From a virus, in the IMG/VR virus record IMGVR_UViG_3300049855_000609, positions 1 through 64,000 of that record: DNA of 64,000 nucleotides, one strand, 5' to 3'. The notes beneath the pieces were generated by a model. That model was not told the origin of the DNA and made no database searches. It saw only the letters and a program-made list of their open reading frames with translations. This document shows positions 1 through 64,000 of the stretch, one piece after another; the first letter of the stretch is position 1; every line of letters begins with the position of its first letter. Made by a program: the position numbers and the translations under genes.

Positions 1-257
1 GCAGGGATATCCAGTACTGTGCCCACTGCCGGAGGTGTTGCCGCTTTCCCCTCTGCATCCACCATATCCTGGTAGAAGTAGCGGAATGTCGGGATATTAT
101 CCGTGGTGGTGCCTAACCCGGCAGGCAATACCTTCACCTTCTTCTCCCAATGCACGATGGCAATGGTGTACTGTGGTGTTTGGCTGGTTTTCGCGTCAGC
201 TTGCGCTCTTGGAGTTGTTACTTTAACAACCTCAAAAGGGATGGTAGTTCCGTTCAT
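1..257 (-). CDS. Hypothetical protein, 5' part only (runs off the left edge); first gene of the divergent minus-strand block
   Basis: Not in the ORF track because it has no stop in the window. ATG at 257 opens a stop-free frame MNGTTIPFEVVKVTTPRAQADAKTSQTPQYTIAIVHWEKKVKVLPAGLGTTTDNIPTFRYFYQDMVDAEGKAATPPAVGTVLDIP; the overlapping plus-strand ORFs look like low-complexity junk. Confidence 0.7.
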   Translation of the reverse strand, partial: MNGTTIPFEVVKVTTPRAQADAKTSQTPQYTIAIVHWEKKVKVLPAGLGTTTDNIPTFRYFYQDMVDAEGKAATPPAVGTVLDIP

Positions 258-279
258 AAGTATGAATGTCCAGTATTCG

Positions 280-780
280 AGGGGGGGTTTCATGTTACAC
301 TCTGGTCCCTCCCCCCACTGCCCTGTACCACACCCCTGTCCAGTACCATACACCACACCCACACCACACCAGGCACAGCACCGTACCCAGTACACATCCC
401 TACCCTAACCAGCTTCCTTCCTCCTCCCTCCCCTACACCATCCTATGATATAGTTTTCCCCCAGGAAATTCGAAGATACTTTACATACCCGGGGGGAGTT
501 TGTACTTTTCAAAATTAGGGGCCACTGATCTAAGGACACTCACTCTTTCGTAAACCCTTTCATAAACCTCACAAGCCCCCAAAATTTTTCCCCAAATTTT
601 TTGTGGAAAATTTTAAGATAGGAATGAACCTACCTATTCATTTTAATCTTAATTTTGTTTCAGATTCAGATACAAATGATAAAAGGTATTTTACTTAGGT
701 ATTATAAAGCAGGGGGGGATGGTGGCGTTAACGGGGTAGTTCTGTCCTGTTGGTTAGGTGGTGAGAATAAAGTGGGGGAT
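280..780. other. Divergent non-coding control region with GC-skew switch, G/C runs and AT-rich inverted repeats (candidate origin, genome end/pac or promoter region)
   Basis: Hand counts: 301-420 has 60 C vs 12 G; 961-1080 has 54 G vs 4 C. Inverted repeats AAAATTTTTCC..GGAAAATTTT (~581-613) and TTAAGAT-AATGAA..TTCATT-ATCTTAA (~612-652). Genes diverge on either side. Confidence 0.55.
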
Positions 781-782
781 CT

Positions 783-1121
783 ATGATATTAAGGAAGCAG
801 TTAAGGTTAAAGCGGCAGGGGTACTATGAGGTGCACTTGCAGCTGGTAAACGCGTTGTTGCCGGTAAAGCTGACACCCAAGGAGGTGGAGGTATTGGCGG
901 CATTCATGTCTTTGGATGGGGATATAGGGAGAGACAGGTTTGGTACTACGGCGAGGAAGATGATCAAGGAGAAGCTGGGGTTGAGTGATGGTGGGTTGGG
1001 GAATTATTTGAAGGCGTTGAAGGAGAAGGGATTTGTGAAGGATGGGGAGGTGAATAAGTTGTTGGGTGCAGATGAGAAGGAGCAGGTATATATTTTCAAA
1101 CTGGTAAATTTAGAACCATGA
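783..1121 (+). CDS. Winged-HTH DNA-binding protein (RepL-like in crAss-like phages)
   Basis: LTPKEVEVLAAF...RKMIKEKLGLSDGGLGNYLKALKEKGFV wHTH pattern; position at the head of the packaging-proximal gene block. Confidence 0.65.
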   Translation: MILRKQLRLKRQGYYEVHLQLVNALLPVKLTPKEVEVLAAFMSLDGDIGRDRFGTTARKMIKEKLGLSDGGLGNYLKALKEKGFVKDGEVNKLLGADEKEQVYIFKLVNLEP

Positions 1122-1396
1122 TACAGGATCAAATGATCAAAAATTACCTTAAGGTAAGGGCCAAGCTGAAAGAGTCCTGTAACCGGGGTTTGAATACCTG
1201 GGACTTTAAGATGAACGGGGAGAGCAAAAGTGTTTTATCACAGTGGATAGAGTTTTATGTAGAAAGGCTGGAGGACTTGCCAAAGTATATTGATACGAAC
1301 TATATTGGAGAGTATACGATAAGCTGGCGGGATATAGAGGAGGATCAAAATTCTTTTTCAAGGAGTCCATATCATCCAGGGAGGGTACAGTCATGA
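1118..1396 (+). CDS. Hypothetical protein
   Basis: ORF with ATGA overlaps at both ends (translational coupling). Confidence 0.6.
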   Translation: MIQDQMIKNYLKVRAKLKESCNRGLNTWDFKMNGESKSVLSQWIEFYVERLEDLPKYIDTNYIGEYTISWRDIEEDQNSFSRSPYHPGRVQS

Positions 1397-1600
1397 CAGA
1401 TAAGCCTGGAACAGACTCTCAGTTTTTTAAATTACACTTTGACAAAGATTATGGTCAGCTGGACTGTATTCTGTCCCAGAAAGTGAAGGTGATCTCAGAA
1501 CCAAAGAGGGGGGTGGAAGCTGATTTTCCAGTATCTGAGTTTTGGCCTGTACAAAGCTCCTTGGGATTATAAGGTAGAATTGATAAAAGATAAGATATGA
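1393..1600 (+). pseudogene. Small gene interrupted by a 1-nt frameshift in a G6 tract (1508-1513)
   Basis: ATG 1393 overlaps the upstream stop. As written the frame stops at 1572. Removing one G gives ...EPKRGWKLIFQYLSFGLYKAPWDYKVELIKDKI* with TGA 1598-1600 overlapping ATG 1597 of the next gene. Confidence 0.65.
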
Positions 1601-1995
1601 CAGAGCAGCAGTATTTTACACCGGAGCCTGAGGACTTCAGGATAGGTTTTGAGTTTGAAGCTCAGGATGAGGATAAAAAAGACTGGACAAAAACCAGGAT
1701 TAAATTTCAATCTGAGCTTTACAACTGGTTAGCTTTTAGTGATATACTGAAGTTCCGGGTTCCATATCTCACCCGGGAGCAGATAGAAGCTGAGGGTTGG
1801 ATTTTTGATGCACAGGTAACAAAAGCCAGTTCCAGATTTTATAAAGGTCTGCATGGAATATTCTTTAATCAAGAAACTTACAGGCTTCGTGTATGGGGAA
1901 AATGTACAGAACCTCAGATACAGATCTTTGATGGTACTTGCAGGTGCATAAATGATTTCAGATTAATTTCAAAGCTACTAAATTTGAATGTATGA
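1597..1995 (+). CDS. Hypothetical protein (common small Bacteroidota-phage family, YFTPEPEDFRIGFEFE...RVPYLTREQIEAEGW)
   Basis: ORF track; coupled overlaps; recognisable motif pattern. Confidence 0.7.
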   Translation: MTEQQYFTPEPEDFRIGFEFEAQDEDKKDWTKTRIKFQSELYNWLAFSDILKFRVPYLTREQIEAEGWIFDAQVTKASSRFYKGLHGIFFNQETYRLRVWGKCTEPQIQIFDGTCRCINDFRLISKLLNLNV

Positions 1996-2270
1996 CAGAG
2001 TTTGATTTCACCCGCGATGATGTAGGCTTTATGAGGAGGTCTATGACGGATCCTTTTTTGATAAGGAGGGATATCCCGATCTGGAAGAAGGCTTTTGATT
2101 ACTACAATGGGGTGATGCTGGAAAAAGATCCGGAGGTAAAGCCCCTCTCATTAAAGTGCCGGCCTTGTTATGGGAAGGTATTACAGTTTATAGCAGAGCA
2201 AGAGAGACAGCAGTATTTATTAACCATTAAAAACAAAGAAGATGATAGAGATCAGGAAGTCGGAGGATGA
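1992..2270 (+). CDS. Hypothetical CxxC protein
   Basis: LKCRPCYGKV motif; ATGA overlap. Confidence 0.65.
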   Translation: MTEFDFTRDDVGFMRRSMTDPFLIRRDIPIWKKAFDYYNGVMLEKDPEVKPLSLKCRPCYGKVLQFIAEQERQQYLLTIKNKEDDRDQEVGG

Positions 2271-2511
2271 TCAGTTCTATGCTGTGCATCTTGGGGACAA
2301 TGGGGAGCCTTTGGCTACTTCGGAGACGGTAGTAAAAAAGCAGAGTATCTGGAAGAACATTCTGGCCCAGGCTAAGGGGTTTGGGAAGCATTCTTGTTTT
2401 ACGGTGAGGGATGTTACCGGTAAGAGGATCCAGTTGTGGCTGGTAAAAAGTAAAAAGGCAGAGTGGGTAAGGACTTTGCTTCCTGCAAAAACTAAAATCA
2501 CCAAATTATGA
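2242..2511 (+). CDS. YegP/DUF1508-like protein
   Basis: IEIRKSEDDQFYAVHLGDNGEPLATSE matches the DUF1508 pattern (F.I.K..DG.FY......NGE.IA.SE). Confidence 0.65.
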   Translation: MIEIRKSEDDQFYAVHLGDNGEPLATSETVVKKQSIWKNILAQAKGFGKHSCFTVRDVTGKRIQLWLVKSKKAEWVRTLLPAKTKITKL

Positions 2512-2840
2512 TAGAAGTACACAAGACACCGCCGGTGGAGCTGATACAGAGGTATCTGTTCATTAACCTGTTCTACCACACTACCCCGGATGAGATCAAG
2601 AGGGTATTGGCTGAGAACAAGTTGTTTGGGAAATCGGATATGTTTTTGAGCTGGGAGACGGAGGATGGCAAGGAGACGGGGTTGGATTTTGAGTGGTTGT
2701 TGTTTGAGGCTCCGTTTGTACAGTTGAAGAACATTGCCAGTGCTATTCTGCATGACAAGGAGGCTATGAACTCGGAGTTGAAGGTGGCCCTGGATCTGAC
2801 AAGGGAAAAAGAAAAGGAAAAAGAAGGAGAGTCTTTATGA
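2508..2840 (+). CDS. Hypothetical protein
   Basis: ORF with ATGA coupling on both sides. Confidence 0.6.
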   Translation: MIEVHKTPPVELIQRYLFINLFYHTTPDEIKRVLAENKLFGKSDMFLSWETEDGKETGLDFEWLLFEAPFVQLKNIASAILHDKEAMNSELKVALDLTREKEKEKEGESL

Positions 2841-3217
2841 TGGACAGTGAGGATCTGATCCGTGAGTATTGGGACAGCATAAAGGAGAAGTATCCTGAGC
2901 TAAGTTATGAGGAGGTGAAAGAGATATGCCACAGTCCTTTTGTTTTTCTGAAGGATATGATGCAGAGGGAGGATCTCCCGGAGGTGAGGATGAAGTATTT
3001 AGGGGTTTTCCGCGTATATTTGAACCGGGCAAAGTATATTTTGGATCAGTTGGAGCAGAGGAAGACCAGTGGTTCAGTAGGACAGAGGATGAGTGATCAG
3101 AGAAGGGAGAGGTTCAGGGTTTCGGTAGAGAAATTTATAATTAAAACTGAAAACGATGAAAAGGGAGGTGACACCGGCCAACATCCTGGCCTACCTGCAG
3201 GGGAACCTGAGGTATAG
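2837..3217 (+). CDS. HU/IHF-like DNA-binding protein
   Basis: IKEKYPELSYEEVKEICHSPF..LKDMMQ..EVRMKYLGVFRV fits the HU/IHF fold; such genes are conserved in crAss-like phages. Confidence 0.65.
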   Translation: MMDSEDLIREYWDSIKEKYPELSYEEVKEICHSPFVFLKDMMQREDLPEVRMKYLGVFRVYLNRAKYILDQLEQRKTSGSVGQRMSDQRRERFRVSVEKFIIKTENDEKGGDTGQHPGLPAGEPEV

Positions 3218-3551
3218 GATCTACTACAGTCAGTGGTTTGGCTTTCTGATGAGAAGGCATATACGCCGGCAGATCAGGTTTCGGATAAATTTTATGGATA
3301 AGGACTGTTATGATGATGGGAGTTGTCGTATATGTGGGTGCAGTACTACGGCACTGCAGATGGCAAACAAGCCTTGTGATGGGGAGTGTTATCCGGAGAT
3401 GATGGATAAGGAGAGGTGGACAAAGTTCAGTCATGGTTATAAGACCAGGGATGAGCAGGGGTGGTGGGAGTGGATAAATCCAGCTACGGTGAAGCTGTTG
3501 AAGGAGAACGGGACAGTAAAAATGTTGAATTATGTGGCAAGAGACATCTAA
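3156..3551 (+). CDS. Cys-rich Zn-binding protein
   Basis: CYDDGSCRICGC...KPCDGECYP cysteine cluster. Confidence 0.7.
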   Translation: MKREVTPANILAYLQGNLRYRIYYSQWFGFLMRRHIRRQIRFRINFMDKDCYDDGSCRICGCSTTALQMANKPCDGECYPEMMDKERWTKFSHGYKTRDEQGWWEWINPATVKLLKENGTVKMLNYVARDI

Positions 3552-3852
3552 GAACATAGGAAAGGTAAAGCAGAATTCCAAAGCGGATATACTTTTTAAG
3601 TACCTGGGAGAGAAGAGGGTGGCCAGGGACCCGGTGCACCGTGGGTGGAGGATAACCACGAGTTGTGGCTGCAGTTCTGCGAAGTGGGATCCACAGAAAG
3701 GGGAGTTGACGGTGAGTTATGGCTCCGGGGAGATACCCAAGCATCTGACGATGAAGGGGCAGACCAGTTATACTACGATCAAATATATCACGGTGAACTG
3801 GGAGGATGGCACTTCAGACAAGCTGAGCTTTACAGTGGAGGTTACAAAATAA
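3532..3852 (+). CDS. DUF1573-like Ig-fold protein
   Basis: ITTSCGCSSA signature and beta-strand-rich sequence typical of Bacteroidota DUF1573. Confidence 0.65.
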   Translation: MWQETSKNIGKVKQNSKADILFKYLGEKRVARDPVHRGWRITTSCGCSSAKWDPQKGELTVSYGSGEIPKHLTMKGQTSYTTIKYITVNWEDGTSDKLSFTVEVTK

Positions 3853-3884
3853 AGGTTATATTTAAATCGTAAAATACATAAGTC

Positions 3885-4355
3885 ATGGCACTGATAACAA
3901 CTGAAGAATTGATAAAGAGGTATGGCAAGCCCACACAGACAGGGTCTCCCTATCTTGTTTCCCTGAAGCTTCCTTATCCGATGAGGCTGGCCTGGGATAC
4001 AAACACGAAGGTGAACAGCATCCGGTGTCACAAGCTGGTAGCAGACAGCCTGGGTAAGGTATTCGCGGAAATACTGGTAACCTATGGCCTTCCCAAGATA
4101 CAGGAACTGGGTATTGATCTGTTTGGTGGTTGTTTCAATTACCGGCAAATGAGGGGTGGCAGTGACTGGAGCCGGCATGCGTGGGGGGTAGCAGTTGACC
4201 TGGATCCGGAGAGGAACCAGCTGAAGGAGACCTCGGCTACGGCCAGGTTTGCGAGGCCGGAGTATAAAGCGATGATCGATATTTTTTACAAGTATGGTTT
4301 TATTTCCCTGGGCCGGGAGAAGAACTATGACTGGATGCACTTTCAGGTAAAATAG
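3885..4355 (+). CDS. Endolysin, M15-family (VanY/L-Ala-D-Glu) metallopeptidase
   Basis: FNYRQMRGG..SRHAWGVAVDLDP...DWMHFQ: SxHxxGxAxD and DxxH zinc motifs. Confidence 0.9.
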   Translation: MALITTEELIKRYGKPTQTGSPYLVSLKLPYPMRLAWDTNTKVNSIRCHKLVADSLGKVFAEILVTYGLPKIQELGIDLFGGCFNYRQMRGGSDWSRHAWGVAVDLDPERNQLKETSATARFARPEYKAMIDIFYKYGFISLGREKNYDWMHFQVK

Positions 4356-4361
4356 TAAACT

Positions 4362-4457
4362 ATGTGGTGGATGCTGATGTGGTGTTTCATACTGTTCTTT
4401 CTTATTTTCCTGATCACGGTGAACAAGAATAAGGAGACGGATTACGATAAAGACTGA
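4362..4457 (+). CDS. 31-aa single-transmembrane micro-protein
   Basis: MWWMLMWCFILFFLIFLITVNKNKETDYDKD*; fills the gap between the endolysin and the next gene; below the ORF-track cutoff. Confidence 0.6.
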   Translation: MWWMLMWCFILFFLIFLITVNKNKETDYDKD

Positions 4458-4459
4458 AT

Positions 4460-5017
4460 ATGGTAGAGTTATTCGAAGTGAGAGAGGAAGGAGTTGTGCC
4501 AACCAAAGAGGCACTGCTCATTTCTCCGTTTAAGGAGATATGGGAGAGAGACCCTTCTCCAAGGCATGATGTGGCTATGCAGGAGTTTGCCTACATAGAG
4601 TTCATGGTATCCCCCCGTAAGAGTAATCCCTTCCGGGACTATCCCATAGCAGTAAAATCTGACAAGATCATTCCCAGAGTGTTCCGGAATCAGCTGGACT
4701 GGTCCCCGGATGGATTAGTGGTCAGGGGGATAGAGGTGTATAATGAGTTCATGCATGAGGCTTCCGTGTCTATGGAATTCCTGGATGCAGCCCTGGGGGC
4801 TGCGGATACGGTGATAGAGTTCCTGAAGAACTTTGACCTGAATGAGAGGACAAGGTCAGGGATGCCGGTATATAAACCCAAGGATATAACCAGTGCACTC
4901 TCGGATGCAAGGGATGTGATCAAGACCCTGGAAGGGCTGAAAGCGGATGTGAACCAGGAATTATATGACAAGGCTAAAACGAAGAAGGATAGGGAGATTA
5001 ATGAATTTGAAAGATAG
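4460..5017 (+). CDS. Conserved crAss-like protein upstream of TerL (candidate small terminase subunit)
   Basis: EALLISPFKEIWERD...AMQEFAYIEFM resembles the conserved gene preceding terL in crAss-like phages; helical/coiled-coil C-terminus. TerS role is inferred from position. Confidence 0.55.
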   Translation: MVELFEVREEGVVPTKEALLISPFKEIWERDPSPRHDVAMQEFAYIEFMVSPRKSNPFRDYPIAVKSDKIIPRVFRNQLDWSPDGLVVRGIEVYNEFMHEASVSMEFLDAALGAADTVIEFLKNFDLNERTRSGMPVYKPKDITSALSDARDVIKTLEGLKADVNQELYDKAKTKKDREINEFER

Positions 5018-5019
5018 GT

Positions 5020-7161
5020 ATGCAGGTAGGAGCAGTAAGAAACCCGGATGGATACTTCATCAACACTGAATGCTTCCGTGAAGAAGCTAAGCACTTTATA
5101 AAGAATAAGAGGTACTGTGATGATCCCAGGGGGTCTCCGGCCTGGAGGGAATACTGGCAGGAGCAGTTGAAGAGGTGCACGGAAGGGTACTCTTCAGGAG
5201 GTGCCAGGATCACCGGCCATCATTATAACTACCTGAACTTTGCCCCTATACAGGTGGCTGAGGAGCTGTCGGAGAAGGTGGCCAGGAAGATACAGACCCT
5301 GCCTGACTTCTGGGATGGGGACTACAACTACTTCTGGGCGTTGGATATTGCCAGGTATGGGATCCTGGATACAGGCATTGTTTCTGATACGGAAAAGCTG
5401 AGGATAACCACTCTTCCCACAGAAGAGAAGGCCAGGGAGATGAAGAGATACTTTGAATCCCTTGGTTTGGAGATCAGGGTGGAGGCTGATCACCTGACAG
5501 GTGGCTTCCATGTGATAGTAGGAAAATCAAGACGGAAAGGTTACTCTTATAAGAATGGCGCCATCTGTGCCAATACCTATAATACGCGGAGAAATTCCCT
5601 GACCATCATCGGGGCCTTTGACAAGAAGTACCTGTATCCTAAGGGTACTATGGGTATGGCTTCTGACTACCTGAATTTCTACAATCAGTATACCGGGTGG
5701 GGAAAATCCCGGGAGTATGTAGATCAGATATCGCATAAGAAGGCATCTTTCAAGGAGGACTCTATTGAAAAGGGGTATCAGTCTGAGATCATGGCCATCA
5801 CCTTTAAGGATAATCCGGATGCTGCCCGGGGTAAGGATGCCACTTATGTACTGCTGGAGGAAGCCGGTAAGTTTCCCAACCTGGAGGCCAGCTACAATGC
5901 TACGGAGCCTGGCCTGACTGCCGGTAAGTACATGACAGGACAGATCATCATCTTCGGCACCGGTGGGGATATGGAGGATGGCACTGTGGACTTTGCCAAT
6001 ATGTTCTACAATCCCCTGTCCTTTAACCTGTTTCCGGTCACTAATATCTGGGATGAGAACGCGGAGAACACCAAATGTGGTTTTTTCCATCCGGTATACA
6101 TGAACATGGAAGGCTTCTATGACAGCAACGGGAATTCGGATAAGGAAGGGGCTGCAGCTTATGAGCAGAGTGTAAGAGACAAGATCATCAAAAGCTCTCC
6201 CAACTCTTCTGTGGCCATACAAAGAAGGGTGCAGGAGTATTGTAACAAGCCATCAGAGGCTTTCCTCACCGTGAACTTCAACAACCTTCCCATAGTGGAG
6301 CTTCGAAACAGGCTCAACATGATAGTGAGGGAGAACATACATCTGATCAAAGGACAGCCATGCTGGCTACTGAAAGGGGAAGACGGCATAGTGAGGGCTA
6401 AGCCGGATTTGAAAGGGGAGCTGACACCTATCTGGTTTCACCGGCCTAAGACCCAGGACACCACCGGTGCTGTGGTTGTATATGAGAACCCGGTGGAGAA
6501 TGCACCAAGGGGGCTTTACAAGATAGGCTATGACCCTTACCGGCAGGACCTGGGAACTTCCCTGGCCAGCATCATTGTGTATAAAGGGTTTCATAAATAC
6601 TCCCATTCCCGCAACAAGATCGTGGCAGAGTACATAGGGAGGCCGGGAGATCCTGATGATGTGAACAGGATAGCCGAGCAGTTAGCGGAGATGTACAATA
6701 CCCAGGTGATGTATGAGAATGAGGTGACGCATGTGAAAACTTATTTTCAGAGGAGAAAGAAACTGCACCTGCTGGCAGAACAGCCGGACAGAGTGATCAG
6801 CAAGAACATTAAGGAGAGTAAGGTGGCCCGGGTATATGGTTGTCACATGACAGACCAGCTCAAAGATGCCGGAGAGAAATACATCAAAACCTGGCTGTTA
6901 ACGGAGACGGATGTGGATGAGAATGGGGATACCCACACCATTATCGATACTTTAGAATCTCCGGGGTTAATAGAAGACTTGATTTTGTTTAATAGAAAAG
7001 GTAACTTTGACAGGACTATGTCTCTGATGATGGTCATGTTTCAGATAGAAGAGGAAGAACTGGGCAAGCAATATGGATCCAGGGAAGACTCCGGGAAGCT
7101 GAAAGAGAGTATCTTATTGTTAGAGCAGCAGCAGTTCAGAAAAAACACCAGTTTCAGATGA
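5020..7161 (+). CDS. terL: Terminase large subunit
   Basis: Walker A GKSRRKGYSY, Walker B VLLEEAGKF, GTGG coupling motif, RNase H nuclease IGYDPY and GNFDR. Confidence 0.95.
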   Translation: MQVGAVRNPDGYFINTECFREEAKHFIKNKRYCDDPRGSPAWREYWQEQLKRCTEGYSSGGARITGHHYNYLNFAPIQVAEELSEKVARKIQTLPDFWDGDYNYFWALDIARYGILDTGIVSDTEKLRITTLPTEEKAREMKRYFESLGLEIRVEADHLTGGFHVIVGKSRRKGYSYKNGAICANTYNTRRNSLTIIGAFDKKYLYPKGTMGMASDYLNFYNQYTGWGKSREYVDQISHKKASFKEDSIEKGYQSEIMAITFKDNPDAARGKDATYVLLEEAGKFPNLEASYNATEPGLTAGKYMTGQIIIFGTGGDMEDGTVDFANMFYNPLSFNLFPVTNIWDENAENTKCGFFHPVYMNMEGFYDSNGNSDKEGAAAYEQSVRDKIIKSSPNSSVAIQRRVQEYCNKPSEAFLTVNFNNLPIVELRNRLNMIVRENIHLIKGQPCWLLKGEDGIVRAKPDLKGELTPIWFHRPKTQDTTGAVVVYENPVENAPRGLYKIGYDPYRQDLGTSLASIIVYKGFHKYSHSRNKIVAEYIGRPGDPDDVNRIAEQLAEMYNTQVMYENEVTHVKTYFQRRKKLHLLAEQPDRVISKNIKESKVARVYGCHMTDQLKDAGEKYIKTWLLTETDVDENGDTHTIIDTLESPGLIEDLILFNRKGNFDRTMSLMMVMFQIEEEELGKQYGSREDSGKLKESILLLEQQQFRKNTSFR

Positions 7162-7192
7162 TGATATTTCCTAATTTCTCAAACACTAAAAC

Positions 7193-9610
7193 ATGAACAC
7201 TCTCATTTCCCTGGAGAAGACCAAACGTCTTACACAGCATCAGAAAGAACAAAATGATTTCGAATGGTACAAGTATCATTTGGATATGCTCGATGCCCGG
7301 GGCCTGAACTCCGGAAATGCTTTTAGTTTTGAGAACCCTGTAGATGATGAGTATGCCAATATGAAGGTCAACTATGACCTGGTGAACAACATCATCAACC
7401 TCCGCGACTTTGAATATGTGTGTAAGCCTTATGGTGCAAAAAGCGGGGAACTGCCGGCACAGCTCACCAACAGGGATATAATTTCCGGGAAGATAAAGGT
7501 GCTCTTAGGCATGGAAGCCAAGAGACCCTTTGGATGGAAAGTAGTAGCCGTGAATGAGGAAGCTACTACCCGAAAGGAGCAGGAGAAATTTGGAAGGATC
7601 AAGCAGTTTACCCTGGACCAGATCATGATGCCTATCCGGCAAAGGATAGAGCAGCAGGCCATGGAGCAGACCAAAGGCAGACAACTGACAGAGCAGGAAC
7701 AGCAGCAACTGCAACAGCAAATAGAACAGCAGGTGTCTTCACAGACCCCGGAGGAAGTGATGAACTATATGAAAAGGGATCACCAGGATCCGGCAGAGGC
7801 ACTGGCACACCAGCTATTGGAATACCTGGTCCAGAAGGAGAATATCCGCAACAAGTTCAACAAAGGGTGGAAGCACTACCTTGTAGGAGGAAAGGAGATA
7901 TACTGGTGTGGTATTATCCGGGATGAGCCCGTATTGAAAGTGATCAACCCACTGAGGTTTGCACATGACAAGGCCCCGGACCTGGATTACATTGAAGATG
8001 GCATGTGGGCTATGGCAGAGTACAGGCTGACACCGGCAGATGTGACCAGGATATTTGATCTGACAGATACGGAAGTGGAAGACCTGATGGGGGACTATCC
8101 TTTTGGTGGTGATCCACAAAGAATGCAGAGCTTTACTTTTACGGACAACTCCGAAGATGAAGGATACACTATCCGGGTGATACATGGGGAGTGGATCTCT
8201 GAAAGGAAGATAGGCTGGCTGAGTTACATGGATCCCGAAACAGGAAAGCCGGAAACTATGCCGGTACCGGAACAGTATAAGCTGAACAAGGAACATGGGG
8301 ATATATCGATTGAGTGGACCTGGATCCCGGAGAAGCATGAAGGATATAAGATAGGGAGGGACCTGTATAAAGAGATGAGGCCGGTTCCCTGGCAGCATAC
8401 AGATCCATCCAAGCTTTATGATACCAAGCTTTCCTATATGGGGGCCTGCTGTGACAATATCAATTCCCGGACCACCTCTCCTGTGGACAGGATGAAAGCC
8501 TATCAGTATTTCTACAACATCCTGATGTACCGCATAGAGTTGCTCATAGCCTCAGATAAAGGAAGGCACCTGGCTGTGAATTTGAACATGATACCTACCA
8601 GTGCCGGCATAGATGTCAACAAGTTCATGTACTTTATGGAAGCTAACAAGCTGATCTTCCTGAACCCGAATGAGGAAGGTAACAGGTCAGGATCAGACAT
8701 TTCCACGGCCACCAAAGAGATAGACATGTCCCTGGCTTCCGATATAGCAAACTACATCAAGCTCGCGGAGTATATACAGATGCAGTGTGGCAATTCTGTA
8801 GGCATCACCCAGCAGATGGAAGGGCAGATAGGCCCTAATGATGCCGTGAACAACACCCGGCAGTCACTGATGCAGTCTTCCCACATCCTGGAGCCTTACT
8901 TCGAACAGCATAACATAGTAAAAAGAAATGTGCTCACCCAGTTGCTGGAAGTAGCTAAAGTGGCCTATTCGAAGAACAAGACCAAAGCACTCTCTTATGT
9001 GCTCGATGATCTGAGCATGCAGATGCTAAACCTGGATTCGGAGTTGCTTTCAAATTCTACCTATGGATTATTCGTAAGTGATTCCACCCGGGCATTTGAA
9101 ACCAAGCAGATGATAGAGCAGCTGGCACAGGCTGCCATGCAGAACCAGGCTATTGACCTTTCTGCTGTCATCAAGGTACTCCGGTCAGAGAATGTACAGC
9201 AGGCTGAGGAGATGCTGGAAGTGGCTGAAGACAAAAAAGCCCAACAGAACCAGCAGGCTGAAGCACAAAGACAGCAAGCACAAAAAGAAATGCAGGCAGA
9301 GATGATAGCCCACGAGAAAGAGAAGTGGAACCACGAGAAGGATATGATTATCACAAAAGAAGCAGAGAGAAGGGAGACCGAGCTTCAGAAGCAGGCTATG
9401 CTGTCTGTAGGGTTTAATGAGAATAAGGATGCCGATGATGATGGCCAGCTGGATGTGATAGAGATCTACAAGGAAGGAGAGAAGGCTAAACTGGATGTCC
9501 GGAAGCAGGCTTTGGAGGAACAAAAGTTTCAACACCAGCAGAAAGTTGACCAGGAACAGCTTAAATTGAAGGAAAAAGAGATCAAAGTAAAGGGCAAAAG
9601 TAAGAAATAG
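7193..9610 (+). CDS. Portal protein
   Basis: 805 aa directly after terL; IISGKIKVLLG.E.KRPF, GITQQMEGQI, Gln-rich C-terminal barrel, D.DDDG..D motif typical of crAss-like portals. Confidence 0.9.
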   Translation: MNTLISLEKTKRLTQHQKEQNDFEWYKYHLDMLDARGLNSGNAFSFENPVDDEYANMKVNYDLVNNIINLRDFEYVCKPYGAKSGELPAQLTNRDIISGKIKVLLGMEAKRPFGWKVVAVNEEATTRKEQEKFGRIKQFTLDQIMMPIRQRIEQQAMEQTKGRQLTEQEQQQLQQQIEQQVSSQTPEEVMNYMKRDHQDPAEALAHQLLEYLVQKENIRNKFNKGWKHYLVGGKEIYWCGIIRDEPVLKVINPLRFAHDKAPDLDYIEDGMWAMAEYRLTPADVTRIFDLTDTEVEDLMGDYPFGGDPQRMQSFTFTDNSEDEGYTIRVIHGEWISERKIGWLSYMDPETGKPETMPVPEQYKLNKEHGDISIEWTWIPEKHEGYKIGRDLYKEMRPVPWQHTDPSKLYDTKLSYMGACCDNINSRTTSPVDRMKAYQYFYNILMYRIELLIASDKGRHLAVNLNMIPTSAGIDVNKFMYFMEANKLIFLNPNEEGNRSGSDISTATKEIDMSLASDIANYIKLAEYIQMQCGNSVGITQQMEGQIGPNDAVNNTRQSLMQSSHILEPYFEQHNIVKRNVLTQLLEVAKVAYSKNKTKALSYVLDDLSMQMLNLDSELLSNSTYGLFVSDSTRAFETKQMIEQLAQAAMQNQAIDLSAVIKVLRSENVQQAEEMLEVAEDKKAQQNQQAEAQRQQAQKEMQAEMIAHEKEKWNHEKDMIITKEAERRETELQKQAMLSVGFNENKDADDDGQLDVIEIYKEGEKAKLDVRKQALEEQKFQHQQKVDQEQLKLKEKEIKVKGKSKK

Positions 9611-9646
9611 CTATTAGCTCCAAAGTTAGAGATTAAAGAAAAAACC

Positions 9647-9678
9647 TTGAAGATTATTAATTTTAAAACTTAAATTTG
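9647..9678 (+). promoter_or_regulatory. Bacteroidota-type sigma-A promoter candidate
   Basis: TTG (9647-9649), 21-nt spacer, TAAATTTG (9671-9678), matching the -33 TTTG / -7 TAnnTTTG consensus; lies in the gap upstream of the capsid operon. Confidence 0.5.
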
Positions 9679-9685
9679 TTTAAGC

Positions 9686-10882
9686 ATGAGTAACAGTGAT
9701 GCGAAGCCGGAAACACTATCTTTAGCGGATGGGTTCTGGGAAGAAGATCAGGATTTCTTCGGTATCGGAGAAACCAAACAAAAAGAAGAAAGCCCGGAAG
9801 GCATTCTGGAGGAGATAAAAAGAGAAGATCTCCCAGCTGTTGAAAAAACAGAGAAGCCAGAAAAACCGGAGAAGAAAAAATCGGAAGAGAAAAAGCCGGA
9901 GGAAAAGGAAGAGGAAGAAGAAGAGGAAGAAGAGGAAGAAGAAGAGGACTTCTTCGATCAGAAAGGAGAAACAGACCAGAAACCCGCTGATAAACCGCAG
10001 GGTCCTGATCTGGGAACAGAGACAAAACCAGAGTTCTTTAAAAGTTTAGCCTTAGATCTGAAAGATCGTGGTGTGTTCTCCAATGTGGAGATACCGGAGG
10101 AGGTGGAAGCAGAGACTCTTGTAGAGCTGTATGAGAAGGAAATGGAAAGCCGTATTGACGAGACTTTCCAGGGATTCTTCGAAGAGCTTCCCGATGACGG
10201 AGTAGCCTTCCTTAAATTCCTTAAAGCAGGAGGAGACTCCCGGGTATTCTTCCAGGCATGGGGATCTTCCCGGGAATTGCCAACAGCAGACCTGGAATCT
10301 GAAGAGGGCCAGAAAGCTGTACTGGAACACTACTACCGCAACATTGAAGGACTGGATGCAGAAGATACAGAGTCTCGAATTGAGTGGGCTGTAGAGAACA
10401 GGAAGTTGGAAAAGTTCGCGCAGAAATACCATACCACGATCCAGGAGGCTGAAAAAGAGAAAAGAGATGTCCTGCTTCGTCAGCAGATGGAAACTCAGAA
10501 AGCAGCTGAAGATCAGAAGAAAGCTTTTGAGTCTGAGCTGACAGCAGCACTGGAGAAGACAGATGAGGTAAAAGGGATACCCTTTACCCCGGAGTCTAAG
10601 AAGAACCTGATCCCGTTCATGACCAAGCCTACTGTAAAGATAGGCAAGAACAGGTACATCACAGGGCTTCAGGCTTGGGTACAGAAGATATTCTCAGACC
10701 CTGACCGGTCAAGATTACTTCTGCTGGCACACATGGGACAAACAGACTTTAACATGAAGCCGGTAGAAAAGAAAGGCAGAACAGAAGCTACCCTAAGAGT
10801 AAAGGATGCAATACTCCGGGGTAAGGATAAAAAAGACATAACAACAGGGACAGGATCAAGATCGATAGCAGACTATTTTTAA
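9686..10882 (+). CDS. Acidic scaffold-like protein upstream of the major capsid gene
   Basis: Poly-Glu tract, coiled coils, position between portal and MCP as in crAss-like phages. Confidence 0.7.
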   Translation: MSNSDAKPETLSLADGFWEEDQDFFGIGETKQKEESPEGILEEIKREDLPAVEKTEKPEKPEKKKSEEKKPEEKEEEEEEEEEEEEEDFFDQKGETDQKPADKPQGPDLGTETKPEFFKSLALDLKDRGVFSNVEIPEEVEAETLVELYEKEMESRIDETFQGFFEELPDDGVAFLKFLKAGGDSRVFFQAWGSSRELPTADLESEEGQKAVLEHYYRNIEGLDAEDTESRIEWAVENRKLEKFAQKYHTTIQEAEKEKRDVLLRQQMETQKAAEDQKKAFESELTAALEKTDEVKGIPFTPESKKNLIPFMTKPTVKIGKNRYITGLQAWVQKIFSDPDRSRLLLLAHMGQTDFNMKPVEKKGRTEATLRVKDAILRGKDKKDITTGTGSRSIADYF

Positions 10883-10917
10883 CTAACAATATTCACTAAC
10901 AACTAAATTAAGACAAA

Positions 10918-12366
10918 ATGGCAAAGGTAGAAAGTAAGCTGGTCACCAAAAGAATGCCCTGGCATGCGAACATGACAGAGCTGAATCACTTGGGTGCAGC
11001 ATTAATCGCAAAACCGGAAGTATTCGAAAGCAAATTCAATAAGCTGTTCACGGCTTACCAGTACTCCGACAACCCACTGACATCAGTGTTGACCTCGTTC
11101 ACCGCCGGTGAGCGTAACAGTACCACCACTTCCTGGGAGTGGCCCCTGAAAGGAGCAAACACCAGGCCGCTGGTTTCCATGGGAAACATCAACGCTTCCC
11201 AGACTCCGGGAGCTGGCCGGAATACTTTCATCCTGAAACTGGATGAGAACTGGTTCGTAGAAGGGGATATACTCCACCCGGGTACCTCCAACAAACGCTA
11301 CCAGGTGCGTGTTCAGGCTGATCCTGCACGTCATGGCTCCGGCTGGGCTTACACTGTCCGTCTGATGGATGATACCTTCACCGCTGCTATGCCTTTGGCA
11401 TACCTGGCCTCCGGTCAGAAATGGGCTAAGCTCTTCTCTCAATACGGGGAAGGTGGCCAGAAATCCGGTTCTACCCAGTACAGCCTGCCTATCACCCTGC
11501 AAAACAGGATGAGCCGTTTCCGTAAGGAATATATGGTGACCGGTGACGCGGCCAATGAAGTGCTGGCAGTTAAAATTGCTGACAGTAATGGCAAGATGCA
11601 CAACAGCTGGATCAAGTATGCTGAAGTGGAATACTGGCAACAATGGTACAAAGAGATCGAAAGAGGTCATTTCTATAGCCGCAGCACAGACACGGTGATC
11701 GGTGAAAATGGCCGTCCTATCTACTCTGGCCCCGGTATCCAGGAGCAACTGGAGGATTCTCATATCCACCGTTACTCCCACCTGACAGCTACCCTGATCG
11801 AAGAATACCTGATGGACATCTTCTATTCCCGTGTGAGACCTGGCTCTGGCCGTAAGATCAAAGCCTTCACCGGTGAGTATGGTATGCTGATGTTCCACCG
11901 CGCTATCCAGGCATGGGCTGACAAATCCGGCTTCATCAAAAACGTAGAGATCTTCACCGACAAGGTAGGCTCTCCGTATAATGCCAATGCACTGGCTGCC
12001 GGCTACCAGTATGTGAAATACCGGATGGCTAACGGAGCTGAAATGGAGCTGATCCACTGCCCGTTGTACGATGACCGCGAGATCAACTTCGAAATTGACC
12101 CGGTAACAGGGTTCCCAACGGAGAGCATGCGGTATACCTTCCTGGATTTCTCCAATGAAAATGCAGGCAATATTCAGATCGTAAACAAGACCAATGGTAT
12201 GGCACTCGGCTATGTAGCCGGCCTTCAAACCCCATTTGGCCCTACTACCGGAAACAAGGCTATGGCACACTCCGGTGACTATTACGAGATGCACGTTAAA
12301 AAACAATGTGGTATCCACATCGAAGATGTGAGCCGCTGTGGTGAGCTGATCCTTTCCAGGAACTAA
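10918..12366 (+). CDS. Major capsid protein
   Basis: 482 aa; crAss-like MCP motifs (WEWPL.G, QNRMSRFRKEY.VTG, SGPGIQEQL, NG.EMELIHCPLYDD); highly expressed codon bias; followed by a hairpin. Confidence 0.9.
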   Translation: MAKVESKLVTKRMPWHANMTELNHLGAALIAKPEVFESKFNKLFTAYQYSDNPLTSVLTSFTAGERNSTTTSWEWPLKGANTRPLVSMGNINASQTPGAGRNTFILKLDENWFVEGDILHPGTSNKRYQVRVQADPARHGSGWAYTVRLMDDTFTAAMPLAYLASGQKWAKLFSQYGEGGQKSGSTQYSLPITLQNRMSRFRKEYMVTGDAANEVLAVKIADSNGKMHNSWIKYAEVEYWQQWYKEIERGHFYSRSTDTVIGENGRPIYSGPGIQEQLEDSHIHRYSHLTATLIEEYLMDIFYSRVRPGSGRKIKAFTGEYGMLMFHRAIQAWADKSGFIKNVEIFTDKVGSPYNANALAAGYQYVKYRMANGAEMELIHCPLYDDREINFEIDPVTGFPTESMRYTFLDFSNENAGNIQIVNKTNGMALGYVAGLQTPFGPTTGNKAMAHSGDYYEMHVKKQCGIHIEDVSRCGELILSRN

Positions 12367-12385
12367 TCATCAAAAATATCTGATA

Positions 12386-12409
12386 AGGGAGGGGCTGATG
12401 CTCCTCCCT
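12386..12409 (+). terminator. Stem-loop after MCP (terminator or RNA stabiliser)
   Basis: AGGGAGGGGC-tgat-GCTCCTCCCT hairpin; weak U-tract. Confidence 0.55.
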
Positions 12410-12449
12410 ATTCAGAAAAAGGTTTATATTTACTGCAAAAATTTATTTT

Positions 12450-13247
12450 ATGTTAGTAGAAGTAAGACCAATCGACAGACAAAAGTGGCATGGCAAGAAA
12501 GGCAAAGAAGCCTTCGGACAAGCCCAGACCATTGAAGTTCTTTATGATTCCCAGACGGGACAGTATGCAACAGGATTGACTCCGGAAGATGCAGAGAAGT
12601 ACGGTAAGATATTGGGACAGGACCTGTCACCTATATTTGACCCGAACAAGCCTCACCCCTTCTGGTGTTCACAGGCAGCCAGGATCAAACTGCCTATTCA
12701 CACCCTGATGCTGGACACAGACCGGCCCTCAGACTTTGTCAAGGTAGCCAACCTGAAAGCCAGCAAGTTTGTGGCCAACTCCTATGATGAGTGGCAGAAG
12801 GGAATGTTCCCGGAAGCTACCCACATCATCTTCTCGGAAGAGGATGAAGTAGCCATCAAGGCCAGTAAGAGTGAGAAACGCGATGCCTGTGTTACATTGA
12901 AGGTCAACATGAACAAGGAAGACAAGATCAACCTGATCACGATCCTCGGTGAATCCAATACCAGTGCCCGGGGAAAAAGTGACAACTTTGTTAATGTGGA
13001 AATTGACAAGATCATTGACAGCAAGCCTGATGAATTTATCCGGCATGCAAACATGGACAAAACAAAACTGTATGTAAGAGCAGCAGTACTGGAAGCCATC
13101 CACAAAAATATTCTCACCAAGGAAGGAACCGCGGTGTACTATTTAGGGGATAAACTGGGATCCAGTGTAGACGATGCAGTAGCATACTTTGAAGACCCGC
13201 AGAATCAGCAATTAAAGATCAGAATTTTAGAACAGTTAACCAAGTAA
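12450..13247 (+). CDS. Conserved crAss-like protein downstream of MCP
   Basis: Synteny; motifs YATGLT.ED, HPFW, LG.SVDDAVAYF.DP.NQ.LK. Confidence 0.75.
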   Translation: MLVEVRPIDRQKWHGKKGKEAFGQAQTIEVLYDSQTGQYATGLTPEDAEKYGKILGQDLSPIFDPNKPHPFWCSQAARIKLPIHTLMLDTDRPSDFVKVANLKASKFVANSYDEWQKGMFPEATHIIFSEEDEVAIKASKSEKRDACVTLKVNMNKEDKINLITILGESNTSARGKSDNFVNVEIDKIIDSKPDEFIRHANMDKTKLYVRAAVLEAIHKNILTKEGTAVYYLGDKLGSSVDDAVAYFEDPQNQQLKIRILEQLTK

Positions 13248-13250
13248 GCG

Positions 13251-13976
13251 GTGAACATAAGGGAGATGCACTATGACCTGAAGCAGAAGCTGAACAAGGT
13301 GGACAGTCAGAAATACCGGAATCTCAGGATCCCGGAAATAGACTGGAAGCTGAATGAGGCCCAGGGCATTATCATCAGGACAGTAGCAGAGCCGCGGTTT
13401 AAGAACTTGCTTGGTTTTGAAATAAATCAGAGATCCACGGATGATATCCGGACAGTGGTGGTGAACCAGGATACACTGGCAGGAATGACCCCTGTGTTGT
13501 TTGACTCAAAATCTTACACCATAGCCCTTCCTACAGATTACTGGTACCTGCTCAGCATAGACAAGATGCTGGCAAGTAAGGGAAACTGCAAATCTGTTGA
13601 AATGGAGAGTTATCACATCATCCAGCACGATGATGAGAATGAGATAAGCCCGTTTGACAGAAGCAGTTTTGAGTGGAGAGAGATAAACTGCCGGGTGAAC
13701 AGTGCCGGATTGAGGGCCTATGTAGATGGCAGCTTTTCCATAGATAAAGTATGGATCAGCTACATCCGCAGACCAAAGTTCATGCACAATGCCGCTGACT
13801 ACACTTCCGGGACCTACAACACCCTGGATGGAACAGCGCTGACAGGAACACAGGACTCTGAACTGCCGGATACCATTCACCCGGCTGTGGTAGACCTCGC
13901 AGTGCTGTTGATCTCCATGGACTATGACATGCAGAACGTAGAAAGGAAGCAAGTAAAAATTAAACTGACCGAATAA
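13251..13976 (+). CDS. Tail ring / head-tail connector protein
   Basis: MH..LK.KLNKVDS..Y....PEIDW.LNEAQ...YIRRP...SELP..IH..VVDLAV, the crAss ring-protein pattern. Confidence 0.75.
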   Translation: MNIREMHYDLKQKLNKVDSQKYRNLRIPEIDWKLNEAQGIIIRTVAEPRFKNLLGFEINQRSTDDIRTVVVNQDTLAGMTPVLFDSKSYTIALPTDYWYLLSIDKMLASKGNCKSVEMESYHIIQHDDENEISPFDRSSFEWREINCRVNSAGLRAYVDGSFSIDKVWISYIRRPKFMHNAADYTSGTYNTLDGTALTGTQDSELPDTIHPAVVDLAVLLISMDYDMQNVERKQVKIKLTE

Positions 13977-14005
13977 ATTGATTAACTTTTTAAAACCAAA
14001 ACAAG

Positions 14006-15442
14006 ATGAGCAAGAATAACGATGTCTTCAGAGTCCTGGTAGCCTCAGGTGCCCAGGGCTTATTAGCCGATGGTGGGGCTGTTACCACCTTAGCTCCCGG
14101 ACAGGTGGGGGTATTTAACGCGGAAACAGGCCTTTCTGTTGACACCACTCAGACAGTGGCTGAAATGGGCAGGGAGATCTACCTGGCAGTAGGTGTAGAC
14201 CGTGATGGTGACACTGTTCTGGATGATGTAGTCCGGACACCAAACATCCAGGCTGGCTCTGTCCGTTACTTGAATGCCCTGTGTTATCAGCCTGCTCAGT
14301 CACAGATCGTATCCATTACGGATTTCGCTGCCAAGTGTGACACTGAATACGCGATCAAAGTGGGTGTGGAAAACCCGGAAGCTTATGCCAATTACGGCTA
14401 CAATTTCCCTTTCAAGACCTTTACAGCCAAGACCAGCTGTTGCACCACAGAATGTGGTGGATGCCCGGAAGGAAGCTGTACAGAGCTGGCAAGCCTGCTG
14501 ATAGCCTCTGTCAATGCTGATGAAGAGAACATCTTTACAGCCAGTGGCTTCACTCACCAGGGTATGCTCGAGATCACTGCTGGCACTGTTGGTGGTGATG
14601 CTGGTACAGTGACTGTGGATATCGGCACTGAAACCCATGCTATTGAACTACTGGATGAGAATACCGATGTTCAGGTGGCAGCCACTATTGCTGCGGCCAT
14701 CAATGCCTCTACTACCACAGCTTATGTGGCTGTTGCATCTGATGAGTATGTACTCATCTTCCCGAAGGTGGTTACTGACACGATCTCCGCTACCATTACC
14801 TTTACAGATACAGACACTACCTCAGCTGCGGCCACAGAAACCCAGTTTGTGAAAGTCTCTGTTCCGGACATCGATGCTTTTGCAGAAGCAGCTCCGGGAG
14901 CTTGTGTAGGTATTCTGATCGAAACCAATGCCATTGGCCTGGAATCTTACTGCAAGGTGAACCTGAAATATGAGTTCCCGCGGAGCACTAAGATCACGGT
15001 TATCCTGGCTGAAGGTTTTGCCTGCAATGGTACTACTGCTGTTTTACAGGAACTGGCTTACGAGCAAGGCTCTGGCTATGACATCGCGCACCTGGAATAT
15101 CAATCCGGTGGCTGGACAGGAAAACCGGGTCCATACCGTCAGTCTACCCTGGTAGGGGAGTCCATTGGAACCTTTGACAGCTTTGCCGTTAAATCCGGCA
15201 AGTACTCTGTCCTCCACATGGCTTCTGACAATAACATCACTGCCGGCTGGAACCAGTATCAGAATCCTCTTGCGGTGACAGTGGCTGTTCCTTGCGGTGA
15301 AGATGCCTTGATCATTGCCCTGATCGATGTACTGGAGAAATTCACCAGCCTGGCTATTGGTTCCGGTGTGGATAACTGCAGTTGCAGTGATCCTGCAAGT
15401 GGGTTGCCGGAAAATCCATGGGGTGCTCCAACAGTAGGATAA
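14006..15442 (+). CDS. Abundant structural protein (auxiliary capsid protein-like)
   Basis: Synteny, Thr/Ala/Cys-rich, L.PGQVG.F and YEQGSGYDI..LE motifs; followed by a strong terminator. Confidence 0.65.
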   Translation: MSKNNDVFRVLVASGAQGLLADGGAVTTLAPGQVGVFNAETGLSVDTTQTVAEMGREIYLAVGVDRDGDTVLDDVVRTPNIQAGSVRYLNALCYQPAQSQIVSITDFAAKCDTEYAIKVGVENPEAYANYGYNFPFKTFTAKTSCCTTECGGCPEGSCTELASLLIASVNADEENIFTASGFTHQGMLEITAGTVGGDAGTVTVDIGTETHAIELLDENTDVQVAATIAAAINASTTTAYVAVASDEYVLIFPKVVTDTISATITFTDTDTTSAAATETQFVKVSVPDIDAFAEAAPGACVGILIETNAIGLESYCKVNLKYEFPRSTKITVILAEGFACNGTTAVLQELAYEQGSGYDIAHLEYQSGGWTGKPGPYRQSTLVGESIGTFDSFAVKSGKYSVLHMASDNNITAGWNQYQNPLAVTVAVPCGEDALIIALIDVLEKFTSLAIGSGVDNCSCSDPASGLPENPWGAPTVG

Positions 15443-15466
15443 CTCTCTTCTTCTTTTTCATAACCG

Positions 15467-15501
15467 AAGGGCAGGTAGTAATTAACTGCCTGCCCTTTTT
15501 T
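15467..15501 (+). terminator. Rho-independent terminator
   Basis: AAGGGCAGGTAG-loop-CTGCCTGCCC followed by TTTTTT. Confidence 0.85.
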
Positions 15502-15512
15502 AAATCTGCAGC

Positions 15513-16358
15513 ATGATCCTTTCCAACGTAAATTGTAATTTTATCAGGATACAATCAGACCTGGTTACAGCATTGCTTGCAGATCCGGACTCCTATGTAT
15601 CCATGAAAGCAGAAGTGATCAAGAACTGCTGCTCCAACCTTACCTATAATACCCAGCTGGATATCGGCGCCATGGCTACCTGGAACCTGGAGTTGTGGAC
15701 TACAGCCGAAGAAGGAGATGCTATAGTAGTCAACAAAATTTACTTCAAGAACCTGATCACCGGTATAGAATCAGAGACCGGCCTCAGTTTCGAATATAAT
15801 GCCCAGAACTGTACTTTAGGGTTTGCCACCTTGCAAACTGATCTGAATACTTTCTTTGGGACACTGGCTCTGCCTCCGCCTACTGCTACCGGTACTGTCA
15901 TAGATGGCACCTGCTATCTTCAATTAGAGGAAGTTCCCTATCCTTATGTAATGACAAAAGCCTCCTATACTGACGGAGGAAATGATTATCCATTACTATT
16001 TACCTATGGCGCGGAGACAGGCCTTTTTGGTTCAGGTGGCAACCTGTACCTCAGCCCCCAGGTAATGGGACTGGATGCTTTCACAGATGGGATCTACACC
16101 ATTAAGATCACCCTGACAGAGCCTAATGGAGCTTATGAGGAAGAGACCTCCTGTTTCTTCATGGATTGTACCATCAAGTGTAAGGTGGCTGAAAAGCTCA
16201 GTACTCTGACCACGGACTCCCTGGTGCACATCATGTACCAGGCCCTGCTGGATGCCAACAACTGTGCCTGCCAGTGTGAGGAGATGTGCAAGCTGTATGA
16301 AAAACTCCTGGTTGAACTTGGAATTGTTTCTCTCACCTCTAATTGTGGTTGTAGCTAA
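15513..16358 (+). CDS. Cys-rich tail hub/collar-like structural protein
   Basis: DGIYTI.I, CFFMDCTIKC, CACQC..MC and a C-terminal NCGCS, as in crAss tail-hub-like proteins. Confidence 0.55.
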   Translation: MILSNVNCNFIRIQSDLVTALLADPDSYVSMKAEVIKNCCSNLTYNTQLDIGAMATWNLELWTTAEEGDAIVVNKIYFKNLITGIESETGLSFEYNAQNCTLGFATLQTDLNTFFGTLALPPPTATGTVIDGTCYLQLEEVPYPYVMTKASYTDGGNDYPLLFTYGAETGLFGSGGNLYLSPQVMGLDAFTDGIYTIKITLTEPNGAYEEETSCFFMDCTIKCKVAEKLSTLTTDSLVHIMYQALLDANNCACQCEEMCKLYEKLLVELGIVSLTSNCGCS

Positions 16359-16882
16359 TGGACAGGAGTTATCTTTCTGGAAAGAAAACAGGCAACCAAA
16401 TTTGGGGAGGACAGGGCCAATGGGCAGGTCCTATCAACAGCTTTTTGGGAGACAGTACCTTTTTTTTGGAACTGGATGCTTATGGTATCCCCCTGGAAGG
16501 AGATGGCTTTCCTTCAGAGATGGAATTACCACCTACTGTAGAAGTAGACGGTAAAACTGTTTTAGATACCAGGAACTACAAGTGTACAGTTCTGGACATC
16601 ATTCCTTCTCTGATCACAGTAGAAGAGCTGGACCTGAACTGCAATACTACATATCGGAAAGCTTACCAGGACTATTACATGAGAAAACTGGGATGCTTGC
16701 CGGTGAATGCTGCTTGTTATAAAGAGGCATTTTGTGACACAAAAATAGAGACCAATGTGGTCTGTACTTTGTGTATATTTGAATTGGATAACCCTTGCAA
16801 TCCTTGTCTGTATCCATTGGATGAAGGAGCAAATTACATAAGTCGAATAACCAAAAATATAAGCTCGCCATGTCAAACATAG
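16358..16882 (+). CDS. Cys-rich structural protein
   Basis: TAATG coupling with the previous gene; located in the tail module. Confidence 0.55.
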   Translation: MDRSYLSGKKTGNQIWGGQGQWAGPINSFLGDSTFFLELDAYGIPLEGDGFPSEMELPPTVEVDGKTVLDTRNYKCTVLDIIPSLITVEELDLNCNTTYRKAYQDYYMRKLGCLPVNAACYKEAFCDTKIETNVVCTLCIFELDNPCNPCLYPLDEGANYISRITKNISSPCQT

Positions 16883-17934
16883 TCTACTTTACCGATAACG
16901 AAGGCAATGGAGTACAACTCTCCACTACCGCGCTGGATGTATTCCAGGATTCCACCAAGCTGGTGGAAAGGGCCTTTCTCTGCCTGGCCGGCAATAATGG
17001 GATCCTCTGCGGGGTCACGGAAACTGCCCCGAATTCCGGGGTATGGACAGAGGGGGTCCTGATCTTCAACAATGAACTGTTCTGGTTCCCGGGTGGAACC
17101 TACAAGCCTTACATTACCGCAGTGGAGGAAACAACCAAGTGTACCTTCTGTTCCGGGGACAGGTTTGACATATTCACCATCCGTACTGCAGCTTTTTCTG
17201 ATGATGCCGGAGATACTTTCATTGCAGTAGACGAAGACCTGACTGAGCTTTACCGACCTACTTATACCTTCTTTACCCTGGATGCCCGGGTAGTTACTAT
17301 AAATGGATTGATCACTACTATTCAGGGAGATATTATCACCATTCAGGAGGATATCACCACTCTGGATACAAGAACTACCACTTTGGAAGAAACAGTAGAA
17401 CTCCAGCAAAATCAGATTGATTATCTGGTTTCTATAATTCAAAATCTGGAAGCCCGGGTCACTTACATTGAGGACAATTGCTGTTCTGATGCAATAGATC
17501 CTCCAGCCAGTAACTTTACATTCACTAATGGCACAGTAGATGAGATCTGTGTATTCCAGGCAGGATCCTTTCAGGGTAAACTGAGCATTGACAATTTCAA
17601 TCCGACAGCAACAGGTTTGGATATTGCTTCTGTACAAGGGGTAGTAGCTGTAAGGCTGGAAGTGGATGGCAACTATCAGTTCATCAATGTAGCTCCTACA
17701 GATGCTCTTCCATACAGTACGGTATCTAATATTAATATGAGTAGTGCCATCACTACTGCTTTAAAAGCCGGTATTGCAGGTACTATCTATATTGATGTCC
17801 GGTTTACAGATACTAATACAATAGAGCATATTGCAACCTTTGATATGGTTCTGCAAAGCTGGACTGGTGGATTACCTGATCCGAATTGTGAAGCCACTGT
17901 TACAGTAAATGGGCCGGCTATTGATGAGATATAA
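16870..17934 (+). CDS. Fibre/spike protein with trimeric coiled-coil stalk
   Basis: Heptad repeats ITTIQGD-IITIQED-ITTLDTR-TTTLEET..LEARVTYIE between N- and C-terminal beta domains. Confidence 0.65.
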   Translation: MSNIVYFTDNEGNGVQLSTTALDVFQDSTKLVERAFLCLAGNNGILCGVTETAPNSGVWTEGVLIFNNELFWFPGGTYKPYITAVEETTKCTFCSGDRFDIFTIRTAAFSDDAGDTFIAVDEDLTELYRPTYTFFTLDARVVTINGLITTIQGDIITIQEDITTLDTRTTTLEETVELQQNQIDYLVSIIQNLEARVTYIEDNCCSDAIDPPASNFTFTNGTVDEICVFQAGSFQGKLSIDNFNPTATGLDIASVQGVVAVRLEVDGNYQFINVAPTDALPYSTVSNINMSSAITTALKAGIAGTIYIDVRFTDTNTIEHIATFDMVLQSWTGGLPDPNCEATVTVNGPAIDEI

Positions 17935-17944
17935 GATCTAAACC

Positions 17945-18508
17945 ATGCCAGAAGTAACCAATGCTAAAATAAAAATTGACAAGTCTTTCCTAAGGGCATT
18001 CTATTCTAATACCCAGATCATGCAATTTTTAAATGCTATTGAAAAAGGGCTATTGAAAGTGGATGCCAGGGATGTTAATTTGATAGAAGAGGATCCCATC
18101 TTCCAGGCATGGCTGGCAGGACCACCCAATTTATCAGAGTTTTTTGATGATATTGGAGCCTCAACTACAGGGGATACCTATACTTCAGGAGGCTCTATTG
18201 GAGGACAAAGATTAGTAATGGTATCCGGTGGGAAAGTAGTGTACTTTGACCAGAGTGTGGAGGCCAATTACGGGAAAGCCATAGGCTTCACCCAGACAGC
18301 CTCTGTACTGGATGACCCTGTCCAGGTACAGCATAGCGGGATCCTCTCTGGCTTTGGTGGCCTGGTAGCAGATACCCTGTACTATGCCGCGGATACAGGG
18401 CTGATCACAGCCACTCCTCCGTTAACAGGAATGGTGATACCGGTAGGGGTAGCCCTGAGTGCCACAGAGCTGGCAATATCCATAGTAAACGAATTCATAA
18501 CCATATAA
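17945..18508 (+). CDS. Decoration/fibre protein with capsid-cement-like C-terminal domain
   Basis: AIGF..TA....PV.VQ.SG.L.G..GL.....YY....G.IT.TPP..G....VGVALSATEL.I pattern. Confidence 0.55.
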   Translation: MPEVTNAKIKIDKSFLRAFYSNTQIMQFLNAIEKGLLKVDARDVNLIEEDPIFQAWLAGPPNLSEFFDDIGASTTGDTYTSGGSIGGQRLVMVSGGKVVYFDQSVEANYGKAIGFTQTASVLDDPVQVQHSGILSGFGGLVADTLYYAADTGLITATPPLTGMVIPVGVALSATELAISIVNEFITI

Positions 18509-18518
18509 AACAACAGCA

Positions 18519-19034
18519 ATGGCAGGAAACAAGTACATAGCAAACAGCAGTGGTAAGCTCAAAGAGGTAGCCGCCATACAAAGCTCCACAGGGGCACCGG
18601 ATGCTGATAAGATACCGGCTCTGAATTCCAGCGGGGTCTTTGATATCTCCTTTATGCCTCCGGGAGTAGGGGCAGAGGTGGTCATCGCAGCCTCCTCGGA
18701 GAACCTGGTGGCAGGAAACTTTGTGAACCTCCACAATAATGGAGGGACTATCAATGTCCGCAAAGCTGATGCCACAACAAATGCCAAGCCGGCAGACGGG
18801 TTTGTACTGGCTAACGTGACAAGCCCGGCAAATGCCACCGTCTACCTGATCTCCGCACAGAACACCGCAGTATCAGGTCTGACAGTAGGGGCAGACTACT
18901 GGCTGAGCACCACGGCAGGGGCTGTGACTGCCACTGCTCCCAGTACTGCAGGAAACATCGTGCAGCGTTTGGGGAAAGCAAAGTCAGCAACGGAGTTGGT
19001 ATTTGAGAATCAGGATTATTATGAATTAGCATAA
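18519..19034 (+). CDS. Decoration/fibre protein (paralogous C-terminal fold to the previous gene)
   Basis: SENLVAGNFVN...VRKADA...ADGFV...GLTVGADYWLSTTAG....AP...GNIVQRLG.A.SATEL. Confidence 0.6.
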   Translation: MAGNKYIANSSGKLKEVAAIQSSTGAPDADKIPALNSSGVFDISFMPPGVGAEVVIAASSENLVAGNFVNLHNNGGTINVRKADATTNAKPADGFVLANVTSPANATVYLISAQNTAVSGLTVGADYWLSTTAGAVTATAPSTAGNIVQRLGKAKSATELVFENQDYYELA

Positions 19035-19249
19035 TGGCAGAGAGAAGGCCACTGGTGAATGTGAGTGGGAAGATCAAGGAGCTTCCGGCAGGGGATACCC
19101 TCCCCGGAGCCAGTGGCTCTGACCCCAGCTACTCTCCGGGAACTTATACGGTGAGCACGGAGACATCAAAAACAGTGGGAGCAAGGATAAAATTAACAGG
19201 AACGCAAAAGATAACCATTGAAGGTACAGGAAGATTAATTATCTTGTAA
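19034..19249 (+). CDS. Small fibre-associated protein
   Basis: MAERRPLV.V.G.IKELPAGDTL N-terminus; TAATG coupling. Confidence 0.6.
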   Translation: MAERRPLVNVSGKIKELPAGDTLPGASGSDPSYSPGTYTVSTETSKTVGARIKLTGTQKITIEGTGRLIIL

Positions 19250-19250
19250 T

Positions 19251-19898
19251 ATGGCAGAATTACAATTAGCAACCCAATCAGCCCCTGCTACTCCGTCAGC
19301 AGGAAATGTTCTTTGTTTCTTTGATACATATTTAAAAACATTGTGTACAAAAGATGATGCCGGCGTTGTTCATGCCCGTTCAGGTAATGCAGCTATCGCG
19401 GCACAGGGAGCAGGCTTTGCTTCTGATACCTATGTGACCAACTCTGACCTGATTATCCCTACATTTTCCATGCAGGCAAAGACTACTTTTCTTTGGAAGA
19501 TATCAGCCTCCAAGACAGCAGCCGGTGTGGCAACTCCCATATACAATATCCGTATAGGTTCTGCAAGGACAACCTCAGATACGGCAAGGCTTACCCTGAC
19601 AGGCCCTGCTCAAACAGCTATTGCTGATATTGGAACTCTTTATGTAATGGTTACAGTAAGGACTGTTGGTGGTTCAGGGGTAATTCAGGGAACAGCATGG
19701 TGGGAACATCGTGGTACAGCAGCTAACACTACTACATCAGGTACAGGTTTTGCCAATGATACCACAGGCCATGTGGAAGGGACTTCGGCAGGTTTTGATA
19801 ATTCAAATCTCGGGGGCAACTATGTGGGGCTTTCAATAAATGGCGGGGCATCGGCAGCATGGACTGTAACACAGGTACAGGTAGAAGCAGATTGGTAA
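19251..19898 (+). CDS. Fibre / receptor-binding-like protein
   Basis: APATPSAGNV..FFD N-terminal repeat and Thr/Gly/Ala-rich beta head. Confidence 0.55.
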   Translation: MAELQLATQSAPATPSAGNVLCFFDTYLKTLCTKDDAGVVHARSGNAAIAAQGAGFASDTYVTNSDLIIPTFSMQAKTTFLWKISASKTAAGVATPIYNIRIGSARTTSDTARLTLTGPAQTAIADIGTLYVMVTVRTVGGSGVIQGTAWWEHRGTAANTTTSGTGFANDTTGHVEGTSAGFDNSNLGGNYVGLSINGGASAAWTVTQVQVEADW

Positions 19899-19916
19899 AC
19901 AAATAAATTTAAAACT

Positions 19917-20666
19917 ATGAACTTTCAAACTACTTTAAACAACGTCTCTATTATAAACTGGTTAACCACTAATGTTAAGTGGCTCTTAGGTCAAAGGTAC
20001 ATCAAAGACGTAATTGCCGGAGACAATATTAGTATTGACAAGCGCAATCCTAATACTCCTGTTATACATGGAACAGCAGGCAGTCTTGTACAAGATTTTG
20101 TATTTATCAGTGAAGCGACTATGGTTGACAATTATGCAACATTAACTCTTCCTGAGACTTACAATTCATTTGTTGTATATATGTCAAATATATCAACAGG
20201 CATAGGGCTTGGAGAAGACGGCACATCTCTTTTGTTAGGAGCGCAGGTATACTATAATGATGGAGTTAATGATGTGATTATTACTGAGTATAATGGAATT
20301 TATACTGTTTCTCAATTTACAAGTGTAGACCCTACTGTTGGTTCATTAGCTGAATCTTTAGGTTCCTTTACTTCATTAGTATCTGCCACAATAGTTTCAA
20401 ATAACTTAACGCCAGTAACTCCAAATTTAGGGAGAAATTCTGGAATGCTTCATATATACAACGCAAAAACCCCATCTGGAACTTTTGCGAGAGGATTGAA
20501 ATCAGAATGTGTTGGTAGCAGAATATTTGAAAATGTTTTAACAGGAACAGTCTACGAAACTTGTGAGTGTTCAGCCTATGTGGAATCAGAACCACTTACT
20601 AAGATAAGATTTGGACTCAACGGAACTGCTCCTACTGGAACTTTTAGATTATATGGAATAAAATAA
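19917..20666 (+). CDS. Tail fibre-like protein (AT-rich, probably recently exchanged)
   Basis: VIAGDNISID...P.TPVI knob motif; C-terminal GTFRLYGIK typical of fibre heads. Confidence 0.6.
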   Translation: MNFQTTLNNVSIINWLTTNVKWLLGQRYIKDVIAGDNISIDKRNPNTPVIHGTAGSLVQDFVFISEATMVDNYATLTLPETYNSFVVYMSNISTGIGLGEDGTSLLLGAQVYYNDGVNDVIITEYNGIYTVSQFTSVDPTVGSLAESLGSFTSLVSATIVSNNLTPVTPNLGRNSGMLHIYNAKTPSGTFARGLKSECVGSRIFENVLTGTVYETCECSAYVESEPLTKIRFGLNGTAPTGTFRLYGIK

Positions 20667-20675
20667 AAACACACA

Positions 20676-23618
20676 ATGGGACTCTTTAGTAGGAACGATA
20701 AAACATTTGACAATGTACCCATCATAGCCTGGTTAACCCGGGAAATGAAAAGGCTTTTGTGTGAATGGGATAAACTGGTTGCGCGTGTTACAGAGATCGA
20801 GGAAAATGGTGGAGGTGGTGGAAGCTGTTCTAATGACCCTACCCAGTTTGTCTATGCCGGCCCTGATGGAAACTGTACCGGGGACCCTCTGGCTACCAGG
20901 GTGGAGGCTACCGGGGAAAGCCACATCAAAAGAGAGATCGTTGTACCACAGGAGTATTACACTTTTACCAATGGAGTATACCTGGGCCTGGAAGTGGTTA
21001 CCGGAGCCTTTAATGTCGGAGATACTATTCAGGGAGATACCTCCCTGGCAGAAGGTGTCATCACAGAGATGGTAAGCAATGGCCCCGGAGAATTTCTTGT
21101 TATCATAGAGACGACAGTAGGATCTTTTGTCGGAGCAGTAGAAACCTATACTAACCTGACTGTCCCCGGAACCGGGTTTGGGACAGTAGGGGACAATACT
21201 GCCTGGAATACAGGAGACACATTTTCTGTATATGACATAAATGACCTTGGAGCAGGGGCTATTGGCACAGGAACGATAATAGAGATAAACGGGGATATCA
21301 TATCAGCCACCAGCTCCGTCCCCATCTTATCAGAATACCTGATAGTAAATAGTCCGATCCTGGCTACTTCCATATCCGGGGCTATAGATGCACAGGCCGT
21401 CATTGAAAACCAGGTCTTCGTTGCCGGGTTTGAATTGAATGAGATCACTATAGCCGGCAAGACCATGGATGGGAGCTTCCACATGATATCCAATGGAGAT
21501 ATCACGGTTTATACCGGGGCTGCTGTGGTATATGGCATAGGATATGACTACCCGCAGAAGATAACCGTTGTAATAGACGACAGCTCAAACCTGAGTTCTA
21601 CTTCCACCCAAACAAAAGATGCCATAGCAGAAGTGGTAGAAGACCCTGGTACCGGTGACTATGCTTCCAGGACAATACTGGCCAACCTGTACAAGGCCGG
21701 AGTTTTAGATCATGGCTTTGGTTCACAGAGATCCGGGGCGGATACTGCTGTATTCTGGTATTCACCTACGGATCTGTTTATATTACCGGTGGATGTGCCC
21801 AATGTCGGAGATAACCTCTTTGTTGACAGCGTAGCCCCGGGGGAAGTTGTATTAAAGTGGGGTGCCGGCAGAAGTGTCACCACCTATGATTTTGCGGATT
21901 TCGTTACTGCAGCTAATGCAGGATCCCTGACACCGGGAGCTGCTATCCTGGTCACAGACTGGTATAGTGTATCTTTAGGAATTGATGTATACTTAATGGT
22001 CAATGACACAGGAGATGGTGTTACCGGCCCCGGTATAGCCAGGCTCCCCAATTTTGACTATGAGAACATAGGAAACAATGTAGCCCTGGAAGACCTGTAT
22101 TCTGACATATTCTCTGTGACCGGGGTTAACCCTTTAATAAACAGGGGGCAATATACAGCTGATGTATTTGCCATAACCATAACCCTGCTGACACCATTTA
22201 CTGATTATGGCAGCATAAGCCAGGAGCTGGTCAGCCTGGCCAATGGGGCTACAGGGAAGATCGTGGACATCAGTGATGACGGCCTTACCCTGACTGTGCT
22301 GCAGACCTCAGAGCTGCTGAATTTTATGGCAGGACATACAGTAGAGGATCCACTCAACGCGAACAGCGCTAATATAGATACCGTCACCTATCCTGCAAAC
22401 CCCGACAGCATATCACAGGGAGACCTGTTCTTCTATAATGGTTTTGTTTACCAGTTGCTGGTGAACTTTGCTTCTGCAAAGAATATACCCGGGTTAGCGG
22501 GAACTGTATGGTCTTCAGGTATGAACCCCTCACAAGGTAATGTAGGGTTCAGGCATGTCTGGGATGAGGTGGTGGCAAAGAATATATCCTCTTATGGATA
22601 TCCTTTTCCGCTGGAAGACTTCGGCATCGTAGAGAGGCATGACAGAAGGAACAATGTCCATGTGATAAATGACCTTACAGTAGCCATGAATACGGGGTTC
22701 TTTGGAGACCCGAACATAACTAATTTGTACCTTTGCGGTGGTGGGAATACCTTTACTAACTTCGAGATCAAGAATAATACGGGATATATCTCCGGCAGGT
22801 TTGAAGGTGGGATGACTGATTACTTCCTTATAGAAAATAATTCGGAGACCATCAACCTGGATGCCGGCAGCAGTTACAGCACCAGTGTGACTATCACCGG
22901 AGTTATGCCATCCTCCCTGACAGGAAACCAGATAAATGCCACTCTCAGGGGCTTATCCTCTTTATCCATCAGTCTTGTCAGGAAGAAGATCATAGCCGTG
23001 TCTCTTATAAATTCAGGATTTATCACCCAGCTTCACAGCGGGAATGTATATGCCACTTTCGTGAACTCCCAGGTGAGCCTGATAGGATTTGCAAACTCTG
23101 CGCCTGGTGTGATAAACACAGGTGTGGACAACTGTACATTCAGGGGTGTGGATATCCGCAACATCATATCTTCCTCCGGGGCCTTTGTGCAGGACTGCCA
23201 CTTTGAGAATAATGCCGCGGCTTTAACCATAGAGCTTTCTAAAAGCTATACGGGGAGGACCCTGGGTCAGTTTGACAGTGGCTTTGACTATGAATATGCC
23301 ATTGATGGCCTCACCACACTGGATCTGACGGATTTAGATAAGGCTTTCTGTTCTATATTCAAGCTCACCAGTGCCAATGCAACAGAAACTATTGATGAGA
23401 TCCTGGGGGGAGGGTTGATCACTACTATCAGGCTTTATCCGGAGAGTGGCTTGGCTGTAACTTTAACCGGTACCGCCATTGGTGTAGCTGCAGCCGGGGA
23501 TATTGTTATGCCGGTGGCCAGTCTGGCTATAGATGGAACTACCTTTGACAGTGCTACTTTTGCCACTCAGGCAGTCACACCTTTTCAATTATTAATTGAC
23601 TCAAATAATTACATCTGA
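20676..23618 (+). CDS. Large tail fibre/spike, putative receptor-binding protein
   Basis: 980 aa; short N-terminal coiled coil and Gly linker, repeated beta modules, Asn/Ser-rich beta-helix-like C-terminal half. Confidence 0.7.
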   Translation: MGLFSRNDKTFDNVPIIAWLTREMKRLLCEWDKLVARVTEIEENGGGGGSCSNDPTQFVYAGPDGNCTGDPLATRVEATGESHIKREIVVPQEYYTFTNGVYLGLEVVTGAFNVGDTIQGDTSLAEGVITEMVSNGPGEFLVIIETTVGSFVGAVETYTNLTVPGTGFGTVGDNTAWNTGDTFSVYDINDLGAGAIGTGTIIEINGDIISATSSVPILSEYLIVNSPILATSISGAIDAQAVIENQVFVAGFELNEITIAGKTMDGSFHMISNGDITVYTGAAVVYGIGYDYPQKITVVIDDSSNLSSTSTQTKDAIAEVVEDPGTGDYASRTILANLYKAGVLDHGFGSQRSGADTAVFWYSPTDLFILPVDVPNVGDNLFVDSVAPGEVVLKWGAGRSVTTYDFADFVTAANAGSLTPGAAILVTDWYSVSLGIDVYLMVNDTGDGVTGPGIARLPNFDYENIGNNVALEDLYSDIFSVTGVNPLINRGQYTADVFAITITLLTPFTDYGSISQELVSLANGATGKIVDISDDGLTLTVLQTSELLNFMAGHTVEDPLNANSANIDTVTYPANPDSISQGDLFFYNGFVYQLLVNFASAKNIPGLAGTVWSSGMNPSQGNVGFRHVWDEVVAKNISSYGYPFPLEDFGIVERHDRRNNVHVINDLTVAMNTGFFGDPNITNLYLCGGGNTFTNFEIKNNTGYISGRFEGGMTDYFLIENNSETINLDAGSSYSTSVTITGVMPSSLTGNQINATLRGLSSLSISLVRKKIIAVSLINSGFITQLHSGNVYATFVNSQVSLIGFANSAPGVINTGVDNCTFRGVDIRNIISSSGAFVQDCHFENNAAALTIELSKSYTGRTLGQFDSGFDYEYAIDGLTTLDLTDLDKAFCSIFKLTSANATETIDEILGGGLITTIRLYPESGLAVTLTGTAIGVAAAGDIVMPVASLAIDGTTFDSATFATQAVTPFQLLIDSNNYI

Positions 23619-24013
23619 TGGGGATAAGTAAAAATATAGCAAATGATGGTGTTGCTGACTACGGTATAGGTGGTGGCCTCACCTTTACTTTTGACAATGC
23701 AACCACGGCCTCTGATCCCGGAACTGGAAAGTTAAGATATGATAGTGCTACTCCGGCTTCTATTACAAATCTGTATATAAGTGATACTTCAGTAGAAGGA
23801 TTGAATATAACCTCCACTTTACTGCTTCTTGCTGCATCACAGCAGATACTTATCAGGCAATTAAGCCAGGCAAATAAAGCCATATTAGTGTCTGTATCAG
23901 GGGCTGTAACAGATAATGGTTCCTGGTTTACCATCCCGGTAACTTTTGTCTCTGTCGGTAGTGGGGGATTACACACTAATAATAAAAATATTATCGCATC
24001 TAAAATAGTATAG
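23618..24013 (+). CDS. Small fibre-domain protein
   Basis: FTFDNATTASDPGTGKLRYD...T.LYISD, a widespread phage fibre module. Confidence 0.6.
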   Translation: MGISKNIANDGVADYGIGGGLTFTFDNATTASDPGTGKLRYDSATPASITNLYISDTSVEGLNITSTLLLLAASQQILIRQLSQANKAILVSVSGAVTDNGSWFTIPVTFVSVGSGGLHTNNKNIIASKIV

Positions 24014-24015
24014 TC

Positions 24016-24165
24016 ATGACAAAGCCAAAAGTAGTGATCAAGTCCGAGCATCTGGAAAAGATCATTGATGCTATCAAAAAAACAACCGATAAACTCAGGG
24101 AGGAAAAGCTGGAGGTGATAAACAAGAACTCCCTTAACCTGCCACCACCGGTGAGACCTGAATAA
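24016..24165 (+). CDS. 49-aa hypothetical protein (possible fibre chaperone)
   Basis: MTKPKVVIKSEHLEKIIDAIKKTTDKLREEKLEVINKNSLNLPPPVRPE*; fills the intergenic gap; below the ORF-track cutoff. Confidence 0.55.
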   Translation: MTKPKVVIKSEHLEKIIDAIKKTTDKLREEKLEVINKNSLNLPPPVRPE

Positions 24166-24183
24166 AATTAAATACAATTTTAA

Positions 24184-24780
24184 ATGTACTTTAAACAAGA
24201 CAGAGATATGATAGTCAACTTCCTCATTAAGATAGGATGGATCCTGGAGCAGGGTTCCTTGTCAGTTAAGCTCCTAATATCCTTTATCCTGAGTATCATC
24301 AGCTCTCCGGTAGTACTTACTGTAATCCCTTACCTGGATTATGTTACCCCTAAAGGAGATTTTGTCATTATCATATTCTGGGCCATTATAGCAGACTGGA
24401 TCACCGGCATGTATAAGTGGTGGTTGAGGCACAAGTTTGATTTCAAGGCCATGGCAGTAGGGCTGATTACCAAGGTATTCATAGCCTATATTGGCATGAT
24501 GCTGTTTCAGAGTATGGGTATGATAGATGAGCTGGAACACCATGCCGACATTCAAAGCTACCTGCTCCTGATAGGAAAGATGACAGTATTCTTTTATGTG
24601 GCTGGTTCCGCGTTCAACAACCTATACTATATCAGTGGTGGCAAGTTTCCTCCTATTGGCTGGATGAAAAGGATGAAGGCTTTTGAGGAAAGCGCTGACA
24701 CCTCTGTATTCACCTCCGGGGCTAAAGAAAATCCTGCTCCTTCTGATATTCCTCCAATTAAGGATGATATTGTAAACTAA
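24184..24780 (+). CDS. Holin (multi-TM, phage holin family 4-like)
   Basis: About 4 hydrophobic segments; AIIADWITG.YK motif. Confidence 0.75.
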   Translation: MYFKQDRDMIVNFLIKIGWILEQGSLSVKLLISFILSIISSPVVLTVIPYLDYVTPKGDFVIIIFWAIIADWITGMYKWWLRHKFDFKAMAVGLITKVFIAYIGMMLFQSMGMIDELEHHADIQSYLLLIGKMTVFFYVAGSAFNNLYYISGGKFPPIGWMKRMKAFEESADTSVFTSGAKENPAPSDIPPIKDDIVN

Positions 24781-24790
24781 AACTGACCCT

Positions 24791-25240
24791 ATGAAAAAGA
24801 AAATGAAAACCCTTAAAACCATAGGTATGAAAAAATTCACAGAAATAAGCTGGAAAGAGTTCAAGGACAAGTGGTTTCATACCATTCTGTTTGTAATAGC
24901 CCTGCTGGGTTTGTTCTACCTGATGTGGCAAAGTGGTCGGGGAGATACTTTATTGAAGAACATGCAGAAAGACTTTGACAAAGTCATTCAGAAAAAAGAG
25001 GACTCCTTACAAAATCTGCTTCAGCAGGAGCAGGCTCTTCGGGATACTATTCAGCTTTTAATGGAATATACAGACCAGCAGGCAGAAACCTTTAAGAAAG
25101 AGTTGAAAGCCGCTAAAAAGAAAAATAAAGATATTTATGAAAAGAGCATCAGTAATATTGATTCTGCTTCTGTCGATGATAACATGCAACAGTTTCGGAC
25201 AAACTTTTCCGAAGCTGTGCCTTCACCAGATCAAAGGTGA
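24791..25240 (+). CDS. Inner-membrane spanin-like protein
   Basis: Basic N-terminus, one TM (TILFVIALLGLFYLMW), long periplasmic coiled coil; follows the holin. Confidence 0.55.
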   Translation: MKKKMKTLKTIGMKKFTEISWKEFKDKWFHTILFVIALLGLFYLMWQSGRGDTLLKNMQKDFDKVIQKKEDSLQNLLQQEQALRDTIQLLMEYTDQQAETFKKELKAAKKKNKDIYEKSISNIDSASVDDNMQQFRTNFSEAVPSPDQR

Positions 25241-25598
25241 TACCATAGTTGACATCAAATACCGGGAGTTGGTCAATGCCAATAAGACCAAAGAATATTC
25301 CAAGTACCTGGAAAAGGAGCTGGATATTTATAAGGGCTATGTGGATTCCCTGGCACTGGTGATCACCGGCAAAGACCTGGTCATATTCAAACAGCAGAAA
25401 CTCTCTGAGCATCAAGCCAAGGAGCTGGCCCAGAGTATGGAGATAGGAGGAGATTACGAACAACAGCTTGAAGATGAGAGGAAAATACACAATAAGGATG
25501 CCAGGAGAAGGTTCTGGAAGGGATTTGGTATAGGATTAGGAGCAGGACTATTCACCGGGGCTTTGGCCACTACCGGAGTTGTGCTGGCAGTTAAATAA
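25137..25598 (+). CDS. Secreted spanin-partner-like protein
   Basis: Overlaps the previous gene by 104 nt; signal peptide MKRASVILILLLSMITCNSFG-Q, coiled coil, Gly-rich hydrophobic C-terminus. Confidence 0.5.
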   Translation: MKRASVILILLLSMITCNSFGQTFPKLCLHQIKGDTIVDIKYRELVNANKTKEYSKYLEKELDIYKGYVDSLALVITGKDLVIFKQQKLSEHQAKELAQSMEIGGDYEQQLEDERKIHNKDARRRFWKGFGIGLGAGLFTGALATTGVVLAVK

Positions 25599-25603
25599 AG
25601 AAA

Positions 25604-26425
25604 ATGAAGGAATTGTACGATATAGACCTGGAAAACAGAAAGTTCTTTGAGGCGTTGACCTTTATTGAAAGACCACATATCTATACCCTGGATGGAGTAA
25701 AGCTCCAGTCTGTTACCCGAATCATCAAGAATTTCCAGGAGCAGGTGGACTGGGTGGAGAAAGCAAAAGCCGTGGCCAGGAAGGAAACCGCACAGACAAA
25801 AAAGGTAGTGACACCAAGGATGGTACTGGATAAGTGGAAAGGAAAATCCGAGCTTGCAGGAAAGAATGGACAAGCCATACACAGCTTCGCGGAAGAAGAG
25901 CAGTATTACAGATCCCCCCAGCAGAAAAAGGAGGAAGCTGTTTTGAAATTCTTTGAAGGATTGAATACAGGGCCCAATAGGGGGAGGTATCAGACCATCT
26001 CCCGGGAGCTTAGAATGTATCATAAGGTGCACAAGTTTTCCGGAACCCTGGATCTTATCATCTACGACAGCTGGGAGGATCATGACATCATGCCTGATTA
26101 CAAGACTAATGAGGACCTGTTTCGAAACTTCCAGGGAAAAGAACTTTTATATCCATTCAGTGACCTGTTAGATAATCCCTTCAACTTATACCAAATTCAG
26201 TTAAATTTGTATGAGATCATGTATGAGCAGACAGGCAGAAGGGTAGGAGAGAAGTGGATAATCTGGTTGCAAGAGAGTGGAGAGTATGAGCTTTTAAAAG
26301 TAGGAAATTACAAAGACAGGCTCCGGACCTGGTTAACAGATAAAACTTTTGACAATGAACACGATCAGAGAAGCCATACAGAGAGTCCAGTCCTTATACT
26401 CAAAGGGAGTCCAGTCCAGAAGTAG
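25604..26425 (+). CDS. PD-(D/E)XK nuclease
   Basis: SVT.II, G.AIHSFAE, E...., SGTLDLI, DYKTN, YQIQLNLY: RecB/Cas4-like motifs, conserved in crAss-like tail modules. Confidence 0.85.
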   Translation: MKELYDIDLENRKFFEALTFIERPHIYTLDGVKLQSVTRIIKNFQEQVDWVEKAKAVARKETAQTKKVVTPRMVLDKWKGKSELAGKNGQAIHSFAEEEQYYRSPQQKKEEAVLKFFEGLNTGPNRGRYQTISRELRMYHKVHKFSGTLDLIIYDSWEDHDIMPDYKTNEDLFRNFQGKELLYPFSDLLDNPFNLYQIQLNLYEIMYEQTGRRVGEKWIIWLQESGEYELLKVGNYKDRLRTWLTDKTFDNEHDQRSHTESPVLILKGSPVQK

Positions 26426-27050
26426 CCGGCTTAGCAGGAGGCATATCTTCAACAAGCTGAGAACAGTGAGAGGGAGGCTGCTTGCCCAGCAGGTGAAAAA
26501 GAATCAGATGCTGTCCCAGTGGACCTATCAGACTATTCCTTGTATAGAGATGAAAGAAGTTCCTGTTATCCTGTGCCCCTGTGTCCCCCCTGTAGGATGT
26601 ACCACGCTGAGAAGCAAGCATAAGATACCACCTGTGATCTCCGGGGATGATGCCCACCAGTTCCAGTCTGTGACCACCCTGGACGGAGGCAAGAAGCTGG
26701 ATGAGGTCAAATGGCACACCAGTAAATATGGAAAAGGAGCCAAGTACACCTCCGGGTTCCTAAGCTACTACATATATGATGGCTACATGTTTGTGACCAC
26801 CAAAAAGAAACCGGCTATCCTGACAGCAACAGCCCTGTTTGAAGATATAGAAGCCGCTTACAAATATCCTTCCTGCTGTGATGATGGCCGGGAATGCATG
26901 AATATCCTGGATCAGCCTTTTCCCCTGGAAGGAGAGTTGTTTGAAGCTGCCATAGAGCTGTCAGCACAGGAGCTGATAGACTGGTTCAACAAGAACAGGG
27001 AAGATAAGACCAATGATTCCTCAGACAACCCATCCAATGAGTCAAAGTAA
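26355..27050 (+). CDS. Tail ring protein
   Basis: QTIPCIEM, LRSKHKIP, YYIYDGY.F, ALFED, FPLEGEL: crAss ring/structural pattern. ATG 26355 preferred over TTG 26349. Confidence 0.65.
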   Translation: MNTIREAIQRVQSLYSKGVQSRSSRLSRRHIFNKLRTVRGRLLAQQVKKNQMLSQWTYQTIPCIEMKEVPVILCPCVPPVGCTTLRSKHKIPPVISGDDAHQFQSVTTLDGGKKLDEVKWHTSKYGKGAKYTSGFLSYYIYDGYMFVTTKKKPAILTATALFEDIEAAYKYPSCCDDGRECMNILDQPFPLEGELFEAAIELSAQELIDWFNKNREDKTNDSSDNPSNESK

Positions 27051-27516
27051 AAGGACACATAAGAACCTGAGTGATGCTTTTGCCAGCTACAAAAAGACTG
27101 CAGAGAAGCCTTTGCAGGATGTGAAAGTGTACCTGGACATCGTCTATGGGTACCTGAAGCTGTTGATGATAAAGATCATAGAAGGGGAGGATGTCAGGTT
27201 GCCGTCCAGGACAGGGGCTTTGAAGATCCGCGGTAACAGGCAGAAAATAAGTTTTGAAGGGGACCAGGTAAAGGGACTCTCTCCGGACTGGCAAAAAACC
27301 AAGGAGCTGTGGTCTACCTGTGAGGAGTGTCGGGAAAAGAAGCAGATGGTCTACCATCTCAATGAGCACACAGGAGGGATCCGGTATAAACTGCTGTGGT
27401 CAAAACATGGTATGCTGGTAGAAAATAAAAACTTATATTCGTTTCAGCTGGCGAGGACCAATAAAAGGATGATCAGCTCAGCTGTGAAAGGAGGAAAAGA
27501 ATATTACTCAAACTAA
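27037..27516 (+). CDS. IHF/HU-like protein
   Basis: IIEGEDVRLPSRTG.L.I...PDWQKTKELW...YHLNEHT.G.RYK..W, the crAss IHF family. Confidence 0.75.
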   Translation: MSQSKRTHKNLSDAFASYKKTAEKPLQDVKVYLDIVYGYLKLLMIKIIEGEDVRLPSRTGALKIRGNRQKISFEGDQVKGLSPDWQKTKELWSTCEECREKKQMVYHLNEHTGGIRYKLLWSKHGMLVENKNLYSFQLARTNKRMISSAVKGGKEYYSN

Positions 27517-27526
27517 AAATAAAGCC

Positions 27527-27802
27527 ATGAGTGCAAACAAGCTTACCAAAGTGTCCAAAGACCTGAAACAGCTTCCTTCCGGGGCAAAGGTTCTATCTAA
27601 GGAAACCAGTATCTGGGTAGAAGAAATTGAAAACGGGTTTCTGATCACCAAAAGCACAGAGATCAAACATGAAAGACCCTCAACGGATAAGAACTCCAGC
27701 CCATATACTGACTGGACCACTATCACCAAGAAGTGGTTTTCCAAAGAAGACCCTTTCATAGACATGGATGATGTACCCCTGGCCGAATCATTTAAAGAAT
27801 AA
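27527..27802 (+). CDS. Hypothetical protein
   Basis: ORF with VEEIENGFLI motif. Confidence 0.6.
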   Translation: MSANKLTKVSKDLKQLPSGAKVLSKETSIWVEEIENGFLITKSTEIKHERPSTDKNSSPYTDWTTITKKWFSKEDPFIDMDDVPLAESFKE

Positions 27803-27805
27803 AAT

Positions 27806-28789
27806 ATGCAAAACATTCCTTATACTTCCATAGACCGGATATTCAACAAGTTTGACCGGGATATAGGCATGTCCTTCAATGAAGGGGATGCTATTGAATG
27901 GACAGCAGAGGCCCTGGAAGCCATTGGCGCCGTCAGGCAGTATGAGGAAGCCATAGCTTTCATCGAAGTACGGAACCATCAGTGCACTTTACCCTCCGGG
28001 TTTCATGCCATCATCCAGATAGCCAGGAACAACTGCTTTTCTGAAGAGGAAAACCTGGGGATCTGCGCGGCAGATATTGTGGCAGATGAGCAGGAACAAA
28101 CCCCTCCAGGGGAAGAGCCAGCCTCAGTACCTATAGCTATAGACTGTGATGGGCAACCCATTGAAGGATATGAGCTGGTCTATTACCGGCCTTACTTCGA
28201 CACCATATATGAGTTTGGTGGCTGGATAGGGTCTCCCAGGTACAGGACCTGCTTTGTTCCTGTAAGGCTGGCAGATCACTCTTTTTTCAACTCCATAGTC
28301 TGTGCTGAAAGAGATGACTCCCTGTATGATCCTGATACCTGTACGGATGAGTATACCATTATTGCCGGCAGTACCCTGAGGTTCAGCTTTGAGAAGGGAC
28401 AGATAGCCCTTTCTTACCTGAGACAGGTGCTGGATCCTGAAACCGGATATCCTATGGTTCCTGACCACTACAGCTATACTACTGCCCTGACCTCTTATTT
28501 GATCTACAAGATGATGCTCCGGGAATTCTATGCCGGCAGGGAAGGCAGCAGTACCCGGCTGCAAAAGGCTGAAGCTGACTGGCATTGGTACTGTAAACAG
28601 GCCGGCAACTACTCTAAGATGATCCGGGGAATAGATGAGCATCAGAACTTCCTGGAACAGAGGAGCTACCTGATACCTCACCAAAATCGATACTACGGCT
28701 TCTTTGGGAAGCTTTCCAGGCCGGAGAGCAGGAGATTCAATGATCCAAATAATACTACCCAGCACAGCTCTTACTTCAGAGGATTATGA
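27806..28789 (+). CDS. Tail tubular / ring protein (P22 gp4-like)
   Basis: IEWTAEALE.IG, V.NHQ..LP, FSFEKG.I.LSY....D..GYP.VPD, W.WYCKQA; directly before the muzzle gene. Confidence 0.8.
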   Translation: MQNIPYTSIDRIFNKFDRDIGMSFNEGDAIEWTAEALEAIGAVRQYEEAIAFIEVRNHQCTLPSGFHAIIQIARNNCFSEEENLGICAADIVADEQEQTPPGEEPASVPIAIDCDGQPIEGYELVYYRPYFDTIYEFGGWIGSPRYRTCFVPVRLADHSFFNSIVCAERDDSLYDPDTCTDEYTIIAGSTLRFSFEKGQIALSYLRQVLDPETGYPMVPDHYSYTTALTSYLIYKMMLREFYAGREGSSTRLQKAEADWHWYCKQAGNYSKMIRGIDEHQNFLEQRSYLIPHQNRYYGFFGKLSRPESRRFNDPNNTTQHSSYFRGL

Positions 28790-31700
28790 TAGACAAGAAC
28801 ACCGATATAAATAAACCCCTCATAGGTCTTTCCACAGACACACATCCTGGGGAACAGCCTAAGCATACATACAGGTATGCCCTGAATGCTGTGGACCAGG
28901 CAGAAAATGGAAACAGCCGGGATCTGTCCAATGAGAACGGTTTTGATCTGTGTGGAACTATTACCTCCGGGTACTACCCTATAGGAAAGGTGTACATGAA
29001 TGATGATACCCTGGTGATCTTCTCTGCCAATCCTACTATTGATGGCTCTGAGATAGGGATACTGGATAAGAATTGCAACTATACTGCTGTGGTCAATACC
29101 CGTTACCGGGAAGTAGTGGTTGATGAAGTGACCACAGTGCTGGAAACCAACTGCCTGAACTTCAGCATAGAGTATCAGATAGATGTGCAATACCGGCTCC
29201 GCAGAGGTTGTGAACATACTGTGTATTTTGCCAATGGTAAACATAACCCGGTGAGGTATTTCAACTTTTCCCGGCTTTCAGATTTTCAAACTGAAGACTA
29301 TAATACCTGGGTAGCCGGTGGCTCCATAGGAGCTGCTCCGGATCAGAGATGGGACTGTGCTAAGTTCAGGCTATATCCGGAATACAGCATTCCTTCCATG
29401 GACTCCGTAGAGCAGATCACCGGAGGTGCTATTCCCAGCTGTACTTTAAACTTCAGTATTCGTTACCTGGATGCTGACTTCAATCCTACTCCCTGGATAT
29501 ACTCCTCTATGCTGGTAGACGTTTACCGCGATAATCAGAACTCCGGATTTGAAAATATATTGGGATCTTCCAACCTGGCTGCAGATGAGCTGGCAGGAAG
29601 CCCTCCTACCAATAAAGCAGTAAAGTTGTTTTTAAGTGATCTGGATACCCGGTATCCGTATTACCAGATAGCCGTAGCTGTAGCCAAAGACTCCAATGGC
29701 CTGGTCAGCAAGGTTTATCAGAGCCCTTATCAGAACATAGACCGTGAGGAATTTGTCTTTGATGGTTTGCTGGAAGGATATTCAGAGATACCACGCGAGG
29801 ATCTTCTGGTAAAAAGGATAGACTACGATTTTGCAGATCATATTGAGCAGATGGAAAACAGGCTGTTACTACTGTCCATGTATGGCCGGCAGGTGAATTG
29901 GTGTTCTTTTCAGCAGTATGCCTCTAAGATAGCCACCAAGTACATCATTGAAACGGTGCCTTCCCGGGATCAGTTTTCTGCAGGAAACCCTAAATGTCCG
30001 GACACCTATTTTGTAAAAGAAGGGTATATGGGAGATGAGGTATATGCCATGGGCATAGTTTATGTTTTCCGGGATGGTTTTGAGTCTCCGGCTTTCCATA
30101 TTCCTGGCAGGCCCCTGAATAAATACCCGATCCTTGTAGATAATGATGTGACCTGTGAAGATCTTCCTGATGATGATGAGGAAGAATTATTGTGGTCAGA
30201 AGACCTGATACCCTGGTTTGAGGATGAGACGGCCTATAATAATGATGGCCCTATTCCTTTTTGGAAAGTATTTGACAGCTCTTACAGGACAAGTGGCAGT
30301 GCCTCCGGTGATGCCACCGGTGCCATGCAGTACCATGAGAATGAGAATTTTGTATATCCTCCAAGAACAGATTGTGAAGGCAGTGACTTCTGGGGTGTAG
30401 ACTTCTGTGGAAATCCCCTGGCCGGAGAAAAGGTCAGGCATCATAAGTTTCCTTCCCGGGCCAAGGAACCTCATATATCCGGTACCACGACCACTACCAG
30501 TGACATGGGAGTGTTTATCAACATCGCGTTGAAAGAAGATGTAGCCTGGGGAGATGTGGGAGCTGCTTCCGTAGTGTGGACAGTGAACTTTGAACAGCCT
30601 ATAGGAGTACCTCAGTCCATAGACATTACCATATTCGAAAATGGTGCTGCCCTTCCTGGAACAGCTGTACCTCCTGATAAGGAAAGCAATGAGCCTGTCA
30701 ATGAGCTGATGATATACAGCTTCACCGGAGATCTTTTGGATATACAACTGGATGCCAGCACCGGGGATCTGATAAGTACCTACTCTCAATATTTTGATTT
30801 TTACATAGACATCCGGCCATTGAATGAAGCCCATACTGATAACATCAGCCTGAGACCTTTAGGCATACAGTTCATGGGAGTAGAATATCCTCATCCTGAT
30901 ATTGTAGGACATTACTTTGTCCGGGCAGAGAGAACAGAGGGACAGAGAACTATACTTGACAAAGGCATCTTTGGAAGGCTCCGGGAAGAGGCTACAGCTT
31001 GTAGTGCCAACTACCATACCTTCAGCTATTTCACGAAAGGCAATGATGATGAAAGTAATGCCTATCTGTTCTCTCCCAAATTCATGTTCAATAAAGAGGT
31101 AGCTAAACCGGATTACATAAAGAATGAATGTAAGTTTGACATAGACCATATAAATCATTCCGGTAAGAATGTTGATGATCCTGACCATAAAAGGGCCTGG
31201 GGTAATGAAACGGACATGATCATAGAAGTCCGGGGACAGGTTTACAGTGGAGTAACGGCTTCAGATGACGGACATAACTATGCCGTAGACAAAATAGTAG
31301 TATTGGATGGCTTGTCCAATGATGAGGTTATCATTCCCGGGGATGAGGTATATAATTTGAGCTGGACACAGAGAATGCAAATGCTTAAAATGATGACCGG
31401 TGTCACTGTACCTTACAACAGTGATGATATTTATTATGCTTCCTTAAAGGTAAACAGAGATGTCTACGGTGTACTGGATAATATCAAATACTACCGGATA
31501 CATAACTCTCTCTTTAAAAGGGATGAAGGAACAGATATACCGGAGCAGATTGCTCCTGTAGTGTATGGGGGAGATACCTTTATCTCTGAACTTGATCTTT
31601 CTAACTCTTTGTGGAGAAATCAGAAGAAGGGAATAGGAATGAAGATCTGGCTGATCATAGGTTCTGTGGTATTAGCTGTAGCTTCTGTATTTACCGGTGG

Positions 31701-33651
31701 AGCTGTAGTAGGATTAGTAGGTCCTATTTTAGCCGCGGTAATATCTACCACAGCCTTAACTGCTCTTGCTGCCAGTGCAGCTACCATAATAGCTGCAACA
31801 GTAGAATTGGTACTAAAGAAGTATGATGAGAATTGCCTGGATGAAATGGTGACAGACACTGATCTGGCAAGCATACACAATCTTCGAAAATGGAATGGTT
31901 ATATAAACTTTGCCAATGAGTACCTGAAAGGTATCTATGTTGAAAATGAGATCAATATAGCCCTTCGGCAGGAACAGGGATATGAGTGTGGACAATTCTA
32001 TAAAGGCGGGTTATTAAAAGCTACTACTTTTTTCCGTGATCGGTGGTTATATGACAGGGATCACAACGGAGAGTACAGGAAAAGAGGGGTCCCTTGTCCG
32101 GAAGTATATCAGTATAACAAGGACTTTTCCCGGATGAACAAGGAGTCTGAATACTATGCCCTTCCGCAGACCTATGATTGCTGTTCAGAATGCCTGGAGG
32201 AACATCCTCACAGGGCCATGTACTCGGAGCAGTCTTTTCAGGAAGAGCTGATAGACAACTACAAGATCTTCAAACCCATGAACTACCGGGATATAGAAGG
32301 GGAGCATGGTAAGATCACCGGGGTATTCAGAATGGGAGAGAAGCTGATGATACTCACAGAAGAGATGCTCTGGGAGATGGTGGCCTCTTTCCAGGAAAAG
32401 GTCATTGGAAGCATAGTATCCTATGTGGGAACCGGGGATTTCTTCTCCATTCCTCCACGCAAGATGATCGATGACAAGCTCGGCGCCATAGGCACACAGC
32501 ATAAATGGGGAGTGATAAAGACCCGGCATGGTACCCTGATCCCTTCAGAAAGGGAGAGTAAGATGATCCTGCTTTCAGATACCCTGCATGATCTGGGAAG
32601 GGAGGGGGAAATAGTAAACGATCTGGAGCTATTGTTGCATGATTACCTGTCCAATCAGATGCTGACACTGGTAGGTATTCCATTCCCTTTTACCAACAAC
32701 CCGGCTAACCCTTATGGAGTAGGTATACATTCAGCTTATGATGTAAGGCACAACAGGCTCATTATCACTAAAAAGGATTACCTGATCATTGAAGACAATT
32801 ACTCCCAGGAACCTCTGGAAGGATCTATGACCTGGCTTCCGCTGGGCCATCCTTATGGGGTTCTCTTCCCGGAAGGAAATGTCTTCATTACAGTAGCCAA
32901 TAGCCAGGTTCTGACAGTGGCCCTGGGAGATCCTGACTTCTTTGAGAATAAGAGCTGGACCATGAGCTACTCTTTCAACACCAACCGGTGGAGGAGCTAC
33001 CACAGCTATATCCCGAACTTCTATGCTTTTACTCCCAATAACCTGTATTCTTTCATAGACAGCAATGTATGGAAGCATAATATTCCGGGTATCTACCAGA
33101 CTTACTATGGTGTTACTTATCCATATATCATAGAGCCGGTGCTTACTCTTTCTGGTGTACAGACTGCATTCTGGGAAGACCTGTCCATGCAGACCCTGGC
33201 ATTTAAGATCTTGGACAACAACCATCCTGTAGAGCAGAGGTTTGTGACCTTCAACAAGATCATAGCCTATAACTCCCGGCAGTCAACAGGACTGAAAACC
33301 ATTACTCCCAAAGACAATGAGACCGCGGCAGACTTCCTGGAAAACCAGATTCTGGACCGGCAAGGGGATATGCTGGCAGAGAGAAGGGAGAGGGATTGGA
33401 GCATCAATGACCTCCGGGACCATGTGATCGATTATGATCTACCTCTGTTTTTGAAGAGCTGGGATGACATCAAGGCCCAGTTTCCTATAGATAAGGTACC
33501 CAATGCCTTGTCAACAGATGTGGATAAGGAGTGGTATGAGCTGGAGATCCTGAGAGATAAATTCCTGACAGTCCGTTTTATTTTTGATAATTTTAATGAT
33601 GTTCAGTTACTTGTGAAATATATTACCTCAGAGCCTCAAATATCAGAGTGA
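28786..33651 (+). CDS. Tail stabilisation / muzzle protein (P22 gp10-like)
   Basis: GLSTD.....QP..TYRYALNAV, NENG, GYM.DEVYAMGIVYVF.DG.ESPAFHIPGR, VRHHKFP, SWTMSYS....W.SYHSYIP. Confidence 0.85.
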   Translation: MIDKNTDINKPLIGLSTDTHPGEQPKHTYRYALNAVDQAENGNSRDLSNENGFDLCGTITSGYYPIGKVYMNDDTLVIFSANPTIDGSEIGILDKNCNYTAVVNTRYREVVVDEVTTVLETNCLNFSIEYQIDVQYRLRRGCEHTVYFANGKHNPVRYFNFSRLSDFQTEDYNTWVAGGSIGAAPDQRWDCAKFRLYPEYSIPSMDSVEQITGGAIPSCTLNFSIRYLDADFNPTPWIYSSMLVDVYRDNQNSGFENILGSSNLAADELAGSPPTNKAVKLFLSDLDTRYPYYQIAVAVAKDSNGLVSKVYQSPYQNIDREEFVFDGLLEGYSEIPREDLLVKRIDYDFADHIEQMENRLLLLSMYGRQVNWCSFQQYASKIATKYIIETVPSRDQFSAGNPKCPDTYFVKEGYMGDEVYAMGIVYVFRDGFESPAFHIPGRPLNKYPILVDNDVTCEDLPDDDEEELLWSEDLIPWFEDETAYNNDGPIPFWKVFDSSYRTSGSASGDATGAMQYHENENFVYPPRTDCEGSDFWGVDFCGNPLAGEKVRHHKFPSRAKEPHISGTTTTTSDMGVFINIALKEDVAWGDVGAASVVWTVNFEQPIGVPQSIDITIFENGAALPGTAVPPDKESNEPVNELMIYSFTGDLLDIQLDASTGDLISTYSQYFDFYIDIRPLNEAHTDNISLRPLGIQFMGVEYPHPDIVGHYFVRAERTEGQRTILDKGIFGRLREEATACSANYHTFSYFTKGNDDESNAYLFSPKFMFNKEVAKPDYIKNECKFDIDHINHSGKNVDDPDHKRAWGNETDMIIEVRGQVYSGVTASDDGHNYAVDKIVVLDGLSNDEVIIPGDEVYNLSWTQRMQMLKMMTGVTVPYNSDDIYYASLKVNRDVYGVLDNIKYYRIHNSLFKRDEGTDIPEQIAPVVYGGDTFISELDLSNSLWRNQKKGIGMKIWLIIGSVVLAVASVFTGGAVVGLVGPILAAVISTTALTALAASAATIIAATVELVLKKYDENCLDEMVTDTDLASIHNLRKWNGYINFANEYLKGIYVENEINIALRQEQGYECGQFYKGGLLKATTFFRDRWLYDRDHNGEYRKRGVPCPEVYQYNKDFSRMNKESEYYALPQTYDCCSECLEEHPHRAMYSEQSFQEELIDNYKIFKPMNYRDIEGEHGKITGVFRMGEKLMILTEEMLWEMVASFQEKVIGSIVSYVGTGDFFSIPPRKMIDDKLGAIGTQHKWGVIKTRHGTLIPSERESKMILLSDTLHDLGREGEIVNDLELLLHDYLSNQMLTLVGIPFPFTNNPANPYGVGIHSAYDVRHNRLIITKKDYLIIEDNYSQEPLEGSMTWLPLGHPYGVLFPEGNVFITVANSQVLTVALGDPDFFENKSWTMSYSFNTNRWRSYHSYIPNFYAFTPNNLYSFIDSNVWKHNIPGIYQTYYGVTYPYIIEPVLTLSGVQTAFWEDLSMQTLAFKILDNNHPVEQRFVTFNKIIAYNSRQSTGLKTITPKDNETAADFLENQILDRQGDMLAERRERDWSINDLRDHVIDYDLPLFLKSWDDIKAQFPIDKVPNALSTDVDKEWYELEILRDKFLTVRFIFDNFNDVQLLVKYITSEPQISE

Positions 33652-35885
33652 TGGCAAAAATACTTAAAAACCAAATAAAAATAACCTCTCCAAATTTGTC
33701 TCCTCAGCAACAAGCAGAAGTGGGCAGAGAAATGCAGGCATATTCAGAACTGGATGAGATCCTGAGACCTTATGCAGATCAATTTGACCAGGCAGATATT
33801 GCTTACAAAAAAGGAATGAGTGTGGCTGATAAAGAGTATTATTTGGATAAAGATGCTTTGACTTTAAGTGCTGGTAAATTGAGGGGGGCTAAGGTACCAA
33901 AGCAGATGATATTAGATGCTATTGCAGCTGCAGATGCTAATGGAGTTGATAGGGCTGATATGCTGGCTCTTTTAGCCCGGGAGTCTACTTTTACACAAAG
34001 AGATTTTGAAAACGAAAAAGGAACTTACACTAAAGCCAGGGATTCCGTTTCAGGCTGGAATTTAGATGAAGCCTACAGACCTTATCAATTAACCCGTTTT
34101 TTAGCAGATAAAAAAGTACCTGGAGTAGCTTTTAAAAAATCTCCTCATGGCTATTTATATCATTTGGAAGAACCTATTAAAGTACTGGAATATTTAAAAG
34201 CTAATCCTAATTTGCTTTCTCAGTATGGAGAAAAAATTAAAAGTTATTCTGGAATACCAAAAGGCTTTAGTTTTTATGATGCAGCAGCAAAACAGTTAAA
34301 AACTAAAGGGGTACAAAGTTATAATCCGGGAGACAAGAACTATGTCAATGATTTTAATGCAAGCCGGACAGAAATAGTGTCTGATCCTATTCTACAAGAG
34401 TATTTAAATAATAAACAAGACTGGCCTATAAAAAGAGAGAAAGGTGTTGTATCTCCCTGGAAAGCTAATTTTCAGCCTCCACAAAAAGGATTTGGAACAG
34501 GAGGAACAACAGGAAAAAGATCCATAGATCAGTTCCTTCTTTCAAAACAGGAAGCACAGCAGATACTCAGTGATCCGGAGATACAGGCCCTGGGAGTAAC
34601 TAAGATCAAACACTCTAAAAGATACCAGGGGGTTGTACCTATTCTCTCTCGCGGAAACATGCACTTAGTAGAGGTAGATGACGAAGAAGATATTCCACAA
34701 TATGGTTTTGGAGATTGGTTAGAAAAAACAACAGGTAAAGTAAAAACAGCTATAAAATCTGCTGCTAATACTATGGTAAAACCTGCAGAAGAAGCTAATA
34801 CAGCTCCAGAACCAAAAGTTAATTTTCATCCTTGGGGGGTAGTTCCTAAAAATCCTCAAAATGTAAACAGTTCTCCCAATGATACTGTCTATTTGGATAT
34901 GCGTACTGGTAGTCTTGAATATGAAAAGCAATTTGAAAAAGCAAAGAAAAATGGACAGTATCCGGATTACATAATCCAAAATATGCATTCTTCTCATACA
35001 CCAACAATTCCGGTAAAAAAGAATGGAATATGGGACTATATAGATGCAGGATTATCAGCTCCTCAAAGAGCTATGGTGTGGGCTTTAACCGGACAATATG
35101 AAGATCCTTCAGAAGCTTTAGGTATAGAAAACAAGTGGGCAAAATTAGCTGCAGATATTGTGTTAGATCCGCTGAACCTGTTAGGTGTTGGCTTTGCTAC
35201 AAAAACTTTGAAGGGGTTGAAAGGAGTAGATACAGCAAAAGACATAACAAAAGGGTTAGATACTGCCGGGGACCTTGGAAAAGGAGTAGGAGGATTTACT
35301 GATTTTAGTAAGTACATGAAGGGAGCTCAATTTGAAAAGTATTTAAAACCACAGGATTTTAATAAAATACCAGAGTTTAAAAACATACTGAAAGAGTCTA
35401 TACCTACTTATGAAAAAGTGATAAAACTGGATAAAGCAGGGGCTTCTGCAGCTTTGATTAATGATATTATAAAACAAGATCCTGGTGCCAGCGGAGATTA
35501 TTATTTCTGGAGAACTTTCAGACCACATTACTCTGATAGTAAAATTGATTCCGGAGAGCAAAAACAATCTGGAACTAATTTAAAATACACAAAAGAAATT
35601 TCAGTGAAAGAAGATCTGAATACAAATAAAAAGAAAGGCATAAAGCCTACACCCTTTGACCTGGAACCGGAAGCAGGAAGAATAGATTTGATATTAGGAA
35701 GAGCAAAAGTTCCTCCTTTAGGATACACTTTTAAAAGAACACCGAAAGGGTATGACAATGTCTATTTAAAAGGAAAGTTGGTTGGGTACTCTATAGATGG
35801 GAAAAACATGATTCCCGGAGAACCACCTGAGGATATTAAAGTGGATCCGAAGACAGGAAAAAAGCTGTATCTTGTAAAACATTAA
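33651..35885 (+). CDS. Ejected cargo protein with N-terminal lytic-transglycosylase-like domain
   Basis: AIAAADANGVD...LALLARESTF (SLT-type catalytic ES) and YNPG..NY; mosaic downstream modules. ATG 33651 overlaps the muzzle stop. Confidence 0.6.
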   Translation: MAKILKNQIKITSPNLSPQQQAEVGREMQAYSELDEILRPYADQFDQADIAYKKGMSVADKEYYLDKDALTLSAGKLRGAKVPKQMILDAIAAADANGVDRADMLALLARESTFTQRDFENEKGTYTKARDSVSGWNLDEAYRPYQLTRFLADKKVPGVAFKKSPHGYLYHLEEPIKVLEYLKANPNLLSQYGEKIKSYSGIPKGFSFYDAAAKQLKTKGVQSYNPGDKNYVNDFNASRTEIVSDPILQEYLNNKQDWPIKREKGVVSPWKANFQPPQKGFGTGGTTGKRSIDQFLLSKQEAQQILSDPEIQALGVTKIKHSKRYQGVVPILSRGNMHLVEVDDEEDIPQYGFGDWLEKTTGKVKTAIKSAANTMVKPAEEANTAPEPKVNFHPWGVVPKNPQNVNSSPNDTVYLDMRTGSLEYEKQFEKAKKNGQYPDYIIQNMHSSHTPTIPVKKNGIWDYIDAGLSAPQRAMVWALTGQYEDPSEALGIENKWAKLAADIVLDPLNLLGVGFATKTLKGLKGVDTAKDITKGLDTAGDLGKGVGGFTDFSKYMKGAQFEKYLKPQDFNKIPEFKNILKESIPTYEKVIKLDKAGASAALINDIIKQDPGASGDYYFWRTFRPHYSDSKIDSGEQKQSGTNLKYTKEISVKEDLNTNKKKGIKPTPFDLEPEAGRIDLILGRAKVPPLGYTFKRTPKGYDNVYLKGKLVGYSIDGKNMIPGEPPEDIKVDPKTGKKLYLVKH

Positions 35886-35895
35886 ACTCTGTAGT

Positions 35896-37965
35896 ATGGC
35901 AAAGAAACTAAAATGGGTAACAGAAGAGGAACTTCAGCAAATGAATGGGGATCCTTCTTTTGGCTTAGGGGGTAAAATGACCCCGGAAATGGCCAATAAC
36001 CTTTCAGGAGTAAACTCCATGATCTCCGGGATGAGTACTTCTTTGTTTACAACAGAGCTGGCCAGCTTGTTTGATACCTTACAAAACCGCGGTAAAAATG
36101 ATTATGCCATCAATACCAACTCTAACCGGGTGATGGGTATGGGAGGAGAGACAGATGCCAATGCCATTGTGGAAAGTGGGGAGATGATCCAGCTTCCTGA
36201 TGGGAATGTGGGTGAAATTCCTAAAGAAGCTGGCATCCATGGAAATCAAAAGCAAGGCCAGGGAGCTTATAATTTCCCGGAAGGGACCCAGATATTTTCT
36301 GATCGGATATCCATAGGTGGGGAAAAGATCTCAGATATTAAAAAGAAAACCGCGGCTTATACAGCCAGGATCCACAAGACCCTGGATTCCCGGCCTACAG
36401 ATGCAATAGCTTTATATGGTGCAAAAAGGGCTGCTAAACAGGAAGTGGCCCAGGATAAGATCCTTTTGGAAACACAGAAAAAGGTAACTGAAAAAGCCAA
36501 TATGATCAAACAGAATAAAAAGATGCAGAATGCAGTTGCTTTAATGGAGATGCTGAAAGGAGCACCACAGTTTGGTGGTGGAGGAAAAATCCCTTCCTAT
36601 GGCTTAGGAACTGTTTTATCCAATGGCATAGATGTTTCTACAACAGGCCCTAAGGATCTGAAAGAGTTGCTCTACAGTAATAAAGCTATAACAAAAGAGG
36701 ATATGGCAATTATTGATGCAGAGCTAAAAAGAACAGATCCGGCTTATGCTGCTTTAGTTGCTAAAACTACTGTTCCGGCTACTAATATAACAGACCCTTC
36801 TGAAGTGCCTGTTTTATCGGGGAATCTTTCTGGTGTTACTTATGGCTCTGCATTAAAATCTTATCCGGAAGAAGAAATGCTATCTGGAGAACAAGATTTG
36901 ATAGATGCTTATTTAGATGGAAGTTATAATAAAGCTCCGGAAGTATTAAATACTTCTGATCCAAATAGCTTTCTTTTTGCAACTACCACAACTCCTTCAG
37001 CAACAACTACTGTTTCTACAGCTCCGCCTAAAGCTGTTGTAGGAAAAATGCCACCTTCTTTCTGGTCCAATTCCCAGCAAGGAGATCCTGAAGACTGGGT
37101 TGATCCTGTTACCGGTTTAAATGTTAATCCTTTACCTGTAACAGCAAAAAGAGGAGGTAATGGAATCAATGCTTCCAAAGCTGAAGGAACTGTGATACCC
37201 CCTAAATTTAAGGTACTCCCTTCTATCGGAGAAAAAGACGGAAAGATGGGTGCAGAAGAGGATCCTATGATACCTCTTACTTTAGGAGATAAAATGGGTC
37301 TGGCTGGCACTGGAGTAAATCTTATGGGGGGATTTGCTACTACCATGGCCAATGCCGCGAAGACCAAAGTGCCTGTAAATCCGGCACTGGGAAAATTTGA
37401 TGATGCTAAAAGAAGGATGAGTGATGCCTGGGGTTTCTTAGCCGGTCAGCAAGACCTGGCTAATGCCGATATCCTTCTTCAGGAAGCCGGAGATAATGCC
37501 AAGAACCTGGGCCGGGGATATTCCCAGGTAAGAGCAGGACAGATGGCAAACAGTATGATAGCCAACCAGGCTCGGGGAAAAGTGGCTGGTACTTATGATG
37601 CCATGAGAGCACAGCAATTGACAGGAGAAGCTCAATTCCTGGAAGGAATAGGCAGGGCTATGATGGCCGGAGACCAATGGCAACAGGATGCTGAACAGGC
37701 TAACATAGACAACCTTTATTCCAATCTGTCACAGAACCTGGTATCAGGAGGAAAGACATTGCAGGAAGGTGGTGCAGCTTTAAATACCAAAAAGTTGGCT
37801 GATGAGTCCATAGCCTGGGCTTCTCAAATAGGTAAGTATGTGGGTATAGATTCTTCAAGAAAGTCAAAACTCAAAGGTTTTACTCCGGGAAGTACACAAA
37901 CTCCTATGCCGAATACTGGAAAAAAAGAAGACTGGTTGAAATGGATAGAAGAAAATATGAGCTAA
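35896..37965 (+). CDS. Cargo/ejection protein (crAss cargo protein 1-like)
   Basis: VESGE.I.LPDG......G.H.....G....PEGT.IFSD motif; low-complexity middle; Ala/Gln/Gly helical C-terminus. Confidence 0.65.
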   Translation: MAKKLKWVTEEELQQMNGDPSFGLGGKMTPEMANNLSGVNSMISGMSTSLFTTELASLFDTLQNRGKNDYAINTNSNRVMGMGGETDANAIVESGEMIQLPDGNVGEIPKEAGIHGNQKQGQGAYNFPEGTQIFSDRISIGGEKISDIKKKTAAYTARIHKTLDSRPTDAIALYGAKRAAKQEVAQDKILLETQKKVTEKANMIKQNKKMQNAVALMEMLKGAPQFGGGGKIPSYGLGTVLSNGIDVSTTGPKDLKELLYSNKAITKEDMAIIDAELKRTDPAYAALVAKTTVPATNITDPSEVPVLSGNLSGVTYGSALKSYPEEEMLSGEQDLIDAYLDGSYNKAPEVLNTSDPNSFLFATTTTPSATTTVSTAPPKAVVGKMPPSFWSNSQQGDPEDWVDPVTGLNVNPLPVTAKRGGNGINASKAEGTVIPPKFKVLPSIGEKDGKMGAEEDPMIPLTLGDKMGLAGTGVNLMGGFATTMANAAKTKVPVNPALGKFDDAKRRMSDAWGFLAGQQDLANADILLQEAGDNAKNLGRGYSQVRAGQMANSMIANQARGKVAGTYDAMRAQQLTGEAQFLEGIGRAMMAGDQWQQDAEQANIDNLYSNLSQNLVSGGKTLQEGGAALNTKKLADESIAWASQIGKYVGIDSSRKSKLKGFTPGSTQTPMPNTGKKEDWLKWIEENMS

Positions 37966-37966
37966 T

Positions 37967-40378
37967 ATGGGAAGATTTTATAAAACCGCGATACCTGCTG
38001 ATACCATAGACTTTATGTATCAGCCTCCACTGGCCCTGGCTATGAAAGCCCAGGAATATAATGATCAGCAGATAGAAGAGCAGTACAAACAGCAACAGCT
38101 GATGAATGAGCACCTCATTCAGATCAAAAATCTTGCCCAGGATGATGAAATAGCAAAAGCAGAAATAGAAAAGTGGCAGAAAGGAATTGAGGCTTTGGCC
38201 GGGAATCTGAATAAAGATCCCCTGAACTGGAGAAAACAGAGTCCGATAATGGATACTGTTTCCAAGCAACTGGAGTATGATCTGACAAAAGGAAAGCTGG
38301 CCAGCATACAGGCTCAGTATGATACCCGCATGAATTTTGAAAAGAAGATGGATGAGGGTGTAAAGCTGTGGATGGAAGATCCAAAACATGAAAAGGGGAT
38401 TTCCCCGGAACAGAAAACCCACATGCTCAATTACTTTGATCAGCAGTACAAGCAAAAGGGGGGATTCAAATGGGACGACACCAAAAAGACAACTCTGAAT
38501 ACCTATCAGACAGAAGATCCTACAGCTTACATGGACATCAATAAAGTTCTCTCTGAGGCAGTAAAAGATTATAAACCTGATGAGTGGGAAAAAACCAGGG
38601 ATATTGAAACGGGAAAATGGATATACCGCAATAAAGTAAGCAATGAAAGTATTGAAGAAGAAAAGCTTTGGCTGACAGGATTGCAGTATGCTCAGTCAGA
38701 TCCTGCTTTTATGGCTTATCTGAAACAAGGCAGTAAAGTAGGATATGCACCAGGGTATTTTTATCCGGATGACTATGGAAAGGATGAAACAGATCCGGTT
38801 AAAAAAGCTGAAATGGAAAAGCTGGCCGGCACCATGATCAATCCGGTAAAAGTGGTGGAGACAGAAGTAGAGGATCCAAATGATCCTACTAAAAAGGTCA
38901 AGGTACAAAGCCTGGAACTCAACTACGAAACTCCCATGGCTAAAGCCTTATCTGCCATGTCTGACAGGGTAGGATACACTAAGACTGTAGACGATGTTAC
39001 CATACAACGGGCAAATGATTATGGCCTTGCCGGATATAACAGCAGTCTTAGAAAGTCTGAAAAACAGTTTGAACATGATCTGAAGATGCAGGAGCAGGAA
39101 GCAGAAGCTAAAGCAAAAGCTGAATTGGAAGCACAAACAGCTGCTGGTGATACTACAGGTACAGGATTAAGTCCCAATGTTTTAAGTCCTTCGGGTTATT
39201 CTTCTTCTTTAATGATAGGAGAGAAGTCGGTTCCTTTGGACAAAGAAGAACTGGATAAGCTGGAGGAGAACCTGGCAGTTGTAAATGGTATTTTGAAAAA
39301 AAATCCAAACAACCTGAATGCCAAATTCTTACAGGCCAGGTATATAACCCTGAAAGAGAACCTTAATGTGGCAGTATCTGAACAGATGAACCCTTCAGAA
39401 AGGAACTTATTTAACATGTATCAGAAAGAAGTTCTGAATCCCGGAATCCTGAAAACCTTTGGGAAGCCTACAGATACCAAGAACTACAATCCAAAGATAT
39501 GGAAGCCGGTAAACCTGGCTGTAGGAACAGTATGGGACCTTACAGATCTGGGAGAACAGTTACAAGATGTCGCGGAAAAATATGAGGACATTAAAAAAGA
39601 TGTAATAAAGAAAGAGAAAGAGAGCACCTATAACCAGAAAGTCTTTAACTTAGGGGATGATGAAGTTTCCACAAAAATGAAAACAGAGATCATGGCCCAG
39701 ATAGAGACTCCGGGAGATGTTGTTTTCATCAACTCTAAAGGAAAGCAGACCACTTTGAAACTGGATGCTAAAAAATGGGGAGGAGGAGAAACTAAAGATC
39801 TCAGTCTGATCACACCTTATCTGGTTCCTCAGACCTATTCTCCCCAAGCCGGAGAGCAGGCTTATGTATATTTGAAGTTTGATAAAAGCCTGGTACCTGA
39901 TGGAACCCGTATTGAAGATGCTGATGGGAATGACCTTAAAGACGGAGAGACATTTAAAGTGGAAGTAAACAGAAAAAATCTGAATCAAAAAATGATGAGC
40001 ATTTTAGGACCTGATGCTACTCCGGCACAAAAAGCTATATTTTACAGGACAGATCCTATCTTTAATAAGGCAGAGTATTTCGTTCACCAGGCTTTAGAAG
40101 AGAATCTGGGGAAAGAAGATCTTTCTGCACCAAAGGTAGCAGAAATAGTCCCAGGAGAGTTTGAGGTTTATATAAAAAATCTCAACGAACAGGGAGTTAC
40201 TTATGCCATATATGATATGACAACCGGGCAGTTTACTGATGAACAGACTGAAGTTACTACAACAGATGCCAATGGAAATATGTACAAAGCTAAGGATAAG
40301 TTCTCTGCTAAAATTACAGAGCTTTTATACAATGGTATTGAAGCCCATAAAGCTGTAGCAGCGAAAAAGAACAAGTAA
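37967..40378 (+). CDS. Cargo/ejection protein
   Basis: MGRFYKT.....DFMYQPP N-terminus, helical, located between cargo genes. Confidence 0.6.
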   Translation: MGRFYKTAIPADTIDFMYQPPLALAMKAQEYNDQQIEEQYKQQQLMNEHLIQIKNLAQDDEIAKAEIEKWQKGIEALAGNLNKDPLNWRKQSPIMDTVSKQLEYDLTKGKLASIQAQYDTRMNFEKKMDEGVKLWMEDPKHEKGISPEQKTHMLNYFDQQYKQKGGFKWDDTKKTTLNTYQTEDPTAYMDINKVLSEAVKDYKPDEWEKTRDIETGKWIYRNKVSNESIEEEKLWLTGLQYAQSDPAFMAYLKQGSKVGYAPGYFYPDDYGKDETDPVKKAEMEKLAGTMINPVKVVETEVEDPNDPTKKVKVQSLELNYETPMAKALSAMSDRVGYTKTVDDVTIQRANDYGLAGYNSSLRKSEKQFEHDLKMQEQEAEAKAKAELEAQTAAGDTTGTGLSPNVLSPSGYSSSLMIGEKSVPLDKEELDKLEENLAVVNGILKKNPNNLNAKFLQARYITLKENLNVAVSEQMNPSERNLFNMYQKEVLNPGILKTFGKPTDTKNYNPKIWKPVNLAVGTVWDLTDLGEQLQDVAEKYEDIKKDVIKKEKESTYNQKVFNLGDDEVSTKMKTEIMAQIETPGDVVFINSKGKQTTLKLDAKKWGGGETKDLSLITPYLVPQTYSPQAGEQAYVYLKFDKSLVPDGTRIEDADGNDLKDGETFKVEVNRKNLNQKMMSILGPDATPAQKAIFYRTDPIFNKAEYFVHQALEENLGKEDLSAPKVAEIVPGEFEVYIKNLNEQGVTYAIYDMTTGQFTDEQTEVTTTDANGNMYKAKDKFSAKITELLYNGIEAHKAVAAKKNK

Positions 40379-40405
40379 AAAAAGATAAGATATTAAAAAT
40401 TTTAT

Positions 40406-43400
40406 ATGGCTGGTACTAAATCAGAAGTTGTAACCGAAAAAGGTCAGAAGACTGCAGTAGAGGTCATGAATGATCTGATGAAAGGGACTGCAGATACTCC
40501 AAAACCTGTAGTTAAAACAACAGAGCCTCCTGTACTAAGTGCAGTGGATGTAATGAATAAGCTGATGCGCGGAGAATCTGTAGAAGTAAAATCTCCGGCT
40601 ACTTCCGGTTTTCTTTCTGCTGATGCCCCGGTATCTACGTCTTCCACAGGGCATACTCCTGATCTCCAAAAGAAACTGGAGGAAGGAATGGATATCAGTA
40701 ACGACATAGACAACTACTACATAAATAAAGCCCATGACCAGTCTTTTGTAGAGCAGTCTTTACTGACTACGGGAAGAATGGTATCTAATTTTTTGTATGG
40801 AGCTGTATCAGCAGCAGGAAGTACTTTAGATATGATCGATACTCCTATGATGCTTACTGGGGTGATCAAAGAGTATGGTAATATCCTGGGAGATGCTGCT
40901 AAATCAGCACAAGAATGGGAAGAGGAGAAATATCCTATTTACAAAAAAGATCCAAATACAACCATCTTATCCGGAGGGTTACTGGATCCGGGATGGTGGG
41001 GAAATATTATGGTAGGGGTATCACACTCTGCCGGTATATGGGGAGAATCTGTGGCTGCAACTTTAGGTGCTGGAGCTTTGACTGGCCCTACAGGATATCT
41101 GGCCGGCATAGGAGCTGGAATAAAAGCTATGAAATCTGCAAAAGGGTTGAGTAATATCTTGAAAGTAGCCAAGAACAGTGACCAGATCCGGAGATCAATC
41201 ATGCTCTCTACTGCCCTTCGTGGTATGAATGAGCTTCAAATGGAAGGTGTGGACAGTTATCACCAGGTATATAAAGGGATGATAGATAAAGGCATGTCCC
41301 ATGAGGAAGCTGTCAAATATGCTTCTGTGGCTGCTGCTAATACTGCCAGGCTTAACTTGCCTAAGGTAGCTTTGGATCTATTGCAAGCCAAGCTCCTTTT
41401 GGTGAATCCCATGTCAGGATCCACAGAAGGACTTTTAGAAAGTTTTCTTGGCAAACTACCAACAAAAATAGGAACTCCAACAAAGTGGATTGCAAATATG
41501 GGTGGAGAGTCTTTTGAAGAATATTACCAGGCTATAGCTCAGAATGAAAGTGTGTATAAAGCAGAGATGATGGCCGGCTTAACTCCTAAAACCACTTTGG
41601 GAGAGAGACTTAAAAAATATAACCGGGATGGTAATACCTGGGATGCTGCTTTCAGTGGCGCCGTAGGTGGCCTGGTATTAGGTAAACTGCAACAGAGTTT
41701 CCAGAAATGGGGAGAAGGTAAAGGAATCAAGGATCTTCGTTCTGAGCAAGAGAAGTTTGTACAGAATATGTCTGCCGGCATGACCCTGGAAATGGTGGAA
41801 AAAATAAGCCAGGCTGTACAGGAAGGGAAGCCGGAGAAAGCAAAAGCCCTTTTAAGAGATCTTTCAGAACATAAGGCTATCACTGCTACACATCTGGATG
41901 CCCTCACGGATAGGGATACTGCCTTCAACTCTTATATGACCTACCTGGATAAGACCATAGAGGCCGCGGAAAAAGGGGATATGGATGCTTTAGAAGGGTT
42001 GATTGTACCAGGAATGGATCTGCAGGATGTAAAGGAAAGATTTAAGGTCTACCGGGAAGATGCTCTTGCAATCAAAGAGTTATACGACAACAATACAGAA
42101 AAACATTCCCGGGAAGCAGTAGTACCTATAACCCGGCTGGAGTATGACATTAAACGCCTGGGGGAAGAGCAAAAGACTTTTCCTGCAAGACTGGCTGCTG
42201 AAAAAGCCAATATAGCCGATTATGACAGCCTTTCTACTATTGGCAAGCAACTGTATGACCTGCATGCAGAAAGGGCAGCTAAGAGTGTAAAGGGGCTTCC
42301 TGTGGAAGATCTGACCCAAGCTATCAATACTTTAACCCAAACACTCACTCCTGAGCAAAAGGCCCAGGACCAGAAGATCCTCAATTCCATTTCCTGGAAT
42401 AATGGATATACCAGAACAGTAGATGCCCAGATAGCCAATCAAAAGGCTTTGGATAACAAAAGGGAAAACCTGATCCTGTGGAAAGACAGCAAGTACCAGG
42501 AGATGTCTGTGGAGCAGAAAGATGAAAAGCTTATCCGGGATGCAAAAAGTTTGAAAGAGCTGGATGCCATAAGAATAGCCTTGGCTACTCAAAAGAGGCT
42601 TACCCAGAATAAAAGGAATATGATAGGAGAGAAAAGGAAAAACCTTTTATTGGAAGAAAAAGACAAGCCTGCCAGTTTAACAGCTTCTCCTACGGTGCCG
42701 GCTTTTGTAGCAAACCCAGCTACCATTACTCCTTTGGCCCCTGATGCTTTTGATACAGCTAATACCACGAACTCTATCCCCTCTGTTGAAGATACTACGA
42801 CAACAGCTACAGCAATACCTTCTCCGTCACCGGCAAATACCTCCATGACACAACCTACTGTGGAAGAGTTAAGCGCCATATTGAACCAGGCTATTGAACA
42901 GGGAGTACAGGAAGAAGATGAAGATAGTGATGACATCTTTGATACTGATGCCATTCCTGAAAAGGAGTTCCGCGACAAAATGAAAACCCTGGTGAAAAAA
43001 AGGGTGGAGGAATTGACAGCAGAACTGGGACACAGACCAAGTTTCACGGAATTCTTCCAGGACTTTGTAGACAAGACCTCTGAGCAAAAAGGGGATCAGC
43101 ACTTTGAGGCTTTAAAAACTGCCTGGCTGGACAATGGATACCCTAAGGTCAACTTTGATGCTATCAGGAATGCCATATCCCGGTCCAAAGTCACTTTCAG
43201 TGAGTTGTTGGGAACACTGGATCAGCAATCAGGAGAAGTAGTACAACAGCCGGCTTCTCAGGAAGCTGCCGGAGTAGAGTCTGTGTTATATGATACCAAG
43301 CTTTATCCACTTCCGGAGGGCCACAAGAACAGGTACAAGATAGACGATTTTACAAAATATAAACCGGGGACTAAGTTGTCCATGGAAATGATGGAAGATC

Positions 43401-46400
43401 CGGGAGAAACCATCACTATCTGGGACCAGGAACAGCCACGGGAAGTATCCCTGGCTAAATGGGTAGCAGAGAGTGGGGGATCTACACAGGATTATGTGGA
43501 TGATGTTCCTATTTTGGTGAAAGATGAGTCCGGTGAACCTGTTGCCACCATTCCTCAGGTATCTTTTTTTAAACGAGAATCCTGGGGAAGGGATTTACCT
43601 GAATCCATCCGGGAAGCAAAAAGACAGGATGCCATAAACAATGTCCGCAAACTTCGAACAGAGTTATATGGTGCTCCCTATAAAAAGGTCAGCATAGAGA
43701 TCACAGAAAGGAATTACGGCACTATGCTTACTTTCCCCGGGAAGGAGAAAAGACAAGTAAGTAAAGCAGATCCTACAGCTCCTATAGGGGTGAAAAACTC
43801 CGGCCCCAGTTTCACTACTACAGAGGGGATCATATCCACAGACCAGATATATAATCCGGGCAACACCCTGAAAATATCAGATGGTCACAAATATGAGTTT
43901 CGTAAAATGGGGGAGAAAAATGGTAAACCATTCTATTGGGCACAAAGGGTGCACTATGGCAATATCAGCCAGCAGGAAGCCCAGTCTGTTTACTATGCCT
44001 GTGCTTCTTATATCTTCCAGGATATCAGCGCGGAGCAAAACCCTAAGGCCAAGGAATTGTCTCACAAAATAAAAGACAAAGTAAAAGCTGCAGGAGGAGA
44101 TGCCGGTATGAATATCCACTGGGTATCTAACCTGGAGACTTACATTTCCCAGTTTGTGGATCTGTCTAATTTGAGTATTGCAGATGATGAGGCTCTTTTG
44201 ATAGCTTTACATTCTACTGCAGATCCCAGCCTTTTTAAAACAGAAGAAGAAAAAGAACAAGCTAAAGCAAGAATAGGAAAACCTTATATCATCACCCAGC
44301 ATGGAACTATTTTATTTGGAAGGCTTGGACAACAGATACAGGTAGAACAGTATGATAGCAATGGAGTGAAAAAATGGGTTACTCTTTCTTACCTGGAGAA
44401 TAACATGAAACTGTTTAAGGTAAGGTCACAGGATACTGCCATACAGGTAAAGAACAAAGGCTTATTGCTGGAAGCTTTGCAGAGACTGTTAAATGATACT
44501 ACGGAAAACGGGTTTAAGCAGGGAATGACCAAAAAGGAAAACCATCTGAAATCAAAGATACCTGTTTCCCTGATATCCCGTTCTGCGAATAATGTGGTGG
44601 ATGTTACTACTTATACCGGAACTGATGGTAAAAGTGATTATGCTTCTTATCTGAAGGACACCATGTATACAGTACTGGATGCTGTCAATGTGGGAACAAA
44701 GGAAGAACCCCGGTTTGTCAGCATGGTGAATAATGAGATCAAATTCAAGGCTTTTGTTCCTGAGGAAGCCCGGTTAAAAGCTGTACAAAAAACAGAACAG
44801 GTGATTGCGGAAGAGGTAAAAACCCCTGAGGGTGTAGCAGACATGTTCACAGAGCAGTACATGAGGGACCATGGTTACTCTGAAGAAGCTATCAGAAAAT
44901 TTTTAAGCGGGGATAACTTATATGATGTAGACCTGGAGAACTACAAAAGGGTGACAGATGAGATGATGCAACGGGTCAAAAAAAGAATGACCTCCATATC
45001 TGATCTGGACTCTTCTGACCGGCAGGAGTTAATCAACTATATTTCTCGTCAGATAGAACAGCGCTTAGATGGAAAAAACAAAGAGGTGATCTCCCGGGAA
45101 GATACCATAGGAGAAGTCACCCACTCTTTTGAGAATATCATACAGCCTAAAATGGATTTCTGGAGATCGGAGGTCAAGAAGCTGAAAGAGATCCTGGCAG
45201 CTAACCCGGCTTCCACCAGACTTCAATACCTCATTGATGATATGGAGTTAAACATCCATAATGTCATGATGGTCAGAAAGCATTGGAAATCCCTGATGGA
45301 AGACGTAGAACTGGAGCTGGAAAGGAATATTAATCTGAAGATAAAGGATTTCTCCGAGGAGTCTTACTCTAAAACAGCCATGGAAAGAGATCCGAAAAGC
45401 TCTGTCAGGCTGATGGTAAAACGTTTTCTTTCCCGGATCCCAAGATATGAGAACGGATACCGGAAAATAGGCTTCCTTGGTGTAGAGTCTTATCCCGGAT
45501 TTGACTATTACTTTGATCTCTTGGGAGAAGTGCTTAGTCCTCAGGCTGCAGAACAAGAAGGCAAAGCTACCAATATCAGTGTCCGGGCAGAGTGGGATGA
45601 TATTATTGCGCGGTTAAAACAGAACCAGGAGAGGTATCCCTGGATAAAATATCTGTTGGAACAGCTGGAAACAGCTCCCCAGCAGTTGAAAATACAGTTT
45701 ACTGTGGGCCTTGCCGGTAAACACAATATCCACCCGGAGTTTGTAATGATCAGCAAACACGGAACTGGAGTGTATCTCAGAAGCTGGGAAACCAACTACT
45801 CAGATAAGGTAAAGGTAATACGCCGGCAGTGGGAAAGCAACTCCAAAGACATTGATCTGTTCACCTATTCTGATGGAGAATACCGTATTAACATTGACCA
45901 TGCCAAATATCTTTTGGGTCAATACCAGATGTTCCTGAAAAGAGGACTTCATAAACTGAAAGAAGCTCAGGAGTGGCTGTCAGAGTTTGGTATAAACCTG
46001 TCCATGGATGCCATGGAATTCCTTAAAACAGATGGGTACACTTTATTTGATGGGAGTACCCGGATGAGGATCAAGGACCTGTTCCCGCAAGCAGAAACAG
46101 AAAAGAATAAAACAGCTTTTTCCGAGACAAACAATATCTTTAAAAAGCTGGCCTCTGTGCTTACCCTGGCTATAGCAGCTAATGAAGCTAATCCGACAAG
46201 GGCACTTTCCATAAGAGAAAGAAAGGACCTGGACCCTTTTGCCGCGGCACATGGCCTCATAGGAAGGCTGGCTTCTGTAGAAGCAAGGTTTTCCCTGGTA
46301 GTATCACCAAATGCTTACAGGGACTCTGGAAAGAATATTTATGCCATTACCCAGAACAAACTGGCTTGTCAGCAGGTAGAAGATCTTATCCGTAATGATG

Positions 46401-49400
46401 AAAGTGGAAAGGCACTGATAGACAGTAAACTGGAGCAGGTATTTGATGGAAAATCCATGATCCTGAAGCTGATGAAGGAGTCTCCGGAATTTGCTAAAAG
46501 CTTCCAGATAAGCCACATCAGCCTGGAGGCCCTGAAAGAAGAAAGACGGGATTCTCCTTTTAACATGGAAGTCACCCGGTTATCAGATGCAGATAAGCAC
46601 ATGATGACTATGGGCTTCATGCAAAGCACTACCCAGGGTTCTATTATGGTCTCCGATGAGATGAAGAAGATCTTCATGGGTATCCCTGTAAGAATGGCCA
46701 GGATGCTTCTTCCTACTATGTCAGACAAAGAACTGATGCTGGAGGTGCTTACTGCTATTTTAGCTCCTAATTCCAATAATTTCCGGGATTTAGAAGGAAA
46801 TACAGGACTCAGTGATAACCTTCTTCGGCTAATGTACTCCCAAATGGTAGAGCCGGAGCTGGATAGGATCATAGACTATCATATCCGCAAGGCCAGGGGA
46901 GAACAGTTCAATCAAAAAGACTACGATAAAGCTGCCCAGATATTTCATTTTATCCCGGAAATGAATAATGTTACCCGGATGGTACATGGGCAAGAGGTCA
47001 GGGTGATAGAATATTTGCAGGCCAATGCACACAATATGACTGCAGAGGAGATAGCAAGGGAAAAACAGAGATTGCAAATAGCCTCTTACAGGAAGATGGA
47101 AGATGTAGTTACTGATGAGGTGACCAATGTAGTGCACAACTGGTTCAAATGGGGCTTTGCCGTACAGGAGAAAAATGGATCTGTTTCTTTCCCTTATATG
47201 GACAAGAACTATGTGAATGATGCCGGGTGGAAAGGTACCTCAGAGGAGAAGCTGATGCACTTTGCCTATGACTATGTGGTAAATAACATGCTGACCAATG
47301 CCAACCACTTCATGATGTTTGCCGGTGATGTAGCCAATTTTGGAAAGGCAAATGCCTTTAGCACCAAAGATTTCGAAGACGGGAATCCCACCAGGCCCTT
47401 AGGTGATGGCTCTGTTTACAGGATGAACAGTGAGAATATTATTGGCAGAAACGTAGGAAAAAGGTTGGCCATGCTGATTGCCCCCGGGGATCCCCTGTTC
47501 AACAGTGAAAATGACAATTACATACAACTGTTCCTGGAGGATGCTAAAGTAGTGGCCCCTAATGCAGAGTACATGATCGATCTGCACTATGAAGGTAAAA
47601 GGACAGATAAAGTAAACGAGCTTTTATACCAGGCCAGAAATGAAGATGACAAGAAAAAAAGTGCCGTGGAAACCTTGTCAAAAATGTTTCCGGACATAGC
47701 CAGTTTTTTCAGCATAGAAAATACAGACAGCCAGGAAATGATGACTGCCGGAGAAGCTTTGAATGTGGCTTACCGGAGAGGCAATCTTTCAGAAGAAAAA
47801 TATAAAGAGCTGAAAGGAAAGATAAGAAGACAAAGAGCTGCAGAAAAGGAAGGAAAACCTATAGCAAAAGCTGATTTCATTTCCCATGAGGATATCAACC
47901 TGGTATTCCAGCCACAGAAGCCGGTTTATACAGGATATAAAATGGAAAATGGCAGGACCCGGATGGTATACATCAAAACCTCTGCTATCTCTTTACTTCC
48001 CCAGTTGACCGGCGCTGATACCCAGCTGTATGGTCTCCGTAGAAAAATGGAGGAAATAGAGGACAGTTCAGGGAGAAATGTAAGGGCTGTTTATGTTTCC
48101 GGGGCCAAGATAGGTTCTCCACAGAAAGCCTTCTCTGTCTGGAAAGCAAATGGGGATTTTAAAGAAGATGCCATCAATGTGCAAAGTGTGGTAGACAACC
48201 TCAATAGTGGAAATCCGGACTCCGCACTTATTTTACCAAGAAAGTTTTTCCGCATACAACAAGATATACCATTTAAATCCCACTATAAAGAAGAAGACCT
48301 GACCAAGCTGGGTACACAGATGATGAAGACCATCTTCGGTAACGGAGTTTCAAAAATAAAAGAAAAAGTCTTCAGCTATAAAGGTGAGATGCTTTCAGGA
48401 GAAGAACTCTACAAGGAGTATAATAGCCTGATCGATACCTGGATAAAAACAGAAAAGACAAAACTTTACCGGGAACTGGGGGTAGATGAACTTACCGGAA
48501 AGCCAAAGAACATGAGAAAATTCTCTGAGAAGCTTCATTCTATGTTGTTGAAAGAGGCCCGGAAAAGAGATTATCCTTTACAGGATCAGCAGGCCCTGGG
48601 ACTGGATATAAAAAGAGATGACCTTACCGGAGAAGTTTTAGATGTCCGGTTTACCATTCCTTTGTGGCTGACACCTAACTCCAACAGATATGAGTCCCTG
48701 CTAAACTCTATTGTAGGCAACAGGATGCTGAACCTGGAACTCCCCGGGGTTGGTTTGGTTACAGCTTCCAGTCAGGGGTTTAAGTGGAAAGCTACTGATG
48801 ATCTTACAGATGTTCAGAATTTCTCCGACATCATCTGGAGGAAAACCCGGTTCAATGGAGAATTGAGGGCCTTTGATACTGATGCCGGCACTAAGGCACA
48901 GATACTGGTACCTTCTAAATTTCGTGGCAGAGATGGTAAGCTGATAGATCTTCTGGATCCAAAAAACGGATACTTTTATGAGGAAGGAGGAAGGAAATTT
49001 CTAAATGAAGACCGGATAAAGGCAGAGCTGCTGGAGTCTACCTCTTTCCGTATCCCTACTTCAGGACATGTGTCTATTGCTTCTGTAGAGATAGTCGGAT
49101 TTCTGCCTCCACAGAATGGGGATATTATGGTGGTGCCTCCTAACTTTCTTCCTCAAAAGGGACTTGACTTTGACGTAGATAAGGAATACCTGTACAACTT
49201 ATGGCATGCCCTGGATGAAGAGGACAATATTGTTTCCCTGGAAGACGGTATAAAGATGACCTACCAGGAAATAGAAATGCTGGAAAAGAACATCAATGAT
49301 CAGATAGAATCCATGCGGGACTATTACAAGGACAACCAGGAAATGCTCAATGAGATAGATGAATTGAAAACAGATCTGGAAGTCAGGAAGACCCTAAGCT

Positions 49401-52400
49401 TTGATGGAAAAGAGTCCAAGAAAGCTGTCCGGGAAATACACACCAAGATAAAAGAGCTGAAAGAAGAATTGCTTGTATTTGGCAATGAGGTATTGGATGA
49501 AAAAGTAGGTGGAAAATACTGGGAAGTAAATGATAACCTGAAAAAAGAGATCAAGAAAGCTTTGACCAAGCTGGCAGAAATGGAAGATTATAAAACCCAA
49601 TTTCTGCAAAATGACCTGGTTAGAGTATACAGCTCTGTTATGTCTACAAAGGACAAAAGAGTTCAAAGAAAGATAAACAAGGTGCTGTCTATGGATTTTG
49701 TCCGTGACCAGGCTTCTTATATTGAGCAGACAGCTACCGGGAAAAAGACCCAGTTCTCTATGCTGACTCCCGGATTTCAAACAGAAAAAATGAAACAGGG
49801 AGCTGCAGGAAACGGAACCATAGGTGTGTACTCCAACTTCCTGGTAGTACACGGCCTGTCTCAGCAGACAGAAGCTCCTTTGAGGCTGATGACCAAGATA
49901 TGGAATGAGGAAAAAGAGAAAATGGAAACGGTCCCTTACAGTCTTGTTATAGGAAAGTTCAAATCTGATGGTTACCTGGGCAGAGGTCTTACCCTGGATG
50001 GTGCAAGAGATGTCTCTTCTGTTTATGAAGAAAGACAACAGACCTCATTGGATAATGAGAATGAAGGTATTCTGGGCCGGGTAGGGGTAAGTATGAGTAC
50101 GATCAATGTAGACTGCATCCTGGTAGGACAAGGATATGACAGGGATACTTTTGAAATAGGGGACCTGACAGATGTGAATGTTCAGAAAGAGATCCAGAGT
50201 AATCCTTTTGGGGTAATTGAGAAAAATGGAAAAGCTTACAGAGAGGTCAGTATTCCTTACTTGCTTTTATCTCAGCCACTGGTTAAAAAATATATTCAGG
50301 AGGTACAGGATTCAAACTCCATTACCCGGGGATATGAAAAAAATAAAAAGAGAAAGATACTGGAAAAGCTGATAGAAGAGTATGGTGGACTGGAAAACTT
50401 CGAGCTGGCAAAAGAGGATCATATCCGGAGAATGCTTACCGGTGAGAACCTGGCCAGGAACCTGGAAGGGCTTACAGATAATATGGTACAGCTTTCCGCG
50501 CTGGGGATAGTGGAGGAAATAGAAAGACTGTTCTCCAGTTCTATGACCTCTTTACAGCAAAGATTGAATATACAGGGGAATGAGCTGGGTATTTCTAATC
50601 TGGAAGCCAGGCAGAAATACAAGAATCTCTTCAAGTTCAACAGCAACTTTCCTATCCAAAATGCTTCTAAGCTGGTAGGAGATTATCTGTCTAAAAAGAA
50701 AGCTGCCCAGTTACTTTCTACTGAAGCGGGTAAAGAGCTGATAAGAAAAAATGGATTTATCATCCTGGAGTCTCCTGTTCCTGGAGAAAGAGAGGTGGTA
50801 ATGAGGCCAACTTCATTCTCCGGTTCCCTGATGGTATATGCACCAATAGCCAACAAAGAGCTTTGGGATAATTTCTTTCCTTATAAGAGTGCTGTAGTGG
50901 AGGAGTCTGTTACTGCCCTGCTGAATATTTTCGGTGGTGTGAAAAAAGGATCAGACATCAGTGATAAATCCATACTGGATACCACTTACCTCATCATGGA
51001 AGAGATGAAAAAATACCTCAACTCCAGTGAGGATCTGGGTACTTTCTCCGGAGATCCACAAATGCAAAGGGCCAGGCTTACCATATCGGATGAGAATAAT
51101 GTCTCTTTACCTAAATACATGCGGGAATTATTCAGCATGAACAAAGAGGGCCTCTCCGTAGAAGAATCCAAGGGCCTTGACATGGTAAAAAACAATAAGG
51201 TCACCTCCCGGCTATTCTACAATTTTGATAAGGGAGCTCCTTCTACCCTGAAATTTGATAATAACCGCGGGGAAGACTCCAATGAGTCTTATAAATACCA
51301 GGCTATAGTGGAATTGCTGGAGAAGAATTTACCACTGCCGGCTTGGAATAAACAGCCTTATACTACCCGGCAGCTGGGCATAGACCTGATCAGCTATGCT
51401 TACCTGGAAGGAGGAGTGCAGAAAGCTATCCAGTACATCAAATACATTTCTATACCTGTTCTGGAAGAGATCGGGTATGCTACCACTTCCCGGAAATGGC
51501 AGGAAGCCATAGTCTATGGAGATGAGCATGTCATAGAAGGTCTTTTTGGTGGCCAGGGATATTACTCCAATCTGGCAAAGCAGGTGGTACAGCATAACCC
51601 CGGAAAGGTAAAATACCAGCTGACCAAAGAACAGATCACAAATACAAAGGATGTGGAAGGTAAACCTTCTGTGATCCTTGGAAATACAAACAGTTTTGTT
51701 CCGGAAGAGTTTTCCTTCATTGAAGATGATATGGTAGAACCTTATGCTACCATATACAATGAGCTGGGTACTGGCCGGGATAAGCTGATGCTCTTTCAAT
51801 GGGATATGGAAAACAGCCGGTATACCAGGATCCCTACTTTCAACTACTTTGGGATGAGCCAGTATTCCATGAAGACAAACCATGTGACTCCACTGACTGA
51901 AGTCAGATGGACACCGGTGAAGCCTTCTTCAGGACAGGTGCTGCCTACAGAAGATAATACAGATCGGTCTTCTTTATTTGAACTGGGTACCGGGGATGCT
52001 ATTAAGATCCTGGATGCCATTGCTAAAGCTGATTTTGGGACCACCTCTTTTCTGGCTTCTTATACGGCAGGTTTTGTAGACAAGACCCTCAAAATAGATA
52101 TAGTAGATGAGACTAAAGAGGGAGATACTCCTTTCAGAGCTGTCTACAATCCAAGCAGTAACACCCTCAGGATAAGCCGTAAATTCCTCAATAACCATAA
52201 ATATTCCCCGGAGGAAATAGCTTACACGATAATGGAGGAGATGCTCCACTCTGTTATGAGCAGGGAGTTGATCAAGTACTTTGATGCAAAAGGAAAACTC
52301 CTGGTCCCGGAACAGTATCTTCCTCCACATATACTCCGGTTACACCGGCTTTTACTGGAAACACAATCTTTCTTTGAAAAGATGCCACAGGAGCAAAGAG

Positions 52401-54859
52401 ATGCCCTTTTTGGAGATGATATTTCGAAGGAAACCCGGGATATGCATGAAAGAGAGCTGTTTGTTTACACGCTGGGTAACATACATGAGTTTGTAGCCAA
52501 GATCCTGGCTAAGCCTCATATTCGGGAAGCCATGTCAAAAGTGCCCTATAAGAAGACAAATATGAGCCTTTTGGAGAGGTTCTACCAGATCTTCCAGGAG
52601 TTCTTAGAGAAAGCCGGCATGAAGTTCGACAAGGATACAGTGGCTTTCCATGCTGTAGCAGAGATATTTTCCTGGCTGGAGCAGAACAATGGAGATACTG
52701 TACAAAGTAATTCTATACAGGAACAGGTAAAAACTGCTCTCAGTAACAGCATCCTGACAGTAGAACAGGAGCTGGAAAACCGGAGATTAGAAGCAGAAGA
52801 GTTCCGCAAGAGCCTGAAAGGGGCACAGCCTACAGTAAGACAGAAAAAGGAATTCATCGTTTCCAAGCTGGAAAATGGAGAGGAGATCTTAGGGACTATT
52901 CAGCAGGGGTTCAATGGAGGATATGATTTCGTGGACAAGAAAGGCTCCCGGGTAAGGTTCTATAATCACTCCGGGAATATTACCCAGGAAGATTACAATA
53001 AGACTGTGAGATTGGTACTGGCCCCTGAAGTGAAAGCTGAAGACGGGAAAGTTTTCCGTGATGTGATACAAGTATGGGCAGGGGATAAATTCTTTGGCAA
53101 TGTACAGGAAACAGACTGGAAAGAAACTCCTGCTGTTGATCTGCTTAAAAAAATAGATCTGATTGAAACCCGCATAGCTAATGGAACAGCTGATCCCCAG
53201 GAGTATAAGGATCTGGATGAATACCGGAAACAATTGGGTATGGCTCCCAGATATGGGATAACAGGAGCTAATTTTGAAACTCAAAGAGAGCAATTACCAA
53301 AAGATCCTACCGACAAACTAATCTATGTATTTGAAAAGCTGGGGAAGAAAAATGTAGATAAGATTCTGGAAGGCAGAGATGAAGATGGAAATGCTGATTA
53401 TTTGGTAGCTTATATTCCGGATAACATGACCAAAGAAGAATTTGAAAATACGGATCTTGATGAGTTTGAATTTGAAGATGCTACTTATGATACAATTATG
53501 CGTCTTTTAAAAGGAGTAAAAAAGTTTAACGGAACTGCAAGCTTTTATATAGAAGAGGCTATTTCTGACCCTGATAATTATAGGTCTATTGCTGCAGAAA
53601 ATTTTCTTTTACAGATAGCAGATAAAATAAATGAGATCAACCCAACCATACTAAACCCTGATCAAGGGAGTTTATTTGACCGGGCTTTACCTGAAAAAAG
53701 GGATGATTTCCTTTTTGATGTGGATATGCCTGAAATGGGGGCTGCCTTGGAGATCGTTTATGGTCAGTGGCCTGGATTGGAACAAGAACTCCCTAAAGAA
53801 AAGTATATGGAATGGGTTAACACTATCTGGCCGGACTCCTATGTGAAAAGGGTGGTCTATCATGGAACAGGTTCAGATATAGAAAAACTGGAACCTTCTC
53901 CTAATTCCGGGCTTATCTTCTTCGCGGCTAATCATGAATACAGTGCTGTTTACGCTGAGTGGAGAAAACAGAATTTGGAGCATGAAAAGTCTTGGAGGAA
54001 AGAAACTGCTAAAGTATATGACTTTTGGAATAAAGCTTTATTCCGGACAGATGTAGATGCTATTCCTGCACAAATGCTGGTGGATGAGACTATTGATGTT
54101 TTACTGAAATACAAGAAAGAAACTCCTGAACGGATATTCAAGGGCCTTTTTGGTGATCTTCCTTCTAATTTAGTTGAGTTACAAAAAGAGATCATAGAGA
54201 ACTACAATGAAAAGCAATTTATATGGGATAACGGGGATGAAGATGTTGCAGACTATGAGGACTATGTAGAGATGCAGGAAAGACAAAACTGGACAGAAGA
54301 ACAGTGGCAGGCTTCTTATATAGCAGAACAAAAAGAACTGGAAAAAGAGGCTTTTGTTTATCAAAGGGATAAGGAAGAAGTATACAGACTGATGAGAAAG
54401 AATTTCTATAAATTAGAAAATCAGATCAATGGCCCGGCATACAAGAAGGTAAAAAAATATTTTGAGGTTCCGGCAAAAGCTAAGGTGCTTCCTGTACTTT
54501 TAAATGTAAAAAACCCACAAATAATTGATGAAGAGATCACCACTTACAACATAACAAGTGGTATTATCCCTATAGATCCTGCAGCAGATGCCATAATAGG
54601 AAAGGATGCTCCTTTATATGCAGACTCTTTTACCGGCAAGGATTGGAAAGAAGAAGAGGTTTTTGTGATCAAGAACCCGGATCAGATATATTACTTAGGA
54701 TCCCCGGAGGATATAGCCATGGCCAAGCAGTTTGCTAATGGCAATAAATACATCTCCGTAAATGACCCTACTCTGTTCTCTGATAATGTGGAAGATGTGG
54801 CTGAAGAGGAAAAATTAAGCTGGAAAGACCGGGAAAATAAAACAGATTGTCCGTTTTAA
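40406..54859 (+). CDS. Giant virion polyprotein: membrane/ejection module + virion RNA polymerase + zincin-like domain + ADP-ribosyltransferase-like domain
   Basis: 4817 aa. FRIPTSG..S and GLDFDVDK (49166-49180), the crAss vRNAP catalytic DxDxD motif; KPVYTG, YIKTS, SGAKIG, RIQQDIP motifs; EEMLH...HEFVA (52235-52498); VYHGT...LLNVKNP...E.FV...DQI (53855-54690). Confidence 0.9.
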   Translation: MAGTKSEVVTEKGQKTAVEVMNDLMKGTADTPKPVVKTTEPPVLSAVDVMNKLMRGESVEVKSPATSGFLSADAPVSTSSTGHTPDLQKKLEEGMDISNDIDNYYINKAHDQSFVEQSLLTTGRMVSNFLYGAVSAAGSTLDMIDTPMMLTGVIKEYGNILGDAAKSAQEWEEEKYPIYKKDPNTTILSGGLLDPGWWGNIMVGVSHSAGIWGESVAATLGAGALTGPTGYLAGIGAGIKAMKSAKGLSNILKVAKNSDQIRRSIMLSTALRGMNELQMEGVDSYHQVYKGMIDKGMSHEEAVKYASVAAANTARLNLPKVALDLLQAKLLLVNPMSGSTEGLLESFLGKLPTKIGTPTKWIANMGGESFEEYYQAIAQNESVYKAEMMAGLTPKTTLGERLKKYNRDGNTWDAAFSGAVGGLVLGKLQQSFQKWGEGKGIKDLRSEQEKFVQNMSAGMTLEMVEKISQAVQEGKPEKAKALLRDLSEHKAITATHLDALTDRDTAFNSYMTYLDKTIEAAEKGDMDALEGLIVPGMDLQDVKERFKVYREDALAIKELYDNNTEKHSREAVVPITRLEYDIKRLGEEQKTFPARLAAEKANIADYDSLSTIGKQLYDLHAERAAKSVKGLPVEDLTQAINTLTQTLTPEQKAQDQKILNSISWNNGYTRTVDAQIANQKALDNKRENLILWKDSKYQEMSVEQKDEKLIRDAKSLKELDAIRIALATQKRLTQNKRNMIGEKRKNLLLEEKDKPASLTASPTVPAFVANPATITPLAPDAFDTANTTNSIPSVEDTTTTATAIPSPSPANTSMTQPTVEELSAILNQAIEQGVQEEDEDSDDIFDTDAIPEKEFRDKMKTLVKKRVEELTAELGHRPSFTEFFQDFVDKTSEQKGDQHFEALKTAWLDNGYPKVNFDAIRNAISRSKVTFSELLGTLDQQSGEVVQQPASQEAAGVESVLYDTKLYPLPEGHKNRYKIDDFTKYKPGTKLSMEMMEDPGETITIWDQEQPREVSLAKWVAESGGSTQDYVDDVPILVKDESGEPVATIPQVSFFKRESWGRDLPESIREAKRQDAINNVRKLRTELYGAPYKKVSIEITERNYGTMLTFPGKEKRQVSKADPTAPIGVKNSGPSFTTTEGIISTDQIYNPGNTLKISDGHKYEFRKMGEKNGKPFYWAQRVHYGNISQQEAQSVYYACASYIFQDISAEQNPKAKELSHKIKDKVKAAGGDAGMNIHWVSNLETYISQFVDLSNLSIADDEALLIALHSTADPSLFKTEEEKEQAKARIGKPYIITQHGTILFGRLGQQIQVEQYDSNGVKKWVTLSYLENNMKLFKVRSQDTAIQVKNKGLLLEALQRLLNDTTENGFKQGMTKKENHLKSKIPVSLISRSANNVVDVTTYTGTDGKSDYASYLKDTMYTVLDAVNVGTKEEPRFVSMVNNEIKFKAFVPEEARLKAVQKTEQVIAEEVKTPEGVADMFTEQYMRDHGYSEEAIRKFLSGDNLYDVDLENYKRVTDEMMQRVKKRMTSISDLDSSDRQELINYISRQIEQRLDGKNKEVISREDTIGEVTHSFENIIQPKMDFWRSEVKKLKEILAANPASTRLQYLIDDMELNIHNVMMVRKHWKSLMEDVELELERNINLKIKDFSEESYSKTAMERDPKSSVRLMVKRFLSRIPRYENGYRKIGFLGVESYPGFDYYFDLLGEVLSPQAAEQEGKATNISVRAEWDDIIARLKQNQERYPWIKYLLEQLETAPQQLKIQFTVGLAGKHNIHPEFVMISKHGTGVYLRSWETNYSDKVKVIRRQWESNSKDIDLFTYSDGEYRINIDHAKYLLGQYQMFLKRGLHKLKEAQEWLSEFGINLSMDAMEFLKTDGYTLFDGSTRMRIKDLFPQAETEKNKTAFSETNNIFKKLASVLTLAIAANEANPTRALSIRERKDLDPFAAAHGLIGRLASVEARFSLVVSPNAYRDSGKNIYAITQNKLACQQVEDLIRNDESGKALIDSKLEQVFDGKSMILKLMKESPEFAKSFQISHISLEALKEERRDSPFNMEVTRLSDADKHMMTMGFMQSTTQGSIMVSDEMKKIFMGIPVRMARMLLPTMSDKELMLEVLTAILAPNSNNFRDLEGNTGLSDNLLRLMYSQMVEPELDRIIDYHIRKARGEQFNQKDYDKAAQIFHFIPEMNNVTRMVHGQEVRVIEYLQANAHNMTAEEIAREKQRLQIASYRKMEDVVTDEVTNVVHNWFKWGFAVQEKNGSVSFPYMDKNYVNDAGWKGTSEEKLMHFAYDYVVNNMLTNANHFMMFAGDVANFGKANAFSTKDFEDGNPTRPLGDGSVYRMNSENIIGRNVGKRLAMLIAPGDPLFNSENDNYIQLFLEDAKVVAPNAEYMIDLHYEGKRTDKVNELLYQARNEDDKKKSAVETLSKMFPDIASFFSIENTDSQEMMTAGEALNVAYRRGNLSEEKYKELKGKIRRQRAAEKEGKPIAKADFISHEDINLVFQPQKPVYTGYKMENGRTRMVYIKTSAISLLPQLTGADTQLYGLRRKMEEIEDSSGRNVRAVYVSGAKIGSPQKAFSVWKANGDFKEDAINVQSVVDNLNSGNPDSALILPRKFFRIQQDIPFKSHYKEEDLTKLGTQMMKTIFGNGVSKIKEKVFSYKGEMLSGEELYKEYNSLIDTWIKTEKTKLYRELGVDELTGKPKNMRKFSEKLHSMLLKEARKRDYPLQDQQALGLDIKRDDLTGEVLDVRFTIPLWLTPNSNRYESLLNSIVGNRMLNLELPGVGLVTASSQGFKWKATDDLTDVQNFSDIIWRKTRFNGELRAFDTDAGTKAQILVPSKFRGRDGKLIDLLDPKNGYFYEEGGRKFLNEDRIKAELLESTSFRIPTSGHVSIASVEIVGFLPPQNGDIMVVPPNFLPQKGLDFDVDKEYLYNLWHALDEEDNIVSLEDGIKMTYQEIEMLEKNINDQIESMRDYYKDNQEMLNEIDELKTDLEVRKTLSFDGKESKKAVREIHTKIKELKEELLVFGNEVLDEKVGGKYWEVNDNLKKEIKKALTKLAEMEDYKTQFLQNDLVRVYSSVMSTKDKRVQRKINKVLSMDFVRDQASYIEQTATGKKTQFSMLTPGFQTEKMKQGAAGNGTIGVYSNFLVVHGLSQQTEAPLRLMTKIWNEEKEKMETVPYSLVIGKFKSDGYLGRGLTLDGARDVSSVYEERQQTSLDNENEGILGRVGVSMSTINVDCILVGQGYDRDTFEIGDLTDVNVQKEIQSNPFGVIEKNGKAYREVSIPYLLLSQPLVKKYIQEVQDSNSITRGYEKNKKRKILEKLIEEYGGLENFELAKEDHIRRMLTGENLARNLEGLTDNMVQLSALGIVEEIERLFSSSMTSLQQRLNIQGNELGISNLEARQKYKNLFKFNSNFPIQNASKLVGDYLSKKKAAQLLSTEAGKELIRKNGFIILESPVPGEREVVMRPTSFSGSLMVYAPIANKELWDNFFPYKSAVVEESVTALLNIFGGVKKGSDISDKSILDTTYLIMEEMKKYLNSSEDLGTFSGDPQMQRARLTISDENNVSLPKYMRELFSMNKEGLSVEESKGLDMVKNNKVTSRLFYNFDKGAPSTLKFDNNRGEDSNESYKYQAIVELLEKNLPLPAWNKQPYTTRQLGIDLISYAYLEGGVQKAIQYIKYISIPVLEEIGYATTSRKWQEAIVYGDEHVIEGLFGGQGYYSNLAKQVVQHNPGKVKYQLTKEQITNTKDVEGKPSVILGNTNSFVPEEFSFIEDDMVEPYATIYNELGTGRDKLMLFQWDMENSRYTRIPTFNYFGMSQYSMKTNHVTPLTEVRWTPVKPSSGQVLPTEDNTDRSSLFELGTGDAIKILDAIAKADFGTTSFLASYTAGFVDKTLKIDIVDETKEGDTPFRAVYNPSSNTLRISRKFLNNHKYSPEEIAYTIMEEMLHSVMSRELIKYFDAKGKLLVPEQYLPPHILRLHRLLLETQSFFEKMPQEQRDALFGDDISKETRDMHERELFVYTLGNIHEFVAKILAKPHIREAMSKVPYKKTNMSLLERFYQIFQEFLEKAGMKFDKDTVAFHAVAEIFSWLEQNNGDTVQSNSIQEQVKTALSNSILTVEQELENRRLEAEEFRKSLKGAQPTVRQKKEFIVSKLENGEEILGTIQQGFNGGYDFVDKKGSRVRFYNHSGNITQEDYNKTVRLVLAPEVKAEDGKVFRDVIQVWAGDKFFGNVQETDWKETPAVDLLKKIDLIETRIANGTADPQEYKDLDEYRKQLGMAPRYGITGANFETQREQLPKDPTDKLIYVFEKLGKKNVDKILEGRDEDGNADYLVAYIPDNMTKEEFENTDLDEFEFEDATYDTIMRLLKGVKKFNGTASFYIEEAISDPDNYRSIAAENFLLQIADKINEINPTILNPDQGSLFDRALPEKRDDFLFDVDMPEMGAALEIVYGQWPGLEQELPKEKYMEWVNTIWPDSYVKRVVYHGTGSDIEKLEPSPNSGLIFFAANHEYSAVYAEWRKQNLEHEKSWRKETAKVYDFWNKALFRTDVDAIPAQMLVDETIDVLLKYKKETPERIFKGLFGDLPSNLVELQKEIIENYNEKQFIWDNGDEDVADYEDYVEMQERQNWTEEQWQASYIAEQKELEKEAFVYQRDKEEVYRLMRKNFYKLENQINGPAYKKVKKYFEVPAKAKVLPVLLNVKNPQIIDEEITTYNITSGIIPIDPAADAIIGKDAPLYADSFTGKDWKEEEVFVIKNPDQIYYLGSPEDIAMAKQFANGNKYISVNDPTLFSDNVEDVAEEEKLSWKDRENKTDCPF

Positions 54860-54875
54860 CCATTAAATTTGAACC

Positions 54876-57800
54876 ATGAGTACAGATTGCGGAGGAAGAA
54901 AATTACCCTTTAAAACAGCAGAAGCTAATGCTAAATCCTGGATGAGATCCGAGGGTTTTATCAATAATTTTTTGGAGATCACAGCAGCCCCGGAGGAAAA
55001 AGAAAAGGAGTTTTTCCGGATAGCAGAGAGCCTTAAAAAACAAGGGATTCAGAAGTATGGCATTCTGACAGACTGGGTATACATGGCCGGCCAGGGGAAG
55101 ATAACTGTAAACCGCGAGGCTTTTAAAGCTGCAGATGTACTCAATGGGGTTATCTATAATAACGAAGTAGATCCTTCTAAATACCTGGATTCCCGCAAAG
55201 ATCAGAACCTCTATGATGTGGATGATGAGAACTTTTTTCAGGCCCAGGATACTCCCCAGGATGACTTTGATATAGAAAGTACCACAGACACCAATATCAG
55301 GGCCAGCCTTCCCCGGTTATTACAGTTAAAGGAAAAGCTTGCTGCTATAATAAGAAGGGAAATAGCTGAGATGAACAGCATCATGGAGAATTTCAAGGAA
55401 GACAAGGAGGTTTATACCAAAGCTTTGAAGAGAAGAGGAGAGCTTCAAAAGAAGCTGGATGGGACTGTTATTGTAAACTCCCTGGGAATAGATCCGGTGA
55501 TAGAAAAGGGTTTGCTCAAAGAAATAGAAGAACTGAAAGCCTGGAACAGCCATGATCCGGCAATGTTTGGGCCCATGATAGAGTCTGAACTGCACAGGCT
55601 GGAAAAGATCATGGAACATGACCTGGACTCTTCCGAGAAAATAGAAGAAGCCAACCTGATCATTGATTTTGTTCTTGCCATGAATAACTTTGACCGGCAG
55701 TTTGTGGAGAAGGATAACCATCCTATCTATCATGCCGGAGAATTGTATGTAGGGGAAACCCTGGTGCTGACAGATACTGACCGGGAATACTATGCCAGGT
55801 GGGCTGTAAGGGCTTATGAAGCCAAGAGTAAACTATTCAGTGCGGAAAAGAGAGAAATAGAAAGAAGGGTGAACTCTGATGTAAATGTCCAAAAGATGTT
55901 TGACGGAAAGCAGTTTACTTTTGAAGAGATCACAGAACTGAAAGATGGGTTAAAAGATATAGACTGGATATCCAGTGCCGTGCTGGATATCACTTCCGGG
56001 TATATGACCCATAATGGTATGCTGCCCCATGTAATGCTGAAAATGCTCTCTGATGCCCTGGCAGATGCCCAGATAGAGCAGAGGGCTTTGGAAGAAACCC
56101 TGGACCAGACAGTAGAAAAGGCACAGGAAGTGCTTTCCAGTAAGAAATTTGAAGGAGGAAAGTATCGATTAGCTTCCCTGGGTATCATTGGAATAAAAGG
56201 GGTTTCCTGGAGCCTGTACTGGCAAGAAGGAGAAAATGGCCTGCGGACAGGTTTTCTGGTAAACAAACTTTCATCCAAATGGATGAACCTTCAGGAAGAA
56301 ATAGAAAAGAAATACAGGAAGATGACCTATGGTCCAAAGACAAAAGCAGAGCTGGACCTGGCTAATAAAAAGAGAAATGACTGGCTGACAGAAAACGCCA
56401 AGCTCATCCAGTCTTCTTTGCTCCCGGAGATCAGGGATGAAGTATTCAAAGTCCCTCCTGCCGGCCAGGAAAATCCCCTGGCTGTTCTTCAGAAATATTT
56501 TCAGGCACCGGATAACCAGCAAAAAGCAACCCAGCATAAAGCAGAGCTGATATCCATTATAGGAGAAGAATATTATAAGGAAAGAGTAGAAAAACAAAAA
56601 GAATTACTCTTGGAATTTGTCACCCAGAGGGAGATCTTCATAGAAAGTAAGCTAAAAGAATATGCTATTCCAGCAGGGGCCACAGAACAGGACCTGAGAA
56701 ATCTTTATCCGGATCTGGACAAAGCCATCAATTTCTGGGAAGCAAAATATGATCCTTTTATTGCAGAAGAGTACTCTAAGACAGGATATCCTTCCAGTAA
56801 GGCTGCCGGACAAAACCACTCTTTCCACTCTTATTATACCTATAACCAGCATATTCCTCTCCGGCATAAGCCGGATGCCTCAGGAAGTATGGTGGAAACA
56901 GGTTTTTACGATAATAACTTTGAGCTGATAGAAAATAATCAAGCTCTGCTGGATTTTTACCGGGTAGCCAGAAAGTGGGCCACTACTATGAGAAATAACT
57001 TTGGCCTGGGTATCAAAAAGATGTTGCCGGAAGGCTTTATCCCTTTTATGGAAAGGACCCTGGGAGAGCAGATATGGAACTCCGGAGAGGTATCTGAAAT
57101 GCTCACTCTGGCAGGAAAAATAAAAGCAATCTATACCCATGTATTTGATTATTTGAAAATGGGTATGGGAGTGAGGGAAGAAGATACTTTTGACTATGCG
57201 GAGAGAGATCCGTTGACGGGAAAGAAAACTTACAAAATAAACGACACCTTTATAAAACAAAGCCGGAAGAAAACAGAAAATGCCTTTGCTTTGAACCAGG
57301 CTGTTTTTGTAAAGAATTATAAAGGACTACGCGGAAGAGATTATCTGGGGCTTATAAAAAGGAACTCAAAAAGAATGGTTTACATAGACCATCCGGATCC
57401 TAAATTCAATAATGCGGATGCCATGGCACAGCTTATCTCTCCTTACCTGGGACTGGAGACTCCTCTTACGGGGAAAGAGCTGATAGAAAGATATGGGGTA
57501 CTGGAAGACAGGGATAGGTCAGGAGCCATGAAAGCTACTATACCCTTAGGAGAGATCCTTTATGATTTTTCCCAGCACCAGGTAGTACAGGAACAGTCTT
57601 TTGATTTACCGAAGATCATCCGTTTTTATGGTAAAGCAGCTGCAGATTATAAAGCCCGGACAACAGTGTTACCCACTCTGGCCTTTATGAAAAGGTATTA
57701 TGAAGAGATCAATGATATTGAGACCACGAATACCGGGGAGCAGAAAAAAGGGAATTTCCGGGGAAGAGAAAAGCCTATTACCCGGGGTTTCAGAAAAAAT

Positions 57801-59876
57801 GCCATAGCCCAGCTGGAAAGCTGGTTCAACATGCGTGTTTTAGGAGATGAAAGTATAGACCATTTTGGTACAACAACCCCTTCTGAGAAAAACATCAATG
57901 ATGAGGCCAGTGTTGTAAAGAGGACTCTAAAGGGTTTTGGCATAGGAAAGAAAATGATGACTGCCCGGGAGGTAGAACTCAGCAAACAGATAGATGAGCT
58001 CCTTCTTACAGAGAAAAATGTAGAAAGAATTGAAACTCTGAATACTATTAAAAAAGGCTTGGGAAGGGTAGTTGCAGTTTCTGCTATCCTGGAATCCATA
58101 GGTACTTTTCTGAGAACAAAAGGTTTGGCAGTAAACCTGAATTCAGCAACTACCAACTTGGTAGAAGGACAGCTGGCCAATGGCCTGATGGCAGAGACCT
58201 GGGATGATCCGGATTCCATAAACACGGTTACCCTGTCTGAGATAGTGGCTTCAGATCTGAGGAAAAAAGTAGGGGCAAATGGGATAGAAAAAGTGCTTAT
58301 TGTACAGCACATGCAGGATTTCTGGAACTTGCTTCAGGACTCTTCCAATGACCTGCAACGGTCTACTATAAAATCCTCTCTGTCAAAAATAGACAAATAT
58401 GGTATCTATTATCCGCAAAGAAAAACAGAGAGTTATAACCAGATACCTCTGATAGCTGCAAAGCTGAAGCAGTTCAAGATAAAAGATAAAGACGGAAACG
58501 AAGCTCCTATACTGGATGCCACCGGGGAAAACTCCGCTATGGAATGGAATTTTGAAGAAGGCCGGCCAAGGTTAAAAGCTGCTTTTCGTACAAAGGAGAA
58601 TATCGATAACTGGGAGCATGCCAATGGAAAGCAGTTCAAGGACTTTCAATCGGAGACCAGAACACTTATCCGGAGAACACACGGGGATTTTGACCCTATA
58701 ACAGGACAAAGGATCAAAAGGAATGTCTTTGGTAAGCTGGCCATGATGTTTAAAACCTGGCTTCCTATGGAGGTCTGGAAGCGTATTGCAGCAGAGCATG
58801 TGGATATTATGGGTGGTACCAGATTCAAAGGCCGGTGGAGAAGCCATACCATGATCACGGCTTCCCTGATGGGGGCCATAGGTGTGGCTCCATTTTTAGG
58901 CATTCTTCCCGGGGCTATAACTGCAGGAACCATAGGCGCCATAGCAGGAAGGGCAGTAGGTAAAAAACCCTCTATTGGAGTTCTTAAAGAGTTGTTATAT
59001 GTTACAAAGATACAAATCCGGAAGCTGATCGGATTACCTGTCAATTACACCAGCCGGATATTTGTCAAAAAAGATATTTTAGGGACAAGGCTTACTAAAA
59101 AGGAGTTTGCCAAAATGCAAAATGAAGCCAAAAAGCAAGGCTTCGATGAGCTGGATTTTAAGAACTGGCAGTCCAATATGCAGGAGATCTCCAATATGCT
59201 GGTGTTTTTAGCACTTATTCTGTTTGTCAAAGGGCTTACCTGGGATGATGATGATGATGAAGAAGATCCGCGGAGATACACCCACAACATGCTGATCAAC
59301 ATGCTCATCAATTTTGCCGGCAATCAGTACAGCTTTATTAACCCGGCTACCTTATACAAAGACCATGTAGCCGGAGTAGCCATAGTGCGGTTTATTGGAG
59401 ATATTGAAAAAACCCTGAGGTTAGTAGAGCCTTACCTCAATGATGAGGACTATGAAACAAAAGGCATTCACCGGGGAGAGCACCGGTTTCCAAGGCAGTT
59501 AAGAAAAACTTTCCTCCCTTCTTTGTTCAGAGAACCATGGACCCTTGGCTTTGGTACTTTGATGGAAGACCAGTTCACTCCTTTGCCAATGGATAAGATG
59601 TTCTATTCCGAAGACAAAAAAGACAAAACCTGGGTAATGCAGCAAAGGGCAAAATATGATCTGATGTTGGAAAAAGAAATGGGTATCACAGATGAGGCAA
59701 AGAGAAAGAAGATGCTGGATTATGTCTTTAAAAAGAAACAGGACAAGAAAAAAGACATCAATGAAAGCTATACAGATGTCAAAAACAGGACAGAGAATGT
59801 AGAAGAGGAACAACTTCTGGAAGGGCTGATGATCCTGGACAAGCAAGGTAAATTCGAAAAGAAAAAGAAAAAATAA
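54876..59876 (+). CDS. Large cargo/ejection protein (third large virion protein)
   Basis: 1666 aa, helical; HGDFD, G.L.MMFKTWLP, GRWRS and C-terminal TM segments, as in the large protein following crAss RNAP. Confidence 0.75.
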   Translation: MSTDCGGRKLPFKTAEANAKSWMRSEGFINNFLEITAAPEEKEKEFFRIAESLKKQGIQKYGILTDWVYMAGQGKITVNREAFKAADVLNGVIYNNEVDPSKYLDSRKDQNLYDVDDENFFQAQDTPQDDFDIESTTDTNIRASLPRLLQLKEKLAAIIRREIAEMNSIMENFKEDKEVYTKALKRRGELQKKLDGTVIVNSLGIDPVIEKGLLKEIEELKAWNSHDPAMFGPMIESELHRLEKIMEHDLDSSEKIEEANLIIDFVLAMNNFDRQFVEKDNHPIYHAGELYVGETLVLTDTDREYYARWAVRAYEAKSKLFSAEKREIERRVNSDVNVQKMFDGKQFTFEEITELKDGLKDIDWISSAVLDITSGYMTHNGMLPHVMLKMLSDALADAQIEQRALEETLDQTVEKAQEVLSSKKFEGGKYRLASLGIIGIKGVSWSLYWQEGENGLRTGFLVNKLSSKWMNLQEEIEKKYRKMTYGPKTKAELDLANKKRNDWLTENAKLIQSSLLPEIRDEVFKVPPAGQENPLAVLQKYFQAPDNQQKATQHKAELISIIGEEYYKERVEKQKELLLEFVTQREIFIESKLKEYAIPAGATEQDLRNLYPDLDKAINFWEAKYDPFIAEEYSKTGYPSSKAAGQNHSFHSYYTYNQHIPLRHKPDASGSMVETGFYDNNFELIENNQALLDFYRVARKWATTMRNNFGLGIKKMLPEGFIPFMERTLGEQIWNSGEVSEMLTLAGKIKAIYTHVFDYLKMGMGVREEDTFDYAERDPLTGKKTYKINDTFIKQSRKKTENAFALNQAVFVKNYKGLRGRDYLGLIKRNSKRMVYIDHPDPKFNNADAMAQLISPYLGLETPLTGKELIERYGVLEDRDRSGAMKATIPLGEILYDFSQHQVVQEQSFDLPKIIRFYGKAAADYKARTTVLPTLAFMKRYYEEINDIETTNTGEQKKGNFRGREKPITRGFRKNAIAQLESWFNMRVLGDESIDHFGTTTPSEKNINDEASVVKRTLKGFGIGKKMMTAREVELSKQIDELLLTEKNVERIETLNTIKKGLGRVVAVSAILESIGTFLRTKGLAVNLNSATTNLVEGQLANGLMAETWDDPDSINTVTLSEIVASDLRKKVGANGIEKVLIVQHMQDFWNLLQDSSNDLQRSTIKSSLSKIDKYGIYYPQRKTESYNQIPLIAAKLKQFKIKDKDGNEAPILDATGENSAMEWNFEEGRPRLKAAFRTKENIDNWEHANGKQFKDFQSETRTLIRRTHGDFDPITGQRIKRNVFGKLAMMFKTWLPMEVWKRIAAEHVDIMGGTRFKGRWRSHTMITASLMGAIGVAPFLGILPGAITAGTIGAIAGRAVGKKPSIGVLKELLYVTKIQIRKLIGLPVNYTSRIFVKKDILGTRLTKKEFAKMQNEAKKQGFDELDFKNWQSNMQEISNMLVFLALILFVKGLTWDDDDDEEDPRRYTHNMLINMLINFAGNQYSFINPATLYKDHVAGVAIVRFIGDIEKTLRLVEPYLNDEDYETKGIHRGEHRFPRQLRKTFLPSLFREPWTLGFGTLMEDQFTPLPMDKMFYSEDKKDKTWVMQQRAKYDLMLEKEMGITDEAKRKKMLDYVFKKKQDKKKDINESYTDVKNRTENVEEEQLLEGLMILDKQGKFEKKKKK

Positions 59877-59903
59877 CAGGACACCTGCTGGCATCCTGTT
59901 ATT
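59872..59903. terminator. Bidirectional terminator between convergent gene blocks
   Basis: AATAACAGGA-cacctgctggca-TCCTGTTATT perfect 10-bp inverted repeat, preceded by an A-run, at the convergence point. Confidence 0.75.
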
Positions 59904-59908
59904 AAATC

Positions 59909-60193
59909 CTATACTATGGTAAGAATGTCTTTGAGGGCATCCAGGGTTCCTCCATTTACGAAGTACCGGATATTTTTCCCTTCTCTTTCCGTGGTCACCA
60001 GGTCAGATCTTCGAAGCTGGGCCAGGAACTGGGAACAGACAGACTGCTCCAGTTTAAGGGTCTTGTACAGGTCTGTGACTATGGTTCCTGGCTTGTTATC
60101 CAGGTAAACCAGGATCTTCTGGTTGGTGGGATGCAGGGCTGCTCTGACCAGCAGTTGCAGTTCCCGGAGTTTAAGTTGATTTGGCAGTTTCAT
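59909..60193 (-). CDS. ArsR/SmtB-family transcriptional regulator
   Basis: RAALHP..QKIL.YL......VTDLY..LKLEQSVCSQFLAQLRRSDLV..EREGKNIRY: ArsR wHTH. Confidence 0.85.
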   Translation of the reverse strand: MKLPNQLKLRELQLLVRAALHPTNQKILVYLDNKPGTIVTDLYKTLKLEQSVCSQFLAQLRRSDLVTTEREGKNIRYFVNGGTLDALKDILTIV

Positions 60194-60531
60194 TTGATAT
60201 TTGTTAGTGGATACGCGTTAAGAATAGATTGTTTTGAAACGGTGATAACCTGAAAAGTACAGTCTCCGTGTCCGTAGCTGTTGTTTTTGATACAGTCTTT
60301 TTCTTCTTTGGAGGATGCAGTCCCATCCTGGGTTTCATAGGTACCATACCCGGACTCTTCCAGGATCTTGGCTTTTTCACTGGCTTCTTTAAGGGCATCT
60401 TGCACACAAAGCTTGGCAAACTCTGCCATCATTTCTATTTCTTGATCTATAGTCAAGGAGCCTGTATATCTTTTCCCTATTCTGTATCTGTAATTAAAAT
60501 TCGCCTCTTCTGCTGTTGGTAGTCTACTCAT
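60190..60531 (-). CDS. Hypothetical protein (common Bacteroidota-phage family)
   Basis: Start re-called at MSRLPTAEE (60531); M.EFAKL.V..ALKEASEKA...KQSILNAYPL.NIK. Confidence 0.7.
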   Translation of the reverse strand: MSRLPTAEEANFNYRYRIGKRYTGSLTIDQEIEMMAEFAKLCVQDALKEASEKAKILEESGYGTYETQDGTASSKEEKDCIKNNSYGHGDCTFQVITVSKQSILNAYPLTNIK

Positions 60532-60535
60532 GTTA

Positions 60536-60781
60536 TTATTTTGTAGTGAGTAATTGGTATAAAGTTTCAAACGTAAGGCAGTTATAAGCCGGAGCTGCAT
60601 AGTATAAGACACCATCCATTCCCAGCCTGTAAACTCCTCCTGATATTTTATAAAGACTGTTTCTCAAACCATTGTTGACAGCAAACCCATGGATATCTTT
60701 AGCTGTTCTTACCTGGTCATTAGGCTTCACCTTTCTTGGCCGGCCATTGGTGCAAGAGCCTGTCCACTGCACATCATTCAT
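60536..60781 (-). CDS. Hypothetical protein
   Basis: ORF with coupled overlap. Confidence 0.6.
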   Translation of the reverse strand: MNDVQWTGSCTNGRPRKVKPNDQVRTAKDIHGFAVNNGLRNSLYKISGGVYRLGMDGVLYYAAPAYNCLTFETLYQLLTTK

Positions 60782-61182
60782 GGTACTTCTTTTTTGATTC
60801 TCTCAATTGTTTGAGCAACTTTGATGGCTTCCTGCAAACCTTTTAGCAAAGCTTCAGGTCTGGAATTGACCATTGGCCCAGTTGAAAACTCACAAGCTTC
60901 TCCTCTTGTACTGGTTACAGCAATATCCCATTTATTTACAGCATACCTTAAAGATTCCACAGACAGGTCATACTTTTCCAGAATAAACCAAAAAGCCTGC
61001 TGCCATAGTGGAGCTGGCAGACACCAATCATGTTCAAAGGGCCTGCCTAAAATAAGAATAGGACTTTTGAAAACATGATCCATATTATAGTAGGCAAAAC
61101 AGTGTGCAGTAAACCCCAGTTGCTTTAGAGCCTGTGCCTCTTCCTGAGGCACAAACTCATCTTTTGGTTCTCTTCCTTTCAT
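60778..61182 (-). CDS. Hypothetical protein (common Bacteroidota-phage family)
   Basis: EFVP.E.A.ALK.LGF...CFAYY...APLWQQAF. Confidence 0.7.
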   Translation of the reverse strand: MKGREPKDEFVPQEEAQALKQLGFTAHCFAYYNMDHVFKSPILILGRPFEHDWCLPAPLWQQAFWFILEKYDLSVESLRYAVNKWDIAVTSTRGEACEFSTGPMVNSRPEALLKGLQEAIKVAQTIERIKKEVP

Positions 61183-61206
61183 CTTTAAATTTTTACTGGT
61201 TTACAA

Positions 61207-61875
61207 TCAGGATTCTGCGGTGATCAGGCTCTCATATTCCTCCGGACTTAAATGCCTGTCATGAGAGTTATCAGGCAATTTGGGATCTATCTTCTTGACC
61301 AGAATACAGTCTCCTTGTCTAAGTATCCTTTCTATATTTCCTTTGGGTACCGGGGTAGTGATGGTCCAGGCTATGGCTTCCCGGGCTGTAATAGGTCTTA
61401 CCCGGTCATTGTATGGCCTCATGGACATAATGGAATTAGGAGAGATCCAGATACGGTATATCCTGTCTGTGGAGGTGTCCTTACAGCTGATAAAATAGGC
61501 ATCCTCGGCATATTTATCTTCCGGGAACAGGATTTCCTTAGAAACTTTGAACAGCTCATAGGTATCCTCATAATCCCGGCTTTCCAGCCCTCCCTGTTCA
61601 TTTACCCAGGTGGTGAATTTGTAATAGGTCACACTGTCTGCCAGCTCAGCCCCGGACTCTGCTATGAATTTCTCCATATCATAATACAGGAAAGCCACCC
61701 GGCGGTGTTCCACATTCTCTATTTTGGCTATCTCGGCAAAGGTCAGAGGCTGTACTTCACTCCAGATACTCTGGGCCTCAGTTTCAGGAAAAGGACAGTG
61801 GTCTCCGAATTTCGTTTTGGCTATGCGAAGCCCGGTGTTAAAATCCATTTCTACATTCTGTATGATCGTTTTCAT
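61207..61875 (-). CDS. DUF6745-like protein
   Basis: IENVEHRRV, C.DTST.R.Y.IW, AREAIAWT, RQGD motifs. Confidence 0.6.
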   Translation of the reverse strand: MKTIIQNVEMDFNTGLRIAKTKFGDHCPFPETEAQSIWSEVQPLTFAEIAKIENVEHRRVAFLYYDMEKFIAESGAELADSVTYYKFTTWVNEQGGLESRDYEDTYELFKVSKEILFPEDKYAEDAYFISCKDTSTDRIYRIWISPNSIMSMRPYNDRVRPITAREAIAWTITTPVPKGNIERILRQGDCILVKKIDPKLPDNSHDRHLSPEEYESLITAES

Positions 61876-61894
61876 GATGATGTTGGTTTAATGA

Positions 61895-62617
61895 TTATTC
61901 GGAATCTCTGTATATTCTTCCGGAGTAGCTGACAGAAAGTTTAAGCCATGGATCTCCATTGGTTTCACTGATAATAAGAGGGGTTATCTCATTCCACTCT
62001 CCACCGGTGCTGATGTTTCTTAGTTCCACATCTTCCATTTCCTCATTCACTACTATGGGATTATCAGACAGGTCATCCATGAGCCTGTGCAGTTTACCTT
62101 CCAAAGAGGTTACTACTTTTTCCTCTTCATCTGTAAGGATGCAATCCCCTTTGTAAACAAACAGGACCACTCCAGAATTCCCGGATATGGATAACATTTT
62201 ATCAGTAAGGAACCGGCATTCTTTCTCATCCAGGCAGATACCAGTCTCACAGATCTCAGATTCATTGTATTCTGCTTTGGCATCTTTGTAAAACTGTAGT
62301 TGTTTAGGCTCTTCATTATCACTCAGGGTAACAGTAACAGTGCCGGCTTCTCCCTGGTAGTAGCCATCTGAGTTGACGTAGAACTCCACTTTATCAAAGA
62401 CAAGGTCATCCAATAAAAGTCCCAGGTCCTCATTTTCAATTTCTTCCTCCTCTTCTGTACCAAAGTGGTCTCCGTAGAATTTCCACTCCATGTTTCCCAT
62501 GGAGTCCCCTCCACAGTCAAAAGTCAGGATGGCCCTGGTGATGCCGGTCTTTTCCCAAATGGATATGATCTCCTGTTCCTCTTCATCCATTTTCTTTTTT
62601 TTCTCTAAAACTGTCAT
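61895..62617 (-). CDS. Acidic DUF6878-like protein
   Basis: GI....LTFDCGGDS.G...N.DG...G..GTVT pattern. Confidence 0.55.
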   Translation of the reverse strand: MTVLEKKKKMDEEEQEIISIWEKTGITRAILTFDCGGDSMGNMEWKFYGDHFGTEEEEEIENEDLGLLLDDLVFDKVEFYVNSDGYYQGEAGTVTVTLSDNEEPKQLQFYKDAKAEYNESEICETGICLDEKECRFLTDKMLSISGNSGVVLFVYKGDCILTDEEEKVVTSLEGKLHRLMDDLSDNPIVVNEEMEDVELRNISTGGEWNEITPLIISETNGDPWLKLSVSYSGRIYRDSE

Positions 62618-62619
62618 GA

Positions 62620-63015
62620 TTATAATTTTTGCATAAGTTCTTTAAATTTCTCTTCTCCTTCAGGCTGCGGGTTATCTACTGGCTTCACTCCATTGTTCAT
62701 CCAGGGTTGTACCTCCATGTGTTTCAGGTAATCCTGTGGTGTAGGAATGAACTTCATCCTAAAGTCTTCTGCCACATGAAGCATGGCTATATCCACGGTG
62801 TCCACACTCCGGCCATCAGAATTAGTGATGTTGTAACCAAAGATGCGCGGGATGATATGATAACAGAACCAGGTATTGTGGGTAAGTGTCCTGGCTGTGT
62901 TGTTGTTCATGGACTCCTTAGGGCTGTCTATTAAAATGTGTATATCTATGTAGTCGCTGATTTTACCACCCCAGCGCTTGACAGAACTGCGGGCATGAAT
63001 TTCCGGATTAGCCAT
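62620..63015 (-). CDS. DUF6915-like protein
   Basis: MANP.IHA.SSVKRWGG...DY..IH..ID..K....R..THN...HV.ED...IPT.QDYL; conserved His/Asp residues suggest metal binding. Confidence 0.75.
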   Translation of the reverse strand: MANPEIHARSSVKRWGGKISDYIDIHILIDSPKESMNNNTARTLTHNTWFCYHIIPRIFGYNITNSDGRSVDTVDIAMLHVAEDFRMKFIPTPQDYLKHMEVQPWMNNGVKPVDNPQPEGEEKFKELMQKL

Positions 63016-63622
63016 CTTGTTTTCTTTTTATTTTGTAATTGTATATTTTTTCAATTTGACTTAGAAAAGCCGAATACTCCTGAGACATTTTCATTCTGTT
63101 ACATATCTCACAACAGGATACTGAATTACTGTTAGTATATCCTATTTTATTATCAACTCTATCAACACCATTATAGACAATAGGTATTCCAGCTCTCGTC
63201 TCCCCTGTTTTAGAGTTTTTGATATTATAAATGCTGGAAGGACTACTATTACAATAATGACAATTTCCTGCTATAAGCATTTTAAACCCCTCTATTGTTA
63301 GGACAAAAGATAAGCCTCTATTTTGTGCACCTCTTTTATATGCATTAAATAAACCTTTGTACGAAGTCTCTATACTTCTTCTTCCCTTATTTGAGGGAAT
63401 CTTACAGGTGCCAATTCCACAACAGACAGAATGTCCAGCAGCAATATTATTATATTGAACAACTTTTTTATTACCACAATTACAAAGAACCTCTATGAGT
63501 CTACGAACAGTCTTTCCGTATTTCTTGTACTCAGCATCTTTGATAAATATAAAGCTGGTCTCTTTGCCCGAATTTGTAAATAGTCGTTGGCCTTCTTGCA
63601 GTATGTGTCTCACTCTTTTCAT
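63008..63622 (-). mobile_element. Free-standing HNH-type homing endonuclease gene
   Basis: N-terminal C.CGN...SVCCG zinc module; YKRGA..RGL.F.LT, CHYC, NGVDRVDN..GY...NSVSCC..CN.MK; AT-rich and no CCGG seen. Start re-called at MKRVRH (63622). Confidence 0.85.
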
Positions 63623-63651
63623 GACACAATATACAAAGATTACTTCAGTTT

Positions 63652-63738
63652 TTAATAATAAAAGATAGGGAGGTAGTCTTCCACCTTGCCTCCCCACCTT
63701 TTTACTGAACTCTTTGAATGGATCATAGGATTAGCCAT
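63652..63738 (-). pseudogene. Truncated 5' stub of the DUF6915-like gene (28 aa)
   Basis: MANPMIHSKSSVKRWGGKVEDYLPIFYY*; 18 of the first 25 aa are identical to the N-terminus encoded at 63015. Confidence 0.85.
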
Positions 63739-63763
63739 ACATTTATTTTTTTTTAGTTTGAGA

Positions 63764-63872
63764 TACTACCAGGTAGCAATACCACTTTCAAAGTGCTTTC
63801 GTGTCTGTTCATACGAGGATGAAGTGGTTCAGAAATTTTATCACTACTTTGCACAATGTACTACCTGGTAGC
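63764..63872. repeat. Intergenic element bounded by two TACTACCWGGTAGC copies (direct and inverted repeats); candidate structured RNA or tandem operator
   Basis: TACTACCAGGTAGC at 63764-63777 and TACTACCTGGTAGC at 63859-63872, with nested internal stems. Confidence 0.7.
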
Positions 63873-63885
63873 GTCAACAAACTAA

Positions 63886-64000
63886 TTAGTCCCAGATTTG
63901 AGTGATCTCCCTTTTAAAAGGATTGTATTCCACCTGTTTTCCCAGGCTCCAGTTCCCCGGCAGTACCTGTAAAGGCTGGTGCTCATTGGAGAACTGGCCG
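63886..64000 (-). CDS. 3' end of a small conserved protein (..EH..L.V.PG.W....QVEYNP......D) that typically accompanies DUF6745 genes; partial
   Basis: Reads ...GQFSNEHQPLQVLPGNWSLGKQVEYNPFKREITQIWD*; start lies outside the window. Confidence 0.7.
   Translation of the reverse strand, partial: GQFSNEHQPLQVLPGNWSLGKQVEYNPFKREITQIWD

Follow-up and report, generated by a model that had tools for sequence, protein, structure and literature searches.

A putative free-standing HNH homing cassette within the 5' end of a phage DUF6915 gene, between a probable displaced native start and a diverged replacement start

How can a nuclease gene sit inside the coding sequence of a conserved phage gene while the protein is still encoded in full? 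The question is raised by a locus at the end of the window, the 64,000-nucleotide stretch of viral DNA analysed here (IMG/VR record IMGVR_UViG_3300049855_000609), which is part of a 92.5-kb phage genome that is complete and has direct terminal repeats. A 28-codon open reading frame (the stub), an HNH nuclease gene and a complete DUF6915 gene follow one another on the minus strand, and codons 1–25 of the DUF6915 gene are present twice, in direct orientation and 723 nt apart, on either side of the HNH ORF. The initial annotation read the arrangement as a splicing-free homing cassette with a stub and a new gene start. Its coordinates and sequences were all reproduced here (Table 1), and the comparative evidence described below supports the reading.

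Table 1. Positions of the features of the DUF6915 locus in the window
Feature	Position	Strand	Evidence or remarks
Upstream 91-aa gene, 3' part	63886..64000	minus	ORF listing; extends as far as genome position 64161
Native intergenic region and leader, 147 nt	63739..63885	minus	Sequence
Stub, 28-codon ORF	63738-63652	minus	ATG at 63738; FYY and TAA after the gene-like part
Gene-like codons 1-25 of the stub, displaced native DUF6915 start (MANPMIHSKSSVKRWGGKVEDYLPI)	63664..63738	minus	
Left junction and AT-rich spacer	63623..63663	minus	FYY and TAA (63654-63652); a further 29 nt lead to the HNH ATG
HNH nuclease gene, 204 aa	63008..63622	minus	PHROG, PDB profile, AlphaFold/Foldseek
Overlap ATGGCTAA	63008..63015	minus	DUF6915 ATG and HNH stop codon
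Complete DUF6915 gene, 131 aa	63015-62620	minus	PF21866, E = 1e-31
Putative replacement 5' end, codons 1-28 of the working DUF6915 gene	62932..63015	minus	HNH-associated allele type
DUF6915 body, codons 29-131 and stop	62620..62931	minus	Closest alleles L001-L003 (alignment)

The surroundings of the stub are those of an ordinary DUF6915 gene. The 91-residue gene that precedes it usually stands to the left of DUF6915: 68 of 80 related loci have it upstream in the same orientation; the gap between the two genes is 3–146 nt in 60 of the 80. The intergenic region contains two CTACC-W-GGTAG palindromes and an A-rich leader, with a weak sigma-70-like match at 63791–63763, upstream of the stub, and the ∼20 nt immediately 5' of the stub ATG can be aligned with the leaders of the relatives. 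At the other end of the stub the DUF6915 homology stops after codon 25; the FYY that follows represents junk codons, and the spacer is partly alignable with the spacers of two further nuclease-bearing loci, L041 and L024. The base composition follows the same divisions: the spacer has 19.5% GC and the HNH gene 33% (25% at third codon positions), compared with 45% for the stub and 44% for both parts of the DUF6915 gene and for the genome. The AT-rich block formed by the spacer and the HNH gene is thus foreign, with its edges set by composition.

The 204-residue product of this block matches the PHROG HNH endonuclease family (E = 4e-10); none of the Pfam HNH models scored above threshold against it. 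A profile of the protein and its homologues matched only PacI in the PDB (E = 0.0015), over the motif GxDRxDN..GY...N...CCxxCNRxK. Foldseek searches with an AlphaFold model (pLDDT 87.6) also placed PacI (PDB entry 3ldy) first, followed by the Gme HNH nickase, and the match of the catalytic half to PacI has a probability of 1.00 and a target-normalised TM score of 0.53. Ten residues (C121, C124, D154, R155, N166, C170, C171, C174, N175 and K178) are invariant in 16 homologues, and the metal and zinc ligands of the ββα-metal core are conserved. Homologues of the nuclease were found at 54–63% identity, and the gene is present as a single copy in the genome. Its last 10 codons lie outside the conserved core of the family and resemble the A-rich leader of the DUF6915 genes of relatives. 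The distribution of the nuclease is sporadic: it is found at three or more DUF6915 loci (the window, L024 and L041) and at none of ∼100 related ones, in most of which the upstream gene abuts DUF6915. By sequence, predicted fold and distribution we assign the ORF as a probable free-standing homing endonuclease gene of the HNH (ββα-metal, PacI-like) type, with cleavage and homing as predicted activities. One of the homologues, P0002, has an N-terminal extension which in another frame could read ...GKIEDYIEI followed by a stop; this comes from back-translation, and suggests a further stub.

Phage nuclease genes often lie within group I introns, and the present genome has such an intron in its helicase gene. 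It interrupts the gene at the Walker A motif, lies beside a GIY-YIG ORF and scores 76.9 bits in Rfam, so intron detection works in this genome. The same search over both strands of positions 61500–64000 gave no match at E ≤ 1, Intron_gpI included. If the HNH gene were carried by a self-splicing intron or an intein-like element, with the stub as exon 1 spliced to the gene body, a ribozyme would have to be accommodated in non-coding flanks of 41 nt on one side of the ORF and 0 nt on the other, which leaves no room for one; the working gene, moreover, has its own ATG and a conserved N-terminus, which would be pointless if they were spliced out. An intein is opposed by the reading frame: the HNH ORF has its own start and stop codons and is out of frame with both DUF6915 copies. 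The remark in the initial annotation that no flanking intron or intein is apparent therefore stands, and we regard splicing as a very remote explanation for this locus. Neither is the gene split into complementary, non-overlapping ORFs in the manner of Aeh1 nrdA/mobE, as the stub is fully redundant with codons 1–25 of the complete gene.

The two copies of the gene start were then compared with each other and with the DUF6915 genes of other viruses. Over codons 1–25 they are identical at 18 of 25 residues and 47 of 75 nucleotides. Chance is far from accounting for this similarity: a pairwise BLASTP comparison of the stub and the full gene gives E = 4e-13, and when all six frames of the 92.5-kb genome were searched, these two were the sole matches (E = 3.6e-8). 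An assembly artefact was considered and is unlikely: the longest run common to the copies is 11 nt, and the independent assembly L041 has the same layout.

The relatives that have no nuclease identify the copy that is likely to be native. In ∼100 HNH-free DUF6915 loci (20 viral loci and then 80 more, apart from the exceptions described below) the stub-like 5' sequence runs directly into the gene body, and neither a stub nor a second N-terminal copy was found in any of them, as had been predicted for this locus. Among the first 20 HNH-free relatives, 13 have an N-terminus that matches the stub at 88–96% amino-acid identity; the stub and its own full copy share 72%. Over codons 3–25 the stub differs from L004 by a single residue and by 23% of the nucleotides; the differences are nearly all synonymous, which implies that the stub was under purifying selection until recently. 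The mean nucleotide identity to the relatives is 68% for the stub and 61% for the working start. The latter carries seven rare states (E5, A8, R9, I19, S20, D24 and I27), each found in 3–17% of 35 distinct HNH-free alleles, and over its first 26 positions no residue that is invariant in the family has been lost. These comparisons show that the stub, with the promoter region 5' of it, is the original start of the resident gene, and indicate that the working gene opens with a diverged, imported copy of codons ∼1–25. With such a start supplied, the protein is encoded in full without splicing.

The origin of the imported start was examined using the closest alleles. Five of the seven rare states (E5, I19, S20, D24 and I27) are common to the window and the HNH-linked allele of L024. 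The shared Ser20 is encoded by unrelated codons in the two alleles (AGC in the window and TCT in L024), which is as compatible with convergence as with common descent. In a mosaic test the gene body resembles L001, L002 or L003 at 8–10 of 9–12 informative sites and the N-terminus resembles L024 at 4–5 of 7–8 sites, with borderline p values of 0.045–0.10. The right-hand boundary in the window has a Fisher p of 0.02–0.39, with the nearest HNH-free relatives at only ∼70–76% DNA identity; a sharp breakpoint in the window's own DUF6915 gene was set aside, as these relatives are too distant. The GC content of the imported 5' end is like that of the genome and unlike that of the nuclease gene, and the two need not have travelled far together.

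The initial annotation had called the second 5' end recoded, noting at least nine identical residues that use different codons. The use of different codons is real (we count 10 of the 18), whereas a special recoding is needless: the stub and the working start share 59–63% of their nucleotides, within the range of 51–93% (mean 69%) for pairs of HNH-free alleles over those codons. Synonymous differences of this kind are what a foreign allele would be expected to show, with no need for deliberate recoding.

The presence of the same 25 codons twice, as direct repeats at this spacing, is also what a local tandem duplication of the 5' end would give, if the nuclease gene had been inserted between the copies and these had diverged in place. 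In-place decay predicts that the dead copy should be the one to drift; the reverse is seen, with the stub near the family consensus and the functional copy an outlier. The 37% nucleotide divergence would also have had to accrue with the nuclease still intact, and at L041 (described below) the stub tracks an HNH-free sister and working codons 1–25 do not. With the conserved copy being the dead one, we rejected duplication followed by divergence in place, and consider it highly improbable. Import of a foreign gene start remains the preferred reading.

At least two HNH homologues, those of L041 and L024, could be placed in their genomic context. L041 is a metagenome contig with neighbouring genes unrelated to those of the window (non-syntenic). 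Its stub has 29 codons (MANPIIHSESSVKRWGGKLDDYLTI followed by QIYF and a stop), and is succeeded by a gene for a 199-residue HNH protein and a full DUF6915 gene that starts 3 nt past the HNH stop. The stub, which is intact, overlaps the upstream gene at the stop codon of the latter; the break falls after codon 25 (25/26), as in the window. The stub–nuclease–full-gene layout, which the initial annotation had proposed to look for in other phages, is thus found again with the same HNH family and the same break codon. L041 has two HNH-free sisters, L258 and L259, at 80% amino-acid identity. Compared with L258, the L041 stub is identical at 61 of 75 nucleotides (81%) and working codons 26–115 at 234 of 270 (87%), versus 52 of 75 (69%) for working codons 1–25 (Fisher p = 9e-4), and the best breakpoint lies at nucleotides 67–78, which corresponds to codons 23–26. 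This pattern argues that the stub and the body of L041 are native and that the first 25 codons of its working gene were imported. The imported segment is altered relative to the native one at codons 6, 18, 19, 20 and 21, mostly just 5' of the junction.

L024 is a 168-kb viral contig that is syntenic with the window. Its DUF6915 gene is intact, and the nuclease gene lies ahead of the promoter of that gene and behind the terminator of the upstream one. A clear stub is absent; the stub is thus not required by this nuclease family. A 'DYLPL' sequence 5' of the L024 HNH gene (GACTATCTACCTTTA) was considered as a trimmed stub remnant and withdrawn as unproven: the sequence belongs to a strong terminator hairpin (z = −6.4), of which it makes up the 5' arm. 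The hairpin family is also present at HNH-free L113 and at L131, which has a LAGLIDADG nuclease, and is thus a native element; the GACTATCTACCTTTA arm may instead have been a partner in microhomology. A second candidate, the 15-mer ATATTTATAATAAAA, occurs only before four nuclease genes in the first 134 loci. A wider scan found many ordinary ORFs directly downstream of it, the tail sheath, tail tube and baseplate genes among others; it was dropped as a cassette-specific signal and is more likely to be a late-type promoter.

The L024 locus bears on how the stub should be viewed. The stub could be the mere scar of a single aberrant one-sided repair, without any role, left by a nuclease that is normally intergenic. 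The common break position would then result from cutting at one and the same site, or from microhomology over 11 nt that codons 21–24 (GAYTAYCTNCC) have with the terminator arm of the donor. The intergenic, stub-free placement of the L024 nuclease agrees with this, as does its terminator arm GACTATCTACC, which resembles codons 21–24 and can be aligned with the stub ends; the hairpin family being native also fits, and microhomology junctions are known from one-sided homing in T4 (PMC2988022). In L041, however, the native-like sequence continues for 8 nt beyond the microhomology (ACG ATT CA, codons 24–26), which argues against a junction inside it. Both of the stub-bearing HNH loci have also lost the promoter between the nuclease and the gene, and expression now needs upstream transcription. 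We consider the scar explanation unlikely; it bears on where the stub came from and what it does, and leaves the invasion by the nuclease and the replacement of the 5' end undisputed.

Other nuclease families have reached the same gene. In L015 a GIY-YIG/NUMOD nuclease gene (assigned by Pfam) lies directly 5' of DUF6915, and a stub of seven codons (MANPLIH, then a stop) stands behind a native-type promoter, with the break at codon 7/8. L015 is 90–100% identical to its HNH-free sister L010 from codon 9 onwards and strongly different over codons 1–8, so that the boundary, at codon 8/9, is sharp; the second promoter copy of L015 is like that of another lineage, L019. The comparison shows the replacement start of L015 to be foreign up to the junction codon. 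A search of IMG/VR for relatives of the L015 GIY-YIG gene returned the gene itself as the sole match. L131 has its LAGLIDADG nuclease at the same intergenic position, with no stub. The 5' flank of DUF6915 has thus been hit by three nuclease families (HNH, GIY-YIG and LAGLIDADG), which implies that the gene is conserved and probably important.

These loci can also be set against the idea that the stub is kept for its product, either as a short upstream ORF or leader peptide that tunes the nuclease or DUF6915, or as a dominant-negative peptide. The stub does retain its ATG, an A-rich leader and the conserved residues, it ends 29 nt before the HNH ATG, and the L041 stub, overlapping the stop of the upstream gene, is intact as well. 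A recent invasion predicts an intact stub equally, however, and the details do not suit a selected peptide: the codons after the junction differ between the two HNH loci (FYY and stop versus QIYF and stop), the L015 stub has just seven codons and L024 has no open stub. We give this idea very little credence.

We therefore favour, with a probability of roughly 0.78, a free-standing HNH homing cassette located inside the 5' end of DUF6915, between native codons 25 and 26. The junction positions and the substitution patterns, helped indirectly by the codon at which the window and L041 both break and by the limit of the conversion tract, suggest that the nuclease would cut HNH-free alleles around codons 19–27. 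The break would be repaired from an HNH-carrying co-infecting phage, with the nuclease gene and the donor gene start being copied, the conserved gene body would act as the right-hand homology in this repair, and the broken native 5' end would be joined upstream of the nuclease gene. In a first event the left junction would arise by one-sided illegitimate or microhomology repair, maybe aided by the 11-nt similarity between codons 21–24 and the 5' arm of the hairpin that precedes the L024 nuclease; in later events the existing stub would provide the left-hand homology. The imported substitutions (I19, S20, D24 and I27 in the window) could plausibly ruin the site that the nuclease recognises and shield the carrier, and the nonsynonymous changes near the junction are candidates for such immunity. 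No promoter fits between the nuclease gene and DUF6915 in the window or in L041, and transcription of DUF6915 thus probably starts at the native promoter and runs through the stub and the nuclease gene; in the window, translation of DUF6915 would begin at its own ATG, within the overlap with the HNH stop, and may be coupled to that of the nuclease.

The layout may stem from one-sided illegitimate break repair and not be a designed feature. A stronger form of the cassette reading would make the stub, the nuclease and the new start a self-contained homing module, in which the stub provides left homology that is perfect as far as the cut, the body the right homology and the imported start the immunity. 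We offer this tentatively, as a proposal with somewhat less than even odds. If it is true, the nuclease inserts exactly where it cuts, like a nuclease carried by an intron, without a ribozyme or a conserved upstream neighbour, which would explain movement between phages that have only DUF6915 in common, such as those of the window and L041; short gene-end stubs beside nuclease genes would then show, throughout phage metagenomes, where the nucleases cleave. From the stub the insertion point can be placed to the codon, and the cut is probably at that position too. The stub therefore offers a purely computational handle on the target sites of uncharacterised nucleases, with stub–nuclease–full gene as the signature to be sought in metagenomes. 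For annotation, stubs of this kind are displaced gene fragments and not small genes, and the first codons of the working gene may differ in history from the remainder.

Several known systems resemble parts of this arrangement, and the closest are the mobile-ORF elements of fungal mitochondria. In these elements an endonuclease ORF carries a foreign C-terminal end into atp6, atp9, cox2 or nad3; the native end remains as a remnant that matches the relatives, and the two ends share ∼63% identity (PMC3630166; PMC7487136). The window likewise has an endonuclease ORF in a conserved gene, flanked by two copies of one gene end, with no splicing needed. The displaced copy matches endonuclease-free relatives with mostly synonymous changes, and the expressed, inserted copy is the divergent one; that the displaced copy is native and the joined copy foreign is seen in the window, in L041 and in L015 when compared with L010. 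Even the nucleotide identity between the copies is similar (63.5% for Glomus atp6 and 63% for the window). The difference lies in the end that is replaced. Mobile-ORF elements mostly replace the 3' end, which is read in frame with the gene core, whereas in the window it is the 5' end, with its own ATG, that is replaced: a mirror image, in which the supply of a start codon, a leader and a promoter becomes an issue. The setting also differs, being an organelle with LAGLIDADG or GIY-YIG enzymes in one case and a phage with a PacI-like HNH enzyme in the other.

The free-standing nucleases of T4-like phages (SegF, SegG and MobE) provide the phage counterpart, intronless homing. They lie outside introns, are sporadic among syntenic relatives, cut a nearby conserved gene and spread with co-conversion of the flanks, and one-sided illegitimate repair is documented for them (PMC2988022). 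The window nuclease is similar in being outside an intron and sporadic in occurrence, and its cutting of a nearby gene is presumed by analogy. The T4 examples are either intergenic or associated with a gene split into two complementary pieces (nrdA/mobE and gene 39/60), and the T4 review (PMC2988022) mentions neither a redundant stub nor a replacement gene end. The T4 MobA/gene 60 cassette (Bonocora et al. 2011, as cited and extended in bioRxiv 10.1101/2022.08.31.505936) is also comparable: the nuclease is accompanied by extra sequence that disrupts its own target with a working protein still being made, and the insert carries a diverged copy of target-gene sequence. In that cassette the rescue is by ribosomal bypass of a 50-nt gap together with a split of the gene, whereas the window has a second complete 5' end.

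The enzyme itself has a restriction endonuclease as its structural relative. The window protein has the catalytic half in common with PacI (PDB entry 3ldy), with the shared pattern GxDRxD...GY...N...CxxCNRxK, and differs from it in an additional N-terminal β-rich, Cys-containing domain (residues ∼13–70). Unlike PacI it has no methylase partner nearby, and in the genome it behaves like a homing endonuclease.

Full-text searches of the literature gave no description of a phage stub with a replacement gene start; the arrangement is known in kind from fungal mitochondria, and for the phage 5'-end version we found no precedent. Set beside the intron or intein and the splitting or bypass of the target, a spare gene start would give a phage homing nuclease a third route to residence inside an important gene.

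The site upstream of, or at, the start of the DUF6915 gene is used by three nuclease families. In addition to the HNH family, a GIY-YIG/NUMOD nuclease is found there in the related locus L015, accompanied by a stub of seven codons (MANPLIH*), and comparison with the HNH-free sister locus L010 showed that the two are near-identical from codon 9 onward. L015 also has a second promoter copy, which is of foreign type. Judged by this comparison of sequences, L015 is the same gene-start replacement, with another nuclease family and at another codon. The third family is represented in locus L131, where a LAGLIDADG nuclease gene is found at this site: it follows the conserved upstream gene and precedes DUF6915, and there is no stub.

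The 15-mer ATATTTATAATAAAA lies 5-10 nt 5' of the ATG in all four of the nuclease genes in L015, L131 and the two HNH-bearing loci L024 and L041 (4/4, three families); the HNH gene of the window does not have it. Of 89 sites of ATATTTATAATAAAA in other viral contigs, 64 are no more than 25 nt from the start of an ORF; genes for tail sheath, tail tube and baseplate proteins are among these ORFs. The 15-mer looks like a late-type promoter.

Features at the DUF6915 flank and in the phage of the window
Feature	Location	Strand	Basis
15-mer ATATTTATAATAAAA	L015:4092-4106; L024:3968-3982; L041:3964-3978; L131:1561-1575		
GIY-YIG/NUMOD nuclease and 7-codon stub	L015:4043-5393, upstream of DUF6915		
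LAGLIDADG nuclease	L131:1582-2451		PF14528
Strong terminator hairpin family	L024:3904-3955; L131:1466-1499; L113 intergenic region		
Two CTACC-W-GGTAG palindromes (GCTACCAGGTAGTA, GCTACCTGGTAGTA)	window 63764-63872	minus	sequence
Group I intron and GIY-YIG ORF	L138:3705-4615 = G000 78705-79615, outside the window		RF00028

The hairpins of L024, L131 and L113 are located 3' of the conserved upstream gene and have the arms (C)TATCTRCC and GGYAGATA(G). In L024 the 5' arm reads GACTATCTACC and matches codons 21-24 of DUF6915, a match that might have provided microhomology at the stub junction. The two palindromes of the window lie 5' of the stub, in the intergenic region, with ∼80 nt between them; they might act as an operator or represent a collapsed terminator.

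The final ten codons of the window HNH gene (63008-63040; NYKIKRKQDG) are outside the conserved core of the family and are similar to the A-rich DUF6915 leader of relatives. Apparently the nuclease ORF has grown into what was formerly the 5' untranslated region of DUF6915. The HNH homologue P0002 (63% identity) was called with an N-terminal extension of 30 residues, which in another frame can, by back-translation only, spell ...GKIEDYIEI followed by a stop; on this reading the extension would represent another stub that ends at codon 25.

DUF6915 belongs to a module with the 91-aa gene, a 240-aa acidic protein and a DUF6745-like protein (window 61207-64000; L054-L133), and among 80 related viral loci, 60 have the 91-aa gene and DUF6915 next to each other. 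Elsewhere in the phage of the window, the gene for a DnaB-like helicase is broken within the Walker A motif by a group I intron that scores 76.9 bits (E = 2e-19) and is accompanied by a GIY-YIG ORF of 199 aa, leaving a 56-aa ORF that ends in ...GIAAAPKV and a next ORF with GKTTLVDF. DUF6915 itself is found at ∼40% identity in Streptomyces, Bacillus (Tsamsa-like), Gordonia and Sinorhizobium phages.
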